Of a DNA stretch of 64,000 nucleotides, positions 1 through 64,000 are shown piece after piece. Within the stretch, counting starts at the first letter, position 1; each line of letters opens with the position of its first letter. The notes beneath the pieces were generated by a model. The model made no database searches, was not told the DNA's origin, and was given only the letters and a program-made list of their open reading frames with translations. Origin of the DNA: Candidatus Kaiserbacteria bacterium (lineage in GTDB: Bacteria; Patescibacteriota; Minisyncoccia; Phycocordibacterales; UBA2100); NCBI GenBank assembly GCA_016186695.1, contig JACPLC010000001.1, positions 109,718-173,717 of the forward strand, given 5' to 3'. Position numbers and translations under genes: made by a program.

Positions 1-1
1 C

Positions 2-676
2 ATTAACGTCTCACCGAAGTACAAAAAGTTTCTATATCGGGAATTGCAAAAGGTCACGAAACTTCCGCTCAAGCCTGCGAAAAATCTCATGTCGCAAACC
101 GCGAGCGTTACTGATTTTCTCGTTGTCTCGCAGGCGCTAACGGCGCTCTGCGCAGATCTCTCGAAGATAGCGGGCGATTTTCGTATTCTTTCGAGCGGTC
201 CGAAAGGCGGCATAGGAGAGTTGATCTTGCCGGAGCTTCAGGCAGGTTCTAGTATCATGCCGGGGAAGGTGAATCCTGTTTTGCCCGAAGCGCTCTCACA
301 GCTCTACTACCTCGTCTCGGGCAACAACGTCACGATCGAGAAGGCGTGCGAAGGCGCACAGCTTGAACTCGGCGTCATGATGCCCGTAATCACCGATAGA
401 CTCATCGAATCGCTCAAACTTTCCGCCGAGATGATAGAGCAGTTTGCAAAGAAGTGTGTCGCAGGCATTGTCGCGAACAAGCCGCGCATTAAGGAGCATC
501 TCGAAAAATCAACCGCATATGCCACTCTCCTCAACCCCATCATTGGCTACGACGCCGCGGCCGCGTGCGTCAAAGAAGCCGTTCGTACGGGCAAGACCCT
601 GCGCGAAGTCGTCCTTGCAAAGAAGCTCCTGACTCCCAAAGAGTTTGATCGAGTTACAAAGCCGCGTTTGACGTAG
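2..676 (+). CDS. Aspartate ammonia-lyase / class II fumarate hydratase family, C-terminal fragment (5' end lies outside the window)
   Basis: Lyase family signature GSSIMPGKVNP. C-terminal LNPIIGYD...TGKTLREVVL block typical of AspA/FumC. ORF is open to the window start. Confidence 0.8.
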   Translation: MNVSPKYKKFLYRELQKVTKLPLKPAKNLMSQTASVTDFLVVSQALTALCADLSKIAGDFRILSSGPKGGIGELILPELQAGSSIMPGKVNPVLPEALSQLYYLVSGNNVTIEKACEGAQLELGVMMPVITDRLIESLKLSAEMIEQFAKKCVAGIVANKPRIKEHLEKSTAYATLLNPIIGYDAAAACVKEAVRTGKTLREVVLAKKLLTPKEFDRVTKPRLT

Positions 677-774
677 GGGAAATCTCGTTGTCTGACTTCA
701 CGATACCTTGACGAGAATTTTACTTTGGTATATCTTTAAGCACTTGCTTAATCATTAAATCATCTAGGCTGGCT

Positions 775-1101
775 ATGCTCACGAAAGAGGAGGTACGGGG
801 TGTTCGCGCAAAGATCCCCCAAGGGGGCGATCGCCTTGCGCTCATTCTGGAAGCACTCGGCGATCCCGGACGCCTTCGGATATTCAGACTTCTCATGGAG
901 CGGCACGATCTGTGCGTGAGCGACGTTTCGTCTGTCCTCGGCGGCACGGTCTCTGCTGCTTCCCAGCAGCTCCGTGTCTTGGAGCGGGTCGGGCTGGTAC
1001 GTCGCGACCGTATGGGACAGATGATTTGCTATGAGCTACGCGACGATGATCCATGCGTTCGTTCCATTGCGTCGTTTGTGGGGAACTATTACGAGCATTA
1101 A
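775..1101 (+). CDS. ArsR/SmtB family HTH transcriptional regulator
   Basis: About 108 aa. ArsR-type winged-helix pattern (LRIFRLL...CVSDVS...SQQLRVLERVGLV). Confidence 0.75.
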   Translation: MLTKEEVRGVRAKIPQGGDRLALILEALGDPGRLRIFRLLMERHDLCVSDVSSVLGGTVSAASQQLRVLERVGLVRRDRMGQMICYELRDDDPCVRSIASFVGNYYEH

Positions 1102-1118
1102 CAGAAATCTATAAATGT

Positions 1119-1358
1119 ATGAAAAATGTAACCATTTACACAACTCCGACGTGCGTCTATTGCAAGCGAACCAAGGCGTTCTTCGGAGAGCACAACGTTG
1201 CCTATACGGAGAAAAATGTCGCATCGGATTCGGCGGCGCGCGAGGAAATGATCAAGAAATCGGAGCAGATGGGCGTGCCGGTCATCGATATCGACGGCAC
1301 GATCGTCGTCGGTTTCGACCAGCCGAAACTCGCTGAGCTTCTCGACATCAAAGCATAA
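1119..1358 (+). CDS. Glutaredoxin-like protein (NrdH/YruB type)
   Basis: CVYC active-site motif early in the sequence (TIYTTPTCVYCKRTKAFF), about 79 aa, thioredoxin fold. Lies immediately upstream of trxB. Confidence 0.75.
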   Translation: MKNVTIYTTPTCVYCKRTKAFFGEHNVAYTEKNVASDSAAREEMIKKSEQMGVPVIDIDGTIVVGFDQPKLAELLDIKA

Positions 1359-1361
1359 GGT

Positions 1362-2336
1362 ATGGACGAGCTCCACGACCTCGTCATCATCGGATCGGGC
1401 GCCGCAGGACTCGCGGCAGGAATTTATGCCGGTCGCTATGGAATGAAGGTGCTCGTACTTGGAGGGGAATTCGGCGGCGAGACGGCGAAAGCCGGGAACA
1501 TTGAAAACTATCCCGGCTTCGCATCGGTCGACGGGTATGAGCTCATGGACGCGATGAAGAAACAGTCTGAAGCGCTCGGCATTCGCCTGGTAGACGCAAA
1601 AGTTACGGCGATCTCTCGCGAGGGCCATTGTTTTACCCTCGAGGCAAACGGAAAAACGTACAACGCGAACGCGGTTCTTTTTGCCATTGGTGCAGAGCGC
1701 AGGCGCTTGGGGCTTCCGAATGAAAAAGAACTTACGGGCAAAGGCGTTCACTACTGCGTTACCTGCGATGGGCCAGTGTACGGAGGAAAAACGATTGCGA
1801 TGGTGGGCGGGGGCGACGCGTCCGTGAAAGGCGTGAATCTCGCGGCCGAATACGTGCAGAAGATTTTTCTCATTGTGAGAGGAAAAGAAGTCATCGCCGA
1901 GCCGATCAACTTTGAGCGCATGAAGAAGCTAGGAGATAAAGTCGAAGTACTCCTCGAGACTTCCGTGAAAGAGATCGTCGGCACACAGAAACTCGAGAAA
2001 CTCATTCTTTCTAAGCCATACAAGGGCTCAAGCGAACTCGTCGTCGACGGCCTCTTCGTAGAGATCGGTGCCTCGCCGCAGGTTGAGCTCGCAAAATCTC
2101 TTGGCGTTGAGCTCGACGAATCCGGCTATGTCAAAACCGACAATCTCATGCGGACCAACGTCGATGGCGTATTTGCGGCGGGCGATGTCACGAATCATTT
2201 CGGCCGTTTCAAGCAGGACATCACGGCGGCGGCGCAGGGCGCGGTTGCGGCCACCTCGGCCTACGAGGACCATAAAGTCCACGGGGATCTGTGCGTGCTT
2301 CACGCGCGGCCCGTTGGCACTTCTTTACATGTATGA
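1362..2336 (+). CDS. trxB: Thioredoxin-disulfide reductase
   Basis: N-terminal FAD-binding GSGAAG motif. Redox-active CVTCDG. NAD(P)-binding GGGDAS. Short non-canonical C-terminal tail. Confidence 0.88.
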   Translation: MDELHDLVIIGSGAAGLAAGIYAGRYGMKVLVLGGEFGGETAKAGNIENYPGFASVDGYELMDAMKKQSEALGIRLVDAKVTAISREGHCFTLEANGKTYNANAVLFAIGAERRRLGLPNEKELTGKGVHYCVTCDGPVYGGKTIAMVGGGDASVKGVNLAAEYVQKIFLIVRGKEVIAEPINFERMKKLGDKVEVLLETSVKEIVGTQKLEKLILSKPYKGSSELVVDGLFVEIGASPQVELAKSLGVELDESGYVKTDNLMRTNVDGVFAAGDVTNHFGRFKQDITAAAQGAVAATSAYEDHKVHGDLCVLHARPVGTSLHV

Positions 2337-3376
2337 CCATGAACAACTTTATGATTGCAGTTCTCGTAGTAATTGTCGGCCTCGCGGGTATCATTCTTTT
2401 CCAACGTTTTGCACGCGACGATTTCGATCTGCCTCGTGGTGGCGAAGCTGCGACAACAACCATCACTGTGGAAGAAGCGGCGGGAGGCGGGTCGCAAACC
2501 ACACGAACCATTATGGTCACCAACAACGTCAAGCATAGCGTTCCGCTCGATGAGATCCTCGGTGGCGGTCCCGCGAAGGATGGCATCCCGCCGATCGATG
2601 ATCCGCAGTTCGTTTCGATCGCGGAGGCAAGTTCGTTCCTTAAAGATTCGGAGCCGGGAATCGCGCTCGAGCGCAAGGGCGTCGCGCGTTTTTATCCATT
2701 TCAAATTCTTGTGTGGCACGAGATCGTGAACGACACAGTGGGTGGACAGCGCGTTTTGGTAACGTACTGTCCGCTGTGCTTCACGGGCATCGTCTTTGAT
2801 CCTCTCGTGAATGGCGAGCGCGTCGAGTTTGGTACCTCGGGAAAGCTGTGGAACTCGAACCTCGTGATGTACGACCGGAAAACGGATTCTTTGTGGTCGC
2901 AGGTTTTGGGCGAGGCGATCGTCGGCGAACAAACCGGAGCGCGTCTCGCCGTCATTCCCTCCGACATCATGCGTTATGAGAATTTCAAGAACTTATATCC
3001 CAAAGGCGAGGTGCTTTCGCGAAAAACGGGCGCTACTCGTCCCTACGGCACTGACCCATATGGCGACTACTACACGACTCCCGGTACCTTCTTTCCCCTC
3101 AACAAAACGGACAATCGTTTGGGCGACAAGGAATTCGTGCTCGGCATAGTCGTCAATGGCAAAGCGAAGGCGTACGCCGAGGCGGCAGTGAAGCGCGCAG
3201 GGGAGATCGAAGATCGTTTCGAAGGAAAAACGATTGTCGCGCGCTTTGATTCTGGAAGCGGCGCCGTACGTCTCTTCGAGAAAAAGGATGATGGAACACT
3301 CGTGCGCATCGAAACCATCGGCGGATTTTGGTTCTCCTGGGCTTCAGCGCATCCGGATACCGCGCTCTTTAAGTAG
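2333..3376 (+). CDS. DUF3179 family protein
   Basis: N-terminal TM helix. Conserved VTYCPLC motif characteristic of DUF3179. Start overlaps the trxB stop by ATGA. Confidence 0.6.
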   Translation: MTMNNFMIAVLVVIVGLAGIILFQRFARDDFDLPRGGEAATTTITVEEAAGGGSQTTRTIMVTNNVKHSVPLDEILGGGPAKDGIPPIDDPQFVSIAEASSFLKDSEPGIALERKGVARFYPFQILVWHEIVNDTVGGQRVLVTYCPLCFTGIVFDPLVNGERVEFGTSGKLWNSNLVMYDRKTDSLWSQVLGEAIVGEQTGARLAVIPSDIMRYENFKNLYPKGEVLSRKTGATRPYGTDPYGDYYTTPGTFFPLNKTDNRLGDKEFVLGIVVNGKAKAYAEAAVKRAGEIEDRFEGKTIVARFDSGSGAVRLFEKKDDGTLVRIETIGGFWFSWASAHPDTALFK

Positions 3377-3389
3377 CGGTCGAACATTA
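3375..3389 (+). promoter_or_regulatory. Conserved 15-nt motif AGCGGTCGAACATTA, copy 1, upstream of a small gene
   Basis: Identical 15-mer recurs at 3791..3805. Both copies sit 24 to 27 nt upstream of an ATG embedded in CAGTATG. Confidence 0.4.
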
Positions 3390-3416
3390 TTAACCTAGTT
3401 CATGTATACAAACAGT

Positions 3417-3788
3417 ATGATGTCACAAATGAAGCAGATGATGGTGCCGCTTCTTGTTCTCGCGGTCTTAGTCATCGCATCGATTTCGTTCGCATCGAAT
3501 GGTATTGGTTTGCAGGGACAAGTCGAGGGGGAGGAGGCGAAGTTCCACGCGCTCCAGAACGAGTACTTCTCGCAAAGTAAACAGGTACGCGACTCGGCGG
3601 AGAGCGGCTCTGCGCTCAACCAGCAGTTGGCGCAAATTCAGAACTATCCATCCGAGCTTCTGCGCTTGAAACTTGTCGGCGTAGGAAAGATCCTGACGGG
3701 GATCTATCTTGCGCTTCTCGCAATCGCGTTCCTTCTCTTCATGATGCCGATCCGTCTCGGAAAGTTGCTTCGGGAGGCGAGAACCTAA
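3417..3788 (+). CDS. Hypothetical small membrane/secreted protein (alternative start at 3402)
   Basis: N-terminal hydrophobic segment, Q-rich middle, second C-terminal TM helix. No recognisable domain. Confidence 0.45.
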   Translation: MMSQMKQMMVPLLVLAVLVIASISFASNGIGLQGQVEGEEAKFHALQNEYFSQSKQVRDSAESGSALNQQLAQIQNYPSELLRLKLVGVGKILTGIYLALLAIAFLLFMMPIRLGKLLREART

Positions 3789-3790
3789 AA

Positions 3791-3805
3791 AGCGGTCGAA
3801 CATTA
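3791..3805 (+). promoter_or_regulatory. Conserved 15-nt motif AGCGGTCGAACATTA, copy 2
   Basis: Exact repeat of 3375..3389, placed upstream of the Cys-rich mini-ORF. Confidence 0.4.
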
Positions 3806-3827
3806 CTAGAGATCATTTTTCATCAGT

Positions 3828-3914
3828 ATGGAAAAAGATAAAAAGACCTGCCCCGCGTGCGGTCACGATCACAAGCCGGACGGCACGTGCGATTGCGGAT
3901 GCGGGAAGGAGTAA
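3828..3914 (+). CDS. Cys-rich 28-aa peptide (MEKDKKTCPACGHDHKPDGTCDCGCGKE)
   Basis: Clean ATG to TAA ORF, too short to appear in the ORF track. Seven Cys residues plus His. Followed directly by a perfect 16-bp hairpin. Sits at the head of the thiol-disulfide oxidoreductase cluster. Confidence 0.4.
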   Translation: MEKDKKTCPACGHDHKPDGTCDCGCGKE

Positions 3915-3915
3915 T

Positions 3916-3957
3916 GCAGCGGGCCTGAATTACCCACGCGGAATTCAGGCCCGCTGC
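3916..3957 (+). terminator. Perfect 16-bp inverted repeat hairpin (GCAGCGGGCCTGAATT / AATTCAGGCCCGCTGC)
   Basis: Seen directly in sequence. GC-rich stem with a 10-nt loop and no downstream U-tract, so either a Rho-independent-like terminator or a regulatory/processing structure. Confidence 0.4.
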
Positions 3958-3986
3958 GCACAATTAGAAGTAACGCGTGGCAGAGT

Positions 3987-4541
3987 ATGCGATACACATT
4001 TATTCTCATCGCGGCGGTCATCATCATCGCAGGGGGCGTGTACCTCCTCGGCGGGAGCGGATCTCAACAGCCGGTGTCTTTAGGAGAGAACAGCGCAGCC
4101 AGTCCCGAAAATGCGGCCGCTTCTGGCGAGCGTCTGCCTGCTCTCACGCTTAAAGACTACGAAGGCAACGACGTGAATCTCACGGGTTTTTCCGGCAAAG
4201 CGCTGATCGTCAATTCATGGGCCGCATGGTGCCCGTTCTGCAGGCAGGAGCTGCCGGATTTTGCAGCTCTCCAGAAGGAGTTCCCCGACCTTGCAGTCAT
4301 CGCAGTTGATCGGGCGGAATCGCTCGCGACAGCGAAGCGCTACTCCGACGAGCTTAGTGTTACGGGAAAGCTCGTGCTTCTCCTCGATCCTTCCGACAGT
4401 TTCTACAAGGCAATTGGCGGCTTCACGATGCCGGAGACGATCTTTGTCGACAAAGAGGGTGCGATCGTCTTTCACAAGCGCGGGCCGATGAGTCTTTCGG
4501 AAATGCGGGAGAAAGTCCTCGAACTTACGCTTGCCGAGTAA
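3987..4541 (+). CDS. TlpA/ResA-like thiol-disulfide oxidoreductase (thioredoxin fold, membrane anchored)
   Basis: N-terminal TM helix. WAAWCPFC active-site motif. Confidence 0.85.
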   Translation: MRYTFILIAAVIIIAGGVYLLGGSGSQQPVSLGENSAASPENAAASGERLPALTLKDYEGNDVNLTGFSGKALIVNSWAAWCPFCRQELPDFAALQKEFPDLAVIAVDRAESLATAKRYSDELSVTGKLVLLLDPSDSFYKAIGGFTMPETIFVDKEGAIVFHKRGPMSLSEMREKVLELTLAE

Positions 4542-4547
4542 TAGCCT

Positions 4548-4709
4548 ATGGTCACAAAAACAAAACACACGCCATCTCTCTATCAGTGCGACGAATGCAA
4601 GCTCTTCTACCGCAAGGAGGAGACGGCGAAGCGCTGTGAGGCGTGGTGCACGGAACACAAGAGCTGCAATCTCGACATTATCAAAGACGCCGTTGATACA
4701 CATTCATGA
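4548..4709 (+). CDS. Small zinc-ribbon-like protein, 53 aa (CxxC ... CxxxC)
   Basis: Complete ATG to TGA ORF MVTKTKHTPSLYQCDECKLFYRKEETAKRCEAWCTEHKSCNLDIIKDAVDTHS. Its stop overlaps the dsbA-like start by ATGA. Missing from the ORF track because of size. Confidence 0.45.
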   Translation: MVTKTKHTPSLYQCDECKLFYRKEETAKRCEAWCTEHKSCNLDIIKDAVDTHS

Positions 4710-5362
4710 AAAGCGGAACTGCTATTTCTCTCTCGATTGTCGGAGCGGGTACACTAATTGCTCTCGCGGTTATTGCAAGCGCAGGCTCTGGAGCCACAGG
4801 ATCTCCTCATGCCGGAAATTCGGCACCGGTCGAGGTGCCGCTGTCTCCCGATGATCCCGTTTTGGGAAACGCCGATGCTCCCGTCACGATTATTGCGTTT
4901 GAAGACTTTGAGTGTCCATTCTGCGCGCGGTTCACGGCGGAAGCTGAGCAGTTGCTCATTCAGAATGAAATTAAGGAGGGTCTCGCGCGGATCGTGTGGA
5001 AAGACTTTCCGCTCTCCATACACTCACGCGCACGACTCGCCCACGAGGCGGCGCGATGCGCACAGGAACAGGGCAAGTTTTGGGAGTACCACGATCTTCT
5101 CTTCGGTAACCAGGATCGCCTCGGAAAAGCAGATCTTAAAGCGTACGCGAAAGCACTCGGCCTCGACGCGACAGCATTCGATTCGTGCCTCGATTCGGGG
5201 AAGTACCGCGCACTCGTGCAGAAGGGGATCAATGAAGGAACGCGTGCTGGAGTCTCGGGGACACCATCCTTCGTGATAAACGGTACACTCGTCTCGGGAG
5301 CGCTTCCCTACGAAGCGTTCAGCGATGTAATCCGGCAGATCGCCGCAGGCGCGACAAACTAG
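4706..5362 (+). CDS. DsbA-family thiol:disulfide interchange protein
   Basis: N-terminal TM/signal segment. CPFC active site within a thioredoxin fold. FEDFECPFCARF context. Confidence 0.85.
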   Translation: MKSGTAISLSIVGAGTLIALAVIASAGSGATGSPHAGNSAPVEVPLSPDDPVLGNADAPVTIIAFEDFECPFCARFTAEAEQLLIQNEIKEGLARIVWKDFPLSIHSRARLAHEAARCAQEQGKFWEYHDLLFGNQDRLGKADLKAYAKALGLDATAFDSCLDSGKYRALVQKGINEGTRAGVSGTPSFVINGTLVSGALPYEAFSDVIRQIAAGATN

Positions 5363-5365
5363 CGT

Positions 5366-6124
5366 ATGGAATTCTCGCTCATCATACCGACCTTTATTGC
5401 AGGCGTGCTCACGTTCCTCGCACCCTGCACGCTCCCACTCCTTCCGGGCTACCTCGGCTTCATCAGTGGAACGTCGATCGATGATCTCAAAGATCCCGCG
5501 CGATCGGCGAGGGCGCGGTGGAGGATATTTCTCAACGGATTATTTTTCGTCATCGGGTTCAGCGCGGTCTTTATCGTTCTCGGCACGATCGTCGGATTTG
5601 TAGGCGCAACGGTCCTTGCTCCATACCGGCAGTGGCTCTCACGTATCGGTGGAGTTTTCGTCATTATCTTCGGACTTTTTATGCTCAACGTGATAAAGGT
5701 CCCGTTCCTTACGCGCGAAACGCACTTCAAGGCGCCCGCGCTCTTTGAGCGCGGGCGCCCCCTCAACTCCCTTATCCTCGGCGCTTCGTTCTCACTCGGC
5801 TGGACGCCCTGCGTAGGCCCGATCTTGGGCTCGGTCCTTCTCCTCGCGTCTACCTCGACGACGGCCTTGCAGGGCGGACTTCTCCTCACCGTGTTCTCGC
5901 TCGGGCTCGCGGTTCCGTTCCTCCTTACCGCTGCGGCCGTTGGTCATGCTTCACGCTACATCGAAAACCTCTCGCGATTTCTCAACGTCGTATCGGTGAT
6001 CGGCGGCATATTTCTCATCGGACTCGGGTTCCTGCTCCTTACCGGAAACGTCGGTCTCCTCATCTCGTATGGGTATCGTCTTCTCGAATTCGTCAACTAC
6101 GATCGTCTGCTCGACTACCTCTAA
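5366..6124 (+). CDS. ccdA: Cytochrome c biogenesis / disulfide reductant transporter CcdA (DsbD core family)
   Basis: Multi-TM protein with conserved Cys in TM helices (LAPCTLPLLPGYL and GWTPCVGPILG). Confidence 0.85.
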   Translation: MEFSLIIPTFIAGVLTFLAPCTLPLLPGYLGFISGTSIDDLKDPARSARARWRIFLNGLFFVIGFSAVFIVLGTIVGFVGATVLAPYRQWLSRIGGVFVIIFGLFMLNVIKVPFLTRETHFKAPALFERGRPLNSLILGASFSLGWTPCVGPILGSVLLLASTSTTALQGGLLLTVFSLGLAVPFLLTAAAVGHASRYIENLSRFLNVVSVIGGIFLIGLGFLLLTGNVGLLISYGYRLLEFVNYDRLLDYL

Positions 6125-6127
6125 CGT

Positions 6128-6499
6128 ATGAAAACGCCGGCCAAAGACATTTTTAAGATCGCATCGGTACCCATCGTTATGGCGTCGCTCTGCTGCCTCT
6201 CGCCCGTAATCCTTGTACTTCTGGGGTTGAGCACGGCGTCATTCGCCGCATCTCTTGCAGACGTTCTATACGGACAGTATGCGTGGGCTTTTCGTGCGGT
6301 GGGGCTCCTGCTGCTTGCCGCATCGCTCGTTGTCTATTTCCGCAATAAAGGTATTTGCACCATCGACGAAGCAAAGAAATGCCGCAACGAGATCATCAAT
6401 ACGACCATCGTCGTTTTCATCGCCGCGGTCATCGGCTATGTCGTGTTTCTCTATGTCATTGTCGAGTACGCGGGTAAGTTTCTCGCCATCTGGCAGTGA
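6128..6499 (+). CDS. Small membrane protein with a CC pair in TM1 and a cytoplasmic CxxxxxxxC pair (MerT-like architecture)
   Basis: Three TM helices. SLCCLSPV in TM1 and CTIDEAKKC in a loop. Assignment rests on motifs only. Confidence 0.4.
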   Translation: MKTPAKDIFKIASVPIVMASLCCLSPVILVLLGLSTASFAASLADVLYGQYAWAFRAVGLLLLAASLVVYFRNKGICTIDEAKKCRNEIINTTIVVFIAAVIGYVVFLYVIVEYAGKFLAIWQ

Positions 6500-6533
6500 G
6501 GTCGTTATTCGCAGCAGTAACCTATATAGATCT

Positions 6534-6812
6534 ATGAAAGCAATCTGGAACGGAGTGACGATAGCTGAAAGTAGCGCGACGCGCGTTGTTGAGGGCAATC
6601 ATTATTTCCCGCCGGAATCGGTGTATCGCGAGTATCTCAAAAAGAACGGCAAGACGTACGTATGTTCATGGAAAGGTATTGCAGACTACTATGATGTCGT
6701 CGCGGGCGAAAAGGCTGCGCCGGGCGCTGCGTGGACGTACCCAGAGCCAAAAGAGGCGGCGCAGGAGATCGCGGGATACTTCGTGTTCTGGAAAGGAGTC
6801 GAGGTCGTATGA
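6534..6812 (+). CDS. DUF427 domain protein
   Basis: About 92 aa with the NHYFP motif and a Trp-rich C-terminus typical of DUF427. The ORF-track start at 6255 is unlikely to be real. Confidence 0.6.
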   Translation: MKAIWNGVTIAESSATRVVEGNHYFPPESVYREYLKKNGKTYVCSWKGIADYYDVVAGEKAAPGAAWTYPEPKEAAQEIAGYFVFWKGVEVV

Positions 6813-6871
6813 AGTACCTGTATGAACATGGGTAATAATCGTCGTGGTACCATCAAACGAGATTTATCAGG

Positions 6872-7282
6872 TTGCTAACACTTCTTAGAACTATGGAATT
6901 AGTGTTGCTTATCGGTCGGATACTGTTTGGAGGCTACTTTGTGATGGGCGGGGCTATGCACTTTATGAACCTTTCAATGATGACGGAGTACGCGCGCATG
7001 AAAGGTGCGCCGAGCCCCCGGCTTTCGGTCATAGGTACCGGTGTCGTCATCATGCTCGCAGGAGCGGGCGTCGTCTTTGGGACCTACGCAGGATTGTCTC
7101 TCCTTGCCATAGCGGTGTTTCTCGTCGTCATTACACCCATCATGCACGCATTCTGGAAGGTGACCGATCCGAATATGAGGATGATGGAGATGCAGATGTT
7201 CCTCAAGAACATGGCGCTCCTCGGCGCCTCGCTTGCTCTCTATGCGCTCTCGGCCAACTGGCCGTTCTCGGTCGCTCTATAA
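6872..7282 (+). CDS. DoxX family membrane protein
   Basis: Four TM helices. DoxX-like ILFGGYFVMGG motif. Confidence 0.7.
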   Translation: MLTLLRTMELVLLIGRILFGGYFVMGGAMHFMNLSMMTEYARMKGAPSPRLSVIGTGVVIMLAGAGVVFGTYAGLSLLAIAVFLVVITPIMHAFWKVTDPNMRMMEMQMFLKNMALLGASLALYALSANWPFSVAL

Positions 7283-7284
7283 AG

Positions 7285-7752
7285 ATGGAACACGAGCACA
7301 AGGCAGGTGGACCGCTCGACTACAACTACATTGCCGACGGCATTTACGCAGGGACCAACCAATGTTGTGCCCTCGGTCTCGCAGAAGTTTTGAAAAAAGA
7401 AGGGATTACTGCCGATATTTCACTCGAGGATGTTAGTCTCGATCATCCGTATGGGGTGAGCATGTACGCTTGGATTCCGACCGCCGACGACACGCCTCCG
7501 ACACAAGATCAGCTCATGTTTGGCGTACGGACGCTCGAAGAAATTATCAAACAAAAAAGAAAAGTGTACGTGCATTGCAAGAATGGACACGGACGCACAA
7601 CGACCCTTGTCTCCGCATATCTCATTTATCGTGGGGCAACGCCTGAAAAAGCGATTTCGCTTGTAAAGGCAAAACGGCTGACGGTGCACCTGCAGGATAG
7701 CCAGCGGCAAGCGCTCGAAGAGTTCGCGGCATCTGTGCTATCGACGAGATAA
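7285..7752 (+). CDS. Dual-specificity / protein-tyrosine phosphatase-like protein
   Basis: CX5R catalytic loop VHCKNGHGRT. Confidence 0.75.
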   Translation: MEHEHKAGGPLDYNYIADGIYAGTNQCCALGLAEVLKKEGITADISLEDVSLDHPYGVSMYAWIPTADDTPPTQDQLMFGVRTLEEIIKQKRKVYVHCKNGHGRTTTLVSAYLIYRGATPEKAISLVKAKRLTVHLQDSQRQALEEFAASVLSTR

Positions 7753-7801
7753 AAATATTGCAATGAGAGCACCAATTTGCGGATAAGATACACTCTTAGC
7801 T

Positions 7802-7999
7802 ATGCATCTCGTCACGACAACACTCGATGCTTTAGGGACGATACTCATCGGTATTGCGGCGTTGAGCGTGCACCGACGCGTACTGCGAGATGAAAAGATA
7901 AGCCGCAAGGTTGTCACTTCGATGCGTCGCGAGCAAATGATCGGTGTGATCGGGATAGGCATGATCGCAGTTAGCTACGTGCTGAAATTGATCGCATAA
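7802..7999 (+). CDS. Hypothetical small membrane protein
   Basis: 65 aa with two hydrophobic helices. No motif found. Confidence 0.3.
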   Translation: MHLVTTTLDALGTILIGIAALSVHRRVLRDEKISRKVVTSMRREQMIGVIGIGMIAVSYVLKLIA

Positions 8000-8001
8000 T
8001 C

Positions 8002-8619
8002 ATGCGTATGGAAATCACCTCAGTTTCTTTCTTCGGTTGTTCGTGTGGAAAGGAGGGTGATCCGCACTACGACGGAGCCTTTGCCGCTGCGGAGGCAGTC
8101 GCGCAGAGCGGGCGGCGTGTTGTGAATGGCGGGGGCCCCGGCGTCATGCTCGCCGCGACAATGGGCGCGAACGAGGGAGGAGGAAAAACGACCGCCGTAT
8201 ACTATCGCCCCGAGCTCGCGAAGCTCGCCGAGGGGCCGCTCGCGGCGAACCATGCCGATAAATCATTTGAAGAATCGAATTACATTCTGCGAACGAAGAA
8301 ACTGTTGGAACTTGGCGACGCTTATATTGTTTTTAACGGCGGCACTGGCACGATATCTGAATTTGGGATGGCGTGGGGACTCGCAAGACTCTACTTCGGT
8401 CACCACAAGCCTCTCATTCTCTACGGAGATTTCTGGGAACATCTCATCAAAGATTTCAGAGAACACATGCTTATTCGTCCGGAGGAGATCGATGTTATTT
8501 CAATTGTTTCTTCTCCCTCCGAAGTGCTCACTGCTCTCGATTCGTATGAGACAGTGTTAAAGAAAAACAGACACGACCACAAAGGGTGCACAAACCCCGA
8601 GTGCGACCTTTTGCTCTAA
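8002..8619 (+). CDS. LOG family protein (TIGR00730 Rossmann-fold nucleotide-binding / cytokinin riboside 5'-monophosphate phosphoribohydrolase-like)
   Basis: GGGPGVM and GGTGT motifs characteristic of LOG. Confidence 0.75.
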   Translation: MRMEITSVSFFGCSCGKEGDPHYDGAFAAAEAVAQSGRRVVNGGGPGVMLAATMGANEGGGKTTAVYYRPELAKLAEGPLAANHADKSFEESNYILRTKKLLELGDAYIVFNGGTGTISEFGMAWGLARLYFGHHKPLILYGDFWEHLIKDFREHMLIRPEEIDVISIVSSPSEVLTALDSYETVLKKNRHDHKGCTNPECDLLL

Positions 8620-8652
8620 CGAGTTCAAGAAGCATGACCGACATACCTCCCT

Positions 8653-9840
8653 CTAGCCCTCGACGACTTTTATTTTTGAGGCGGCGCGTTTCCCTTTTGC
8701 ACGGGCTTCGGAGACGGTCTCCGCAGTTGCGAGGACGACGGCCATGCGGCGGTGTTTGATGACCTCGGGTTTCCCGAAGATGCGGACCCATGTGCCCGAT
8801 TCTTTGAGCGCTTTCTCTACTCCTTCATACGTGGGATTTTTCATGTCGCCTTCGGCAAGAATTGCGACCGAGGCGCCGGGGTGGCAGGGAATTTCCGGAA
8901 TCGGGAGGCCGAGAATTGCACGCACGTGTAGCTCCATCTCACTCATGCTCTGTGAGACCATGGTGACCATGCCGGTGTCGTGCGGCCGCGGCGAGATTTC
9001 CGAAAAGTAGACGTCGTCGCCTTTGATAAAAAGCTCGCATCCGAAGATGCCGCGACCACTCTCGCCGCACAGGTCGTCCACAATTTTCTTTCCTATGGCA
9101 TGAGCTTTCTTTAGCTGTGTTTCGTTCATCTCGTGCGGCTGCCATGATTCCCGATAATCTCCGGCGATTTGGATATGCCCGACAGGCGCGCAAAACGATA
9201 TCCCCGCGGCGTGTCGCACGGTGAGAAGCGTGATCTCGGAGTCAAATTTGATCTGTCCTTCGACGATGACCTTGCCGGTTTTTCCGCGGCCCGACTCCAT
9301 CGCAAAGTTCCATGCGTTTTCCAGTTCACTTTCTTTCTCCACCTTGCTCTGTCCGTGTCCTGAAGAAGACATCGTTGGCTTCACGAAGCAGGGGAAGCCG
9401 ACGTCGGCCGCACCCTTTTTGAGCTCTTCAAGTGATGAAGCGAAGTGGTACGGCGACGTCGGGAGTTTCAACTCTTCTGCGGCAAGGCGGCGGATACCTT
9501 CGCGATCCATCGTGAGACGTGTCGCCCTCGCGGTGGGGATCACGGTCCAACCTTCTTTCTCGAGCTCCACCAGAGTCGGCGTCGCGATTGCTTCGATCTC
9601 GGGGACAATGTATGTCGGCTTTTCTTTTTCCACGATTTCGCGGATCTTTGTGCCGTCGAGCATCGGAAAAACATACGAGCGGTGCGCGATCTGTTGCGCG
9701 GGAGCGCCTTCGTACCGATCGCACGCGACGACCTCGCAGCCGAGCCGCATCGCTTCAATCGCGACTTCTTTGCCGAGTTCGCCGCTTCCGAGGAGGAGGA
9801 TTTTTATCGCGGAGGGCTTCAGCGGAGTACCAAATCTCAT
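8653..9840 (-). CDS. purT: Formate-dependent phosphoribosylglycinamide formyltransferase 2
   Basis: ATP-grasp fold. N-terminal [12 protein letters not shown]. Full length 395 aa with good PurT-like conservation. Confidence 0.85.
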
Positions 9841-9867
9841 AGAAGAATTATACGCGATACTCTAACG

Positions 9868-10608
9868 TCAAAAGCCTAAGCGCTGCCACCAACGTGTTAC
9901 GCGTCGGTGTCCTTGAACTAGCGGTATTCGGTGTATGTGTTGCCACCATTCGTAAAATGTCCCGAAAAAGAGACCGGAACAGAAATAGAAAATAACGTCA
10001 TCAATAGGGACGCCAACGAAGAGCAGATGTGGTGTATTTTTGAACATGTAAAAAGAGTCAATCCAAGACGGGGTGAGATAGTTCAACGCCGCATATATGG
10101 GAATAGAAAAAAGAACCAAAAGTAACCCATTTAACAGCGCGACTTTGATTAGATCTCTTCGCGCCCCCCACATGAATGCAGTCGGGATGACCAGTGCAAG
10201 GACCGTCGCGATCAAACTGTTCGTACCCAGCAAGAAGAAACTCCCGTAGAAAAGAAGAGCCATCGAAAAAAATGTCACGCACAACACGTGAATCTCCCGA
10301 AGCGTAAAAATTGTTCTCGGAGATGTGTCTCGCATGCGCAGGAGATATTCCGGTAAGACTGCCGCAACACCGATGATGCCAAATGATGCGATAAGCGCTT
10401 CGCCACTTAGTGGTGGGGTTCCAATGACGGTGACAGGTGTCCACCAATCTTTTACATAGAGGGCATCGGCTCCTATTCCGAGTACAGCTAATGGCAGCGA
10501 TAGAGAAAGTAGCTTGGGGCGTTCGTCTTTCCGGCGGATGTAAAGAAAAAGCCACGCCAGAGCAAAAAAGATTCCTAAGAGCAAGTATGTATACTTCTCG
10601 TCGATCAC
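9868..10608 (-). CDS. Hypothetical integral membrane protein (about 7 TM helices)
   Basis: Hydrophobicity pattern only. Co-directional with comFC and purT. Confidence 0.5.
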   Translation of the reverse strand: MIDEKYTYLLLGIFFALAWLFLYIRRKDERPKLLSLSLPLAVLGIGADALYVKDWWTPVTVIGTPPLSGEALIASFGIIGVAAVLPEYLLRMRDTSPRTIFTLREIHVLCVTFFSMALLFYGSFFLLGTNSLIATVLALVIPTAFMWGARRDLIKVALLNGLLLVLFSIPIYAALNYLTPSWIDSFYMFKNTPHLLFVGVPIDDVIFYFCSGLFFGTFYEWWQHIHRIPLVQGHRRVTRWWQRLGF

Positions 10609-10631
10609 ACCTTCATTGTAGCGCTATAAAA

Positions 10632-11285
10632 TCACGCGCGGGCGAGTGCTAAGAGGATGACATTCGCGCCCGCGCGGCGCAGCGGTGTTGCCGCGTTTGC
10701 GAGTGTCGCACCGGTTGTCGTTACGTCGTCGATGAGAAAAACGTGCGTGTCGTGAACAAGTGTCTCGTCGCTGACCGCGAATACACCGGCGACGTTCGAG
10801 AGACGCTCGGAGCGGGGGAGTCTTGTCTGCGGCTTTGTCGCGCGCGTTCGCGCGAGCGTGTGAGGCATAAGTGTCGCGATCGTGCCATCGCGGAATTCTG
10901 CTGGAAGGGCGCGAAGGACGAGCTCGATCTGGTTCCACCCGCGCTCGCGCGTACGGGTCTTGTGCAGAGGGACGGGGACGATGAGGACGTTTCGTGCGCT
11001 GAATGTTCGCGAAGAAGAAATCTCTTCGCGCAAATAGTCTGCAAGCACCGCAGCTGCAAGTTTCGCGGCATACGCAGAGCCGTCGTACTTGAGAGAGCGG
11101 ATAAGATCTTCGACTGCCGGATTTTGATACTCCATCAAGGTGGTGATGCGAACGCCGAGGAGATCGTGCGGCATAGGCGAGAGCGGAATGTCTTCCATTT
11201 GTCTTGCCTCCGTTCGCATCCGCCGCTCCCGCCTCGGCAAAACGGCATCTAAAGCGGAATTCATGATGTCTTTCCAGAGTGCCAT
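10632..11285 (-). CDS. comFC: ComF family protein (ComFC-like phosphoribosyltransferase, competence)
   Basis: C-terminal PRTase motif FLIDDVTTTGATL and ComF-like size. Confidence 0.75.
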   Translation of the reverse strand: MALWKDIMNSALDAVLPRRERRMRTEARQMEDIPLSPMPHDLLGVRITTLMEYQNPAVEDLIRSLKYDGSAYAAKLAAAVLADYLREEISSSRTFSARNVLIVPVPLHKTRTRERGWNQIELVLRALPAEFRDGTIATLMPHTLARTRATKPQTRLPRSERLSNVAGVFAVSDETLVHDTHVFLIDDVTTTGATLANAATPLRRAGANVILLALARA

Positions 11286-11299
11286 GCTAGGATTTTCCC

Positions 11300-11626
11300 A
11301 TGGATCTCACGAAGAAAAAGTGTGTCCCATGCGAGGCGGGCGTGGCTCCGCTTACGAAGGAAGAAGCGGAGAAATACATGCAACAGGTGAAAGGATGGCA
11401 CCTTTCGGGCGATGCGAAGCATATCTCAAAGGAGTTCAAGCTTGAGAACTTTCTCGAGGCAATGGCGTTTGGGAACAAGATAACGGCAGTCGCAGAAGCT
11501 GAAGGCCATCACCCCGATCTCTCTATCGGCTGGGGAAGGGTCGGTATTGAGCTCTCGACCCATGCCATTAAGGGCCTCTCTGAGAACGACTTCATTCTAG
11601 CGGCAAAGATTGACCAGATTCAGTAA
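11300..11626 (+). CDS. Pterin-4a-carbinolamine dehydratase (PCD/DCoH)
   Basis: Signature EGHHPD motif. About 108 aa. Confidence 0.85.
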   Translation: MDLTKKKCVPCEAGVAPLTKEEAEKYMQQVKGWHLSGDAKHISKEFKLENFLEAMAFGNKITAVAEAEGHHPDLSIGWGRVGIELSTHAIKGLSENDFILAAKIDQIQ

Positions 11627-11669
11627 AACGGACTCGTCTGCTTGCGCATTTCACACAACAATTGAGTGC

Positions 11670-11675
11670 TATAAT
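11670..11675 (+). promoter_or_regulatory. TATAAT -10 hexamer 8 nt upstream of the pilM ATG (leaderless-type promoter)
   Basis: Hexamer seen in sequence. No SD between the hexamer and the ATG. Confidence 0.35.
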
Positions 11676-11683
11676 TCAGTCCA

Positions 11684-12832
11684 ATGGCGTTTTCGCTAGG
11701 CAGTATTACGCAAAAAATTTCTTCCGCGTTCGGCGGTGGCGGAGAGGGAAGTTTTCTTGGCATCGACATCGGCACGAGTTCCGCTAAAATCGTACAGTTG
11801 CGCGCCTCGCACGGCGCCGCAATTCTCGAAACGTACGGCGAGATCGCGCTAGGGCCCTATGGCGGTCAGCCAATCGGAAAGGCTGTCAAACTTACGCCAG
11901 AAAAGACGGCCGAAGCGCTGATTGATTTGATGAAGGAGGCGAATGTCACGGCCCGCTCGGGCGGGCTTTCCATCCCGTTTTCGTCAAGTCTTATTTCGGT
12001 CTTGGAATTTCCAAAAGTCGACGAGGGGACACTTAAGCGCATGGTTCCCATAGAGGCCCGCAAGTACATTCCGGTGCCTGTTTCTGAAGTTACGCTCGAC
12101 TGGTTCGTCATTCCGCAGGATGAGGTCGAGAAAAGTGCCTTCGATCGCATAGAAGGTGTGCCGCAAAAACCGAAGGGGCAGGAGGTGCTTCTCGTTGCAA
12201 TTCACAACGACGCAGTAAGCGGATTTCAGACGACTGTGGAAACAGCCGGCATTCATATCGACTACTACGAGATCGAGATTTTTGGCGCGATACGCTCCTC
12301 GCTTTCGCACGGCATCGCACCGGTGTTGGTCGTCGACATCGGGGCATCAACGACCAAGATGTACATCGTCGAGCGGGGGATTGTACGCCTCACGCACCTC
12401 ATCTCAACAGGGGGCCAGCAGATGACAGAAACCTTAGCGCGCTCGCTCAACTGGGATTTCGAGAAAGCCGAGCGTGTGAAGCGCGAGCGGGGCCTTGAGG
12501 ACTCAAGCGCCTACTCTGCCGATGAGAACGACCGCATCAAATCAGCGCTGTTATCAACACTCTCTCGTCTCTTTTCAGAGGTGAATCGGGTACTATTGAG
12601 TTACGGGCAGCGATACAATAAGAATGTGTCGCGCGTCGTTTTGACGGGCGGCGGTGCATCGCTCCCCGGCCTCGCAGCACAGGCGAAGGCATCCTTGAGC
12701 GCGGACGTTGCACTTGCCGATCCCTTTGCCCGAACAGAGGCGCCGGCCTTTCTCGCAGACGTCTTACGGGAAATAGGTCCGGGGTTTTCGGTTTCGGTCG
12801 GTCTCGTTCTCCGCAAACTCAAGAGCACATAA
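11684..12832 (+). CDS. pilM: Type IV pilus assembly protein PilM (actin-like ATPase fold)
   Basis: GIDIGTSSAK and DIGASTTK sugar-kinase/actin-fold motifs. First gene of the pilMNO block. Confidence 0.85.
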   Translation: MAFSLGSITQKISSAFGGGGEGSFLGIDIGTSSAKIVQLRASHGAAILETYGEIALGPYGGQPIGKAVKLTPEKTAEALIDLMKEANVTARSGGLSIPFSSSLISVLEFPKVDEGTLKRMVPIEARKYIPVPVSEVTLDWFVIPQDEVEKSAFDRIEGVPQKPKGQEVLLVAIHNDAVSGFQTTVETAGIHIDYYEIEIFGAIRSSLSHGIAPVLVVDIGASTTKMYIVERGIVRLTHLISTGGQQMTETLARSLNWDFEKAERVKRERGLEDSSAYSADENDRIKSALLSTLSRLFSEVNRVLLSYGQRYNKNVSRVVLTGGGASLPGLAAQAKASLSADVALADPFARTEAPAFLADVLREIGPGFSVSVGLVLRKLKST

Positions 12833-12839
12833 CAAATTT

Positions 12840-13526
12840 ATGCCCACACAGAGCGCACCGCAGAGCTTCATACCGCATGAGGCGTCCGCCCCTATCGTGC
12901 GGCGGAGCGGAAAGGGCCTCACCGACCTCTTTGCGCTTATTGCACTCGTCCTTTTTGTCGCTTCGATCGCGCTTGCCGTCGGCATGTTTCTCTACAAGGA
13001 GTATCTTGGATCAAGTACGGCATCGAAGGTCGACCAGCTTGAGCGGGCGAAGGCAGCGTTCGAGCCGAGCCTCATCAATGAGCTGACTCGTCTCGACGAC
13101 CGGATGCAGGCGGCGGGCGAAATTCTACAGAAACATATCGCGCCCTCGGTTTTCTTCCAGATGCTCGAGCAGACAACTATCAACTCTGTTGCATTTACCT
13201 CTCTCGATTTCGAAGTGACGGATGCCGAGAACATGGCAATCAGAATGGATGGGCTCGCCGGAAGTGTGAACGGCATTGCACTGCAGGCAGATCTTTTCTC
13301 AAAAGGCGGCATGCTCACCTCTCCTATCTTTTCCAACATCAATCGGGAAGTCGATGGTGTGCACTTCAGCCTATCTGCAAACGTGAACCCTCTTGGGATT
13401 AATTTTGCCCAGCTAATCTCGGCACCCAGCGCGATCGCTCCCTCCCCGCAGGCGCTTCCTTTTGGCGTGCCCGTCGAGCCGCAACCTGAAGACACCGGTG
13501 CTGCGCAAGACGAAACCAGCCTATGA
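12840..13526 (+). CDS. pilN: Type IV pilus assembly protein PilN-like (bitopic, coiled coil)
   Basis: Single N-proximal TM helix followed by coiled-coil and periplasmic domains. Position between pilM and pilO. Confidence 0.6.
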   Translation: MPTQSAPQSFIPHEASAPIVRRSGKGLTDLFALIALVLFVASIALAVGMFLYKEYLGSSTASKVDQLERAKAAFEPSLINELTRLDDRMQAAGEILQKHIAPSVFFQMLEQTTINSVAFTSLDFEVTDAENMAIRMDGLAGSVNGIALQADLFSKGGMLTSPIFSNINREVDGVHFSLSANVNPLGINFAQLISAPSAIAPSPQALPFGVPVEPQPEDTGAAQDETSL

Positions 13527-14092
13527 CGAAGACAATTCTTGCCGTCGCGGGGCTTGCAATTGCAGGAGGGGCGCTCTTCTTCTACACCCAGCCCACCTAC
13601 GACAGCGTGCGCGCACTTGAAACGCAGATTGGCGAATACAACCAGGCTCTCGAGAAGGCGGCGGAGCTGCAGAGTCTCAAGCAGTCACTTCTTTCTCGCT
13701 ACAACGCGTTCAATCCATCGGACATTGATCGTCTTCACAAGCTGCTTCCCGATCATGTAGACAATGTGCGTCTTGTGCTTGATCTCGACAACATGGCGGG
13801 CAGACACGGCATGGCGCTTCAGAACGTGACTCTCTCAAATCCGACAGAGACGGCGGACAAGGGCGCGATTGGTGCGATCGGAACGGGCAGGCAGAAGTTT
13901 AATTCGCTTACGCTCAAGTTTGCGACCCACGGTACGTATCCGAACTTTAAGGGATTCATGGAGGACCTCGAGCAGAGCCTGCGCATTGTCGACTTGGTCA
14001 GCTTAAGTTTGCAGGAAGCTGATAACAACCAAGCGGGACAGGAGCCAAGGTACCGGTACGACATTACGATCAGAACCTACTGGCTCAAATAA
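13523..14092 (+). CDS. pilO: Type IV pilus assembly protein PilO-like
   Basis: N-terminal TM helix, coiled coil, then a ferredoxin-like C-terminal domain. 4-nt overlap with pilN. Confidence 0.6.
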   Translation: MTKTILAVAGLAIAGGALFFYTQPTYDSVRALETQIGEYNQALEKAAELQSLKQSLLSRYNAFNPSDIDRLHKLLPDHVDNVRLVLDLDNMAGRHGMALQNVTLSNPTETADKGAIGAIGTGRQKFNSLTLKFATHGTYPNFKGFMEDLEQSLRIVDLVSLSLQEADNNQAGQEPRYRYDITIRTYWLK

Positions 14093-14093
14093 T

Positions 14094-14447
14094 ATGGGAC
14101 AGCTCTTCTCACAATACAAACTATACGCTCTGGCCCTCGTGGGCATTGCTGTAGCCATCGGTGCATGGTGGGTCTTCTCCGCGGAGCCGCAGGACGATGC
14201 ACTTCTTGCAACCGAGAGCCCGATGGGTGGCGGCCTCGTCGACAAAGAGCTCGTCGGTTCGCTTTTGCAGCTGCGCGCGGTCTCATTAGGAGGGACGATT
14301 TTCTCCGATCCGGCATTTATTGAATTGCAGGATTTCGGCACGCAGATTATTCCCGAGCCGGTAGGCCGGCCGAATCCGTTTGCGCCGACATCCTACCGCG
14401 GGACGAGCACCTCGTCGGGGAGCCAACTCTTTCAACGACGCCCCTAA
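14094..14447 (+). CDS. Hypothetical pilus-operon membrane protein (PilP-like position)
   Basis: N-terminal TM helix. Sits between pilO and pilB. No motif. Confidence 0.4.
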   Translation: MGQLFSQYKLYALALVGIAVAIGAWWVFSAEPQDDALLATESPMGGGLVDKELVGSLLQLRAVSLGGTIFSDPAFIELQDFGTQIIPEPVGRPNPFAPTSYRGTSTSSGSQLFQRRP

Positions 14448-14454
14448 GAGAGCT

Positions 14455-16167
14455 ATGCCCGCACCAGCAGCACAGAGCGTTGTCGGAGGGGCTCCGAGCC
14501 CATCGCTGAGTGCTCCGTTGCGCAGCCTCGGAGACAGCAAGGTGCCCTACGACGTGCTTCGCTACATCCCGCAGGAATCCGCGGAGCACTACAGGCTTGC
14601 GCCACTTAGCGTTACGGACGGTGTTCTCGAGGTGGGAATGGTTAGTCCGGACGACATAGGCGGCTTTGACGCGCTCAATTTCATCGCGCGCGGCACCGGG
14701 ATGCCCTTTAAGGTCTATCAGATCTCGCAGGCAGATTTCGACAGTATCTTGAGGATGTACAAAGGTTTGGGTGGGGACGTTGATAAGGCAATTACCGACC
14801 TGCAGACAGAGCAGAAAGAAACGCGAATTGCGGAGGGCGAAGCCGCACCTCTCGATCTCGGCGACCCGTCTCTCGTCCAGCAGGGATCGCTCGATAAAAA
14901 TATCCAGGAGGATGCGCCGACGATAAAAATCGTCTCAACGATTCTCCGGTACGCGATCGATGGCAAAGCTTCAGACATCCACATCGAGCCGCAGGCGCAC
15001 GGCGTGCGCGTGCGGTACCGCGTCGACGGCGATCTGCATACGAGCGTCGTCCTGCCGGCCGCGACACTTCGCCCCTTGATCGCTCGCGTTAAAGTGCTTG
15101 CGTCTATCCGGCTCGACGAACAGCGCAAGCCACAGGACGGCCGCTTTTCTGCCTCGATCGATGGCCGCGCCATCGACTTTCGCGTTTCAACGTTTCCCTC
15201 ATATCATGGGGAGAAGGTCGAGATCCGTATTCTTGACCGTGATCAGGGTTTTATTTCGCTCGATAAAATCGGATTTACCGAGCGCAACCTGCAATTGGTT
15301 CGTGAGGGTATTTCTCGTCCTCATGGTCTGATTCTTATTTCGGGGCCAACCGGCAGCGGCAAATCGACGACGCTCTACTCAATGCTTTCCGAGATGGATC
15401 GCGAGCACAAGAATGTGCTTTCACTCGAGGATCCTATCGAGTATTTCATCGACGGCGTGACGCAATCACAGGTGCGGCCGGAAATCGGGTACAGTTTCGC
15501 GAACGGCTTGAGGACGACCCTACGGCAGGATCCGGACATCATCATGGTCGGCGAGATCCGCGATGGCGAGACGGCGAAACTCGCGATACAGGCTGCGCTC
15601 ACGGGACACCTCGTGCTCTCAACAATCCACACGAACGACGCAGTCGGCACCATTCCGCGCCTCATCGACATGGGTGTGGAGCCCTATCTCATTCCGCCGG
15701 TTTTGATCGTCTCGATCGCGCAGCGTCTCGTGCGGACCCTTGCGGAAGATGGAGGTCAGGAAGTGGAGCTATCTCCCAGCGACAGGACAGCAATCGAAGC
15801 CGAGCTCTCATCGTTGCCTGCGAAGTATCGCTTTAAGATCCCGCAAAAAGTGTGGGAGCCCGTGCGAACGGCGACCTCTCCCACGGGACTACGAGGACGC
15901 ATGGCGGTATTTGAGGTTCTCGAAATGTCCCGCGAGATCGAGCGCATTATTCTCGACAATCCCGTCGAATCGCGTCTCTGGGATGCAGCCCGCGCAAGCG
16001 GCATGCTCACGATGCGCGAAGACGCGCTCATGAAAGCGTTTGGCAAACTCGTACCGTACTCGGAGGTGAACACACTTTCCACGCTTCTGGCGGGAGATGC
16101 TGAAGAAGCCGAAAAAGAAAAAACGAAGAAAGGAGCGAAGGCTGAAGGAACAGAACCAAACGTATGA
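14455..16167 (+). CDS. pilB: Type IV pilus assembly ATPase PilB (GspE family)
   Basis: N-terminal GSPII_E-N-like domain. Walker A GPTGSGKST. Asp box, Walker B and His box present. The ORF-track start at 14380 is likely upstream of the true ATG. Confidence 0.88.
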   Translation: MPAPAAQSVVGGAPSPSLSAPLRSLGDSKVPYDVLRYIPQESAEHYRLAPLSVTDGVLEVGMVSPDDIGGFDALNFIARGTGMPFKVYQISQADFDSILRMYKGLGGDVDKAITDLQTEQKETRIAEGEAAPLDLGDPSLVQQGSLDKNIQEDAPTIKIVSTILRYAIDGKASDIHIEPQAHGVRVRYRVDGDLHTSVVLPAATLRPLIARVKVLASIRLDEQRKPQDGRFSASIDGRAIDFRVSTFPSYHGEKVEIRILDRDQGFISLDKIGFTERNLQLVREGISRPHGLILISGPTGSGKSTTLYSMLSEMDREHKNVLSLEDPIEYFIDGVTQSQVRPEIGYSFANGLRTTLRQDPDIIMVGEIRDGETAKLAIQAALTGHLVLSTIHTNDAVGTIPRLIDMGVEPYLIPPVLIVSIAQRLVRTLAEDGGQEVELSPSDRTAIEAELSSLPAKYRFKIPQKVWEPVRTATSPTGLRGRMAVFEVLEMSREIERIILDNPVESRLWDAARASGMLTMREDALMKAFGKLVPYSEVNTLSTLLAGDAEEAEKEKTKKGAKAEGTEPNV

Positions 16168-16314
16168 CCCGGTAGTGAAATGTGCCTTAGGCTTACACAA
16201 ACTATGAAAACAAACAACAAACGTATCAAAAGCGCAACACGTGAGAGTTCGTCGCTCACGCCGCGGCAGCCATGCATGCGGGCCTGCCGCAAAGGCGCAT
16301 TCTACTAACCGGGT

Positions 16315-16722
16315 ATGACGGACGCAACGAAAGGGAACATCTTGTTCGTGGACGATGACAAGTTTTTGGCGGACATGTACGGTATGAAGTTCACCTCGGC
16401 GGGCTACACGGTGCAGTCATGTTTATCGGTTGCCGAAGCGCTCACTGCACTGAAATCGGGATTCGTGCCCGACGCAATTGTCTTCGACCTCACTATGCCG
16501 GAGCGCGACGGCTTCTCGTTTATCGAAGAGCTTTCGCAAGGAAAACTTGCACCCGCCGCGGCGCTCATCGCACTTACCAATCAAAGCGACCCCGCGGAGA
16601 AAACAAAGGCCGAACACTTAGGAGTCCATCGCTACATCGTGAAAGCGAGCATGATTCCGTCAGAGGTCGTGCAGGCTGTCGGGGAAGAGATAGCGAAGAG
16701 GAAGGGCGGCAAACGTTCGTAA
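16315..16722 (+). CDS. Stand-alone CheY-like response regulator receiver domain, embedded in the pilus locus
   Basis: Receiver motifs FVDDD, phospho-acceptor D in IVFDLTMP, and a conserved K. Confidence 0.75.
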   Translation: MTDATKGNILFVDDDKFLADMYGMKFTSAGYTVQSCLSVAEALTALKSGFVPDAIVFDLTMPERDGFSFIEELSQGKLAPAAALIALTNQSDPAEKTKAEHLGVHRYIVKASMIPSEVVQAVGEEIAKRKGGKRS

Positions 16723-16772
16723 GTTCGCACATCTAATTCACATCAATCCGAAATAGCGTCCGCATATCGGGG

Positions 16773-16778
16773 TATAAT
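16773..16778 (+). promoter_or_regulatory. TATAAT -10 hexamer 6 nt upstream of the pilT ATG
   Basis: Sequence ggTATAATcgcactATG, with no SD. Confidence 0.35.
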
Positions 16779-16784
16779 CGCACT

Positions 16785-17852
16785 ATGGCAGCAGACTACG
16801 CATCCACGCTCAAAAAATATATTAACGTGCTCGCGCACGAGGGCGGAAGTGATTTGCACTTCTCGGCGGGCGCGCATCCCACGATTCGTGCTTCCGGTAT
16901 CTTAGCGCCGATGCTCAAAGAGCCGCCGCTTTCGCCTGAAGACACCATGGGTTTTTTGAAAACGCTCATCTCTCCGGAACAGGAAAAGCGCTTTCTTGCC
17001 GACAAGGAAGTCGACTTTGCGTACGAGAGCGAAGACAAAAATCGCTTCCGCGGAAATGCCTTCTTTCAGCGGGGATCTGTTTCGATAGCGCTCCGTCTCA
17101 TCCCGAAACAGATCCGTACCGTTCAGGAGTTGAATCTTCCCGATGTGCTCACGACCTTCGCGCGGAAGACGCAGGGGTTTTTTCTCGTCGTTGGTCCTGT
17201 AGGTCAGGGAAAAACGACAACACTTGCCTCCCTCATCGAACTCATCAATACCGAACGCATGGAACACATCGTTACGATCGAGGATCCTATCGAGTACGTG
17301 TTCGAACCGAAGCAATCGCTCATCGACCAGCGGGAGGTGCGGATCGACACGAAAGATTTTGCGACCGCGCTCCAGTCTGCGTTCAGGCAGGACATCGATG
17401 TGCTTCTCGTTGGTGAGATGCGGGGACCGGAGACGATGGCTGCAGCGGTGACCGCGGCCGAAACCGGCCACCTCGTGTTCTCGACGATGCACACGAACGA
17501 CGCGGCGCAAACCGTCGATCGCATCATCGATACGTTTCCGGCTTCCCAGCAAGACCAAATCCGCCTTCAGCTTGCGGCATCTCTCGCGGGAATATTCTCT
17601 CAGCGTCTTGTCCCGCGTGTCTCGGGCGGCCTGATCCCCTCATATGAGCTTCTCGTCAACAATAAAGCTGTCGGGAACCTTATTCGAGAGCGGCGCACGC
17701 ACGAGATTCCGACCGTTATCGAAACCGGCTCTCAAGAGGGTATGATCGACATGAACCGGTCTCTTGCGGAATTGGTCGCACGTGGCGAGATTACCGTTGA
17801 GAGTGCCTACCAGTTTTCGCTCAATCCGAACGTATTGCAGAAATTACTCTAA
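16785..17852 (+). CDS. pilT: Twitching motility / pilus retraction ATPase PilT
   Basis: Walker A GPVGQGKTT, PilT-type His box, and the AIRNLIRE-like motif AVGNLIRE. Confidence 0.88.
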   Translation: MAADYASTLKKYINVLAHEGGSDLHFSAGAHPTIRASGILAPMLKEPPLSPEDTMGFLKTLISPEQEKRFLADKEVDFAYESEDKNRFRGNAFFQRGSVSIALRLIPKQIRTVQELNLPDVLTTFARKTQGFFLVVGPVGQGKTTTLASLIELINTERMEHIVTIEDPIEYVFEPKQSLIDQREVRIDTKDFATALQSAFRQDIDVLLVGEMRGPETMAAAVTAAETGHLVFSTMHTNDAAQTVDRIIDTFPASQQDQIRLQLAASLAGIFSQRLVPRVSGGLIPSYELLVNNKAVGNLIRERRTHEIPTVIETGSQEGMIDMNRSLAELVARGEITVESAYQFSLNPNVLQKLL

Positions 17853-17856
17853 AGGT

Positions 17857-19065
17857 ATGGCGCTCTTCACATACCGCGCAGTTGATCAGGAGGGAGCCGA
17901 ACGGGCGGGTACGATCGACGCAGTCAACGTTGATGTTGCTATTACGGCGCTGCAGCGGCGCGGCCTCGTCATTTCTTCCATTGTAACGGAAGGGGAGAAG
18001 GTAAGTGCGTGGACGCGCATTTCTTTTTTCGACCGTATCACGAATGCGGATATCGTGATGGTGAGCCGTCAGGTCACCACGCTCTTCGAAGCACAGGTTT
18101 CCGCACTGCGTGCGTTCCGTCTCCTTGCGTCAGAGGCGCGTACGCCCAAGCTCGCAGAGAAACTCTCCGCCGTCGCAAGCGACATCCAGAGCGGCTCCTC
18201 GATCTCGGCGGCGCTCTCGCGGCACCCGGACGTGTTTTCCCCCTTTTACGTCAACATGGTGCGTGCGGGCGAGGAGGCTGGCAAACTGGATGAGACGTTT
18301 TCGTTCCTTGCCGATTACCTCGATCGCAATTACGAGATTACCCAAAAAGCGAGGAACGCTCTCATCTATCCGGCCTTTATCATGACTACGTTTATCGTCG
18401 TGATGGGTCTTATGATGACACTCGTAATTCCCAACCTCGCGACGCTCCTTGAGGAGCTCGGACAGAATGTCCCGATTTATACCAAAATCGTGATCGGCAT
18501 CAGCACCTTCCTCACGCGCTACATATTGCTTATTCTGATTCTTCTTGCTGTCGCGGGGGTGTTTCTCTTTCGCTTTTACCGTACTGAGGTAGGACGCGAG
18601 ATGTTTAGCCGCGCACGCTTGCAAGTTCCTGCGATCGGCGAAATCTTCAAGAAGCTCTTTCTTTCGCGCGTTGCCGACAACCTCTCGACGATGCTCAAAA
18701 GCGGCGTGCAGATCCTTCGGGGACTTGAAATAACAGGTTCTGTCGTTGGCGATGCAGTCTACGAGAAGGTACTTGTCGCCGCGGCCATAGATGTGAAAGG
18801 AGGTCTTCCGGTATCAGAGGCGTTCCGGAAGCATCCGGAAATTCCAGGCATTGTCGTTGCTATGATTAAGATCGGAGAGGAGACGGGCAACATGGCCCAA
18901 GTCCTCGACACGATGGCGCGCTTTTACCGACGTGAGGTAAATAACGCCGTGGACACGCTGGTCGGCCTCATCGAGCCATTTATGATTGTGACACTTGCCG
19001 TCGGTGTCGCGATCCTCCTTGCCTCTGTGCTTCTTCCGATTTACAACATCGCATCTGGCTTTTAG
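17857..19065 (+). CDS. pilC: Type IV pilus inner-membrane platform protein PilC (GspF family)
   Basis: Two GspF repeats and three TM segments. About 400 aa. Confidence 0.85.
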   Translation: MALFTYRAVDQEGAERAGTIDAVNVDVAITALQRRGLVISSIVTEGEKVSAWTRISFFDRITNADIVMVSRQVTTLFEAQVSALRAFRLLASEARTPKLAEKLSAVASDIQSGSSISAALSRHPDVFSPFYVNMVRAGEEAGKLDETFSFLADYLDRNYEITQKARNALIYPAFIMTTFIVVMGLMMTLVIPNLATLLEELGQNVPIYTKIVIGISTFLTRYILLILILLAVAGVFLFRFYRTEVGREMFSRARLQVPAIGEIFKKLFLSRVADNLSTMLKSGVQILRGLEITGSVVGDAVYEKVLVAAAIDVKGGLPVSEAFRKHPEIPGIVVAMIKIGEETGNMAQVLDTMARFYRREVNNAVDTLVGLIEPFMIVTLAVGVAILLASVLLPIYNIASGF

Positions 19066-19102
19066 GCTATCCACACAAGATTTCAGAGCGCATTCCGTCT
19101 GC

Positions 19103-19108
19103 TATACT
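19103..19108 (+). promoter_or_regulatory. TATACT -10 hexamer 6 nt upstream of the pilin ATG
   Basis: Sequence gcTATACTaggtgcATG. Confidence 0.35.
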
Positions 19109-19114
19109 AGGTGC

Positions 19115-19630
19115 ATGAAAGATGTCCGAGGCCTTGCCCTCCGCCCGTCGAAGGGTTTTACCTTGATCGAATTGCTTGTCGTGATCGCCATCATCGGGAT
19201 CCTTTCATCGGTCGTTCTCGCATCTCTGAACAGCGCGAGGAAGAAAGGGAGAGACGCTCGCCGTATCGCAGACGTGAGGCAGTTGCAGCTTGCGCTCGAA
19301 CTTTACTACGACAAGTCCAACGCCTATCCGCAGGTCACCGATCTTGATTCCTCGACTCTCGTTTCTGACGGATTTCTCTCTGCCATTCCCCACGATCCGA
19401 GCGACCAGAGGGATTACTCATATGCATATACAACAAACGGCGGGGATTACCATATGGGCGCATCTCTCGAGGATACAAACAATTCGGCGAAGAATAGCGA
19501 CGCCGACTGTACGTCTGCCGCAGCAGGTTGCTTTACCGCTGCCGCAGCGGCCGGAGGATTCAACGGTGCTGATTCCGGAAAGTGCAATACGAATGATACG
19601 GGCACTCTCTGCTACGACGTGACGAGTTAA
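19115..19630 (+). CDS. Type IV pilin (major pilin, prepilin-type N-terminal cleavage/methylation domain)
   Basis: Class III signal KGFTLIELLVVIAIIGIL with cleavage after G. C-terminal Cys pairs. Confidence 0.85.
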   Translation: MKDVRGLALRPSKGFTLIELLVVIAIIGILSSVVLASLNSARKKGRDARRIADVRQLQLALELYYDKSNAYPQVTDLDSSTLVSDGFLSAIPHDPSDQRDYSYAYTTNGGDYHMGASLEDTNNSAKNSDADCTSAAAGCFTAAAAAGGFNGADSGKCNTNDTGTLCYDVTS

Positions 19631-19632
19631 TC

Positions 19633-19712
19633 GGAAGTCGCAGGGACGATTTATTGCCTGCGAAACTCGCTTCGCTCAAACAGTCCTCGTCAACAAATCG
19701 CACCTGCGACTT
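19633..19712 (+). repeat. Structured intergenic repeat family, copy 1 (between the pilin gene and pilD)
   Basis: Core CCTGCGAAACTCGCTTCGCTCAAACAGTCCTCG flanked by a perfect 12-bp outer stem GGAAGTCGCAGG/CCTGCGACTTCC. Homologous to the copies at 37402, 40284, 48881, 51811 and 57595. Confidence 0.7.
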
Positions 19713-19723
19713 CCTCAGGCGGA

Positions 19724-19729
19724 TATAAT
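19724..19729 (+). promoter_or_regulatory. TATAAT -10 hexamer 6 nt upstream of the pilD ATG
   Basis: Sequence ggaTATAATgcaaagATG. Confidence 0.35.
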
Positions 19730-19735
19730 GCAAAG

Positions 19736-21028
19736 ATGGGTGAAGCAATTTTTTTTGGTCTCTTTGGTCTCATTGTAGGAAGCTTTCTCAACGTTCTTAT
19801 TCTCCGGTGGGGTAAACAGCGTGTCACAGGCCGAAGCGCATGCGTTTCTTGCGGTGGGCGAATTGCATGGTATGACCTTATCCCTGTTATTTCGTGGATC
19901 CTCTTGCGCGGCCGTTGTCGCGCGTGCGGCGCAAAGATATCCATCCAATACGTGCTCGTAGAAGCAGGTACCGCGATACTCTTCGTGCTCATCGGACTAT
20001 CTTCGCTTCCACTTCTCACCCGTCTCGCCGCGCTCCCGATCGCGGCTCTCCTTGTTGCGATCGCGGTATACGATCTTCGTCACACCCTCATACCAGATGC
20101 GTGGGTCCTGACAGTTGCTGGGTTAGCGCTTCTTAGTTCGTTACTATCACTCGCAGGTCAGGAAACCTTGTTCGACGTCATCCTGACGCTTTTTTTTGGT
20201 CCTGTGGGAGGATCCCTCGTCGCACTTCCTCTTTTTGGATTTTGGTTTTTCTCGCACGGCACGTGGATGGGATTCGGCGATGTGAAGCTCGCGCTTGCTA
20301 TGGGGTGGCTCTTAGGGATAGTCAGCGGACTAGAGGCGCTCTTTCTCGCCTTCGTCCTCGGAGCGGCCATCGGTATTCCGCTCCTCTTTTTTTCTTCACG
20401 CGCTTGGGAGCTCATGCGGGCGCGATTTACCCCCACAGGAGCTTCGCAGAAGTTTCGTGGGAGGTTTACAATGAAAAGCGAGGTACCGTTCGGTCCGTTT
20501 CTCGTCGCGGCGACACTCATCATATGGCTTTCAAACATGCACGGTCTCGTTGAGAATCTTGCCTATGATGTCGCTCTCTCCGTTAGGCAGGCACAGGTGT
20601 ACGGCATTGCGGTGAGGCGATACGGTGCTACTAATTTCAGCATCGGCTACGGGATGCATTTTGCTATCGACAGTCCCACCACGTACGTGCTATTTGCCGA
20701 CGCGTTATCCGCCAACGGTCTCTATGATGGCTGTCCCGACTCGATTTCGTGCGAGCTGGTCGAATCTACCGACATACTCCGCGGCTACCACATCGCCGAT
20801 CTGTGCGCGACTGCAGGTGGCGGGGGAGGTGAAGTGTGCGGAGTGCAGAAACTCGATATTCTCTTCAAGCGGCCAGAACCCGATGCCTATATAAGTGCGA
20901 ACGGTGTGTCGGGAGTTGCGAACCCCGGAGCACTTCAAGAGCGCGGGCGCATCGTACTCGAATCGCCACGTGCGGATCGCATAAGCGTAATCGTTGAGGT
21001 GGCAGGGCAGATCGCAACGCAACCATAG
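19736..21028 (+). CDS. pilD: Prepilin peptidase (A24 family, PilD) fused to a C-terminal extension of about 165 aa of unknown function
   Basis: N-terminal zinc-binding CxxC...CxxC. Multi-TM A24 peptidase core with the GFGDVKL catalytic Asp region. A24 peptidases are usually 250 to 290 aa, whereas this ORF is 430 aa. Confidence 0.8.
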   Translation: MGEAIFFGLFGLIVGSFLNVLILRWGKQRVTGRSACVSCGGRIAWYDLIPVISWILLRGRCRACGAKISIQYVLVEAGTAILFVLIGLSSLPLLTRLAALPIAALLVAIAVYDLRHTLIPDAWVLTVAGLALLSSLLSLAGQETLFDVILTLFFGPVGGSLVALPLFGFWFFSHGTWMGFGDVKLALAMGWLLGIVSGLEALFLAFVLGAAIGIPLLFFSSRAWELMRARFTPTGASQKFRGRFTMKSEVPFGPFLVAATLIIWLSNMHGLVENLAYDVALSVRQAQVYGIAVRRYGATNFSIGYGMHFAIDSPTTYVLFADALSANGLYDGCPDSISCELVESTDILRGYHIADLCATAGGGGGEVCGVQKLDILFKRPEPDAYISANGVSGVANPGALQERGRIVLESPRADRISVIVEVAGQIATQP

Positions 21029-21030
21029 GT

Positions 21031-21603
21031 ATGGGGGACCGCGGCTTCACACTCATCGAGATGATAGTAGCAGTCGGGCTCTTTGCGGTTGTGATGCTTG
21101 TTTCGACAGCGGCGCTTCTTTCTCTCGTGGGCGCGAACCGCAAAGCACATGCCCTGCAATCGGTCATGAACAACTTTAGTGTCGCACTCGACGGCATGGT
21201 GCGGTCAGTCCGTATGGGTTCCGAATACCATTGTGGGGCAGGTGACATAACCACGCCCCAGTCATGCGAAGACGGTGATACGAAGCTCGCTTTCAAACCG
21301 TTTTGCGAAGAAGACTGCGATTCCCTCGAGAGGTGGGTATACGCGTATGACACGAACGGCACATTCTGCGGACAAGGGCGTCTGTGCAAGTCCGAGAACA
21401 ACGGGAACAATTACTATGCGGTTACTGCGGGAGACGTCTCGATCGACGACCTGACATTTTACGTCATCGGTACAACGCGGGGCGACACGATACAGCCAAA
21501 GGTTGTTGTGGCCGTGAGCGGTACCGCGGGAGGTAGTGATGTAAAAACGAGTACTACATTTTCGATACAAGCTACCGCCGTGCAGAGGATCTTGGACATA
21601 TGA
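21031..21603 (+). CDS. Pseudopilin / minor pilin (prepilin N-terminal methylation motif)
   Basis: GFTLIEMIVAVGLFAVV N-terminus. Confidence 0.75.
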   Translation: MGDRGFTLIEMIVAVGLFAVVMLVSTAALLSLVGANRKAHALQSVMNNFSVALDGMVRSVRMGSEYHCGAGDITTPQSCEDGDTKLAFKPFCEEDCDSLERWVYAYDTNGTFCGQGRLCKSENNGNNYYAVTAGDVSIDDLTFYVIGTTRGDTIQPKVVVAVSGTAGGSDVKTSTTFSIQATAVQRILDI

Positions 21604-22157
21604 AGAAGGGATTTACACTTATTGAGACGCTTGTTGCAGTTACAATCCTTTCGGTTGCGATTACAGCCCCGATGGCCTTGACCGCCAAGAGCCTTGCGGC
21701 CGCGTACTATGCGCGGGATCAGATCACCGCGTATCATCTTGCGCAGGAGGCGATCGAAGCGATACGTCATGCGCGCGACAACAACATCCTCACCAATGTC
21801 TTCGGCACTCATGCGGATCTTTTGGAGGGTATTCCGTCGACGACAGGCTCACCATTCACCGTGGACACTCGGGACGATTCGACGGCTCTCTGCGCGCCCG
21901 ATGGCTGTCCGCCACTGCAATCGAACGGCGAGCTATACGGATACAGACCGGGGTGCTCGATGCCGACTCTTGATTGCGGCACCGCAGAGGGGTGGGAAAA
22001 CTCTCGATTCACCCGCACGGTACGCGCGGAGTTTGTGACAGGAAGTTCGGACGAAGTCCGCATCTCGGTCGAAGTCGAATGGAGAACCGGCTCGTTCCAG
22101 ACGCGTTCGTTCACGATTTCGGAGAATCTCTACCGCTGGGTAGAGGAGATAGAATAG
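21600..22157 (+). CDS. Pseudopilin / minor pilin
   Basis: GFTLIETLVAVTILSVAI N-terminus. 4-nt overlap with the previous gene. Confidence 0.75.
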   Translation: MKKGFTLIETLVAVTILSVAITAPMALTAKSLAAAYYARDQITAYHLAQEAIEAIRHARDNNILTNVFGTHADLLEGIPSTTGSPFTVDTRDDSTALCAPDGCPPLQSNGELYGYRPGCSMPTLDCGTAEGWENSRFTRTVRAEFVTGSSDEVRISVEVEWRTGSFQTRSFTISENLYRWVEEIE

Positions 22158-22166
22158 TATGAAAAT

Positions 22167-22628
22167 ATGAAAGGGAGAAAAAGGGAAAAAGGGTTTACAC
22201 TGATGCTTGCGGCGCTTATCGCTTCCGTGACGCTTGCGCTCGGCACGTCCATCTTTGCGCTTGCCCAAAAGGAGCTCTCACTCTCATCGGTTGGCCGTGA
22301 TTCGCAGTTTGCCTTCTACGCGGCCGACACTGGTGCCGAGTGTGCGCTCTATTGGGACATACGATTCCAGCTCTTTCCCACGACAACACCGACCTCGAAG
22401 AATCTCACCTGCGACAACGAGGCGAAAACCACATCAGCTTCAAACGTCGACGGTGATATTATCTCCTCGTTCGAGTTTGAACCCAACGGGTACTGCGCGA
22501 AGGTAAGTGTCACAAAACGTGATACGAACCCGAGGACGAAGATTCACGTGGACGGCTACAACACGACATGCGCGAACATCCAATCGAGCTCCCATGCGCT
22601 TGAGCGCTCCGTCGATCTTAAGTACTGA
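22167..22628 (+). CDS. Pseudopilin / minor pilin
   Basis: KGFTLMLAALIASVTLAL N-terminus. Confidence 0.7.
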   Translation: MKGRKREKGFTLMLAALIASVTLALGTSIFALAQKELSLSSVGRDSQFAFYAADTGAECALYWDIRFQLFPTTTPTSKNLTCDNEAKTTSASNVDGDIISSFEFEPNGYCAKVSVTKRDTNPRTKIHVDGYNTTCANIQSSSHALERSVDLKY

Positions 22629-22638
22629 AAACAGCTGA

Positions 22639-24977
<2,339 letters not shown>

Positions 24978-24987
24978 TTCATGATTC

Positions 24988-26412
24988 ATGAATCTTGATT
25001 CTTTAACAATTGCCGAAGCGCGTCGCGCTCTTGATGTCAAAGAGTATTCGGCGCTTGAGCTCACGGACGCGTATCTGGATGAGATTTCGAAACGTGATGG
25101 AGAAATCCACGCGTACCTCGAGGTGTGGGAAAAGTCTGCGCGGGAAGAAGCAAAAGCGGCGGATGCGCTTATCGCAAAAGGAGAATCGAAGCCGCTCACC
25201 GGAATTCCACTCGCATTTAAGGACAACATTCTGATAGAAGGACATACGGCGAGCGCTGGCTCGAAAATCCTTGAAAACTACAAAGCTTCCTACGATGCCA
25301 CGGTTATCAGTAAGCTGAAGGAGCACAACGCAGTCTTTCTCGGACGCACGAACTGTGACGAGTTCGCGCTCGGTAGTTCTACAGAAAACTCTGCATATGG
25401 TCCGACGAAGAATCCACACGATCTTTCGCGAGTGCCGGGCGGCACATCAGGCGGATCCACTGCCGCTGTTGCCGCAAACATGGCTCTCGGCGGCTTGGGA
25501 AGTGATACGGGCGGCTCGATACGACAGCCCTCTTCTCTCTGTGGTGTCGTGGGGATGAAGCCGACGTACGGATCGGTCTCAAGATACGGACTCATCGCTG
25601 CCGCTTCCTCGCTAGACCAGATCGGGAGTATCGGCAAAACGGTCGCTGATGCGAGGAGCATTTTCGAAGGCATTCGCGGGCACGATAAGCACGATAGCAC
25701 TTCGCTTCCTGATTCTTTTTTCAATGAGAAACGCACGGTAAAGAAAGTGATCGGCGTTCCGCGCGCGTTCTTGAAAGAGGGGAGTGACGCCGATGTACTC
25801 GCGGAATTCGAAAAGACGCTTGAGAACCTGCAATCGACCGGCTACGAAATACGCGATGTAGAGCTGCCAAACGTGCCATATTCGCTCGCCGTCTACTACA
25901 TCATCAATCCGGCGGAGGTCTCGACCAATCTTGCGCGCTTCGACGGCATTCGCTACGGGCTTTCTGTTCCAGCCGGCGATATCCAGAGCGTGTATTCAAA
26001 AACACGCGGCGCGGGATTTGGCCCAGAAACACGGCGTAGAATTCTCGTCGGAACATTTGTGCTCTCCGCTGGTTATGCGGATGCGTACTACCGAAAGGCG
26101 CGCGCGGTGCGCGAGTTGATACGTGATGATTTCAAGCGCGCATTCGAATCAGTCGATGCGATCGCTATGCCGACTTCGCCGACACCGGCCTTCAAGATAG
26201 GGGAAAAGTCGGATGACCCGCTCGCCATGTACGCTGCAGACATTTTCACCGTTCCGGTCAATCTCGCGGGAGTTCCGGCTATTTCCGTGCCCTCGGGCAT
26301 GGTCCCGCGTGAAGGTAAAAATCTACCCGTCGGATTTCAGATTATTGCGCCGCACGGAGGAGAAGACGCACTGTTCACGGTTGGGGAAGATGTCGAAAAG
26401 GGCAGGGGGTAA
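24988..26412 (+). CDS. gatA: Glutamyl-tRNA(Gln) amidotransferase subunit A (amidase signature family)
   Basis: Amidase signature GGTSGGSTAAVAA. Ser-cisSer-Lys triad region. About 474 aa. Confidence 0.88.
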   Translation: MNLDSLTIAEARRALDVKEYSALELTDAYLDEISKRDGEIHAYLEVWEKSAREEAKAADALIAKGESKPLTGIPLAFKDNILIEGHTASAGSKILENYKASYDATVISKLKEHNAVFLGRTNCDEFALGSSTENSAYGPTKNPHDLSRVPGGTSGGSTAAVAANMALGGLGSDTGGSIRQPSSLCGVVGMKPTYGSVSRYGLIAAASSLDQIGSIGKTVADARSIFEGIRGHDKHDSTSLPDSFFNEKRTVKKVIGVPRAFLKEGSDADVLAEFEKTLENLQSTGYEIRDVELPNVPYSLAVYYIINPAEVSTNLARFDGIRYGLSVPAGDIQSVYSKTRGAGFGPETRRRILVGTFVLSAGYADAYYRKARAVRELIRDDFKRAFESVDAIAMPTSPTPAFKIGEKSDDPLAMYAADIFTVPVNLAGVPAISVPSGMVPREGKNLPVGFQIIAPHGGEDALFTVGEDVEKGRG

Positions 26413-26429
26413 GGGGATATAATAGGGCA

Positions 26430-27113
26430 ATGGAGAACACGCTCATCGGGGCTTTTCCGGAGGCGTTCAGTTTTTTGGGCGATCTGCTTTTTCGCTGGGT
26501 ACCTGCGACGGTAATTGCTGTTTTGAATATTAGTCCCTCGTCTCCCTTTGCCAATCTCGAACAGCCGATCACTGCATGGAATGTGCCAATCCTGCTCGCG
26601 CAAGCATCAGGGCCGACGGGGTATGAATCACTCCTCAAGGGATGGTTTGTCTTTTCGTTTCTTACGCTGGTCGGCTCGCTTCCATTTCTCGCACTCATTC
26701 TCTACTGCTGGACGCGCATCTTCCAAATACGGCGACGCGAGTATCGCGCGTTTCGCGCAGCACAGCGCACCGTCGTATCGCAGGATATTCCGCGCACGCA
26801 GCTGCGCTGGAATCGAGTTATCGACCAGTCCAACAGTTCCAATCCCGAAGGCTGGCGTCTCGCAATTCTCGAAGCAGACATTATGCTCAACGAGCTTCTG
26901 GACGTGCAGGGCTACAAGGGCGAGACGATTGCAGAAAAGATGAAACAGGTCGACCGCGCGAACTTTCACTCGATCGATGATGCGTGGGAAGCGCACAAAA
27001 TCCGCAATCGCATTGTGCACGAAGGCACGGCACATGAGCTTTCGCATCGCGAAGTTCGGCGTGTTGTCGCTCTCTACGAGCGAGTATTCAAAGAGTTCAA
27101 GTATATCGAATAA
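26430..27113 (+). CDS. Membrane-anchored protein with a C-terminal HEPN-like domain (RNxxxH motif)
   Basis: N-terminal third has three hydrophobic helices. C-terminal region carries KIRNRIVHEG, which matches the Rx4-6H / RNxxxH HEPN nuclease motif. No other recognised domain. Confidence 0.45.
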   Translation: MENTLIGAFPEAFSFLGDLLFRWVPATVIAVLNISPSSPFANLEQPITAWNVPILLAQASGPTGYESLLKGWFVFSFLTLVGSLPFLALILYCWTRIFQIRRREYRAFRAAQRTVVSQDIPRTQLRWNRVIDQSNSSNPEGWRLAILEADIMLNELLDVQGYKGETIAEKMKQVDRANFHSIDDAWEAHKIRNRIVHEGTAHELSHREVRRVVALYERVFKEFKYIE

Positions 27114-27151
27114 ACGCAAAAATTCCGCTTTCGCGGAATTTTGCATCTCGT

Positions 27152-27223
<72 letters not shown>

Positions 27224-27263
27224 TCTGTGCACTGTACTACAAAGAAAAGTCGGTAGCAATTTT

Positions 27264-27452
27264 TTAGTGGCCGAGTGCGGTGAGCACGACTTCCGTGAGC
27301 GAAACGGCAACGAATGTTGCAAGCGCGAGGAGGAACAATCTCCAATCGAGCGACGTAATGATCGAACCGAAACCGTAGGCGAGAAATCCAAGTGCGACAA
27401 ACCACAGCACGGAATTAAATGCGAGGATCGTTGTCCAGAAGCGTGTGGACAT
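27264..27452 (-). CDS. Hypothetical small membrane protein (62 aa)
   Basis: Two hydrophobic helices. No similarity recognised. Could be spurious. Confidence 0.25.
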   Translation of the reverse strand: MSTRFWTTILAFNSVLWFVALGFLAYGFGSIITSLDWRLFLLALATFVAVSLTEVVLTALGH

Positions 27453-27515
27453 ACTGCAACATGATTATATCGCATTGTTGAGAGGGAAGGAGTAAACTGA
27501 TATCTTGTCAGAATT

Positions 27516-27589
27516 GTCGGGGTAGCTCAGCTGGTTAGAGCGGACGTTTCATAAGCGTCAGGTCGTGGGATCGTAGCCCACCCCCGACA
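27516..27589 (+). tRNA. tRNA-Met (anticodon CAT), elongator-like
   Basis: Cloverleaf with acceptor GTCGGGG/CCCCGAC, D-arm GCTC...GAGC, anticodon stem GACGT/GCGTC and loop TTCATAA. T-loop ATCGTAG carries an A54:U58 swap, a covariation of the usual T54:A58. Confidence 0.7.
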
Positions 27590-27680
27590 CACAGCGGACA
27601 CACAGCGTGGCGGTTGCGGAAGGCATATGTATCCACGTAAGTGGTTAGTGCCATGTCTTGTCACGTGGTAGTATAGTTTT

Positions 27681-28442
27681 GTGGCTCCAATGTATCGTAA
27701 AGTAAGACGTGATTTTTTCCGCATCTGGTCCGCGGAAATGGCATACGTTCTTGGTTTCTTTGCAGCCGATGGCAATATGATCCGGAACAGGCGAGGCGCG
27801 TATTTCGTCAGCTTTTACTCGAATGACAGGCGGTTGCTCGTCGATATCCGACATGTACTCGACTCCTCACACAGGATTGGAACGAAGAAACATTTTCCTT
27901 CGCGTAGGACCGCATACCAACTTCAAATCGGGAGCAAAGAAATCTTTGAGGATTTGTTGTCATTGGGATTTACTCCAAATAAGAGTACATCACTTCGGCT
28001 GCCGCGTATTCCGAGGTCGCTCGCGAAGCATTTCGTGCGAGGCTACTTTGATGGAGACGGCAATGTGTATTTCAAAAGGCACTTCGCGAAGGATCGGGGT
28101 AAATACCGGTGGATATTTCAAAGCAGGTTTACATCGGGCAGTCGTGTGTTTCTGGAAGATCTCCATACCGTTCTTCGGAGCAACGGAATTCTTGGCGGAT
28201 CGCTCATCAAGAAAGAGCGCGGCCACGATTTGCTATTTAGTCATCATGATAGCGTTGCTTTATTCCGTCTTATGTACAATAATATCGGCGATTGCGTATA
28301 TCTTAGGAGAAAGTACTTGCTATTCCGACACGCAGTCGACTCATTGTATGGGGGCGTAGCTCAGCCCGGTTCAGAGCGTCCGCTTGTCACGCGGAAGGTC
28401 GCGGGTTCAAATCCCGTCGCTCCCGCATCACCGAAAAACTGA
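27681..28442 (+). CDS. Double-motif LAGLIDADG homing endonuclease, free-standing; functional protein probably ends near 28349
   Basis: Two LAGLIDADG motifs, LGFFAADGN and VRGYFDGDGNV, about 100 aa apart. Lower GC (about 47%) than the flanks. From 28350 the frame reads through tRNA-Asp, so the last 30 codons probably translate the tRNA. Confidence 0.75.
   Translation: MAPMYRKVRRDFFRIWSAEMAYVLGFFAADGNMIRNRRGAYFVSFYSNDRRLLVDIRHVLDSSHRIGTKKHFPSRRTAYQLQIGSKEIFEDLLSLGFTPNKSTSLRLPRIPRSLAKHFVRGYFDGDGNVYFKRHFAKDRGKYRWIFQSRFTSGSRVFLEDLHTVLRSNGILGGSLIKKERGHDLLFSHHDSVALFRLMYNNIGDCVYLRRKYLLFRHAVDSLYGGVAQPGSERPLVTRKVAGSNPVAPASPKN
28350..28425 (+). tRNA. tRNA-Asp (anticodon GTC)
   Basis: Acceptor GGGGGCG/CGCTCCC (one G:U pair). 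D-arm GCTC...GAGC. Anticodon stem TCCGC/GCGGA with loop TTGTCAC. T-arm GCGGG TTCAAAT CCCGT. Confidence 0.8.
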
Positions 28443-28663
28443 CAGCCGGCCGCGCCGACATTTTCGCATGACTGAAGCCTAAATTTTAGGCGGCGAGCCG
28501 ATAATCACTGCGCTGCCTTGACCATATAAAACACTAAATGTAAAGTAAGGTGGGTATAGCGGAGTGCGCGAGATGACCTCGCGGTCAGTCCGCAGTGCTT
28601 ATCTCAAATTTGATGCGATAAGCATCGCTTCTGATCGTGAAGGCAGATATGGGAGAGTGACCT

Positions 28664-28864
28664 ATGATGATGTCGACTGAATTATTGGAACGGCTCGTTC
28701 CATGGTCTGATGACAGCTTCCTTGTCTTCGACGTAAAGTCCATCTTGCAGCACTGCTTCGACAAGGGAGCCCTCTCACCTAGAAAGGTCGAGGGCATGCT
28801 CGCGACACTCCCTGCCTCGGAGCAAATTCGCAGGCGCAACAGCGCCGGTGAATCGCTCCACTAG
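28664..28864 (+). CDS. Hypothetical small protein (66 aa)
   Basis: ORF only. Preceded by a hairpin-rich 220-nt intergenic region. Confidence 0.3.
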   Translation: MMMSTELLERLVPWSDDSFLVFDVKSILQHCFDKGALSPRKVEGMLATLPASEQIRRRNSAGESLH

Positions 28865-28950
28865 CAATGGACCGGAAAGTTCTGGTCCACGCGACGAGCC
28901 GTCAGAGGATACTGGCGGCTCGCTCTTATGCTTTCGTGCAGGAGCGGTGA

Positions 28951-28956
28951 TAGAAT
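28951..28956 (+). promoter_or_regulatory. TAGAAT -10-like hexamer 6 nt upstream of the HD-domain gene ATG
   Basis: Sequence gtgaTAGAATcagcggATG. Confidence 0.3.
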
Positions 28957-28962
28957 CAGCGG

Positions 28963-29616
28963 ATGAAGACTGCGCAGGATATTTACGCTGAATACAACAT
29001 CATGCCCTCGCTGCAGCTCCATCAGCTGCGGGTAGCGGCGGCCGCGAAGTTAATTTGCGACAATTTGAAAGTCCCGGTCAATACGGGCGATGTCGTTCTT
29101 GCGTGCCTTTTTCACGACATGGGCAACATTTTGAAATTTGATCTTGGGAAAACGTTTCCTGAATTTCTCGAACCAGAAGGGGCAGAGTATTGGAGGCAAG
29201 CGAAGGCGGAATTCTTATATCGATATGGCGACAACGCGCACAAGGCGAACATCGCGATTGGGAGAGAGATCGGATTAGACAAGAGGATCGTCGAGCTGAT
29301 CGATAGCATAAGTTTTTCGAATATTGCAAACATTGTTGCAAATGCTTCGTTCGAGCAAAAAATCAGTGAGTATGCCGACGATAGGGTAGGTCCGTACGGG
29401 GTCTTGCCACTGAAAGAACGTCTTGCAGAGGCTCGCGCACGCTATATCGAGAGCGGAAAAACGTACTATACGGCTGAAGGATTCGACAAACTTTCGCGCT
29501 TGGTATATGAACTTGAGCGACAAATCTTTGCGCACACGAGTGTCCGACCCGAAGATCTCAACGACGCAGCCGTCGAGTCTATCATTGAGCAATTGAGAAC
29601 CTACACGGTAGCGTGA
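28963..29616 (+). CDS. HD-domain phosphohydrolase family protein
   Basis: H...HD motif (LACLFHDMGN) and downstream metal-ligand residues. Confidence 0.7.
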   Translation: MKTAQDIYAEYNIMPSLQLHQLRVAAAAKLICDNLKVPVNTGDVVLACLFHDMGNILKFDLGKTFPEFLEPEGAEYWRQAKAEFLYRYGDNAHKANIAIGREIGLDKRIVELIDSISFSNIANIVANASFEQKISEYADDRVGPYGVLPLKERLAEARARYIESGKTYYTAEGFDKLSRLVYELERQIFAHTSVRPEDLNDAAVESIIEQLRTYTVA

Positions 29617-29631
29617 TAGTATCGCAATGTC

Positions 29632-29704
29632 GCCGATGTAGCTCAGTTGGTAGAGCAACTCCATGGTAAGGAGTAGGTCGCCGGTTCAACTCCGGCCATC
29701 GGCT
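29632..29704 (+). tRNA. tRNA-Thr (anticodon GGT)
   Basis: Acceptor GCCGATG/CATCGGC. Anticodon stem ACTCC/GGAGT with loop ATGGTAA. T-arm GCCGG TTCAACT CCGGC. Confidence 0.85.
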
Positions 29705-29755
29705 CACGAGATGAGTACTGGAAATTCGTTAAAAATCCCGTAGGATAAGCTCGTT

Positions 29756-29873
29756 TGCCGCCTTAGCTCCCTCCTACGCTCAAATTGCATTTGAGCTTCG
29801 GACGGGCAAGCAGTAGGACTTTCCACTACGACTTGCACTTCGAAGCTCCGATGTAAAATCGGAGCGTAGTAGT
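29756..29873 (+). repeat. 14-nt direct repeat of the tRNA-Thr(CGT) 5' end (TGCCGCCTTAGCTC) flanking a 103-nt palindrome-rich spacer
   Basis: First copy at 29756..29769, second copy at 29873..29886 (the start of the real tRNA). The spacer contains the hairpin GCTCAAAT-tgc-ATTTGAGC and ends that pair with each other (TCCTACGCTC with GAGCGTAGTA). Confidence 0.5.
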
Positions 29874-29945
29874 GCCGCCTTAGCTCAGTGGTAGAGCAAC
29901 GCTTTCGTAAAGCGTGGGTCCCCGGTTCAAATCCGGGAGGCGGCT
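29874..29945 (+). tRNA. tRNA-Thr (anticodon CGT)
   Basis: Acceptor GCCGCCT/AGGCGGC. Anticodon stem ACGCT/AGCGT with loop TTCGTAA. T-arm CCCGG TTCAAAT CCGGG. Confidence 0.85.
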
Positions 29946-30058
29946 CCGAATGCCGTGAGGAGACGACTTCCGGATTGTGAGGGGGTCGGGGAACGGGAGT
30001 TCCCCGTGGAGGAAGGATTGGGAAAACCGTGGGTTTCCCAGTTGTCCGGCGTGGCGGC

Positions 30059-31138
30059 TCAAGATACCTTGCCGGAGATCAATACATTGTCTCCGAATCT
30101 CATGACAGAGACATCGTTCAAGCGGGATGCGCCGTGGAGCGTCCGCACACCCCTACCTCCGATCGTCGAGGCATCCTTTCCGCCGATGAGGACCGGAGCA
30201 TAGAATGCGTAGACTCGATCGAGAAGCCTTTCATCAAGAAAGCTGCCGATAGTCTTTCCACCCCCTTCCACGAGAATACTCACGATGTTTCGTTTTCGGA
30301 GTTCTCTGAGAAGTCCCCGAAGCGGAATTCCCTTGCCTTTGAATAGGAGAATTGTACTACCGCGTTTCTCCAAAGCCATTTTTTTGCGTCGTGGGGCGCC
30401 GAAAGATGCCGCGATCAGTACGTTCTGGTCGCGGAGCACTTTGGCGGAGAGGGGAATGCGAAGGTCCGGATCGAGAATAATTCGCAGGGGGTCTCTTTTC
30501 CCCTGTGCACGTACGCCCAAGTGCGGGTCGTCAGAGAGAATAGTCCTGATTCCGACGAGCACCGCTTGGTAGCTTCCACGGAGACTTCGTGCATACGCGC
30601 GCGCCTCTTTATTCGTTATCCACTTCGAATCTCCCGTACGTGTTGAGAGTTTGCCATCGAGACTCGCGGCATACTTGAGCCCAATAAAGGGTCGTTTTTT
30701 CCGGTGGAAGGTGAAAAATGCCTCGTTCAGCGCTCTCGCTTCGTTCGCGCACGCGCCAACGCGCACGGGAATACCTGCCTTGCGCAGTCTCGTAATCCCT
30801 TTTCCGTTCACGCGTGGGTTGGGGTCTTTCGTCGCGCAGACGACGCGTTTGATTCCCGCTTGTATGATCGCGTCAACGCACGGCGGTGTTTTGCCGAAAT
30901 GTGCGCACGGTTCCAGGTTTACATATAGTGTTGCACCTCGCGCTCCCTCTCCCGCTTCCGAAAGCGCCTCGATTTCGGCGTGCGATTTTCCTGCGCGCTT
31001 GTGGAAACCACGTGCGGTAACGCGTGTGCCTTTCACGATTACCGCTCCAACCATCGGGTTGGGGTTCGTCCAACCCGCACCTTTTTTGGCAAGGCGGAGC
31101 GCTTCATGCATGAGGGTTTCGTCGAATCGCGGGGCCAT
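30059..31138 (-). CDS. ribD: Bifunctional riboflavin biosynthesis deaminase/reductase (diaminohydroxyphosphoribosylaminopyrimidine deaminase and 5-amino-6-(5-phosphoribosylamino)uracil reductase)
   Basis: CMP/dCMP deaminase zinc motif HAEIEAL...EPCAHFGKTPPC. C-terminal reductase domain. Confidence 0.88.
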   Translation of the reverse strand: MAPRFDETLMHEALRLAKKGAGWTNPNPMVGAVIVKGTRVTARGFHKRAGKSHAEIEALSEAGEGARGATLYVNLEPCAHFGKTPPCVDAIIQAGIKRVVCATKDPNPRVNGKGITRLRKAGIPVRVGACANEARALNEAFFTFHRKKRPFIGLKYAASLDGKLSTRTGDSKWITNKEARAYARSLRGSYQAVLVGIRTILSDDPHLGVRAQGKRDPLRIILDPDLRIPLSAKVLRDQNVLIAASFGAPRRKKMALEKRGSTILLFKGKGIPLRGLLRELRKRNIVSILVEGGGKTIGSFLDERLLDRVYAFYAPVLIGGKDASTIGGRGVRTLHGASRLNDVSVMRFGDNVLISGKVS

Positions 31139-31140
31139 GT

Positions 31141-32367
31141 TTAGACGCGGAGCAGGCGATGCCCCAATTTCCGCTTCTTTGTTCTCAGGTATTTCACGTT
31201 TGTCCGGCGCGGCTCCACTTCGAGCGGAATAGTGGCGCTGATAGATGTGCCGTATCCCGAGAGCTGCCGCTCTTTTTCGGGATTATTCGTGAGGAGACGT
31301 ATGTCGTGTACGCCGATGTCTTCGAGGATGTGCGCGGCCGCTTCATAGGTACGTCCGTCGGCGGAAAAGCCAAGTGCCTCGTTTGCTTCCACCGTATCGA
31401 AGCCCCTGTCCTGCAGTGCGTAGGCTTTTATTTTGTTCCCAAGTCCGATCCCGCGACCTTCCTGACTCGCGTACACGATGACACCCGAACCCTCCTTACC
31501 GATCCTGCGCATGCTCTCCTTGAGCTGCTCTCCGCAGTCGCAGCGGCGCGAAAAGAGCGTATCGCCCGTGAGGCACTGCGAGTGTACGCGCACGAGCGTA
31601 TTCTTCCGTGGTTTGCCGAGGACGAGCGCAGCGTGTTCGCGTCCGTCGAGAACGGATTTATATGCGGTAACAGCGAATGTTCCATAGGCGGTGGGAAGTG
31701 TCGAAGAGGAGACGCGAACCACGCTCGAGCTGTGTGTCGCGGGCGGCAGGGGATGTTGCTCGAGGTAGCGCACGAGGTCCTCTACCGAGATTATTTTTAT
31801 CTGAAGCGTCCGCGCAAGCCGGAATAGCTCGTGACCTTTTGCCATGCGACCGCTTGTGCCGACGATTTCGCACAAGACTCCCGCTGGTGTTCTTCCCGCG
31901 AGCCGCGCGAGGTCCACCGCTGCTTCTGTATGTCCCCGGCGTTCGAGCAGACCGCCTCTTCGCGCGACGAGTCCGAACACGTGTCCGGGTTTGACGATGT
32001 CTTTCGGTTTCGATCGCGGGTCTACGAGCACGCGGATTGTCTTTGCCCGATCATGCGCGGAAACGCCGGTCGTGATTCCATGCGCGGCGCTCACGGAGAC
32101 GGTAAAGCCCACACCGGTTTTTTCTTTGTTCTCGTCTCTCGGTACCATAAGCGGAAGATGCAAACGACGCGCCTGCGCCTCCGTGATCGCGGCACACACA
32201 AGTCCGCCAGCGCGCTTGATCATCGTTCTCAGTGTGGCGGGAGTTACCGTCTCCGCGGCGATGAAAAGATCGCCCTCGTTTTCGCGTTTGGGACTGTCGA
32301 CGATGATAAGCATCTTGCCTTTTCTCACATCGGCGATTGCTTCCGGTATCGTGCTGAATCTGTTCAT
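31141..32367 (-). CDS. ribBA: Bifunctional 3,4-dihydroxy-2-butanone-4-phosphate synthase / GTP cyclohydrolase II
   Basis: DHBP synthase N-terminal half, then a GTP cyclohydrolase II half with CxCxxxC-like zinc ligands. Start chosen at MNRFSTIPEAI so that it overlaps the ribH stop by ATGA. The ORF-track start at 32541 lies inside ribH. Confidence 0.85.
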   Translation of the reverse strand: MNRFSTIPEAIADVRKGKMLIIVDSPKRENEGDLFIAAETVTPATLRTMIKRAGGLVCAAITEAQARRLHLPLMVPRDENKEKTGVGFTVSVSAAHGITTGVSAHDRAKTIRVLVDPRSKPKDIVKPGHVFGLVARRGGLLERRGHTEAAVDLARLAGRTPAGVLCEIVGTSGRMAKGHELFRLARTLQIKIISVEDLVRYLEQHPLPPATHSSSVVRVSSSTLPTAYGTFAVTAYKSVLDGREHAALVLGKPRKNTLVRVHSQCLTGDTLFSRRCDCGEQLKESMRRIGKEGSGVIVYASQEGRGIGLGNKIKAYALQDRGFDTVEANEALGFSADGRTYEAAAHILEDIGVHDIRLLTNNPEKERQLSGYGTSISATIPLEVEPRRTNVKYLRTKKRKLGHRLLRV

Positions 32368-32807
32368 AGCTCGGAGAGGGTTCGTATCATCGCCAAGGCC
32401 GATGTAGCAGCTTCGACGCCCTTGTTCTCTTTCTTTCTTGTTGCGCGATCGAGCGCGTCTTCGAGTCGGTAGACAGCGAGCACTTCGAAGATGACCGGTA
32501 TTTCGTATGTTAAGGAAACATCCATACATCCCCGCGCACATTCATTGGCGATTTGCTCGAAATGGTAGGTCTCACCCTTCACGATCGCTCCGAAGACGAT
32601 GAGTGCATCATACGTGCGTTTTTTCGCGATGCTCTTTGCGAGGAGCGGTATCTCAAGTGATCCCGGAACCCTGAAGACGTCGATCTGCGATCTTCTGATG
32701 CCTTTGTGCACAAGTGTATTGATACAGTTTCGCTCAAGCGCGCGCGCGACCTCCATTCGGAAGGAGCTGCTGATAATTGCAATACGGATGTCTTTTGTGT
32801 TCTTCAT
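32364..32807 (-). CDS. ribH: 6,7-dimethyl-8-ribityllumazine synthase
   Basis: Lumazine synthase fold of about 147 aa, conserved through GAIVKGETYHFE. Confidence 0.88.
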   Translation of the reverse strand: MKNTKDIRIAIISSSFRMEVARALERNCINTLVHKGIRRSQIDVFRVPGSLEIPLLAKSIAKKRTYDALIVFGAIVKGETYHFEQIANECARGCMDVSLTYEIPVIFEVLAVYRLEDALDRATRKKENKGVEAATSALAMIRTLSEL

Positions 32808-33388
32808 GCGTGAGTTTTGAGAAGTTTCTCGAGGTATTTGCCGATAACATCGACCTCGATGTTGACGGGGTCACCCGGTTTGAGCGCGTGCATCGATGTC
32901 GTACGCCACGTATGCGGAATAATGCCGACGGTGAAATGGTTTTGACCGGCGCTCATTACCGTGAGCGAAACGCCGTTGACCGCGATCGATCCTTTCCCGA
33001 CGACATACTTGGAAAGCGTCCGGGGAATCGAAAATCTCAACACCCGATCTTCTTTTTGCCGGTCGATGCGCGCTACGCGTGCGCTTATGTCCACGTGTCC
33101 CTGAACGAGGTGGCCCGAGAGGAATGTGTTCGGCGTAACCGGCAGTTCGAGGTTGACCACAGAGCCTCGGAAGAGCTTCCCGAGATTTGTCCGCACGTTC
33201 GTCTCCGACATTATGTCGGCGGTAAACGTATTTGGACGGCGTCCGACGACGGTGAGGCACACGCCCTCTACGGCAACACTTGTTCCGATCTGTAGTTTTC
33301 CGCAGAAGCCTCGCGTGGCTGAAATTGTCAGACGTGTTTTGTCTGCATTCTTGACTGTTCCTGTGTGTGAAATAATTCCACTGAACAT
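32804..33388 (-). CDS. ribE: Riboflavin synthase alpha subunit
   Basis: Two lumazine-binding repeats, each starting MFTGI/MFSGI-like. 194 aa. Confidence 0.85.
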   Translation of the reverse strand: MFSGIISHTGTVKNADKTRLTISATRGFCGKLQIGTSVAVEGVCLTVVGRRPNTFTADIMSETNVRTNLGKLFRGSVVNLELPVTPNTFLSGHLVQGHVDISARVARIDRQKEDRVLRFSIPRTLSKYVVGKGSIAVNGVSLTVMSAGQNHFTVGIIPHTWRTTSMHALKPGDPVNIEVDVIGKYLEKLLKTHA

Positions 33389-33394
33389 AAGAAA

Positions 33395-33548
33395 AACCCC
33401 GCTGCTTCGGGGTTATGCGCTCCGCTCGAAAGAGCGGTCTTCCTTCTTTTATCCCGACTGTACGGTCGGTCGCGGGATCTCACCGCAGTCGTGTCCCGAC
33501 TTTTGTCAGGACTCGTGGACTCGCCCCTCGAGAGGAGCTCTACCACCG
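33395..33548 (-). ncRNA. FMN riboswitch (RFN element) with intrinsic terminator, upstream of ribE
   Basis: Minus-strand sequence ...AGGGGCGAGTCCACGAGTCCTGACAAAAGTCGGGAC...GATCCCGCGACCGACCGTACAGTCGGGATAAAAGAAGGAAG matches conserved RFN blocks (for example CCGACAGTGAAAGTCTGGATGGGAGAAGGA). Followed by hairpins CCGCTCTTTCGAGCGG and CCCCGAAGCAGCGGGG plus a T-tract that abuts the ribE ATG. Confidence 0.8.
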
Positions 33549-33725
33549 ATTGGGACTTTCCGCCAATCTGGCGGATCACCCAAACCCCGAAGGAAATGTA
33601 AGTATACCGCTCGCTTCAACGAAAGCCAACCGTTATACTTTCGAAATGCAGAGCAAAGAAACGATAGCGGCTATGGTGCTTCTTTTTGCGATGTATAAGG
33701 TAGCTAAACTCAATCGCGAGAAAAG

Positions 33726-34751
33726 CTAGCGATCCAAGCCCAAACTGATGCCGTTGATGATTTGAGGAATAATGTGAACAAGCGGCCCAGCTGATCCACG
33801 CTCGACGTATATTCGTAACTCCAACATGCTATCGCCGCGATCTATCAATAGAATAGCGGAAAAATAAATGAGAGAATCAAATTCCTGCATCCCGTAGAGC
33901 CAATACACCGGCAAGTTGTTCAGCGTACTTTTTGTTGTGCTCGAAATGTCCATTCTACGCTGCGACGACCACTTCTTCTGATAGTTTTGTGCGTACGAAT
34001 CAAACGTCGCGCCATATGAGTCGAATTGCATACTAGTATCGTAGAGATACCTGATCATTCCTATGTGTACAATGCCAACGCTATTGCCTCTTCTATCTTT
34101 GCCGACGAGGTTTATAGATTTTAGAGGACCGGATGAGAAATCCTTTTCCCACCCTTCAGGGTAAGGAACACTCAATGTGCTGCTTGGGTCATCAGAAATC
34201 CAGTCAAGCCGTGTCCAGAATTCGCTTGGGATAACTGCCGTCGAGACAGTAAAAGAGTATGGGTTATCCAAGCCTAGATCGGATGAATAGCATAGAAAAG
34301 AGTATTCGCCGTCCCATTCACATGCCGAGAAATAAGGTCCGCCGAAGGTGTCGGCATTTGAGGCGGTGTATGATTTTTTATCATGGTCGAAATTGAAATC
34401 GCCAAAATATCTGTCATTTTCCAGAACTGAAAGACTAAAAGGATACGTACCGTGTTCTCGCTTGTATGTATCAATAGCAGTCGCCACCTGGAAAAGGCTC
34501 AGTGAATTTTGTTGCGGAGTAGTTTTCAGTTCTCCACCATCGGATGTGCCGAACATATTTTGTTGCTCTCTAAGTGATGGCCCGTTCTGAGCATTTATTT
34601 GCGTAAGAAATGTGCTTTCAGGTGTTGGTAAAGAGGTGGCCGTGGTTCTCGCAGGAGAGCGAAAGACCCAAAAAACGATGCCGAGCAGAGCTGCAATTGT
34701 TACAAAGACAGCAACGTAGATACCGAAATGTGTATTGTGCTGCGGGTTCAC
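33726..34751 (-). CDS. Hypothetical membrane-anchored/secreted protein, compositionally atypical (about 45% GC versus about 58% in the flanks)
   Basis: N-terminal TM helix. Rich in Ser/Tyr/Asp/Gly. No recognised domain. Clear local GC drop. Confidence 0.6.
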
Positions 34752-34808
34752 GCACTTAGTATCCCACGTCGACGCATCGCTTCGTTGGCGAGGCAGATAA
34801 TAGGTGGA

Positions 34809-34814
34809 TATACT
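34809..34814 (+). promoter_or_regulatory. TATACT -10 hexamer 6 nt upstream of the prfB ATG
   Basis: Sequence ggaTATACTgcttcaATG. Confidence 0.35.
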
Positions 34815-34820
34815 GCTTCA

Positions 34821-35699
34821 ATGCAGAAAGAGGTGATCGAAGGGCGCATTGCGGAGATCGAGGCGCAGATGGGAGCCGCGGATTTTTGGGCTGACAAAGA
34901 AAAAGCGCAGGCGGCGCTCAAAGAGTATCAGGAACTGAAGCAAAGATTGGCGGGGGCGGGAAGTTACGACAAGGGGAATGCCATACTCTCCATCGTTTCT
35001 GGCGCAGGCGGTGACGATGCGGAAGATTTTTCCCGCATGCTCTTCGAGATGTTTACGAAGTACGCCGCCTCTCGAGGCTGGCGTACGCCTCTTCTTTCGT
35101 CCAACCAGAATACGATGGGCGGCTTTCGCAGTGTCTCGTGCGAGGTAGTGGGGCAGGGTGCCTACGGTACGCTCAAAAACGAGGCGGGCGTGCACCGGCT
35201 CGTGCGTCTCTCGCCCTTCGGGCAGGGCAAACGGCAGACCAGCTTTTCGCTTGTCGAGGTGTTGCCGGAGTTGCCAGATGTGGGCGAGGCGCATATTCCC
35301 GAAGGCGAGCTCGAAATTACCGTGGCGCGCTCCGGCGGCCCCGGCGGACAGAACGTCAACAAGCGTGATACAGCAGTACGCATGACCCATAAACCCACCG
35401 GCATCTCCGTGCACGTCACTTCCGAGCGTAGTCAGGCACAAAATCGTGAAAAGGCCCTCGAAATACTGCGTGGAAAACTCTTTCAAATGCGCGAAGATGC
35501 CCAAAAACGCGAAGCGCGCGGGTATTCTGCAGGAGCATCCACCAAGATCGAGTGGGGAAGCCAGATCCGTTCCTACGTGCTTCATCCGTACCAGCTTGTA
35601 AAGGATCACCGGACCGACCACGAGCGACGCGATGTCGAAAAAGTGCTTAATGGAGATATACAGTCGTTCATCGATGCAGAATCGAAGTTGGAATCCTGA
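34821..35699 (+). CDS. prfB: Peptide chain release factor 2 (short form, no programmed +1 frameshift site)
   Basis: SPF stop-codon recognition motif (RLSPFGQGK). GGQ motif ([11 protein letters not shown]). 293 aa, lacking about 70 N-terminal residues compared with E. coli RF2. Confidence 0.85.
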
Positions 35700-35774
35700 A
35701 TCGGAAGGGTATAATACTCGAATGCGTTTTGCATTGCTGCGCACTACTAACCACACGCTACGGGCTATCCTTCC

Positions 35775-36455
35775 ATGATTTACTACGACAAGGTTACAAA
35801 AATCTATAACGGAGATTCGCCTGCGGTTCAGGACATTACACTCGGTATCGATCCGAGCGAATTTGTTTCCATCGTTGGCCATTCGGGCGCTGGCAAGTCT
35901 ACGCTCCTCAAGATGCTTTTTGCAGAAGTCTACCCGACGGAAGGCGCTGTGTATTTTGGTTCTCGCGAGATCAAGGCGATGCGCGGTAAGGAATTACGCG
36001 ATCTGCGGCGGAACATCGGGACGATTTTTCAGGATTTCCGGCTTTTGCCCACCAAAACGGTGTATGAAAACATCGCGTTTGCGCTCGAGGTGGCCGGCAA
36101 ATCCGAGGATGATATTGCCGCCGACGTCCCGCACGTATTGGAACTCGTTGGGCTCCCCGACAAGATGTGGAGTTTTCCATCCCAGCTCTCGGGGGGGGAG
36201 CAGCAGCGGGTCGCGATCGCGCGCGCGATCGTCAACCAGCCCGACGTTCTGATTGCCGATGAGCCCACCGGCAATCTCGATCCCATCAACACGCACGACG
36301 TGGTTGAAATTCTTAAAAAAATCAACGATCTCGGTACCACTGTCTTTCTCGCCACGCACAACAAGAGTGTCGTGGATTCGATCGGCCGTCGTGTCGTCGT
36401 GATGGATCAGGGCAGGGTTGTGCGCGACGACAAATCGGGCAAGTACGTGTTGTAG
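35775..36455 (+). CDS. ftsE: Cell division ATP-binding protein FtsE
   Basis: Walker [13 protein letters not shown] signature [14 protein letters not shown], Walker B LIADEPT. Followed by ftsX. Confidence 0.88.
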
Positions 36456-36464
36456 AATTCAAGT

Positions 36465-37385
36465 ATGAGTACATGGGTCAATGTGAAGCGGGTGGCGAGG
36501 TACGGGCTCATTGGTTTCGTGCGCAACGGATTTGTGTCACTCGCGGCGGTTCTTATTATGACTATCACGCTCTTTGTCGCTGCAGGCCTCCTTATTCTCG
36601 GAGCTGCACTTAGCTCAACGCTGCAGCAGCTCACCGAAAAAGTAGATGTGACCGTCTACTTCACAACGAATGCATCCGAGGAGCAGGTTCGAGAGGTGCG
36701 AGGCTCACTCGAGGCACTTTCCGAAGTTGCTGTTGTGACCTACATAAGCCGCGAAGAGGCGCTCGCCATCTTCCGCGAGCGTCACAAGAACGATCAGCTT
36801 ACACTGCAGGCACTCGACGAACTCGGTGAAAATCCTCTCGGCGCTTCGCTCGAGATCCGCGCGAAAGAGACGAGCCAATACGAATCGATCGCTCGTTCGC
36901 TCGAAGCCATGCAGGAAGGTGGCGAAAGTGGCATTGATAAGGTGAATTTCTTCCAGAACAAGACCGCCATCGATCGTCTTACCAATATTATTGAAACCTC
37001 GGGGCGGCTCGGCATCGCGATCTCGCTCGTTCTGGGGCTTGCGACGGTGCTTATCGCCTTCAATACAGTGAGGCTTGCCATCTACACGGCACGGGATGAG
37101 ATCGGCGTTATGAATCTCGTGGGTGCCTCGCGTTGGTACGTACGCGGACCTTTTATGATAACCGGCGTACTCTACGGGCTCATAAGTGGTCTCATTGTGC
37201 TTCTCCTCCTGTATCCTCTTACACTCTGGATAGGTCCCGGGAGCGAGCGCTTTTTCGGCTCGTTCAATGTGTTTTCCTACTTTATCAGCTCGTTCCCCCT
37301 CGTATTTCTTGTCGTGATGGGTTCTGGGATCGGGCTTGGCGCACTTTCCAGCTATCTCGCGGTTCGCCGATACTTGCATACATAA
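36465..37385 (+). CDS. ftsX: Cell division permease FtsX
   Basis: FtsX topology: N-terminal TM helix, large periplasmic loop, three C-terminal TM helices. Confidence 0.85.
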   Translation: MSTWVNVKRVARYGLIGFVRNGFVSLAAVLIMTITLFVAAGLLILGAALSSTLQQLTEKVDVTVYFTTNASEEQVREVRGSLEALSEVAVVTYISREEALAIFRERHKNDQLTLQALDELGENPLGASLEIRAKETSQYESIARSLEAMQEGGESGIDKVNFFQNKTAIDRLTNIIETSGRLGIAISLVLGLATVLIAFNTVRLAIYTARDEIGVMNLVGASRWYVRGPFMITGVLYGLISGLIVLLLLYPLTLWIGPGSERFFGSFNVFSYFISSFPLVFLVVMGSGIGLGALSSYLAVRRYLHT

Positions 37386-37401
37386 AGAGAGAGGGTCGCT
37401 C

Positions 37402-37476
37402 GGGCGGGAGCGTTTTCCGCCTGCGGGACTCGCTTCGCTTCGAACAAGGTCCTCGGCGAAAAAGCGCTCCTGCCCT
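37402..37476 (+). repeat. Structured intergenic repeat family, copy 2 (downstream of ftsX)
   Basis: GGGCGGGAGCGTTTTCCGCCTGCGGGACTCGCTTCGCTTCGAACAAGGTCCTCGGCGAAAAAGCGCTCCTGCCC. The outer arms are complementary. Confidence 0.7.
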
Positions 37477-37514
37477 CACTAGGCACTCTCACTGCCCGCT
37501 CGTGGATTGTGTGT

Positions 37515-37520
37515 TATGAT
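37515..37520 (+). promoter_or_regulatory. TATGAT -10-like hexamer 8 nt upstream of the pyrG ATG
   Basis: Sequence gtgtTATGATggagcccgATG. Confidence 0.3.
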
Positions 37521-37528
37521 GGAGCCCG

Positions 37529-39190
37529 ATGAAGCGGCGTGCGCAGAGCGGGCATAAGTATATTTTTGTTGTCGGTGGGGTGATGTCCGGCGTCGGCAAA
37601 GGGATTGCGACGGCCTCGATCGGAAAACTACTCACCGCACGCGGAGTATCGGTGAATCTCGTCAAGATTGATCCGTATCTCAATGTGGATGCGGGTACCA
37701 TGAACCCAATAGAGCATGGGGAGGTTTTTGTTTTGGATTCCGGATTGGAAACGGACCAGGACATGGGAAACTACGAGCGATTTCTCGAGCGCGATCTTGG
37801 CGGAGACGACTACATGACGAGCGGTATGGTGTATGGCTCGGTAATTGCCCGCGAGCGTAATCTTGGCTATGGAGGAAAATGTGTCGAGACGATCCCACAT
37901 GTGCGCGATGAAGTGATCGAGCGTCTGCGGCGCGCCGCAGACGTATCGAACTCCGACATTTCGGTGGTGGAGATCGGCGGCACGGTCGGCGATTTTCAGA
38001 ACGCACTCTACATGGACGCGGCGCGTGTGATACACCTGCTTTCTCCCCACGACGTGCTCTTTGTCATGGTTTCATATTTGCCCGTACCTGGAACATTGGG
38101 AGAAATGAAAACGAAGCCGACACAAAACGCGGTGCGTCTTCTCAACTCCTATGGCGTACAACCCGACATCATCATCGCGCGCGCCGCGCATCCGCTCGAT
38201 CGGAAGCGCAAGGAAAAGCTCGCCATCAGCTGCAACGTGCATCCCGCCATGATCGTCTCCGCACCCGACGTTGAAAGTATTTACGATGTCCCAGTCAACT
38301 TCGAGCGCGACAAGCTCTCCGATATTCTGCTCGAGTCGCTCGGGTATGAAGAGAAGCCAGAGGCCGATCTCTCTGTGTGGAAAGAATTTGCCGACAAGGC
38401 GCGAAACGGCGGGAAGCGGGTAAAGATTGGCATTGTCGGCAAGTATTTTGATACGGGAGACTTCGTGCTCTCGGACGCGTACATCTCGGTCATCGAATCA
38501 ATAAAATTCTCCGCGTACGCCCATGACGCGAAACCAGAGATCCACTGGCTGAACGCAAAAACTTACGAAGCGAATCCGAAAGCTGTCGCCGAGCTCGAAG
38601 ACTATGATGGAATCTTAGTACCGGGGGGTTTCGGTGAGACAGGTATTGAAGGGAAGATCGCAGCAATCAAATTCGCGAGGGAGAACAAGATCCCGTATTT
38701 CGGTCTTTGCTATGGCATGCAGCTTATGACGGTCGAATACGCGAGGAATGTTGGAGGCCTTAAGAACGCGCATACCACCGAAATAAATCCCGAAACACCA
38801 CATCCCATTATCATGATATTGCCTGAACAGGTCGAGAAGTTGGCGAAGAAAGACTACGGCGGTTCGATGCGTCTCGGGGCATACCCATGCGATCTTGTCG
38901 AAGGGACGATTGCGCGCAAGGCCTATGGCAAAGAATCTATTTCAGAGCGTCACCGTCACCGCTACGAAGTAAATCCGGAATACATCGAGCGTCTCTCGAA
39001 AGCAGGCCTTGTTTTCTCCGGAATATCACCTGATCGCCGCCTGATGGAGATCGCCGAGCTTCCAAAAAAGGAACATCCCTTCATGCTCGGAACGCAGTTC
39101 CATCCCGAAATGAAAGCGCGCCCGCTTTCGCCGCATCCTTTGTTCAGTGCCTTCATCAAAGCAGCCATTGAGCGAAAGAAGAAGGCATAG
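37529..39190 (+). CDS. pyrG: CTP synthase
   Basis: N-terminal synthase domain (YIFVVGGVMSGVGKGI). C-terminal glutamine amidotransferase with GLCYGMQ catalytic Cys. Confidence 0.9.
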   Translation: MKRRAQSGHKYIFVVGGVMSGVGKGIATASIGKLLTARGVSVNLVKIDPYLNVDAGTMNPIEHGEVFVLDSGLETDQDMGNYERFLERDLGGDDYMTSGMVYGSVIARERNLGYGGKCVETIPHVRDEVIERLRRAADVSNSDISVVEIGGTVGDFQNALYMDAARVIHLLSPHDVLFVMVSYLPVPGTLGEMKTKPTQNAVRLLNSYGVQPDIIIARAAHPLDRKRKEKLAISCNVHPAMIVSAPDVESIYDVPVNFERDKLSDILLESLGYEEKPEADLSVWKEFADKARNGGKRVKIGIVGKYFDTGDFVLSDAYISVIESIKFSAYAHDAKPEIHWLNAKTYEANPKAVAELEDYDGILVPGGFGETGIEGKIAAIKFARENKIPYFGLCYGMQLMTVEYARNVGGLKNAHTTEINPETPHPIIMILPEQVEKLAKKDYGGSMRLGAYPCDLVEGTIARKAYGKESISERHRHRYEVNPEYIERLSKAGLVFSGISPDRRLMEIAELPKKEHPFMLGTQFHPEMKARPLSPHPLFSAFIKAAIERKKKA

Positions 39191-39235
39191 TCAAGCATCG
39201 GCTTGACTTTCGTTCGTGCGTGAGTAGCATGGAAC

Positions 39236-40282
39236 ATGGTTGCCAAAATTTTAGAACGTGGGTTCACTTTCGACGACGTGCTTATCGTCCCGAACGAAAG
39301 CCGGATTGAACCTGCGGAAGCATCTCTCCAAGCGACCGTATGCGGGATCACCCTCAAAGTCCCGTTCCTTTCTGCTGCAATGGATCGCGTCACTGAAACC
39401 TCCATGGCGATTGCGCTCGGCAAGCTCGGGGGCTTGGGTGTTTTGCATCGCAACCTTTCAATAGAAGAGCAAGTAAAGATGGTGCGAGAAGTGAAGAAGA
39501 CTGGCGTTCCTGTTGCGGCGGCATGCGGGCCTTTTGCAGCGGATCGTGCCAAGGCACTGGATGATGCCGGAGTCGATGTGATCGTCATCGATTGCGCACA
39601 CGGGCACAATTTAAATGTTGTTGATAGCGCCAAGAAGATCAAGAAATCGCTCAAGCACGCAAAAATGATCTTCGGGAATATCGCGACCGCCGAGGCGGCA
39701 TATGCAGCCTGCACCTTTGCTGATGCGGTAAAGGTCGGCGTCGGGCCCGGCTCGATTTGCACAACACGGATAATTTCGGGTGTCGGCGTACCGCAACTTT
39801 CTACGATCCTCGACGTTGTTTCTGTCGCGGCGAAAAAGAAGGTGCCTGTCATTGCCGACGGCGGGATGCGTACCTCGGGCGATATTGCGAAGGCACTCGC
39901 TGCGGGCGCTTCCGCGGTGATGCTCGGAAACATTTTTGCCGGTACCGACGAGACACCAGGCAAGACGATTGAAAAAGGAGGGAGGAAATACAAAGAGTAC
40001 CGCGGCATGGGTTCAAAGTCAGTTATCGAGAGTGCGGCGGGGAAGGAGCGCTACTTCACACACGGACGCAAAGCGGTTCCCGAGGGTGTTGAAGCACTTG
40101 TGCCGTATAAGGGGCCTGTCGCAGAGACTGTTGCCGAGCTTTCTTCCGGCATACAGGTGGGCATGGGATACGTGGGTGCGCGTAATTTCAAGGAGTTCCA
40201 TGCGAAAGCGAAGTTCATTCGCATTACGAACGCCTCGATCGCCGAAGGAAAACCGCATTCACTTTCTGGGATAACTGGTTGA
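39236..40282 (+). CDS. guaB: IMP dehydrogenase family protein lacking the CBS subdomain (GuaB-like; GMP reductase not excluded)
   Basis: Catalytic loop GVGPGSICTTR. IMPDH-type YRGMGS...RYF...VPEGVEALVPYKG flap and C-terminal motifs. Only 348 aa, with no CBS pair insertion. Confidence 0.75.
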   Translation: MVAKILERGFTFDDVLIVPNESRIEPAEASLQATVCGITLKVPFLSAAMDRVTETSMAIALGKLGGLGVLHRNLSIEEQVKMVREVKKTGVPVAAACGPFAADRAKALDDAGVDVIVIDCAHGHNLNVVDSAKKIKKSLKHAKMIFGNIATAEAAYAACTFADAVKVGVGPGSICTTRIISGVGVPQLSTILDVVSVAAKKKVPVIADGGMRTSGDIAKALAAGASAVMLGNIFAGTDETPGKTIEKGGRKYKEYRGMGSKSVIESAAGKERYFTHGRKAVPEGVEALVPYKGPVAETVAELSSGIQVGMGYVGARNFKEFHAKAKFIRITNASIAEGKPHSLSGITG

Positions 40283-40283
40283 C

Positions 40284-40373
40284 GCGAGGACGGAGATCGT
40301 TTTCCGCCTGCGGGACTCCCCGCCGGCTGGCGGGTCGAACAGGTCCTCGGCGAAAAAGCGCTCCCGTCCTCGC
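40284..40373 (+). repeat. Structured intergenic repeat family, copy 3 (downstream of guaB-like)
   Basis: Outer stem GCGAGGACGGAG.../...CTCCCGTCCTCGC. Core TTTTCCGCCTGCGGGACTC and GAACAGGTCCTCGGCGAAAAAGCGCTCC. The internal hairpin is replaced by CCCGCCGGCTGGCGGG. Confidence 0.7.
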
Positions 40374-40420
40374 TGATAGGAGAAAATTGCATTCAATACC
40401 CTGTATCGTAAAGTGCTCGC

Positions 40421-41362
40421 ATGAACAGGGTCGTGCTTGGTGCAGCAGCCGTCATCGCGGCCGCATGGCTTTTGATACTTCCGGTTTCGGACACCAGAGA
40501 TTTCGTTCGTCCTGTGCCGGTGATGCCGACTCCCACACCGGAGCCGCGAGCTTCTATTATATTCGGCGGCGATCTGATGTTCGACCGCTCGATCCGAACC
40601 GCCATGGAACAGCACGGAGAAGATTATATTTTTTCCTGCATTGAGGGTGTACTGCAAAGCGCGGATCTCGTGGTAGCAAACCTCGAGGGGCCGATCACCA
40701 CGCACCCGTCAAAAAGTATCGGTACGAAGGTCGGCGGGGAAGGGAATTATACTTTTACATTCCCGATCTCGGCCGCTGCACTACTCTTCCGCCATAACGT
40801 TCGATTGGTAAACATCGGCAACAACCACGTCATGAATTTCGGCCGCGAGGGCCTTGCGCAGACCAAATACTGGCTTGATGAAGCAGGGGTCCTCTATTTC
40901 GGTGAGCCGGATCTTAGCGAGACGGATCGCGTTGAAAGGATCTCGGTGAATGGAATTCCTTTCTCGTTCGTGAACTGGAGCGACTGGACCTCGGATAAGA
41001 CAGATCACACGGTCGCACAGGTACGCGAAGAGGCGGAGAAGGGAAACATCGTCGTCGTGTTTGCACACTGGGGAGACGAATACGTGCCGGCGCCGGAACG
41101 CGTCAAGGTTCTTGCGCGGCAATTCGTCGACGCGGGAGCGGATATTGTCATTGGTGCGCATCCGCACGTTGTACAGGAGCACGAAATCTATCAGGAGAAG
41201 CACATCTACTACTCGCTCGGCAATTTTGTTTTTGATCAGTACTGGAGTGAAGCCGTGCGACGGGGACTTCTGCTTCGCGTCGAATTTACTCGAGAAAGCG
41301 TCGCTTCAGTGGAAGAAATTCCCATTGATAATCAGACTGATCGTCGGACGTGTGCGGGATGA
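40421..41362 (+). CDS. capA: CapA family protein (PGA_cap metallophosphatase-like, poly-gamma-glutamate/capsule-associated)
   Basis: N-terminal TM helix. Calcineurin-like metallophosphatase motifs (GGDLMFDR, GNNH, GAHPH). Confidence 0.75.
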   Translation: MNRVVLGAAAVIAAAWLLILPVSDTRDFVRPVPVMPTPTPEPRASIIFGGDLMFDRSIRTAMEQHGEDYIFSCIEGVLQSADLVVANLEGPITTHPSKSIGTKVGGEGNYTFTFPISAAALLFRHNVRLVNIGNNHVMNFGREGLAQTKYWLDEAGVLYFGEPDLSETDRVERISVNGIPFSFVNWSDWTSDKTDHTVAQVREEAEKGNIVVVFAHWGDEYVPAPERVKVLARQFVDAGADIVIGAHPHVVQEHEIYQEKHIYYSLGNFVFDQYWSEAVRRGLLLRVEFTRESVASVEEIPIDNQTDRRTCAG

Positions 41363-41828
41363 CGCGTTCGCCGAGGAGCGAGAGAAATTCCTTGCGCCGA
41401 TCTTCGCGTCCGATGTCCCAGAGATGCCAAAGAGGGTAGCACTCCGGCGTGTACTCGTAGTGTCCGCGAACTTCCCGGTCTTCAAAAATGCGAAGGTGAT
41501 ATTGGAAAACGAAGTCTTTCACCAGACGCAAACTCACTATCTCTCCGTCGTCCTCCCACGCGACGCGATGATAGGCGTAGCCCTTTTCGATGAGGTATGC
41601 GACAAATTCTTCGATAGAAAGATGCGGTGCGACCGTGCCGAGAAGGAACGGCTGGCGGCCCCGGTTTTTGATGAGGCTTAGCGCAATGACGCTGTCGCGC
41701 ACCGTCGGATGATACGGTGTGTAGTAGTACCAGAAGTAGTACTTGATGCGGTGCACCAGTGAATCGGGATAGACCATCTCCGAGTGGGGGATTTTTTCTA
41801 TGAGCGCACGACGATCATGGGGCGCCAT
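41286..41828 (-). CDS. Hypothetical protein (Trp/Tyr-rich); 3' end overlaps the capA 3' end by 77 nt
   Basis: 180-aa ORF with no recognised motif. Convergent overlap with capA. Confidence 0.4.
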   Translation of the reverse strand: MAPHDRRALIEKIPHSEMVYPDSLVHRIKYYFWYYYTPYHPTVRDSVIALSLIKNRGRQPFLLGTVAPHLSIEEFVAYLIEKGYAYHRVAWEDDGEIVSLRLVKDFVFQYHLRIFEDREVRGHYEYTPECYPLWHLWDIGREDRRKEFLSLLGERVIPHTSDDQSDYQWEFLPLKRRFLE

Positions 41829-42005
41829 ACATGTACTTCGTCGCGTATTGTATCAGGTGATATTGTTCCCGTGCAACGACGCGGCGTTGAAGGGACCGCG
41901 TTTTTGCAGTATTCTCAACGAATTGCGGATCTCGCCGGACGTGTCTGTCCACAGAGGGAGGGTTCTGTTTCTAAACTTTGTTCCAGAACCCGTATACTGT
42001 AATCA

Positions 42006-42350
42006 ATGCCATACATTGATCGAGAAAAAAAGCGATTGTATGACCAAAAGTGGAACAGGGAATATTATCGTAACAATCGGAAATCAGAGATTGCGCGAGT
42101 CAGAAAAAGAAAACAGGAACTTCGTGATTGGCTGGATGCGTACAAGACCAAACTCAAATGTGAAATATGCGGCGAGAAGCACCCAGCATGCCTTGATTTT
42201 CATCATAGAGATTCCAGTAAAAAAGATTTTTCGATCGGCGCTATAAAAGAATATGGGTGGGGCAGGGAAAAAGTACTTCTTGAGATACAAAAGTGCATGG
42301 TAGTATGCGCCAACTGCCATAGAAAAATACATGCGAGTAGGCTAAAATAG
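42006..42350 (+). CDS. HNH endonuclease family protein, low GC (about 40%)
   Basis: HNH zinc-finger pattern CEICGEKHPACLDFHHRD...CANCHRKIH. Lys/Arg-rich N-terminus. Ends 9 nt before tRNA-Gln. Confidence 0.7.
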   Translation: MPYIDREKKRLYDQKWNREYYRNNRKSEIARVRKRKQELRDWLDAYKTKLKCEICGEKHPACLDFHHRDSSKKDFSIGAIKEYGWGREKVLLEIQKCMVVCANCHRKIHASRLK

Positions 42351-42358
42351 GCAGGAAT

Positions 42359-42429
42359 TGCGGGATCATCTAATGGTAGGATGCGACTCTCTGGAAGTCG
42401 TCATCTTGGTTCGAATCCAAGTCCCGCAG
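42359..42429 (+). tRNA. tRNA-Gln (anticodon CTG)
   Basis: Acceptor TGCGGGA/TCCCGCA. D-arm ATCT...GGAT. Anticodon stem CGACT/AGTCG with loop CTCTGGA. T-arm CTTGG TTCGAAT CCAAG. Confidence 0.75.
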
Positions 42430-42631
42430 TCAGGCAAATTTACACGCCTTGACTAGCGCGTGGTCGAATAACGACTCTGCTGAGTCATAAAATGGAAATG
42501 AGCGAACAAAATAGATTCGAACCACTGGTGTCAGGCGAGCTTCACTTGCATTTCAAGTATGGCATGGTACCTTTTAAGTACAGTTGGCTTCGGCCTCACC
42601 CCCGCAAGGGGGAGAATATGTGGAAAGGCCG

Positions 42632-43015
42632 TCAGAGCAATCCTCTGGCGGCTTTTCTCAATCGGGCGAAAATATTCTTATCAAGAAAGCCGACCTTTTC
42701 CGCAAGGCGGCGTGTATCGATAACCCGCAACTGGGATAGGTTGGCTCGTGCCGGACGACCGTCAACCACCCCAATAGAGACACGAAGTGGATGCTCGCGG
42801 GCAGAAGTGGTGAGCGGTGCGACGAGACAAGCATCAGGGCCGAACCCGCGCAGTATGAGTGCCGGGCGGAGAAAATTATCACCTCGCCCGTCTTGTTCAG
42901 ATCCCACGTTCACACCAAGTCGGCACCACCATATTTCGCGAACGGTATAAAGGCGGGGAGGTTCCGCGTTCGTTTGCTTCTTCAGTGTATTCCATCGATC
43001 AAAATCTTTCTCCAT
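42632..43015 (-). CDS. PemK/MazF-like toxin domain protein; no cognate antitoxin gene evident upstream
   Basis: Pattern REIWWCRLGVNVGSEQDGRGDNFLRPALIL...PLTTS resembles the PemK/MazF core (GEIWLVSLDPTAGHEQQGTRPVLIV...PVTS). N-terminal extension of about 25 aa. Confidence 0.5.
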   Translation of the reverse strand: MEKDFDRWNTLKKQTNAEPPRLYTVREIWWCRLGVNVGSEQDGRGDNFLRPALILRGFGPDACLVAPLTTSAREHPLRVSIGVVDGRPARANLSQLRVIDTRRLAEKVGFLDKNIFARLRKAARGLL

Positions 43016-43094
43016 ATACGCGCAGGAATTATAACATCACAAGTGCGGTCATCTGTGGATGAGACGTTTGCCTGTGTGGCACAATCTCGGGTCT

Positions 43095-43331
43095 ATGAAA
43101 AAACCCGACAAGAATTATTCTGCAGCAGTGCCGATCGCTGACGAGCGCATTGAGGAGTTTCGACGTATTTACAAAGAAGCATACGGGGAGGAGATTTCAG
43201 TAGGCAACGCGCGAATAATGGCGCTGCGTCTCATCACGCTTTATCGATTACTCATGCAGCCGCTGCACGGCGAAGGCTCTTCGTCTCCTTCACAAGACTC
43301 TCCGGCTCAAAGCGCTGACGAAGCGTCCTGA
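43095..43331 (+). CDS. Hypothetical small protein (78 aa), divergent from the MazF-like gene
   Basis: ORF only. Confidence 0.25.
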   Translation: MKKPDKNYSAAVPIADERIEEFRRIYKEAYGEEISVGNARIMALRLITLYRLLMQPLHGEGSSSPSQDSPAQSADEAS

Positions 43332-43477
43332 TATTTTCGAGTATGCCCTGCCCGTCTTCGGTGTGTAGCATGGCAGAAATTTCTTTCGTTAAGCGATTGA
43401 ACCAGCGTTTCTTGCCAATTCGGCTAAAAGTTCTAACATCGTCGATGACTCCCAGCCAAATTACAGCCAAATTAGGT

Positions 43478-43804
43478 ATGAGTGATGTAATAATCGGAAA
43501 AGGGAATTTGGCAGGAAAGGGCGTGTATGCAAATCGAGATTTTAAAGCGGGAGAAATTGTAATTCAGTATCACCTAAAATCTTTGACGGAGGAAGAATTT
43601 CAGAATCTTCCTGAAAGTGAAAAAGAGTTTACTCATATCTATCGTGGAGTCATTCGTCTTTATTCAGGACCAGAACGATACGTTAATCATTCCGCGAATC
43701 CCAATACCTCTCAAGATCTAGAAAACGGGCGAGATGTAGCTTTGCGCGATATTAAGAAGGGGGGAGTGATCACGACTGACGCGACTAAGGATGACTCCAA
43801 CTAG
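43478..43804 (+). CDS. SET-domain protein (putative lysine methyltransferase), low GC (about 42%)
   Basis: GKGVYANRDFKAGEIVIQY is a SET N-region. RYVNHSANPNT corresponds to the NHSxxPN motif. ALRDIKKGGVITTD is post-SET-like. About 108 aa from the internal ATG. Confidence 0.6.
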   Translation: MSDVIIGKGNLAGKGVYANRDFKAGEIVIQYHLKSLTEEEFQNLPESEKEFTHIYRGVIRLYSGPERYVNHSANPNTSQDLENGRDVALRDIKKGGVITTDATKDDSN

Positions 43805-43858
43805 CCTCCAGATTGGTTCCAATATCGTATCAGACGGCCAGCAACCGAGCATGAGCAA

Positions 43859-43885
43859 TTGACTTTGGACAGCTTGCAATATAAA
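43859..43885 (+). promoter_or_regulatory. Putative promoter (TTGACT N15 TATAAA) upstream of the cold-shock gene with a long 5' UTR
   Basis: Hexamers seen in sequence. Cold-shock genes typically have long structured leaders. Confidence 0.3.
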
Positions 43886-44022
43886 TACGTCATGATACTA
43901 TTGCTACATCATTTCAGGGTGATCCAGAGAAGCGGGGATCGACCTTCAACTCCACTCACTGTATTTGATCGATCGAAAATATTTCGGTCGCGATTATCAG
44001 TCCAATCTATTCTTCCATTGCT

Positions 44023-44226
44023 ATGCAAGAAGGAACAATTGCCCGTCTCACCGATAAGGGTTTCGGGTTTATCTCTCGCGAGGGACAGGAAAAAGATCTC
44101 TTTTTCCACTCCAACGAGCTCGTGAATGTTAAGTTCGATGAGCTTCGCGAAGGAGACAAAGTGACTTTTGAAGTCGCGGACAGTCCGAAAGGACCGAACG
44201 CGGTGAAGGTCAGCCGCGTTTCCTAA
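44023..44226 (+). CDS. Cold-shock protein (CspA family, S1-like OB fold)
   Basis: RNP1 KGFGFI and RNP2-like FFH motifs. 67 aa. Confidence 0.88.
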   Translation: MQEGTIARLTDKGFGFISREGQEKDLFFHSNELVNVKFDELREGDKVTFEVADSPKGPNAVKVSRVS

Positions 44227-44291
44227 AGTAAAAGCGCTCCGTATGGGGCGCTTTGCATATAAGTGTTTCTGGTCTGAATTTCGTATTCTGT

Positions 44292-44297
44292 TATACT
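44292..44297 (+). promoter_or_regulatory. TATACT -10 hexamer 7 nt upstream of the HlyD-family gene ATG
   Basis: Sequence tgtTATACTgccgcaaATG. Confidence 0.3.
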
Positions 44298-44304
44298 GCC
44301 GCAA

Positions 44305-45852
44305 ATGCAAAAAATCCTCGCTCATATACGCGCGAACGCTGTGGTCTACGGCGGCGTTGCCGTCGTGCTGCTCGGCGCCGGGTTTCTGTTTTCGAACAGT
44401 AAGAACGGCAAGGAGGAGCTCCTTACGGTTACGGCCGGTGCCTTCGTGCAAGAGGTAAGCGTGTCGGGAAAGGTGATAGCCGCTCAAGACGTGGACCTCG
44501 GATTCTCGCAGGGCGGTCGTGTTGCCGGCGTATATGTGAAAGTCGGCCAGCAGGTACAAGCGGGAACCACTCTCGCGGAGCTCGATAACGGCGATCTACG
44601 CGCGAGTGTCTTGCAGAAGCAAGCCGCTCTGGAGCGCGAGAAGGCATCGCTTGCACTGCTGCGCGAGGGAACACGGTCGGAAGAGGTGGAAATTGCACTC
44701 TCTGAAGTGAGGAGTGACGAAACGGAGCTCACGCAGAAGCGTAATTCGCTTGTTGAGGCGGTAAAAGACGCATTCAGCACGTCGGATGATGCCGTGCGCA
44801 ACACTATTGACCAATTCATCAGCAGTCCGCGAATCGATCCCCAAATCAATTTCATCGTGAGTGATATTCAACTCGAAACCAAGGTCGAGCACACACGCCT
44901 TGCGATGGAAAGCGTGCTCGCGCTCTGGCAGAGGAACGTGGAAGGGCTTGCAGCCGATTCCGCGCTCCCAGGTGCGGTCTCGGAGGCGCAGTACAACCTC
45001 TCGCAAGTTGCCTTGCTGCTGACGGATGCCAACACTGTTCTCAATAAGGCAGTGCCAACGGGGAGCAATACGCAGGCAGTAATCGACGGTTACGAGACTG
45101 ACGTCGCCGCCGTGCGCGCTGCTGTGAATGTCGCCGCCTCGGCCCTCGTTTCTGCGATAACCGCAGAGAAAAATGCAGTCTCGGCACTCGAAACTTCACG
45201 CAGGAGTCTCACGCTTAAACAGGCAGGCACGCGTGCAAGTGACATTGATGCGCAGGAGGCGGATGTGAAAGTTGCGGAGGCCGACCTTGCAAACGCGCAT
45301 GCGCAACTAGGGAAGACGATCATGCGGGCCCCCTTCACGGGGGTCGTCACAAAAATGGATCTCAAGATCGGACAAGTAGCATCCGCGAGTGTTTCGGACG
45401 TTTCCATGATCTCTTCCGGCACGTTCCAGATAGAAAGCTTTGTTCCCGAGGTGAACATCGCTCTCATCGAAGTCGGTGACCCGGGGAACGTGACACTTGA
45501 CGCATATAGTGCAGATGTCGTATTTACCGCGCGCATTATTTCTATCGATCCTGCAGAAACGACTCGCGATGGTGTTTCTACGTACCGTTCACTTCTCCAG
45601 TTTTCTGAAAACGATCCCCGTATCAGACCGGGAATGACGGCTAACGTTGTTATCAAAACCGACGAGCGTGCCGGTATAATCAGCGTCCCGCAGGGGATCG
45701 TTTTCGAGCGTGGTGGCAAAAAGTATGTCCGTGTGAAGATCGGTAAGGAGATTGAGGAGAGAGTGGTAACGACGGGCGCTGTCTCGAACCTCGGCAACGT
45801 TGAAATTCTTTCGGGTCTTTCGGAGGGCGAGCTAGTCGTGCTCTCGCCGTAG
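44305..45852 (+). CDS. HlyD-family periplasmic adaptor (membrane fusion protein) of a MacAB-like efflux system
   Basis: N-terminal TM helix. Long coiled-coil hairpin. Beta-barrel and lipoyl-like domains. 515 aa. Confidence 0.75.
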   Translation: MQKILAHIRANAVVYGGVAVVLLGAGFLFSNSKNGKEELLTVTAGAFVQEVSVSGKVIAAQDVDLGFSQGGRVAGVYVKVGQQVQAGTTLAELDNGDLRASVLQKQAALEREKASLALLREGTRSEEVEIALSEVRSDETELTQKRNSLVEAVKDAFSTSDDAVRNTIDQFISSPRIDPQINFIVSDIQLETKVEHTRLAMESVLALWQRNVEGLAADSALPGAVSEAQYNLSQVALLLTDANTVLNKAVPTGSNTQAVIDGYETDVAAVRAAVNVAASALVSAITAEKNAVSALETSRRSLTLKQAGTRASDIDAQEADVKVAEADLANAHAQLGKTIMRAPFTGVVTKMDLKIGQVASASVSDVSMISSGTFQIESFVPEVNIALIEVGDPGNVTLDAYSADVVFTARIISIDPAETTRDGVSTYRSLLQFSENDPRIRPGMTANVVIKTDERAGIISVPQGIVFERGGKKYVRVKIGKEIEERVVTTGAVSNLGNVEILSGLSEGELVVLSP

Positions 45853-45856
45853 GTAC

Positions 45857-47107
45857 ATGGTCCCCCTGAATATTCGTGTTGGTTTTTTCTTAGCTCTGCG
45901 GGCCTTGAAGAGAGCATCACTCTGGACCACCGGACTCATTGTTTTTGTAATGGTGCTCACGTTCCTCAACCTTGTCGTTATCTCGGGAATCTTGGTAGGG
46001 CTTTTGCAAGGAGCGGTTGACGCGGTGCGCACCGAATACACGAGCGATGTCATTATCTCGACCTTGAGTGACAAGAGCTACATCGAGAACAGCGCAAACC
46101 TCATATTGCTTGCCAAAGGACTGCCCGGTGTCGAGCGTGTGACTGCCCGGTACATCGAGGCGTCGCGACTCGAGGCCGGCTACCAGACGCGGAAAGAATC
46201 GGATAAGCCCGATACCGCGAACGCATTGGTTGTCGGCGTCGATCCCGAAGAAGAAGACGCGATCAGCGGAATCTCAAACGACATTATCGAAGGCGAATTT
46301 CTTGAGGCAGGCGATTACGACAAGATAGTGCTCGGCAACTACCTTTTAAAGCAGTACATTTTGTTTGAAACGCCCGGACTTGCGACGCTCGATGACGTCG
46401 GCATTGGCACGAAGATCCGCCTGCACGTGGGCGACGTGACGCGAGAGGTCACCGTGAAGGGTATTCTCAAGAGCAAGGTTGACGAGATAGCACTGCGTGC
46501 GTTCATGGTCGATTCGCAGTTCAGGAGCATTATCGGACGCAACGATGGAAATGTTGACGAGATCGCCATCAAGACCAACGAAGAGACGACACCGGAACAG
46601 CTCCGCGACGCGCTGATTCTTCGAGGTGTTAGAGAGGATGCGAGAGTGCAAACCTTCGAGGAGGCGCAGCCACAAGCATTCAAAGACGTCATCAGTACCT
46701 TCAATATGCTTGGCACCATGTTTTCCTCGATCGGGCTTGTCGTCGCCTCCGTCACTATTTTCATCGTAATTTTCGTAAATGCACTCACGCGCCGAAAGTA
46801 CATCGGGATATTGAAAGGCATTGGTGTTTCTGGCCGCGCGATCGAGTTCTCCTATGTCTTCCAATCCATTTTTTACGCTGTCATCGGCTCGGCAATCGGG
46901 CTTGCACTCGTGTACGGGTTTCTCGTGCCCTACTTTCTAGCGAACCCGATCGATTTTCCCTTCAGCGACGGCATTCTGGTTGCACCCTATGAGCAGACCT
47001 TTTTCCGCGTTGGTCTTCTTGTCGTCTCGACAGTCGTTGCTGGCTACATTCCCGCATGGATGATTATCAGGAGAAACACGCTCGACTCGATACTGGGCCG
47101 CAACTAA
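45857..47107 (+). CDS. ABC transporter permease, FtsX/MacB-like
   Basis: N-terminal TM helix, large periplasmic domain, three C-terminal TM helices. 416 aa. Confidence 0.8.
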   Translation: MVPLNIRVGFFLALRALKRASLWTTGLIVFVMVLTFLNLVVISGILVGLLQGAVDAVRTEYTSDVIISTLSDKSYIENSANLILLAKGLPGVERVTARYIEASRLEAGYQTRKESDKPDTANALVVGVDPEEEDAISGISNDIIEGEFLEAGDYDKIVLGNYLLKQYILFETPGLATLDDVGIGTKIRLHVGDVTREVTVKGILKSKVDEIALRAFMVDSQFRSIIGRNDGNVDEIAIKTNEETTPEQLRDALILRGVREDARVQTFEEAQPQAFKDVISTFNMLGTMFSSIGLVVASVTIFIVIFVNALTRRKYIGILKGIGVSGRAIEFSYVFQSIFYAVIGSAIGLALVYGFLVPYFLANPIDFPFSDGILVAPYEQTFFRVGLLVVSTVVAGYIPAWMIIRRNTLDSILGRN

Positions 47108-47113
47108 ACGACC

Positions 47114-47585
47114 ATGATACAAACCGCACAATTGATGAAAACATTCAAGAACGGCGATGTGTTCACGCCCGTCTTGAAGGGGATCGACTTTGTGGCCTCG
47201 CAAGGCGAGTGGGTCGCCATCATGGGCCGAAGCGGCGCAGGCAAATCTACCTTTCTCTATCAGATGAGTCTCCTCGACGATCCGACGAGCGGGGAGATCG
47301 TTATCGATGGACATGACACGCATGAGATGAGTGCGAACGAGAAGATGCAGTTTCGGCTTTCGAAGTTTGGATTTGTGTTTCAACGAGCCAAAAGTGCTTT
47401 TTGCGGACGAACCGACTGCAAACCTCGACAACGAATCCTCGAGGCGCATCATGGAAATATTCACTGAGCTCCATAAGGCGGGGCAGACTATCATCATGGT
47501 CACGCACGAAGAACAGTATGCAAGTCTTACACAGCGTATCGTGCACCTCGACGACGGTCGCGTTGTCTCTGAGGAGAAACAGTAA
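47114..47585 (+). pseudogene. ABC transporter ATP-binding protein (MacB/LolD-like) disrupted by an internal deletion of about 70 codons plus a frameshift
   Basis: Frame A (47114..47467) has Walker A GRSGAGKST and Q-loop FGFVFQ, then nonsense. Frame B (47331..47585) resumes at NEPKVLFADEPTANLD (Walker B) through the H-loop region and C-terminus. The ABC signature LSGGQ and about 200 nt are missing between the two blocks. Confidence 0.6.
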
Positions 47586-47593
47586 AATTTCCC

Positions 47594-48880
47594 ATGGACG
47601 CTATACGGGCATTTGGCGAGCAGACTTTTTCGTCGTTGAAGATCCGCAATTATCGTCTCTACTTTATCGGGCAAGGGCTCTCCGACATCGGCACGTGGAT
47701 GCAGGTGGTTGCAATCGGCTGGCTTGTGCTTGAGCTGACCGGCTCCGGAATACAGCTCGGAAGCGTATTGGCATTCCGTTTTGCGCCCATGCTTGCCTTG
47801 GGTGTGCTTGCCGGAAGTGTCGTCGATTCGTTCGACAAGCGGGTCCTTTTGTACATAACGCAATCTATCGGGGCATTCGTCGCGCTCTCTATAGGCGTCC
47901 TTGTTCTTACGGAATCTATCACGCTCCCGATGGTATACCTCGCCGCGCTCGTTCTCGGCCTTGCGGATGTTTTCGATCGTCCAGCGAGGCAGACGTTTGT
48001 GCACGAGGTAGTAGGTCCCGAGAATCTGAGAAATGCCGTTAGCTTAGGCTCTGCGCGCGCGAATCTCGCGCGCGCCCTCGGGCCTATGTTTGCGGGTGCC
48101 CTGATTGCAGGCGCAGGCATGGCACTCTGTTTTTTTGGGAACGCGCTTTCATATGCTGTGTCCCTCGTTGCACTTTTTTTGATGCGCCGGCGCGAATTGC
48201 ATCGCGAATTCGCCGAAGCGCGCAAAGTGAGCCATATTTTTTCGGGTCTTCGCTATGTTGCATCAATGCCGCTCATACGCACTATTCTCATTTCTATGGC
48301 GGTCGTCGGCACCCTCTCGTATGAATTTCAAACTACACTTCCTCTCCTTGCACGTACAACGTTTCTCGGAAATGCCGCCGACTATGCGGCACTCCTTTCT
48401 GCAATGGGAGCGGGTAGCGTTGCCGGAGGTTTGTTCTCTGCGAGCCGCAAGGAAGTTGGCGCGCACGAGTTTGTTTTCTGGGCGTTTCTCTTCGGCGTTT
48501 CGATCTGCGCGACAGCGTTCATGCCCTCTCTCCCGTACGCAGTTCTCGGGATGGTATTTGTGGGATTCTTTTCCATCTGTCTTTCCACTACGGGAAACAC
48601 CATGATCCAACTCGAATCTGCCTCGCACATGCGGGGGCGGGTGATGTCTTTGTGGTCGATGGCACTTTTCGGCTCAACCTTGATCGGCGCGCCCATCGTC
48701 GGGCTTGTCGGCGAGCATATTTCTCCGCGATGGGCGCTCGCGCTTGGCGGAGTAGCGGCGATTGTTGCGGCACTTTTTGCGAGCCGTCGGCTTCTCAAGA
48801 GCTATCAGTTCTTTTCTATTCCATCATTTATATCCATTCGCCGAGAGGAGGAGACAGTTGTAGAGAGTGAGAAAGTATGA
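47594..48880 (+). CDS. MFS transporter (EntS/MFS_3-like)
   Basis: Twelve predicted TM helices. MFS-type loop motifs. 428 aa. Confidence 0.8.
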   Translation: MDAIRAFGEQTFSSLKIRNYRLYFIGQGLSDIGTWMQVVAIGWLVLELTGSGIQLGSVLAFRFAPMLALGVLAGSVVDSFDKRVLLYITQSIGAFVALSIGVLVLTESITLPMVYLAALVLGLADVFDRPARQTFVHEVVGPENLRNAVSLGSARANLARALGPMFAGALIAGAGMALCFFGNALSYAVSLVALFLMRRRELHREFAEARKVSHIFSGLRYVASMPLIRTILISMAVVGTLSYEFQTTLPLLARTTFLGNAADYAALLSAMGAGSVAGGLFSASRKEVGAHEFVFWAFLFGVSICATAFMPSLPYAVLGMVFVGFFSICLSTTGNTMIQLESASHMRGRVMSLWSMALFGSTLIGAPIVGLVGEHISPRWALALGGVAAIVAALFASRRLLKSYQFFSIPSFISIRREEETVVESEKV

Positions 48881-48996
48881 ACGCAGAAGCGGAAGCGTTT
48901 CTCGCCTGCGAAACTCGCTTCGCCCGTCACACGCACCGCGTGTGGTCGGGCTTCGCTCAAACAGTCCTCGGCTTCAAAACGCTTCCACTCCTGCGC
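48881..48996 (+). repeat. Structured intergenic repeat family, copy 4 (long variant, downstream of the MFS gene)
   Basis: Outer stem GCAGAAGCGGAAGCGTTT/AAACGCTTCCACTCCTGCGC. Core GCCTGCGAAACTCGCTTCGC plus an extra internal hairpin CACACGCACCGCGTGTG, then TTCGCTCAAACAGTCCTCGGC. Confidence 0.7.
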
Positions 48997-49051
48997 TTGT
49001 GGGAATAAATAATGAAACCGCCCCTTTTGGGGCGGTTTCTTCGAGAATGCG

Positions 49052-49741
49052 TTAGGGGTTTGTCCGGAATGTCGCGGGCCATGTTAGGCTCAAGTTTCCA
49101 CTTGCGTCGGTTGCCTGCACGACGTAGAAGTACGTGGTGCTTGAAGCAAGTCCGGAGAGCATAACGCTATGCGCGCTTCTGAGAGAGGTGTCTGTCGTTA
49201 CTCCGGTTCCGGTCACGATCGGCGCGAAGCCGAGTCCCGCTGCTTCGGAGAACGTTATCGGCAAAGAAGAGTAGTAGACTTTCGAGGATGCCGGTTCATT
49301 CGTTGAGAAGTTCACGGTCGCTGCATTTGGGGATGTTGCGACCGCTGTCGCAAAGATGAACGGTCCCGAGAAATCTATTCCCGCGCCCACGCTTCCACCC
49401 GCACGAAGATTCAACTGTACGAGCGTCATCGGTCCGACGCGGCCGTAGCCGGTCGAGAGGGGTGTGCCCGAGCAGACGATTTCTTCGGCGCACTGGAAGC
49501 GCTGTACCGCGGCTTGTGTGAGTACTCCGAAGTAACCGGTCACCAACCCTTCAGGGTAGTGACTTGTTTTCGTTGCCAGGAAGGACTGCAGTTCACTGAC
49601 CTGCGCGCCGCGCGAGCCAACGCTCATCTGCTGCGTGAAGACAGTGGTCTGTGCACTCGCTGTGAATGCCCACAACAGGATCAGGGCAAGAAGGACAATT
49701 CCAGCCGTAAGGCCGACTTTTCGAGATAATGCTAATTTCAT
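49052..49741 (-). CDS. Secreted protein with a peptidoglycan-binding domain (PG_binding_1) and a C-terminal Fn3/beta-sandwich-like domain
   Basis: Signal/TM N-terminus. PG-binding-like repeat LQSFLATK...GYFGVLTQAAVQRFQ. Start chosen at MKLALSRK. Confidence 0.6.
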   Translation of the reverse strand: MKLALSRKVGLTAGIVLLALILLWAFTASAQTTVFTQQMSVGSRGAQVSELQSFLATKTSHYPEGLVTGYFGVLTQAAVQRFQCAEEIVCSGTPLSTGYGRVGPMTLVQLNLRAGGSVGAGIDFSGPFIFATAVATSPNAATVNFSTNEPASSKVYYSSLPITFSEAAGLGFAPIVTGTGVTTDTSLRSAHSVMLSGLASSTTYFYVVQATDASGNLSLTWPATFRTNP

Positions 49742-50054
49742 ACGTAATGTGTAGTCTTTAGGTCGTTGATAATGCAAGATCGACCGGCTCTTGTGACGAG
49801 GAGCCAATATGAAGGTTACAGCCGCATCATGAAGTCACCGTGTATATTTGGCTTGTAAACCGGCCCCGTGCCGGTTTCTGGACTCCTCGGCTCAAAGATG
49901 CAAAAGCGAGCTTTTGCACCCACTCGCTCTACGTCGCCAGTAATCGAATTCTTCTAGGGACGTCAGCCTGTATGGTGCTCATGAAAACTTCATATTGTAT
50001 GCTTCACAGTAGTAGCGTGGCCGAGAGGCCGCACTTAGCAGTCAACAATCATAT

Positions 50055-50726
50055 ATGAAAATACTTCTTATAGAGGACGAACAGAAACTGGCCACTGCTC
50101 TGAAGCGGGGCTTAGAACTGCAGGGCTATGCGGTGGATATTGTCGCGGACGGAAAGAAAGCACTCACGAGAATATCGCTCCATCGCACCGACTATGATCT
50201 CGTGATACTTGATCTCATGTTGCCTTCGATGGACGGGCACGAAATATGCAAGCGTATGTGCGAAGAGAACATCACTGTGCCAGTCCTCGTGCTTACCGCT
50301 CGTGCCGAAACCGACAACAAGGTGAAACTGCTTTTGTCGGGCGCTGACGACTACCTTGTGAAGCCGTTTTCGTTTGCGGAACTCTCAGCGCGGCTGCAGG
50401 CGCTCTTACGGCGCCCGAGCGAGAGCGTACCCGAAGTGTTGCACAGCGATGACCTCGAGCTAAATCCCGTCACGAGGCGGGTAACGCGCGCGGGAGAAGA
50501 CATTCCGCTGACTCTCAAAGAGTTCGGACTCCTCGAGTACTTCATGCGCAATCCCGATAAGGTCGTGAGTCGGGAAGACCTGCTTAGTCACCTGTGGGAT
50601 TTCAACTATGTCGGATTCAGCAACGTCGTGGACGTCCACGTTAAAAACCTTCGCAGAAAACTTGGGGGAGGAGATACAGGCCTACTGGAAACGGTTCGGG
50701 GCATCGGCTACCGGCTACGTGCATAA
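50055..50726 (+). CDS. OmpR-family two-component response regulator
   Basis: Receiver (LLIEDE...DLVILDLMLP) plus winged-helix trans_reg_C domain. Confidence 0.88.
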   Translation: MKILLIEDEQKLATALKRGLELQGYAVDIVADGKKALTRISLHRTDYDLVILDLMLPSMDGHEICKRMCEENITVPVLVLTARAETDNKVKLLLSGADDYLVKPFSFAELSARLQALLRRPSESVPEVLHSDDLELNPVTRRVTRAGEDIPLTLKEFGLLEYFMRNPDKVVSREDLLSHLWDFNYVGFSNVVDVHVKNLRRKLGGGDTGLLETVRGIGYRLRA

Positions 50727-51804
50727 GTATCGGTTCGATCCGTTCTTCCGTACAGAAGTAAGTGTCGTCGCACTGCAGATCGTGTTTGCAGTTCTACTTC
50801 TCCTCATAGTCGGTCTTGCGGCAACCTCGCTCTACCATGATGCTTCTGCCGCACTTTCGCGCGGTATAGAGCAGGTACTAACGTCGCCATCCAACCCCGA
50901 GGCAGTGGGCCACTCTGTCGCGGAGGAACTCTCGACGATGCGGATGAGGACCGTTACGTGGGCGGCGATTGCCGTCGTGGCCGTAACTGTCTTTCTAAGC
51001 TATCTCATTGCACGTGTCGCGCTTAGCCCTACACGAAACGCGCTTGAATCCCAAAAACAATTCATTGGGAACGTCGCGCATGAGCTTCGCACGCCGCTTT
51101 CGGTCATCAAGACCAACACCGAAGTCGCCCTCATGTCGGGAGGGATTGAGCGAGAACTTCGTTCGACCTTGGAGAGCACGGTCGGAGAACTCGATCGCAT
51201 ATCTGAGATTATCAACAATCTACTCTCGCTCTCCGCTTCTGTACGGCCTGAGCGCATGGAATTTAAAGATCTTGATTTCGGTCCCATCGTGCATGGCGTC
51301 ATCGGGAAGTTGAAAGAGCTCGCTGATTCAAAGCGTGTCGAGATAACGGCACGAATGAGTCAGCGCAGGTTCGTACTCGGCAACCCCGCAGCCCTTGAGC
51401 AGATTACGATGAATATACTCAAGAACGCTATCACGTACTCACCTCGTGGCGGGCGGGTCATCGTCACGGTAGAACCGATACACCCGGATTATATAGAGTT
51501 TACCGTGCAGGATTTTGGCATCGGCATCGCGCAGAAGAACCTGTTCCGGATCTTTGAGCCATATTATCGAGTAGATCCTTCGCGCTATCGCGGCGAGTCG
51601 GGTTCGGGTCTAGGATTAACGATTGTCTCCGAACTCGTCAAGCTCCATAACGGCAAGATCACTGTGCGAAGTGCCGAGCAGCGTGGCACCATTGTGACCG
51701 TTCATCTTCCCGCCGGTCGGCCGAGTCTCACATCGGAGCGAGCTGCAGCTCACGATGAGCACGCGGGCGAAGTAACCGTCGATTTTTCGCATCGCGCGGG
51801 CTGA
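50719..51804 (+). CDS. Sensor histidine kinase (two TM helices, HisKA, HATPase_c); start uncertain (GTG at 50719 or further upstream)
   Basis: H-box NVAHELRTPL. N, G1 and G2 boxes (GSGLGL). Overlaps the response-regulator stop. Confidence 0.8.
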   Translation: MHKYRFDPFFRTEVSVVALQIVFAVLLLLIVGLAATSLYHDASAALSRGIEQVLTSPSNPEAVGHSVAEELSTMRMRTVTWAAIAVVAVTVFLSYLIARVALSPTRNALESQKQFIGNVAHELRTPLSVIKTNTEVALMSGGIERELRSTLESTVGELDRISEIINNLLSLSASVRPERMEFKDLDFGPIVHGVIGKLKELADSKRVEITARMSQRRFVLGNPAALEQITMNILKNAITYSPRGGRVIVTVEPIHPDYIEFTVQDFGIGIAQKNLFRIFEPYYRVDPSRYRGESGSGLGLTIVSELVKLHNGKITVRSAEQRGTIVTVHLPAGRPSLTSERAAAHDEHAGEVTVDFSHRAG

Positions 51805-51810
51805 TGTGGT

Positions 51811-51917
51811 GAAGCGCAGCAGTTTTGCGGCCTGCGGAACTCGCTTCGCCCGTCACACGCACCGCGTGTGGTCGGGCTTCGCTCAGACAGTCCTCGGCAG
51901 CAAAACTGCTGCGCTTC
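51811..51917 (+). repeat. Structured intergenic repeat family, copy 5 (long variant, downstream of the histidine kinase)
   Basis: Outer stem GCGCAGCAGTTTTGC/GCAAAACTGCTGCGC is complementary but differs in sequence from the copy-4 stem. Core is near-identical to copy 4, including the CACACGCACCGCGTGTG hairpin. Confidence 0.7.
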
Positions 51918-52340
51918 AGCTGCGGCGACGCGAACGAGTCCGCGACGCCTTCATTTCTGATTCATGGCTACTCGGTACCATGATACGCGGAACCTTTGCT
52001 CCTTCTCTTTTCGAGGCGCCGCCCCGAGTGTGGGGCGGTGGCTCTCGGGAAGGTTATCAATATCCATACCCCACCATGTCACAGAGAATGGGGAAACTGT
52101 CCTTCATTCTGACGCGGAAGATAATCGCGTCAGCCGGGGAGGCGAGAGCTCTAAGGAGCCTCGCCTCCCCGGCGTATGAGGGGAAAACCGTTGGTTTCGA
52201 GCTCCTCGGCTCGGAAATGCGCAAGTAGCTTACGCATTTCTCTCACTTTACGTCGCTCGTAAGAAACAAGCATACATTTCGTCTTAATGAAGCGGAGGGA
52301 TTTTATCCCTCCTTTAACTTAGTAATCTATCTATTGAAGT

Positions 52341-53033
52341 ATGAAAAAGCATCAAATTACGGCGCTTCTTCTCGGCGCAGTGCTGGTTCCAATGACTTTC
52401 GCGTTGGCATTGAACCTTGAAGCAGATGTCGACAGTTCTGTGAACGTAGATGTCGGGCTCGGTGCGACAAGCTCGAATACCGGAGCATCGGGAGACGCTA
52501 ACGCAGAGGCCGCAGCCTCGAGCGAAGTAGTCCTCGGTGTTCCCGGGAATGTTGAGGTCATCGTTGTCACGAGGGCGGATGTTGAGGGAAGCGGCGCGAT
52601 AAGCGCAAGCGCATCTCCCGCATCGGTTAGCTCTGAAACTGACCTCTCGGGATTCGTTGCGGCACAGATTGCCTCGGACGAAAATCTCTCAAAGGTTGAG
52701 TCTTCCAAAAGCCGTGTCTCGGTAACCTACCCCCAGAAGGCCAGACTCTTCGGCCTTATTCCGATTACGGTGGACGCGACGGCGACAATTCTTGCGGACG
52801 GTACCGTGGACGTGAAGTACCCGTGGTACGCTTTCCTCATGGTTACGAACGAAACGGTGCTCGAAAGCGAGATTGAGAGCCGGGTAACGTCTCTCAATCC
52901 AGCGGGTGTCCGTGCTGTGGCAGACGCAGAGCTTGAACTCACGGCAAACGCGCAGGCGGAGTTGATCGATGAAGTACGCGCCGTGATGGAGAGTCAGCTT
53001 GCTATCGATGCGAGTGGCACAGTTGAACTCTAA
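52341..53033 (+). CDS. Hypothetical secreted protein (signal peptide, Ala/Ser/Val-rich)
   Basis: N-terminal signal peptide. Low-complexity composition. No motif. Confidence 0.5.
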   Translation: MKKHQITALLLGAVLVPMTFALALNLEADVDSSVNVDVGLGATSSNTGASGDANAEAAASSEVVLGVPGNVEVIVVTRADVEGSGAISASASPASVSSETDLSGFVAAQIASDENLSKVESSKSRVSVTYPQKARLFGLIPITVDATATILADGTVDVKYPWYAFLMVTNETVLESEIESRVTSLNPAGVRAVADAELELTANAQAELIDEVRAVMESQLAIDASGTVEL

Positions 53034-53140
53034 GACTGTGAAAATCAAAACAACCAGAGACCAAAAGGCCCCTGCATCGGGGTCTTTTGGTATAGTAGCG
53101 GAACAGCCTACGTAAGAAATGAAGGGCGTCAGCGTCTTCT

Positions 53141-53662
53141 ATGAAGGACATCGAGAAAATATTTCAGCAGGCGTTTGAAAAGCATGCGGACGAACTCTTC
53201 CGACACGCCTCTTTGAGGCTCTCGGATCGCGATCGCGCGCTCGAACTCACGCAGGAATGTTTTCTACGCACTTTGGCTTATGCCTCGCGCGGCGAGGAGA
53301 TCCGCGAGATACGCCCGTTCCTCTTCAGAACATTGAGGCATCTCATCATCGATGAGTATCGCAGGGCAAAATCATTCTCGCTCGACGAGATGACAGAAGG
53401 CGAGGATGGGGAGCAGATGGACTCGCTTCTCAAGGATGAAACCGACGAGCTCGAGCAGGCGTTTGCGCGCTTCGACGGAGCACGTGCGCTCGGTATGATC
53501 AGGCGGCTGCCGGATCTGTACCGCGAAGTCTTGATGATGCGCTACGTTGATGACCTCTCGATATCTGAAATTGCCGCGTGCATCGAGGAGAGCGAAAATG
53601 TGGTCTCGGTGCGGCTGCATCGCGGTTTAAAGAAGTTGCGCGCCTTGCTTGAATCTGAATAA
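53141..53662 (+). CDS. ECF-subfamily RNA polymerase sigma-70 factor
   Basis: Sigma70 region 2 (FLRTLAY...LIIDEYRR) and region 4 (LSISEIAACIEESENVVSVRLHRGLKKLR). Confidence 0.85.
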   Translation: MKDIEKIFQQAFEKHADELFRHASLRLSDRDRALELTQECFLRTLAYASRGEEIREIRPFLFRTLRHLIIDEYRRAKSFSLDEMTEGEDGEQMDSLLKDETDELEQAFARFDGARALGMIRRLPDLYREVLMMRYVDDLSISEIAACIEESENVVSVRLHRGLKKLRALLESE

Positions 53663-53669
53663 TCAAAGT

Positions 53670-54794
53670 ATGAATAAATTTTTCTCACAATTGAAAAAAG
53701 AAGCGAATGAGATCCGGCTCTCACCGAGGGAGCGGGAGGTAATGCGTCGTGCGCTTTTAAAAGCGATTGGCAAGCCGAAACTCGTGAAAAGTCCGTTCCG
53801 CGTGACACAAAGTCCGTATCTTTTTATATCATCGAAGCTTGTCACGCCACTTGCGTTTGTTTTGGTTATTGCCGTCATTGGCGGCGGAACAGCCTACGCG
53901 GCTGAAGCAGCCGTGCCGGGCGACGCGCTCTATACAATCAAGGTGAATGTAAATGAGAAAGTAGCCGAGGCGTTTGCGGCGGGGGCGGAGGCGAGAGCGT
54001 CAGTGCATGCAAATCTCGCCGAGCGGCGCATGAAAGAAGCAGAAGTTTTGGTGGAGCGCGGAGCGCTTACGAGAGATGCGAAAGAAGAGATCGAGACGCG
54101 CTTAGATAGCCATGCAACCGAGCTCGATATCGCTATAGAGGTTGTCGGGAGAGACGATCCTGTCGCGGCAGCAGAGCTGTCGACCCGTCTTGGATCAGCG
54201 CTTGCCGCGCACAGCGCGCTCATCGAGCGGCTGGGGGAGGAGGCCGACGATGAGGGAAGCAGAGAGGAGTCGCGGCGTTTCGCTTCGGCGCTTCGGGAGC
54301 GCGGATCGAGGCTCGCTCGCGCGGAAGACGGAGTCGCCGTTATGGCGATGCGCACTGACGGCGATATCGCAGTGCAGACATTTGCCAAAAGCGGAGAGAG
54401 TTCGGTCTCTGCATCGGTGACGATGCGCGGCGAAGCTGGGAATTCCGTCGCGATACAGCTACGAAGAAATGCATCGAGCACGCTGGAAGAAGCGGAGATA
54501 AAACTGAATGCACTCAAGAATGTGAATGCTACCACTGCGGCACGGGTAAAAGCGCAGATCGGAAAGACACGCGATTCTTTAAAGAAGCTCCACAAGGACG
54601 ACAAAGAGGGATTTGAGAAAGCGCTCAAGGATGCGAAGACCCTGCAGGTATTTATCGAAGCGCAGGAGAAATTCCAAATGCGCGCGATTCTTCCGGCACC
54701 GGACATAGAAGAGAATGACGAAGAGGACAACTCCGGACATGGCTCCGACGATGATCGTGAAGATACATCGTTAACCGCTCCGCTTCCATTTTAA
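53670..54794 (+). CDS. Putative membrane-anchored anti-sigma factor (DUF5667-like), cotranscribed with the ECF sigma
   Basis: Single TM helix at about residues 55 to 78. Helical, charged periplasmic region. Genomic context. Confidence 0.55.
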   Translation: MNKFFSQLKKEANEIRLSPREREVMRRALLKAIGKPKLVKSPFRVTQSPYLFISSKLVTPLAFVLVIAVIGGGTAYAAEAAVPGDALYTIKVNVNEKVAEAFAAGAEARASVHANLAERRMKEAEVLVERGALTRDAKEEIETRLDSHATELDIAIEVVGRDDPVAAAELSTRLGSALAAHSALIERLGEEADDEGSREESRRFASALRERGSRLARAEDGVAVMAMRTDGDIAVQTFAKSGESSVSASVTMRGEAGNSVAIQLRRNASSTLEEAEIKLNALKNVNATTAARVKAQIGKTRDSLKKLHKDDKEGFEKALKDAKTLQVFIEAQEKFQMRAILPAPDIEENDEEDNSGHGSDDDREDTSLTAPLPF

Positions 54795-54848
54795 TGTGCA
54801 TGACTAAATCGTTTTGACTCTCGCGCACTCTCGCGCGAGAATTGCGCG

Positions 54849-55736
54849 ATGCACGGACTAACGGAGCAGCAGAAAGGCGAATGGTACACATTCGGGGGCG
54901 CACTTTTCTGGGCAGTCTTTCCCGTCATGGTCGTGCTTTCATACGCGACACTTCAAAGCCTCGTCTCACTCCTCTGGAGTACTGGACTCGCCGCACTCTT
55001 TTTTGCCGCAGTGATGACGTATCGGAAGCGATGGGGAGAGATCCAAAATCCTCGTTTGTGGAAAAATGTTCTTATGGTCACGCTGTTTATCGGCGTGCTG
55101 TTTTATAGCCTCTACTACATCGGGCTCGAAACGACGAGCCCTGGGAACGTTGCCATCATCACGCTCTTTGAGGTTTTCACGTCTTTCGTGTTTTTCCGGC
55201 TATTCAGGGGAGAACGGCTTTCGTTCGACTACGCCTTGGGCGCGATCTTTATGGTCATCGGCGCTGCTATCGTGCTTGCGCCGAATTTTGCCGGCGTTCG
55301 CGTCGGTGATTTCATCGTGCTTGCGGCAACATTTTTTGCGCCGGCGGGTAATTACTTCCAACAGCGGGCGCGCGAGATCGCTTCTGCCGAGAGTATCATG
55401 TTTTTGCGCAGTACTCTTTCGCTGTTTCCGATTTTTGCCCTCGTGTATTTTTTCGGACAAAAATCTTCCTCCGCAGACATCGTTTCGGCTTCACTTTTTC
55501 TTATCGTGAACGGGATTCTCCTGCTCGGTCTCTCCAAACTTTTCTGGATTGAGGCAATTCATCGCATATCCGTCACGAAAGCGACGGCGCTTTCGAGTAT
55601 TGCACCTTTCTTTACGCTCCTTGTTGCATGGGTTGCTCTCTCCCAAGAGCCCACGCTCCCACAGCTCCTTTCACTCATCCCATTTGTGCTCGGGACGCTG
55701 CTTCTGACGGACCAAATTCGGCTGATGAGAGCATAA
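54849..55736 (+). CDS. DMT-superfamily (EamA-like) transporter
   Basis: Ten TM helices arranged as two EamA repeats. Confidence 0.75.
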   Translation: MHGLTEQQKGEWYTFGGALFWAVFPVMVVLSYATLQSLVSLLWSTGLAALFFAAVMTYRKRWGEIQNPRLWKNVLMVTLFIGVLFYSLYYIGLETTSPGNVAIITLFEVFTSFVFFRLFRGERLSFDYALGAIFMVIGAAIVLAPNFAGVRVGDFIVLAATFFAPAGNYFQQRAREIASAESIMFLRSTLSLFPIFALVYFFGQKSSSADIVSASLFLIVNGILLLGLSKLFWIEAIHRISVTKATALSSIAPFFTLLVAWVALSQEPTLPQLLSLIPFVLGTLLLTDQIRLMRA

Positions 55737-55849
55737 ATGCGCGACCAATACCATTTTGCGTTCGGAGTTGACAAGATAACGCGCTAGAGGCATAGTTGCG
55801 GCATTAGAAGGGGGAGGGGGATAATTATCTATATTTTAAGCCATATATT

Positions 55850-57592
55850 ATGAAAACCGTTGCTCTAAGTGCTGCTCTTGGCGTTCTACTTCTCGCAAGC
55901 GTAGCTTCGGCACAGGTGTACTACCCACAGACATACACTCCTCCTACCTATACAACCTCCGTTTCGGGTTCCGCGTGCGTCATGCTCTCCTCTGACCTTT
56001 CATTCGGTTCCCGCGGCACCGAAGTGACGAAGCTCCAGCAATTTCTCGTGACCCAGAACTATCCCGGTGGCGGCAACTGGATGGTTACCGGCTATTTCGG
56101 ACAGGCTACCGCGCAGGCAGTACGCAATTTCCAGCAGTCGGCAGGAATCCCGATGACAGGCTACGTTGATGCGGCGACACGCTCTGCGATCCAGAGCCGC
56201 ACGTGCGCAGGATTCGCGGGCGTTGTTCCCGTCCCTCCGGTTGTTTCTCCGACGTATACGCTCCCGACGCCGACGTACACGACTCCTCCGTATACTCCAA
56301 CATACACAACTCCTCCGTATACCTCGCCGAATTATCCGTATCCGTCACTCTATCCGTACGGCGGCGTATCGATAACCTCGCTCTCGACGCAGAGCGCGCA
56401 GATCGGAACCTCGGTAACCATGTATGGAAGTGGTTTCGACGTCACGGGCACAAACACGGTGCACGTGGGCAACGCTACCGTCGTCGCGGCGAGCAACGGC
56501 TCGTCTATCACCTTTGCTGTCCCATCGACTCCGGCGGGCACCTACAGCGTGTATATAACGAACTCGCGTGGCACCTCAAACTCGATCTCGTTTTCTGTCA
56601 CGCAAGTGCAATCGGTCTGCAACCAGACGCCGTGGTACCAGCCGTGGAACTGGTTCGGCCAGCAATACCAGTGCGGCATCTACAGCAGTGTTCTGCTCAA
56701 TTCTGTTACCCCGAACTGGGCAGCAGTGGGAACTACTATCACGGTAAAGGGTAACGGATTTTCTGCGACAGGGAACACGGTATACATGGGTGGAAGTGTT
56801 GTCGCAACCGTTTCTTCGACGAACAACGGGACAGAGCTCACCTTTGCTGTGCCGACGCAGCTGCAGGGTCCGTATGGTTTGCAACAGATAGTGCCGGGCC
56901 ACTATCCGGTGCGTGTCGTGAATGCAACGGGCGCGCAAAGCAACTCGCTCACGCTCTCCATCACACAGCAAGGATCGAGTTCACTTTCGATCTCGAGTAC
57001 TTCGGGACCGAGCTCACTTCAAGCTGGTGCGCAGGGAATATGGACACTTGTGGTGAACGTACCCTATGGCTCGTACCTTACGACGACCGTGAACTGGGGT
57101 GATAGCAGCACTCCTTTCACCTCGAGCGCAGCGCCGACCTTCCTCTCCGGCATACAGACGCTCACCTTCACTCACGTGTATCCGAATGTCGGCACGTATA
57201 CGATCACCTTCACGGTGACGAGTGGCAACAACACGACTTCGGCAACGAAGACGGTGACAGTCACTTCGGCTCCGAGTGGCGGCTCCCTGAACCTCAACTT
57301 CTTGAGCCCAATACAGGGCGCTGTCGGGACGACGGTCACGCTGAATGGTTCGGGCTTCACTTCGACGGAGAATGTCGTGCACTTCGGCATCGGCGGCTCG
57401 CGCAACGTCTCTTCGACGAATAGTGGCACGCAGATCGCGTATGTTGTCCCGACAAATATCTCGGCATGTGATCTCATCGCACCCGGTTTCTACTGCGGTG
57501 CCCCGGTTCAGACCGTGACGCCGGGCGTCTATCCTCTGTACGTGACGAACTCAACAGGGGCGACGAACGTTCTCTATTTCACGGTACAATAA
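55850..57592 (+). CDS. Cell-surface protein with signal peptide, PG-binding domain, Pro/Thr/Tyr-rich linker and three IPT/TIG-like beta-sandwich repeats
   Basis: PG_binding_1-like LQQFLV...GYFGQATAQAVRNFQ. Linker PTYTTPPYTPTYTTPPYTSPNYPYP. Three repeats of the form ITS/VTP...GT.VT..GSGF....NTV..G...V...S...T.L.F.VP. Confidence 0.7.
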   Translation: MKTVALSAALGVLLLASVASAQVYYPQTYTPPTYTTSVSGSACVMLSSDLSFGSRGTEVTKLQQFLVTQNYPGGGNWMVTGYFGQATAQAVRNFQQSAGIPMTGYVDAATRSAIQSRTCAGFAGVVPVPPVVSPTYTLPTPTYTTPPYTPTYTTPPYTSPNYPYPSLYPYGGVSITSLSTQSAQIGTSVTMYGSGFDVTGTNTVHVGNATVVAASNGSSITFAVPSTPAGTYSVYITNSRGTSNSISFSVTQVQSVCNQTPWYQPWNWFGQQYQCGIYSSVLLNSVTPNWAAVGTTITVKGNGFSATGNTVYMGGSVVATVSSTNNGTELTFAVPTQLQGPYGLQQIVPGHYPVRVVNATGAQSNSLTLSITQQGSSSLSISSTSGPSSLQAGAQGIWTLVVNVPYGSYLTTTVNWGDSSTPFTSSAAPTFLSGIQTLTFTHVYPNVGTYTITFTVTSGNNTTSATKTVTVTSAPSGGSLNLNFLSPIQGAVGTTVTLNGSGFTSTENVVHFGIGGSRNVSSTNSGTQIAYVVPTNISACDLIAPGFYCGAPVQTVTPGVYPLYVTNSTGATNVLYFTVQ

Positions 57593-57594
57593 GA

Positions 57595-57681
57595 GAGGCG
57601 CTCGGGCGGAAGCGTTTTCCGCCTGCGGGACTCGCTTCGCTCGAACAGGTCCTCGGCGAAAAACGCTTCCGCCCTCGCTTC
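57595..57681 (+). repeat. Structured intergenic repeat family, copy 6 (downstream of the surface-protein gene)
   Basis: GAGGCGCTCGGGCGGAAGCGTTTTCCGCCTGCGGGACTCGCTTCGCTCGAACAGGTCCTCGGCGAAAAACGCTTCCGCCCTCGCTTC. The arms are complementary. Confidence 0.7.
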
Positions 57682-57687
57682 AGAACA

Positions 57688-57716
57688 GCCCCGCCAAAAG
57701 GCGGGGCCGTTTCGTT
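57688..57716 (+). terminator. Rho-independent terminator (GCCCCGCC-aaaa-GGCGGGGC followed by a T-rich tail)
   Basis: 8-bp GC stem, tetraloop and CGTTTCGTT tail, seen directly in sequence. Confidence 0.6.
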
Positions 57717-57744
57717 ATGCACACATTGTGCACCAAAGCACGTC

Positions 57745-57772
57745 TTGACTAGATACCCCCTAGGGGTATCAT
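57745..57772 (+). promoter_or_regulatory. Promoter with CsoR-type operator: TTGACT, then the 19-bp perfect palindrome GATACCCCCTAGGGGTATC, then TATCAT -10; the csoR ATG follows 6 nt later
   Basis: Palindrome at 57752..57770 overlaps the -35/-10 spacer and the -10 element. GC-rich pseudo-palindromes of the form TACCC...GGGTA are the known CsoR operator type. Confidence 0.65.
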
Positions 57773-57778
57773 GGCTAC

Positions 57779-58051
57779 ATGAAGATAGACACAAAGAAGC
57801 GGGCGCTTCGGCGCATGAGCATTATCGAAGGTCAGCTTCGCGGTCTTGCTCGAATGATCGAGGATGAGAAGTACTGCGTTCACATCATCGTGCAATCGAG
57901 CGCTATAAAGAGAGCGCTCTCTGGCGTTGAAGACCTCGTGCTCGAAAATCATCTCTCGACCCACGTGCGGCAGCAGATGAAAGGCGGCAAGGACAAAAAG
58001 GCCATCGAAGAGGTCATGAAGATCTACCAACTCGCCCAAAAGTGCAAGTGA
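57779..58051 (+). CDS. csoR: CsoR/RcnR-family metal-sensing transcriptional repressor (copper-sensing)
   Basis: DUF156 fold. Ligand residues in the KYCVHII context (C-H-C pattern). 90 aa. Immediately upstream of the copper ATPase cluster. Confidence 0.8.
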   Translation: MKIDTKKRALRRMSIIEGQLRGLARMIEDEKYCVHIIVQSSAIKRALSGVEDLVLENHLSTHVRQQMKGGKDKKAIEEVMKIYQLAQKCK

Positions 58052-58060
58052 TTTTCGTAT

Positions 58061-58387
58061 ATGAAATTTGGCGTCATTCTACAGTCCAATAAACCGGAGC
58101 ATGTATGGAACACATTCCGATTCGGCATCGCGTCTTTAAAGGCCGGTCATTCGGTGCAGATAAACCTCATGAGCGAAGGGGTCGAGGCGGAAGACATTCC
58201 TGACTCCGAGCAATTCGACATCTCAAAAAAGATCGAGGAGTTCAAAAGCCTGAAAGGAATTCTTCTCGCATGCGGGAGTTGTCTCGAGATCCGATCGAAA
58301 AGAAAGAGCAAGGTCTGCCCGACCGGCACCATGAAGGACTTGGTGGCGATGGTGGGAGAGTCCGATAAAGTCCTCGTGTTCGGGTGA
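58061..58387 (+). CDS. DsrE/DsrF-like family protein
   Basis: About 108-aa DsrE-like fold pattern (GVILQSNKPE...LLACGSCLE...VLVFG). Confidence 0.45.
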   Translation: MKFGVILQSNKPEHVWNTFRFGIASLKAGHSVQINLMSEGVEAEDIPDSEQFDISKKIEEFKSLKGILLACGSCLEIRSKRKSKVCPTGTMKDLVAMVGESDKVLVFG

Positions 58388-58441
58388 CTAGACCGGTGGT
58401 CGATCCGGCGCGAAATCAGTATTATCAGCTCAAAAAAATCT

Positions 58442-58699
58442 ATGATAAACACAGTTCGTTTGCTCAAAGTCAGCGTCGCATGGACGAGCGTCATCTACAT
58501 CGTCTGCTTCGGGGGAGTAGTGCTCGTTCCGGGGATCCGGGAGTGGTTCTTTCAGTACGCGCTCCATTCGGTGAATGTGGGCGTCGGGCAAAGCACGATG
58601 ACGCTCACGACATTCATCACCGGCCTCATCATCTGGGATGTCATCGCGGTACTTGCGATGTGGCTTTTCGCGTACCTCTGGAACATGATCAAAAGTTAA
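58442..58699 (+). CDS. Hypothetical small membrane protein (2 to 3 TM helices)
   Basis: ORF plus hydrophobicity only. Sits between the DsrE-like gene and the P-type ATPase. Confidence 0.4.
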   Translation: MINTVRLLKVSVAWTSVIYIVCFGGVVLVPGIREWFFQYALHSVNVGVGQSTMTLTTFITGLIIWDVIAVLAMWLFAYLWNMIKS

Positions 58700-58703
58700 A
58701 AAC

Positions 58704-60728
58704 ATGAACGACTCCGGACATACGAGCACGTATGCCTGCCCGATGCATCCGGAAGTCATTTCCGACAAGCCGGGGATGTGCCCGGAGTGTGGAATGAGTC
58801 TCATTCCGCAGAAGCACGAAGCACGAAGCAGGAAATCCGAAACACAAACTCATGACAAGCATGCGGGGCACAAAACGTCGTCATTTCTGACGAAATTTTG
58901 GGTGACGCTCGTGCTCACGCTGCCGATCCTCGCGTATTCGGATATCTTCACGATCGCAACCGGTATTGAGCTGCCTCGATTCGGGGGAGTGGAGTTCGTG
59001 ATACTCGCACTCGGCTCCGCGGTGTTTTTTTACGGAGGATGGATCTTTATTTCGAGCGCATACCGCGAGCTTCGTGCGCGTCTGCCGGGAATGATGACCC
59101 TAATCGCGCTTGCGATCACCGCGGCGTATGCGTTCAGCGTCTTTCAAGTGTTGCGCGGCGCAGAGGAAACGCTTTTTTGGGAGCTCTCGACCCTTATCGC
59201 CATCATGCTCCTCGGGCACTGGATAGAAATACGCGCGGTGCAGGGAGCGAAGGGCGCTCTTCGGGAACTTGCGAAGCTGCTTCCCGACACGGCGGAAGTC
59301 ATCCGCGGAGAAACGAGCAGCGTCATTGCACTTTCGGAACTTCGCGAGGGTGACATCGTTATCGTAAAGCCGGGAGGCAAAATTCCTGCCGACGGGAAGG
59401 TCGCTGAAGGTGAGTCCGACGTAAATGAAGCCATCATCACCGGAGAATCGAAGCCCGTCGGCAAACACGAGGGGAGTGAAGTGATAGCTGGCTCTATCAA
59501 TGGAGACGGCGCACTCAACATAGAGGTCACAAAGATAGGCGAGCACACGTTCCTCGCAGGCGTGATGCGCCTCGTCGCGGAAGCGGAGGCTTCGAAGTCG
59601 CGTCTGCAGATGCTTTCTGATCGTGCGGCGTTCTATCTCACTGTTGTTGCTGTCGGCGCAGGAGGCCTCACGTTTGTCTTATGGCTTTTCGCACAAGCGG
59701 GAATTGTCTTCGCGACGGAGCGGCTCGTCGCGGTTCTTGTGATCGCGTGCCCGCACGCGCTTGGGCTTGCGGTGCCTCTCGTTGCATCCATCTCGACTAC
59801 TATGGCGGCACGAAGCGGCTTTCTTGTGAAGCGCCGCCTCGCCTTGGAGGCGGCGCGCAATATCGATATCGTTCTCTTTGATAAGACAGGAACGCTCACG
59901 GAAGGAAAGTTTAGCGTTACGCGGGCAAGTTCGGATGAAGCACTCGCGCTCGCAGCGGCAGTGGATAGCAAGTCAGAGCACCCGATAGCGCTCGCAATCG
60001 TGGAAGAGGCAAAGAAACGAGGTCTCGCAGTCTCACATGCAGAGAATTTCCAACGTATTCCGGGCGTCGGCGCCGAAGCGCGTGTCTCCGGCAAGAAAGT
60101 CTTTGTCGGGCATCGTGGCGGAGCGGATATCGTTGTCGAGGTGGATGGAGAGACGGTCGGTAGCATTTCTGTCGCCGATACCGTGCGGAGGGATGCGAAA
60201 GAGGCACTCGATTCATTGCGCGAAATGGGCGTGAAGGTCGCGATGATAACCGGCGATTCGGAAGACGTGGCGCGAGAAGTGAGCCGTGAGCTCGGCATCG
60301 ACGAGTACTTCGCACGCGTGTTGCCGCATGAAAAAGTCGAGAAAGTAAAGGTGTTGCAAAAAGGTGGTGCGAAAGTTGCAATGGTTGGCGACGGTGTGAA
60401 CGACGCGCCGGCTCTCACACAAGCGGATCTCGGCATCGCGATCGGTGCGGGGACGAACGTCGCCATCGAATCCGCCGGCATCATCCTCATCAAGAACGAT
60501 CCGCGCGATATTCCGAAAATAATCCGGCTCTCGAAACTTACATATTCGAAGATGCTACAGAACCTCTTTTGGGCGACGGGCTACAACGTGGTCGCGTTGC
60601 CGCTTGCTGCGGGAATTCTCTATGCGTGGGGAATTATCTTAGAACCCGCTCTCGCCGCCGTCCTCATGTCGTTCTCGACCGTCATCGTCGCCGTCAACGC
60701 CGTCCTCCTGCGTAGGCGGGTATTGTAA
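58704..60728 (+). CDS. Heavy-metal (copper) translocating P1B-type ATPase with a CPH transmembrane motif and an N-terminal CPxH...CPxCGM metal-binding ribbon
   Basis: N-terminus CPMHPEVISDKPGMCPECGM. TM CPH motif (VIACPHALGLAVP). DKTGT phosphorylation site (FDKTGTLT). GDGVNDAPAL hinge. 674 aa. Confidence 0.88.
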   Translation: MNDSGHTSTYACPMHPEVISDKPGMCPECGMSLIPQKHEARSRKSETQTHDKHAGHKTSSFLTKFWVTLVLTLPILAYSDIFTIATGIELPRFGGVEFVILALGSAVFFYGGWIFISSAYRELRARLPGMMTLIALAITAAYAFSVFQVLRGAEETLFWELSTLIAIMLLGHWIEIRAVQGAKGALRELAKLLPDTAEVIRGETSSVIALSELREGDIVIVKPGGKIPADGKVAEGESDVNEAIITGESKPVGKHEGSEVIAGSINGDGALNIEVTKIGEHTFLAGVMRLVAEAEASKSRLQMLSDRAAFYLTVVAVGAGGLTFVLWLFAQAGIVFATERLVAVLVIACPHALGLAVPLVASISTTMAARSGFLVKRRLALEAARNIDIVLFDKTGTLTEGKFSVTRASSDEALALAAAVDSKSEHPIALAIVEEAKKRGLAVSHAENFQRIPGVGAEARVSGKKVFVGHRGGADIVVEVDGETVGSISVADTVRRDAKEALDSLREMGVKVAMITGDSEDVAREVSRELGIDEYFARVLPHEKVEKVKVLQKGGAKVAMVGDGVNDAPALTQADLGIAIGAGTNVAIESAGIILIKNDPRDIPKIIRLSKLTYSKMLQNLFWATGYNVVALPLAAGILYAWGIILEPALAAVLMSFSTVIVAVNAVLLRRRVL

Positions 60729-60736
60729 TTTCGGCT

Positions 60737-61156
60737 ATGAATGGTATTATTCTCAGTATGAAATCGGGGACAGCCGCACTTCTCGTAGTGGGCATCTTTG
60801 CCGTCGGAGTTTTTGGCTTTCTTGACATGGATCCTTCGATGGATCACGACGGAGGCTGCATCGCATCGCTCGTGAACGCTGCTTCGTGCCCGCTGCAGGG
60901 GTTAGAAAGCGCGATGTATCACATGAGCGCATACACATCGTTCTCGCGGGCGGTGTTCTCCTCGACTATTCTTCTCGCACTCATTCTCCTTGTACTTCTT
61001 GCCCGTACGTACGGTTTTGCACACTTCCTCCTACTGCCCGGAATGCGGCCACGTCGTTTGTATAGTCGTTCCACTTCAGACATAGCGCCGCGGTATAAAT
61101 TCATCCAGTGGTTATCACTATTCGAGAATAGTCCCACCCTCTTCCGCAGCGCCTAA
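60737..61156 (+). CDS. Hypothetical membrane protein with a CxxxxxxxxxC periplasmic segment
   Basis: ORF with two TM segments. No recognised motif. Confidence 0.4.
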   Translation: MNGIILSMKSGTAALLVVGIFAVGVFGFLDMDPSMDHDGGCIASLVNAASCPLQGLESAMYHMSAYTSFSRAVFSSTILLALILLVLLARTYGFAHFLLLPGMRPRRLYSRSTSDIAPRYKFIQWLSLFENSPTLFRSA

Positions 61157-61231
61157 AAATCTGTAAAGATTTTTGGCGCTGCCATAGTCCTCATTGAGGA
61201 CTGTCTTGATTATGTATTCACTCATTAACCT

Positions 61232-61729
61232 ATGGACACAAAAACAATATTCGCAGGGGCCATCGTGCTTCTCGCGATCGGCGGCCTCTTCTTCTGGGGT
61301 CGCGTAAATCAGGCAGCTTCTTCTGAAACACCGTCCGTAAGGGCAAGCGCGCTTGCCGCGGCCGAAGTCTTCTATGATTTCGGAGAGATCTCGATGAAGA
61401 ACGGAAACGTCGAGAAGATATTCGAGATCGAGAATCCGACCGACAAAGACATTACCCTTGCTTCACTCATGACCTCATGCATGTGCACCAACGCATACAT
61501 CGTGAAAGGTGCGGCGCGCCGCGGACCGTTCGGGATGCAGGGCCACAGCGGACCGGTACCCAGAGCAAATGAAATCATTCCCGCAGGCGGAACGCTCGCG
61601 ATCGCGGTCGTCTACGACCCGAATGCGCACGGGCCAGCCGGCGTAGGCGCAATCGACCGCTTCGTCTACCTCGTCGACGACGAGGGAGGACAACTCTCGT
61701 TCGAAATTAAGGCGAACGTGACCCCGTAA
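61232..61729 (+). CDS. DUF1573 domain protein (membrane-anchored)
   Basis: FDFGEI...G.....F.I.N.G...L pattern typical of DUF1573. N-terminal TM helix. Confidence 0.6.
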   Translation: MDTKTIFAGAIVLLAIGGLFFWGRVNQAASSETPSVRASALAAAEVFYDFGEISMKNGNVEKIFEIENPTDKDITLASLMTSCMCTNAYIVKGAARRGPFGMQGHSGPVPRANEIIPAGGTLAIAVVYDPNAHGPAGVGAIDRFVYLVDDEGGQLSFEIKANVTP

Positions 61730-61732
61730 GTT

Positions 61733-62512
61733 ATGAGAAAATTACTCATCTGGGGAAGCGTCGTACTTCTCGCGTTCATCGCGATCGTCATTCTCAAGTA
61801 CGCACCGGGCACGTCGTCCATCATCTGGAATCTCTCCGACGGAGGTAAGTGGCTCTTGCCATTGGTTGGCGTCTCCGCGGTACTCGACAGCGTGCACCCG
61901 TGTTCATTCTCGATACTCCTCATCACCATCGCATTTCTCTTCGGTATGCAGATGACGAGGGGGAGAACCCTCGCAATCGGAAGCATCTACATTGCCGGAA
62001 TCTTCGTCGCGTATCTCGGCATCGGTCTCGGCATCTTCCACGTGTTGCACATCTTCGCGGTTCCGCACTTCATGGGAAAGCTTGGTGCGACGCTTCTCAT
62101 CCTCTTCGGCATCCTCAATCTCATCAATTGGCTCGTGCCGTCGTTCCCGCTCAAACTCTCTATCCCCGCGGGGGCGCATCGGAAGATGGCGGAATTGATG
62201 AACACCGTTTCGGTGCCAGCAGCGTTCGTTCTCGGATTGCTCGTCGGTCTCTGTCAGTTCCCATGTATGGGCGGCCCGTACCTCATGGTCATCGGACTCT
62301 TGCACGACAGTGGAAGCTACGTCGTCGGAATCGGCTATCTTGTTCTCTACAATGTGATACTGATCTTGCCGCTTGCAGCGGTCTTGTACCTTGCAGCGAA
62401 CAAGGAGGTCGTGGACAACATGCAGAACTGGCGGAAGACGAACATCTCTGCGGTGCGCCTCTGGAGCGGGATTGCGATGGTATTACTAGGAATAATCGTT
62501 CTCTATGTCTAA
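61733..62512 (+). CDS. CcdA/DsbD-family membrane protein (second paralog in the window)
   Basis: Conserved TM cysteines (HPCSFSIL and FPCMGGPYL). About 7 TM helices. Confidence 0.7.
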   Translation: MRKLLIWGSVVLLAFIAIVILKYAPGTSSIIWNLSDGGKWLLPLVGVSAVLDSVHPCSFSILLITIAFLFGMQMTRGRTLAIGSIYIAGIFVAYLGIGLGIFHVLHIFAVPHFMGKLGATLLILFGILNLINWLVPSFPLKLSIPAGAHRKMAELMNTVSVPAAFVLGLLVGLCQFPCMGGPYLMVIGLLHDSGSYVVGIGYLVLYNVILILPLAAVLYLAANKEVVDNMQNWRKTNISAVRLWSGIAMVLLGIIVLYV

Positions 62513-62659
62513 CCGGCAACTCAAATTAGGAGACGCGATCGCATGGCTTGCAAAGCTTCTGCACATACCGCACTGTGCAAGTTGCGAGCGACGCCGTGTC
62601 ATCCTCAATGAGATCCAGACGGCGGGCGTGAAAGAAACATTGCGAAGATTAAAAGACTG

Positions 62660-63556
62660 TTGCAACTAACGCGCATGATCAAAGAAACACTTGATAGGTT
62701 TGCGACGACGTATGCGGTTCCCATCGCTCTCGCGACACTCGTGGGTGTCGTCGCGGCACAACAATGGCAAGGGGCGCCCTTGCCACTCGATGCTGATGTT
62801 ATTCCGAAGGAGGGGGTTGAGCTTCCGGTCGTCTGGGGAGATCTCGGCAGACAGCTCGTCGGCTCCGGCGCAATCGACCGGGGAAAGTGGATGGAGCTCT
62901 ACCTGCCCGCCGAAGCCTCGGCGCAGGCGGGCGGGAAGCTCACGGAAGAAGAAAAACGTCTACTCGATGGTACTAGTCCGGAAAAGCTTCGCATCACGCA
63001 CGAGAATGCGTCGTATCTCCTCAACCTCTTCTGGGCATTCGGGCTCGCAAATAAAAATCCGATCCTCGAAGACAAAACAGAGATGATGAATCCGGATTAT
63101 GGAGGCGCGGGAGGATTTGCTTCGACAGGAGGATGGACGTTATCCGATGGCGATGCCATGAACCACTACGGGACGCATGCACTCGTCCGGCTAACGGCCG
63201 AACAGCAAGCGCTCGTCGAGAAGATCTCGCGTGGCGTGTACCGCCCATGCTGCGACAACTCGACACACTTCCCGGATTGCAATCACGGGATGGCGATGCT
63301 CGGCCTCTTGGAGCTCATGGCGTCGCAAGGTGCGAGCGAAGAGGAGATGTGGGATGCGGCGCTCGCCGTGAATTCGTACTGGTTCACTGACACGTACCAA
63401 ACGATCGCGCTCTACAAAAAGCAGAAAGGCGTCGAGTGGAGCGATGTGAATCCGCAGGAAGTGCTCGGATACGACTATTCGAGCGCATCTGGATTCGCTC
63501 GCGTCGCCGCGGAGGTCGCGCCGCGAAGCGGCAACGGCGAAAGCTGTAGCGTATAA
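62660..63556 (+). CDS. Hypothetical protein with a CC-x7-C-x-H cysteine cluster
   Basis: YRPCCDNSTHFPDCNHGMAM motif. Last complete gene of the copper/thiol cluster. No family recognised. Confidence 0.45.
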   Translation: MQLTRMIKETLDRFATTYAVPIALATLVGVVAAQQWQGAPLPLDADVIPKEGVELPVVWGDLGRQLVGSGAIDRGKWMELYLPAEASAQAGGKLTEEEKRLLDGTSPEKLRITHENASYLLNLFWAFGLANKNPILEDKTEMMNPDYGGAGGFASTGGWTLSDGDAMNHYGTHALVRLTAEQQALVEKISRGVYRPCCDNSTHFPDCNHGMAMLGLLELMASQGASEEEMWDAALAVNSYWFTDTYQTIALYKKQKGVEWSDVNPQEVLGYDYSSASGFARVAAEVAPRSGNGESCSV

Positions 63557-63564
63557 TTGTCCGT

Positions 63565-64000
63565 ATGAAAAACAGGATAGCGAGTTCTGTTCTCGTTGCA
63601 GTGCTCCTCATCGGCGGAGCGTCGTATCTAGCTTCATCGAAGAACGCCGAAGAAGATTCACGTTCCGTTTTCGGCGCGGATGTCGTGCTTGCGGCGCAGT
63701 TCGATCGCTTGAGCAAGAACGGCAACTCTTCTTGCTCGGGGGCGTTTGCGGATTCGATCGACAGCATGCCGGATTCAGAGCGCCTGCAAGGGTCGTGTTG
63801 CTCTCCAATGGATCCGCATCGGTACGAGGAGCAGGTTACCGGACTCCGGAAGTTCAAGGACGTTCCCGAAATTCCTCCGGACCCCTATGACATCGACATC
63901 GCGCTTGCGAAGCAACTTAAGGCCTACTATGATATCGAGCTCACGCCTTTGGAGCAGCCAGCCTACGACTACGCGATGGCAAACTCGAACGAAAAGGGCC
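63565..64000 (+). CDS. Hypothetical secreted Cys-containing protein, partial (3' end outside the window)
   Basis: ATG at 63565 and N-terminal signal-like helix. Frame stays open to the window end. Absent from the ORF track because it has no stop. Confidence 0.4.
   Translation, partial: MKNRIASSVLVAVLLIGGASYLASSKNAEEDSRSVFGADVVLAAQFDRLSKNGNSSCSGAFADSIDSMPDSERLQGSCCSPMDPHRYEEQVTGLRKFKDVPEIPPDPYDIDIALAKQLKAYYDIELTPLEQPAYDYAMANSNEKG

What the first reader, a model, noticed from the sequence alone, without database searches (positions are those of the whole stretch)
42006..43804. Low-GC islet at tRNA-Gln: HNH endonuclease, orphan MazF/PemK-like toxin and a small SET-domain protein
Three genes in 1.8 kb differ from the surrounding housekeeping context. 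An HNH nuclease at about 40% GC ends 9 nt before tRNA-Gln(CTG). A PemK/MazF-like toxin on the opposite strand has no detectable antitoxin ORF upstream; only tiny ORFs of 7 to 11 codons exist there. A 108-aa protein at about 42% GC carries SET-domain motifs (GKGVYA..., NHSANPN, post-SET-like tail). Small bacterial SET proteins are often horizontally acquired. Together these look like a decayed integrative island, or a group of selfish/defence genes inserted at a tRNA.
Basis: partly seen in the sequence, partly recalled or inferred. Interest (0 to 1): 0.55.

Follow-up and report, generated by a model that had tools for sequence, protein, structure and literature searches.

The report
MazF toxin paired with small RNA
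Around one tRNA gene of a Kaiserbacteria (CPR) genome sit separately acquired selfish DNA elements, and the MazF toxin among them, which seemed to lack an antidote gene, is always accompanied by a conserved small RNA gene that is probably its antidote.

Summary
HNH (PHROG 5e-27), MazF/PemK (Pfam 3e-13) and SET (Pfam 2e-9) are all supported. HNH and SET have about 41% GC against 55% in the surrounding genes.

The islet is not one island. tRNA-Gln is native and syntenic in relatives.
- The HNH gene is a clean 425-bp insertion at the tRNA 5' end, flanked by a 12-13-nt direct repeat. Its phage relatives sit in the same way in front of tRNA genes.
- A 1.02-kb cassette lies exactly at the tRNA 3' end. 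It is flanked by the repeat CAGSCAAATT and ends in the last 67 codons of a large serine recombinase. It is 73-74% identical in DNA to copies in Bradyrhizobium elkanii and one other genome.
- SET lies outside the cassette and occupies the same position in one relative.

The main result concerns mazF. It has no protein antitoxin, but a convergent gene for an RNA of about 80 nt abuts its stop codon. This gene has a sigma-70 promoter, a UUCG hairpin, a GNRA hairpin and a terminator shared with mazF. The element is present beside every intact homologue in 65 genomes, down to 34% protein identity. Base pairs covary and the fold favours the antisense strand. Rfam has no match. It is most likely an RNA antitoxin. 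Expression and function are untested.

The parts
41920..41931 (+). Left copy of the direct repeat GAATTGCGG-ATC. It consists of 3 nt of upstream sequence plus the first 9 nt of tRNA-Gln and flanks the HNH insertion.
   Evidence: Local alignment with 42355-42367. In the closest relative L068 the sequence runs straight from this repeat into the tRNA.
41929..42354 (+). HNH cassette, a 425-bp insertion relative to the closest relative. It holds the HNH ORF 42006-42350.
   Evidence: blastn against L068/L069: window 41200-41928 and 42355-42429 are contiguous there. PHROG HNH 5e-27. GC 0.42. Phage homologues lie directly 5' of tRNA genes.
42358..42431 (+). tRNA-Gln(CTG), a native gene and the anchor of the hot spot.
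   Evidence: ARAGORN. Rfam tRNA 54.7 bits. Present next to the unk180 homologue in 10 relatives.
42431..42440 (+). Left att-like repeat CAGGCAAATT, at the left junction of the cassette.
   Evidence: One of only 3 copies of CAGSCAAATT in 64 kb, against 0.32 expected.
42432..42496 (+). Cassette left end 'L'.
   Evidence: 77-89% identical to three segments of L266, two of which directly follow a copy of the right end 'R'.
42546..42573 (+). Promoter of the small RNA: -35 TTGCAT (42546-51), 16-nt spacer, -10 TACCTT (42568-73).
   Evidence: Position-specific conservation of TTGACt-16/17 nt-TAtAaT-6 nt-A in 62 elements.
42580..42659 (+). Candidate small RNA of about 80 nt, convergent with mazF. It has a UUCG hairpin (42586-95), a GNRA hairpin (42599-42612) and a terminator hairpin (42624-42656) followed by UUUUCU. 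The mazF stop codon (42632-34) lies in the 5' arm of the terminator.
   Evidence: Covariance-model hit of 97 bits, against 20 bits on the other strand. MFE -42 kcal/mol, z = -5.4. Covariation supported. Strand test favours this strand. No Rfam family.
42632..43015 (-). MazF/PemK-like endoribonuclease, 127 aa, with a 25-aa N-terminal extension.
   Evidence: Pfam PF02452 3.3e-13. Profile hit to B. subtilis EndoA. R50-P51 and T69 align with the catalytic R25 and T48 and are invariant in the family.
43028..43036 (-). mazF promoter: extended -10 TGTTATAAT, 12 nt before the ATG, with no Shine-Dalgarno sequence.
   Evidence: Sequence. In the family, 35 of 62 have a -10 hexamer 3-15 nt before the start codon and 2 of 62 have an SD-like tetramer.
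43059..43331 (+). orf90 (78 aa from 43095), a small accessory protein of mobile elements, function unknown. Its 3' end overlaps the recombinase remnant in antisense.
   Evidence: Only 18 homologues were found. One of them carries an excisionase-type HTH domain as well. There are three copies in B. elkanii L133. It is absent from the 65 other mazF loci.
43255..43455 (-). Remnant of a large serine recombinase gene, the last 67 codons only. It is the cassette right end 'R' and ends in GACTCCCAG (43447-55).
   Evidence: 78% identical (E 3e-37) to the C-terminus of a 557-aa Resolvase/Recombinase/Zn_ribbon_recom protein of L266. The break point is the same in L133, L266 and L268.
43453..43473 (+). 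Right att-like repeats, CAGCCAAATT in two tandem copies.
   Evidence: TRF and pattern search. The unoccupied site in L073 reads CCCGCAG|CCAAGTT and is followed by SET.
43478..43804 (+). Minimal SET-domain protein, 108 aa. It lies outside the cassette, is low in GC, and is a resident of this locus.
   Evidence: Pfam SET. AF2 model with pLDDT 84; best PDB match is vSET with TM 0.72-0.74. A 69%-identical copy lies 37 nt after tRNA-Gln in L073.

Best explanation
The islet is a hot spot around a native tRNA-Gln that has collected separate selfish elements.

(1) HNH gene. A phage-type HNH homing-endonuclease gene inserted at the 5' end of the tRNA gene and duplicated 12-13 nt of the target.

(2) Cassette. 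A 1.02-kb non-autonomous cassette (42431-43455) integrated exactly at the 3' end of the tRNA. It is the stump of a serine-recombinase integrative element. It carries orf90 and, as its addiction or defence cargo, a two-gene toxin module.

(3) Toxin module. The module consists of a MazF-type endoribonuclease and a convergent small RNA gene. The MazF mRNA has little or no leader and no Shine-Dalgarno sequence. The RNA is about 80 nt and shares its intrinsic terminator with mazF. I propose that this RNA is the antitoxin.
- Most likely mechanism (inferred): the terminator hairpins of the two transcripts are exact complements. The RNA pairs with the 3' end of the mazF mRNA and causes its decay or silencing, as in type I systems with 3' overlap.
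- Alternative (inferred): the highly conserved 5' domain (UUCG and GNRA hairpins) binds the MazF protein directly, as in type III systems.

(4) SET gene. It is an older resident of the locus and not part of the cassette.

Shown here: gene content, insertion boundaries, the 1:1 linkage of RNA element and mazF, promoter conservation, RNA structure and strand. Inferred: transcription, toxicity and neutralisation.
For: RNA element:
- It lies immediately after the mazF stop in all 49 GTDB loci whose MazF is at least 54% identical and has an intact 3' end.
- With the covariance model, all 51 hits above 70 bits in 648 kb lie on the strand opposite to mazF and abut its 3' end.
- The same layout recurs beside homologues of 34-46% identity, including Methylocystis and Hyphomicrobium. 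There hairpin 1 covaries: GCC-UUAG-GGC, GGCC-GCAA-GGCU, GGAC-AUGC-GUCC.
- A sigma-70 promoter sits at fixed spacing in 62 elements.
- Structure: 95.6% of cells are paired, 12 pairs change on both sides, and 0 of 500 shuffles reach the observed values. RNAalifold predicts the same three hairpins on its own.
- Strand: 73 G-U pairs and 47 mismatches on the antisense strand, against 19 and 101 on the mazF strand. The loop of hairpin 2 is GNRA in 41 of 49 sequences.

No protein partner:
- Neighbours of mazF are unrelated between genomes.
- The -10 box abuts the start codon and an SD-like tetramer occurs in only 2 of 62.
- Reading frames through the element differ between loci.

Toxin competence: catalytic Arg and Thr equivalents are invariant.

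Mobility: the 0.48-kb module is 74% identical in DNA between this CPR genome and B. elkanii. Tandem arrays of modules occur, for example four in L016.

Cassette. HNH insertion. SET synteny.

Precedent: an antisense sRNA, CjrA, is reported as a type I antitoxin on C. jejuni plasmid pVir (PMC10470494, PMC7826846). pVir carries a homologue of this MazF at 31% identity with a similar downstream layout.
Against: - There is no expression data, so the RNA is predicted only.
- The cis overlap with mazF is short (about 25-35 nt) and locked in stable hairpins in both transcripts.
- The 5' domain shows no complementarity to the body of the mazF mRNA beyond chance. Antisense pairing therefore does not explain why that domain is the most conserved part.
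- An antitoxin encoded elsewhere in the genome cannot be excluded from a 64-kb window.
- One distant plasmid homologue (Nitratiruptor) is followed by an ORF resembling a ribbon-helix-helix antitoxin.
- L029 has an extra element that is not next to a mazF.
- The att repeat pattern was defined from the junctions themselves, so its statistic is optimistic.
- I could not read Shen et al. 2016. Whether the toxin of CjrA is the pVir PemK-like gene is unverified.
Confidence: 0.6

Rival explanations
1. Type III-like mechanism. The small RNA neutralises MazF by binding the protein as a pseudo-substrate or decoy, not by pairing with the mRNA.
For: The non-overlapping 5' domain is the most conserved part. 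ACAnnUGGCUUCGGCCU is invariant in 50 sequences, and the hairpin is kept by covariation in distant members. There is no trans complementarity to the mazF mRNA. From established knowledge, the type III toxin ToxN shares the Kid/MazF-like fold.
Against: There are no tandem repeats and the RNA gene is not upstream of the toxin. The convergent layout with a shared terminator is the hallmark of 3'-overlapping type I systems. Paralogous modules within one genome share the same hairpin (L016), which argues against specific protein-RNA pairs.
Confidence: 0.25
2. There is no separate RNA gene. The element is only the 3' UTR and bidirectional terminator of mazF, or a recombination or boundary site of the mobile module.
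For: The terminator is palindromic and would stop mazF transcription too. The element marks one end of a 0.48-kb mobile module. A DnaA-box-like motif often lies next to it.
Against: A -35/-10 pair facing mazF is conserved at fixed spacing in 62 of 62 elements while the spacer sequence varies. G-U pairs outnumber mismatches only on the antisense strand, and UUCG and GNRA loops read correctly only on that strand. The covariance model scores 97 bits on that strand and 20 bits on the other.
Confidence: 0.1
3. MazF is controlled by something else, such as its own N-terminal 25-aa extension (acidic, with a Trp, MEKDFDxWN) or an unlinked MazE. The RNA would then have another role, for example tuning mazF expression without being needed for viability.
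For: The extension is a family hallmark with invariant F5, D6, W8 and N9. An antisense RNA that only fine-tunes mazEF is known in another system (PMC8749433, abstract).
Against: The 1:1 linkage holds over very large evolutionary distances and in every tandem copy. That is what is expected of an obligate partner. The AF2 model of MazF was too poor to place the extension (pLDDT 59.5).
Confidence: 0.15
4. One reading: HNH, MazF and SET together are one decayed genomic island integrated at tRNA-Gln.
For: All lie within 1.8 kb at a tRNA. HNH and SET are both about 41% GC. A recombinase remnant is present.
Against: HNH lies on the 5' side of the tRNA with its own direct repeats and is absent from the closest relative. 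The cassette repeats bracket only 42431-43473. SET lies outside them and is present without the cassette in L073.
Confidence: 0.05

Closest known systems
Type I toxin-antitoxin systems with convergent transcripts that overlap at their 3' ends: par (Fst RNA I / RNA II) of Enterococcus pAD1, and TxpA/RatA and BsrG/SR4 of Bacillus subtilis (established knowledge)
   Same: Toxin mRNA and small RNA are transcribed towards each other. They overlap at their 3' ends and, as in par, share a bidirectional intrinsic terminator. There is no protein antitoxin. The module is compact and mobile.
   Different: The toxin here is a 127-aa MazF-fold RNase, not a small hydrophobic membrane peptide. The RNA has a strongly conserved structured 5' domain with no detectable complementarity to the toxin mRNA.
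CjrA/CjpT type I system of Campylobacter jejuni plasmid pVir (Shen et al. 2016, cited in PMC10470494 and PMC7826846)
   Same: It is reported as an antisense sRNA antitoxin with a protein toxin. pVir encodes a PemK/MazF homologue of the window protein at 31% identity. That gene has no annotated antitoxin. Downstream it has a G/C-rich hairpin at the stop codon and a TTGAC box on the other strand.
   Different: I could not verify that CjpT is that gene, because the paper is not held. The pVir region is not detected by the covariance model. If CjpT is that gene, the window module is a distant member of an experimentally known kind.
Type II MazEF / PemIK / Kid-Kis
   Same: The toxin has the same fold and catalytic residues.
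   Different: There is no adjacent MazE, AbrB or RHH antitoxin gene and no upstream operon partner. The mRNA has no leader. The protein has a 25-aa N-terminal extension. phmmer finds no PDB homologue.
Type III ToxIN / CptIN / TenpIN
   Same: An RNase toxin of a Kid/MazF-like fold is paired with an RNA rather than a protein. The module is mobile and may act in defence.
   Different: The RNA is a single copy, lies downstream and is convergent. It is not a tandem repeat array upstream of the toxin behind a terminator. There is no PADLOC hit.
Free-standing homing endonuclease genes in phage tRNA gene clusters: T4 SegB and the HNH nickases of the T5 tRNA region (established knowledge)
   Same: A small HNH ORF ends a few nt before a tRNA gene. 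Its relatives lie in phage tRNA arrays. The same site shows presence in one genome and absence in a close relative.
   Different: Here the gene sits in a CPR bacterial chromosome, beside a single tRNA-Gln, with a 12-13-nt duplication of the tRNA 5' end.
vSET of Paramecium bursaria chlorella virus 1 (minimal SET lysine methyltransferase)
   Same: It is the best structural match, with TM 0.72-0.74 over the full length of both proteins. Both are minimal SET domains without pre-SET or post-SET domains. The GxG and NHS motifs are present.
   Different: The whole CPR family has Ala where the catalytic Tyr of the C-terminal ELxxDY motif sits. The substrate is unknown. Sequence identity is 24%.

Membership tests
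MazF/PemK toxin superfamily | Profile match above the curated threshold | tested here: met
   Pfam PF02452: 50.2 bits against a cutoff of 23.1, E 3.3e-13, covering positions 3-106 of 109. PHROG MazF-like 1.8e-13. A profile of the family hits B. subtilis EndoA at 2e-4.
MazF/PemK toxin superfamily | Catalytic Arg and Thr (R25 and T48 of B. subtilis MazF) | tested here: met
   hhalign aligns R50-P51 with R25-P26 and T69 with T48. R50, P51 and T69 are invariant in 33 homologues.
MazF/PemK toxin superfamily | Solved or confidently predicted SH3-like barrel fold | tested here: inconclusive
   The AF2 model has pLDDT 59.5 and was not used for a fold search.
Type II TA (MazEF) | An adjacent, co-transcribed protein antitoxin gene | tested here: not met
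   The -10 box lies 12 nt before the ATG. No neighbouring ORF is conserved in 65 loci. orf90 is divergent and absent elsewhere.
Type I TA | A cis-encoded antisense RNA that overlaps the toxin transcript | tested here: met
   A convergent RNA gene is predicted whose terminator covers the last codons and the stop codon of mazF. This is a prediction from sequence only.
Type I TA | The RNA blocks translation or stability of the toxin mRNA | not testable with these tools
   Needs expression and genetic tests.
Type I TA | The toxin is a small hydrophobic peptide (typical but not universal) | tested here: not met
   The toxin is a 127-aa soluble RNase-fold protein.
Type III TA | A tandem array of RNA repeats upstream of the toxin, processed by the toxin | tested here: not met
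   TRF and the repeat search find no array near mazF. The RNA gene is a single copy, downstream and convergent.
Type III TA | The RNA binds and inhibits the toxin protein | not testable with these tools
   Needs biochemistry.
Rfam RNA families (including the pemK motif) | Covariance-model match | tested here: not met
   cmscan of 41700-44400 at E up to 10 finds only the tRNA, a chance CRISPR-DR57 match (E 0.75) and a miRNA match.
HNH (His-Me finger) endonuclease | Profile match and the HH...N...H motif with Cys pairs | tested here: met
   PHROG 3106 at 5.3e-27 and PHROG 2255 at 5.4e-26. The sequence shows CEICG...FHHRD...CANCHRKIH. Pfam HNH models do not reach threshold.
Free-standing homing endonuclease gene | Presence or absence at one and the same site in close relatives, with a defined target | tested here: met
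   The gene is absent from L068/L069 (82% DNA identity), where the flanks are contiguous. A 12-13-nt direct repeat is present. L073 has a GIY-YIG gene at the same spot. Nuclease activity was not tested.
SET-domain methyltransferase | Profile match, fold, and GxG and NHS cofactor motifs | tested here: met
   Pfam 38.1 bits against a cutoff of 22.4. The model matches vSET with TM 0.72. GKG and NHS are invariant.
SET-domain methyltransferase | Catalytic Tyr in the C-terminal ELxxDY motif | tested here: not met
   The family-invariant sequence is GEMITTDAT, with Ala at the Tyr position.
tRNA-targeting integrative element | Junction at the tRNA 3' end with flanking direct repeats | tested here: met
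   CAGSCAAATT occurs at 42431 and, in two tandem copies, at 43453. These are the only copies in 64 kb. A search with the 22-mer of the tRNA 3' end found no second copy.
tRNA-targeting integrative element | A functional recombinase gene | tested here: not met
   Only the last 67 codons of a large serine recombinase remain.

The most novel reading that the evidence does not exclude
A large family of MazF-type endoribonucleases that spans phyla has dispensed with a protein antitoxin. The family comprises 885 clusters at 50% identity at E up to 1e-10 and occurs in many CPR lineages, Alphaproteobacteria and probably plasmids of Campylobacterota. Each member is instead governed by a dedicated, structured, convergent small RNA. 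This would be a toxin-antitoxin class that joins a type II toxin fold to an RNA antitoxin. It travels as a self-contained module of about 0.5 kb between very distant bacteria.
Probability: 0.5. Interest if true: 0.8.

Novelty: new variant of a known kind. Interest (0 to 1): 0.7.

Why it matters
- Annotation pipelines label MazF toxins 'type II' and call them orphans when no MazE is next to them. This family shows that many such orphans may have an unannotated RNA partner.
- If the RNA is the antitoxin, the borders between TA types I, II and III blur. It would also give CPR bacteria, which are poor in known regulators, a defined small regulatory RNA, and Rfam a new structured RNA family.
- The module also occurs in cultivable Bradyrhizobium elkanii, so the idea can be tested directly.
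- The locus shows how a single tRNA gene is used on both sides by different selfish elements. Homing endonucleases use the 5' end and a serine-recombinase cassette uses the 3' end.
- A widespread minimal SET protein that lacks the catalytic Tyr awaits a function.

Tried and rejected
- **tRNA-like remnant.** A GGTTCGAATC stretch on the minus strand at about 42500-42600 is not a tRNA by ARAGORN or Rfam.
- **att repeat as the tRNA 3' end proper.** The 22-mer has no second copy. A local alignment of the tRNA 3' region with the cassette right end scored no better than shuffles. The real repeat is the 10-mer at the junctions.
- **orf90 as antitoxin.** Rejected, because it is absent from all 65 other mazF loci.
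- **Known RNA family.** No Rfam match. A literature search for the pemK RNA motif gave nothing relevant.
- **Trans pairing.** Pairing of the RNA 5' domain with the mazF mRNA is no better than for shuffles, and the predicted site is not consistent between loci.
- **AF2 model of MazF.** pLDDT 59.5, discarded.
- **Viral scan.** A scan for the 16-nt RNA core pattern returned 120 stretches. None has a MazF gene, so they are chance matches.
- **Covariance model on plasmid loci.** It does not detect the pVir, Helicobacter or Nitratiruptor loci. Their similarity is one of layout only.
- **PADLOC.** No defence-system hit for any gene of the islet.
- **Literature.** Searches for MazF with an RNA antitoxin in CPR found nothing. 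Shen et al. 2016 could not be read.
Full report
**Source and observation.**
The window comes from a Candidatus Kaiserbacteria (CPR) genome. The MazF and SET proteins are identical to NCBI entries of that name.
- HNH 42006-42350(+) matches PHROG HNH endonuclease families at 5e-27. It reaches no Pfam threshold.
- tRNA-Gln(CTG) lies at 42358-42431 (Rfam 54.7 bits).
- MazF 42632-43015(-) matches Pfam PemK_toxin at 3.3e-13.
- SET 43478-43804(+) matches Pfam SET at 2.3e-9.
- HNH (GC 0.406, GC3 0.409) and SET (GC 0.416, GC3 0.358) lie more than 5 sd below the long ORFs of the window (GC 0.549 sd 0.025; GC3 0.615 sd 0.047). MazF does not (GC 0.542).

**Synteny.**
Using the lineage-specific 180-aa neighbour (41286-41828) as a probe, I retrieved 65 related loci. 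Kaiserbacteria relatives share the backbone CTP synthase, IMPDH, CapA, unk180, tRNA-Gln, a variable stretch, then HlyD, FtsX, ABC and MFS. The tRNA-Gln is therefore native. Sequence similarity between relatives stops right after its 3' end.

**HNH insertion.**
In the closest relatives (L068 and L069, 82% DNA identity), window 41200-41928 and 42355-42429 are contiguous. So 41929-42354 is a clean 425-bp insertion. It is flanked by the direct repeat GAATTGCGG(G)ATC, which contains the first 9 nt of the tRNA.

Relative L073 carries a GIY-YIG nuclease gene and a duplicated tRNA 5' fragment at the same spot. Homologues of the HNH protein (39-54% identity) occur in 34 phage contigs. In 17 of 26 loci checked they lie among tRNA genes. 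In at least 9 of them the ORF ends within 20 nt of a tRNA gene or overlaps it, one of these being a tRNA-Gln(CTG). This is a family of homing-type HNH genes that target tRNA genes. The comparison with T4 SegB and the T5 HNH nickases rests on established knowledge.

**The cassette at the tRNA 3' end.**
- Window 42538-43455 is 73% identical over 930 bp to a segment of GCA_040960175.1 (L268), where mazF appears frameshifted. Window 42539-43020 is 74% identical to Bradyrhizobium elkanii (L133).
- The left end (42432-42496, 'L') and the right end ('R', ending in GACTCCCAG at 43447-55) are directly joined, R then L, twice in locus L266. There they separate other cargo (SLFN/AlbA_2, RelB/ParE) next to a 557-aa large serine recombinase.
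- The minus strand of window 43255-43455 encodes the last 67 residues of that recombinase (78% identity, E 3e-37). The gene is cut at the same point in L133, L266 and L268.
- The 10-mer CAGSCAAATT occurs only three times in the 64 kb, against 0.32 expected. One copy lies at 42431, the last base of the tRNA. Two tandem copies lie at 43453-43473, just past R. The unoccupied site in L073 reads CCCGCAG|CCAAGTT and is followed after 37 nt by SET.
- The cassette is thus the non-autonomous stump of a serine-recombinase integrative element.
- orf90 (43059-43331) belongs to this element. It has only 18 homologues. One of them also carries an excisionase-type HTH domain. B. elkanii has three copies.

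**SET.**
The gene lies outside the repeats. A 69%-identical copy sits at the same position in L073. It is again low in GC (0.408) in a 0.54 host. Elsewhere, 107-108-aa homologues of 65-81% identity are spread over many CPR lineages, in ordinary housekeeping neighbourhoods of low-GC genomes. The AF2 model (pLDDT 84) matches the minimal viral vSET best (TM 0.72-0.74). The whole family has Ala where the catalytic Tyr of ELxxDY sits and has no post-SET cysteine cluster.

**The 'orphan' MazF.**
The protein belongs to a divergent branch. phmmer finds no PDB relative. A family profile reaches B. subtilis EndoA. The equivalents of catalytic R25 and T48 are invariant. The family has a conserved 25-aa N-terminal extension and comprises 885 clusters at 50% identity (E up to 1e-10).

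In 65 GTDB genomes its neighbours are unrelated to those in the window and to each other. The start codon is preceded by a -10 box, ending 6-7 nt before it in most cases and 12 nt before it in the window. An SD-like tetramer occurs in only 2 of 62 cases. There is therefore no room for an upstream antitoxin gene.

**The RNA element.**
A conserved non-coding element follows the stop codon in every locus. Read on the strand opposite to mazF, it runs as follows:
- -35 box TTGACt, 16-17 nt spacer, -10 box TAtAaT, then 6 nt to the start at A;
- ACAGUUGG, then a C(UUCG)G hairpin;
- a CCCCC(GNRA)GGGGG hairpin;
- a purine-rich linker;
- a 14-bp terminator hairpin followed by a U-run. This hairpin contains the mazF stop codon.

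Window coordinates: promoter 42546-42573, RNA 42580 to about 42659.

Evidence that this is an RNA gene:
- The promoter hexamers are conserved at fixed positions in 62 elements, while the spacer sequence varies.
- 95.6% of cells are paired and 12 pairs change on both sides. None of 500 shuffles reach the observed values. RNAalifold finds the same hairpins.
- The antisense strand has 73 G-U pairs and 47 mismatches. The mazF strand has 19 and 101.
- The loops are UUCG or GNRA only on the antisense strand.
- The window RNA folds with z = -5.4.
- A covariance model scores 97 bits on this strand and 20 bits on the other.
- In 648 kb of flanks, all 51 hits above 70 bits abut a mazF 3' end on the opposite strand.
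- Homologues of only 34-46% identity keep the layout, and their first hairpin covaries.
- Rfam 15 has no matching family.
- Plasmid-borne relatives in Helicobacter, Campylobacter (pVir) and Nitratiruptor show a similar antisense -10 box and hairpins.

**Mechanism.**
What is shown is an obligate genomic pairing of a catalytically competent MazF with a small RNA gene, in the absence of a protein partner. I infer that the RNA is the antitoxin.

The convergent layout with a shared terminator matches type I systems with 3' overlap (par of pAD1; TxpA/RatA; established knowledge). An antisense sRNA antitoxin, CjrA, is reported on pVir (PMC10470494, PMC7826846). I could not verify that its toxin is the pVir MazF homologue.

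Against a purely antisense mechanism, the most conserved part of the RNA is the non-overlapping 5' domain, and it shows no complementarity to the mRNA. Direct binding of the protein, as in type III systems, is therefore a serious alternative.

My estimates: antitoxin role about 0.6. Within that, type I-like is somewhat more likely than type III-like.

**Verdict.**
The DNA around the tRNA is selfish, and the mazF segment is a decayed integrative element. But there are several independent insertions, SET is not part of them, and MazF is not an orphan. The mazF-sRNA module is a new variant of RNA-controlled toxin-antitoxin systems and deserves experimental follow-up.

Noticed in passing
L016 1-4000; also L004, L010, L025, L038, L046: Tandem arrays of two to four mazF-plus-sRNA modules, mixing near-identical and 36-53%-identical paralogues. 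Each paralogue has its own variant of the RNA.
   Followed up: partly
Loci L004, L013, L014, L016, L021, L022, L034 and others, 8-20 nt upstream of the sRNA -35 box; window about 43054-43063 (minus strand, TCATCCACAG): A DnaA-box-like motif TTATCCACA (up to 2 mismatches) occurs at a fixed distance upstream of the sRNA promoter in 22 of 62 modules, against 6.8 expected (maximum 14 in 200 shuffles). Its meaning is unknown.
   Followed up: partly
L073 7590-8000 (reverse strand): A GIY-YIG nuclease gene and a duplicated 5' fragment of tRNA-Gln lie at the very spot where the window has the HNH gene. The 5' end of this tRNA gene is a recurrent target of homing nucleases.
   Followed up: partly
L266 4000-8237: An array in which joined R and L ends of the cassette separate different cargo (SLFN/AlbA_2, RelB/ParE), next to a large serine recombinase. 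The organisation resembles an integron but is built on a serine recombinase.
   Followed up: partly
L029 5838-5923: An sRNA-like element (59 bits) that follows a 586-aa surface-protein gene rather than a mazF, just upstream of a complete mazF-sRNA module.
   Followed up: partly
L264 1955-2143 (Nitratiruptor plasmid): A distant MazF homologue (39.5% identity) is followed on the same strand by a 62-aa ORF that resembles a ribbon-helix-helix antitoxin. Some branches of the family may use a protein antitoxin.
   Followed up: no
window 43370-43477: The public annotation of the SET protein (144 aa) starts 36 codons too early. The extension runs over the cassette right end and the att-like repeats.
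   Followed up: yes
window 33726-34751 (-): A second low-GC patch (below 0.45) coincides with a 341-aa ORF that has an N-terminal hydrophobic segment and no assigned function.
   Followed up: no
window 37404-37480, 40291-40374, 48889-48995, 51810-51918: A family of intergenic, partly palindromic repeats (35-77 nt, up to 95% identical) lies between housekeeping genes. They resemble REP elements.
   Followed up: no
window 42320-42348: The HNH insertion separates tRNA-Gln from its ancestral upstream region. A promoter-like site (TAGAAA, 17 nt, TAAAAT) inside the HNH 3' end may now drive the tRNA.
   Followed up: no
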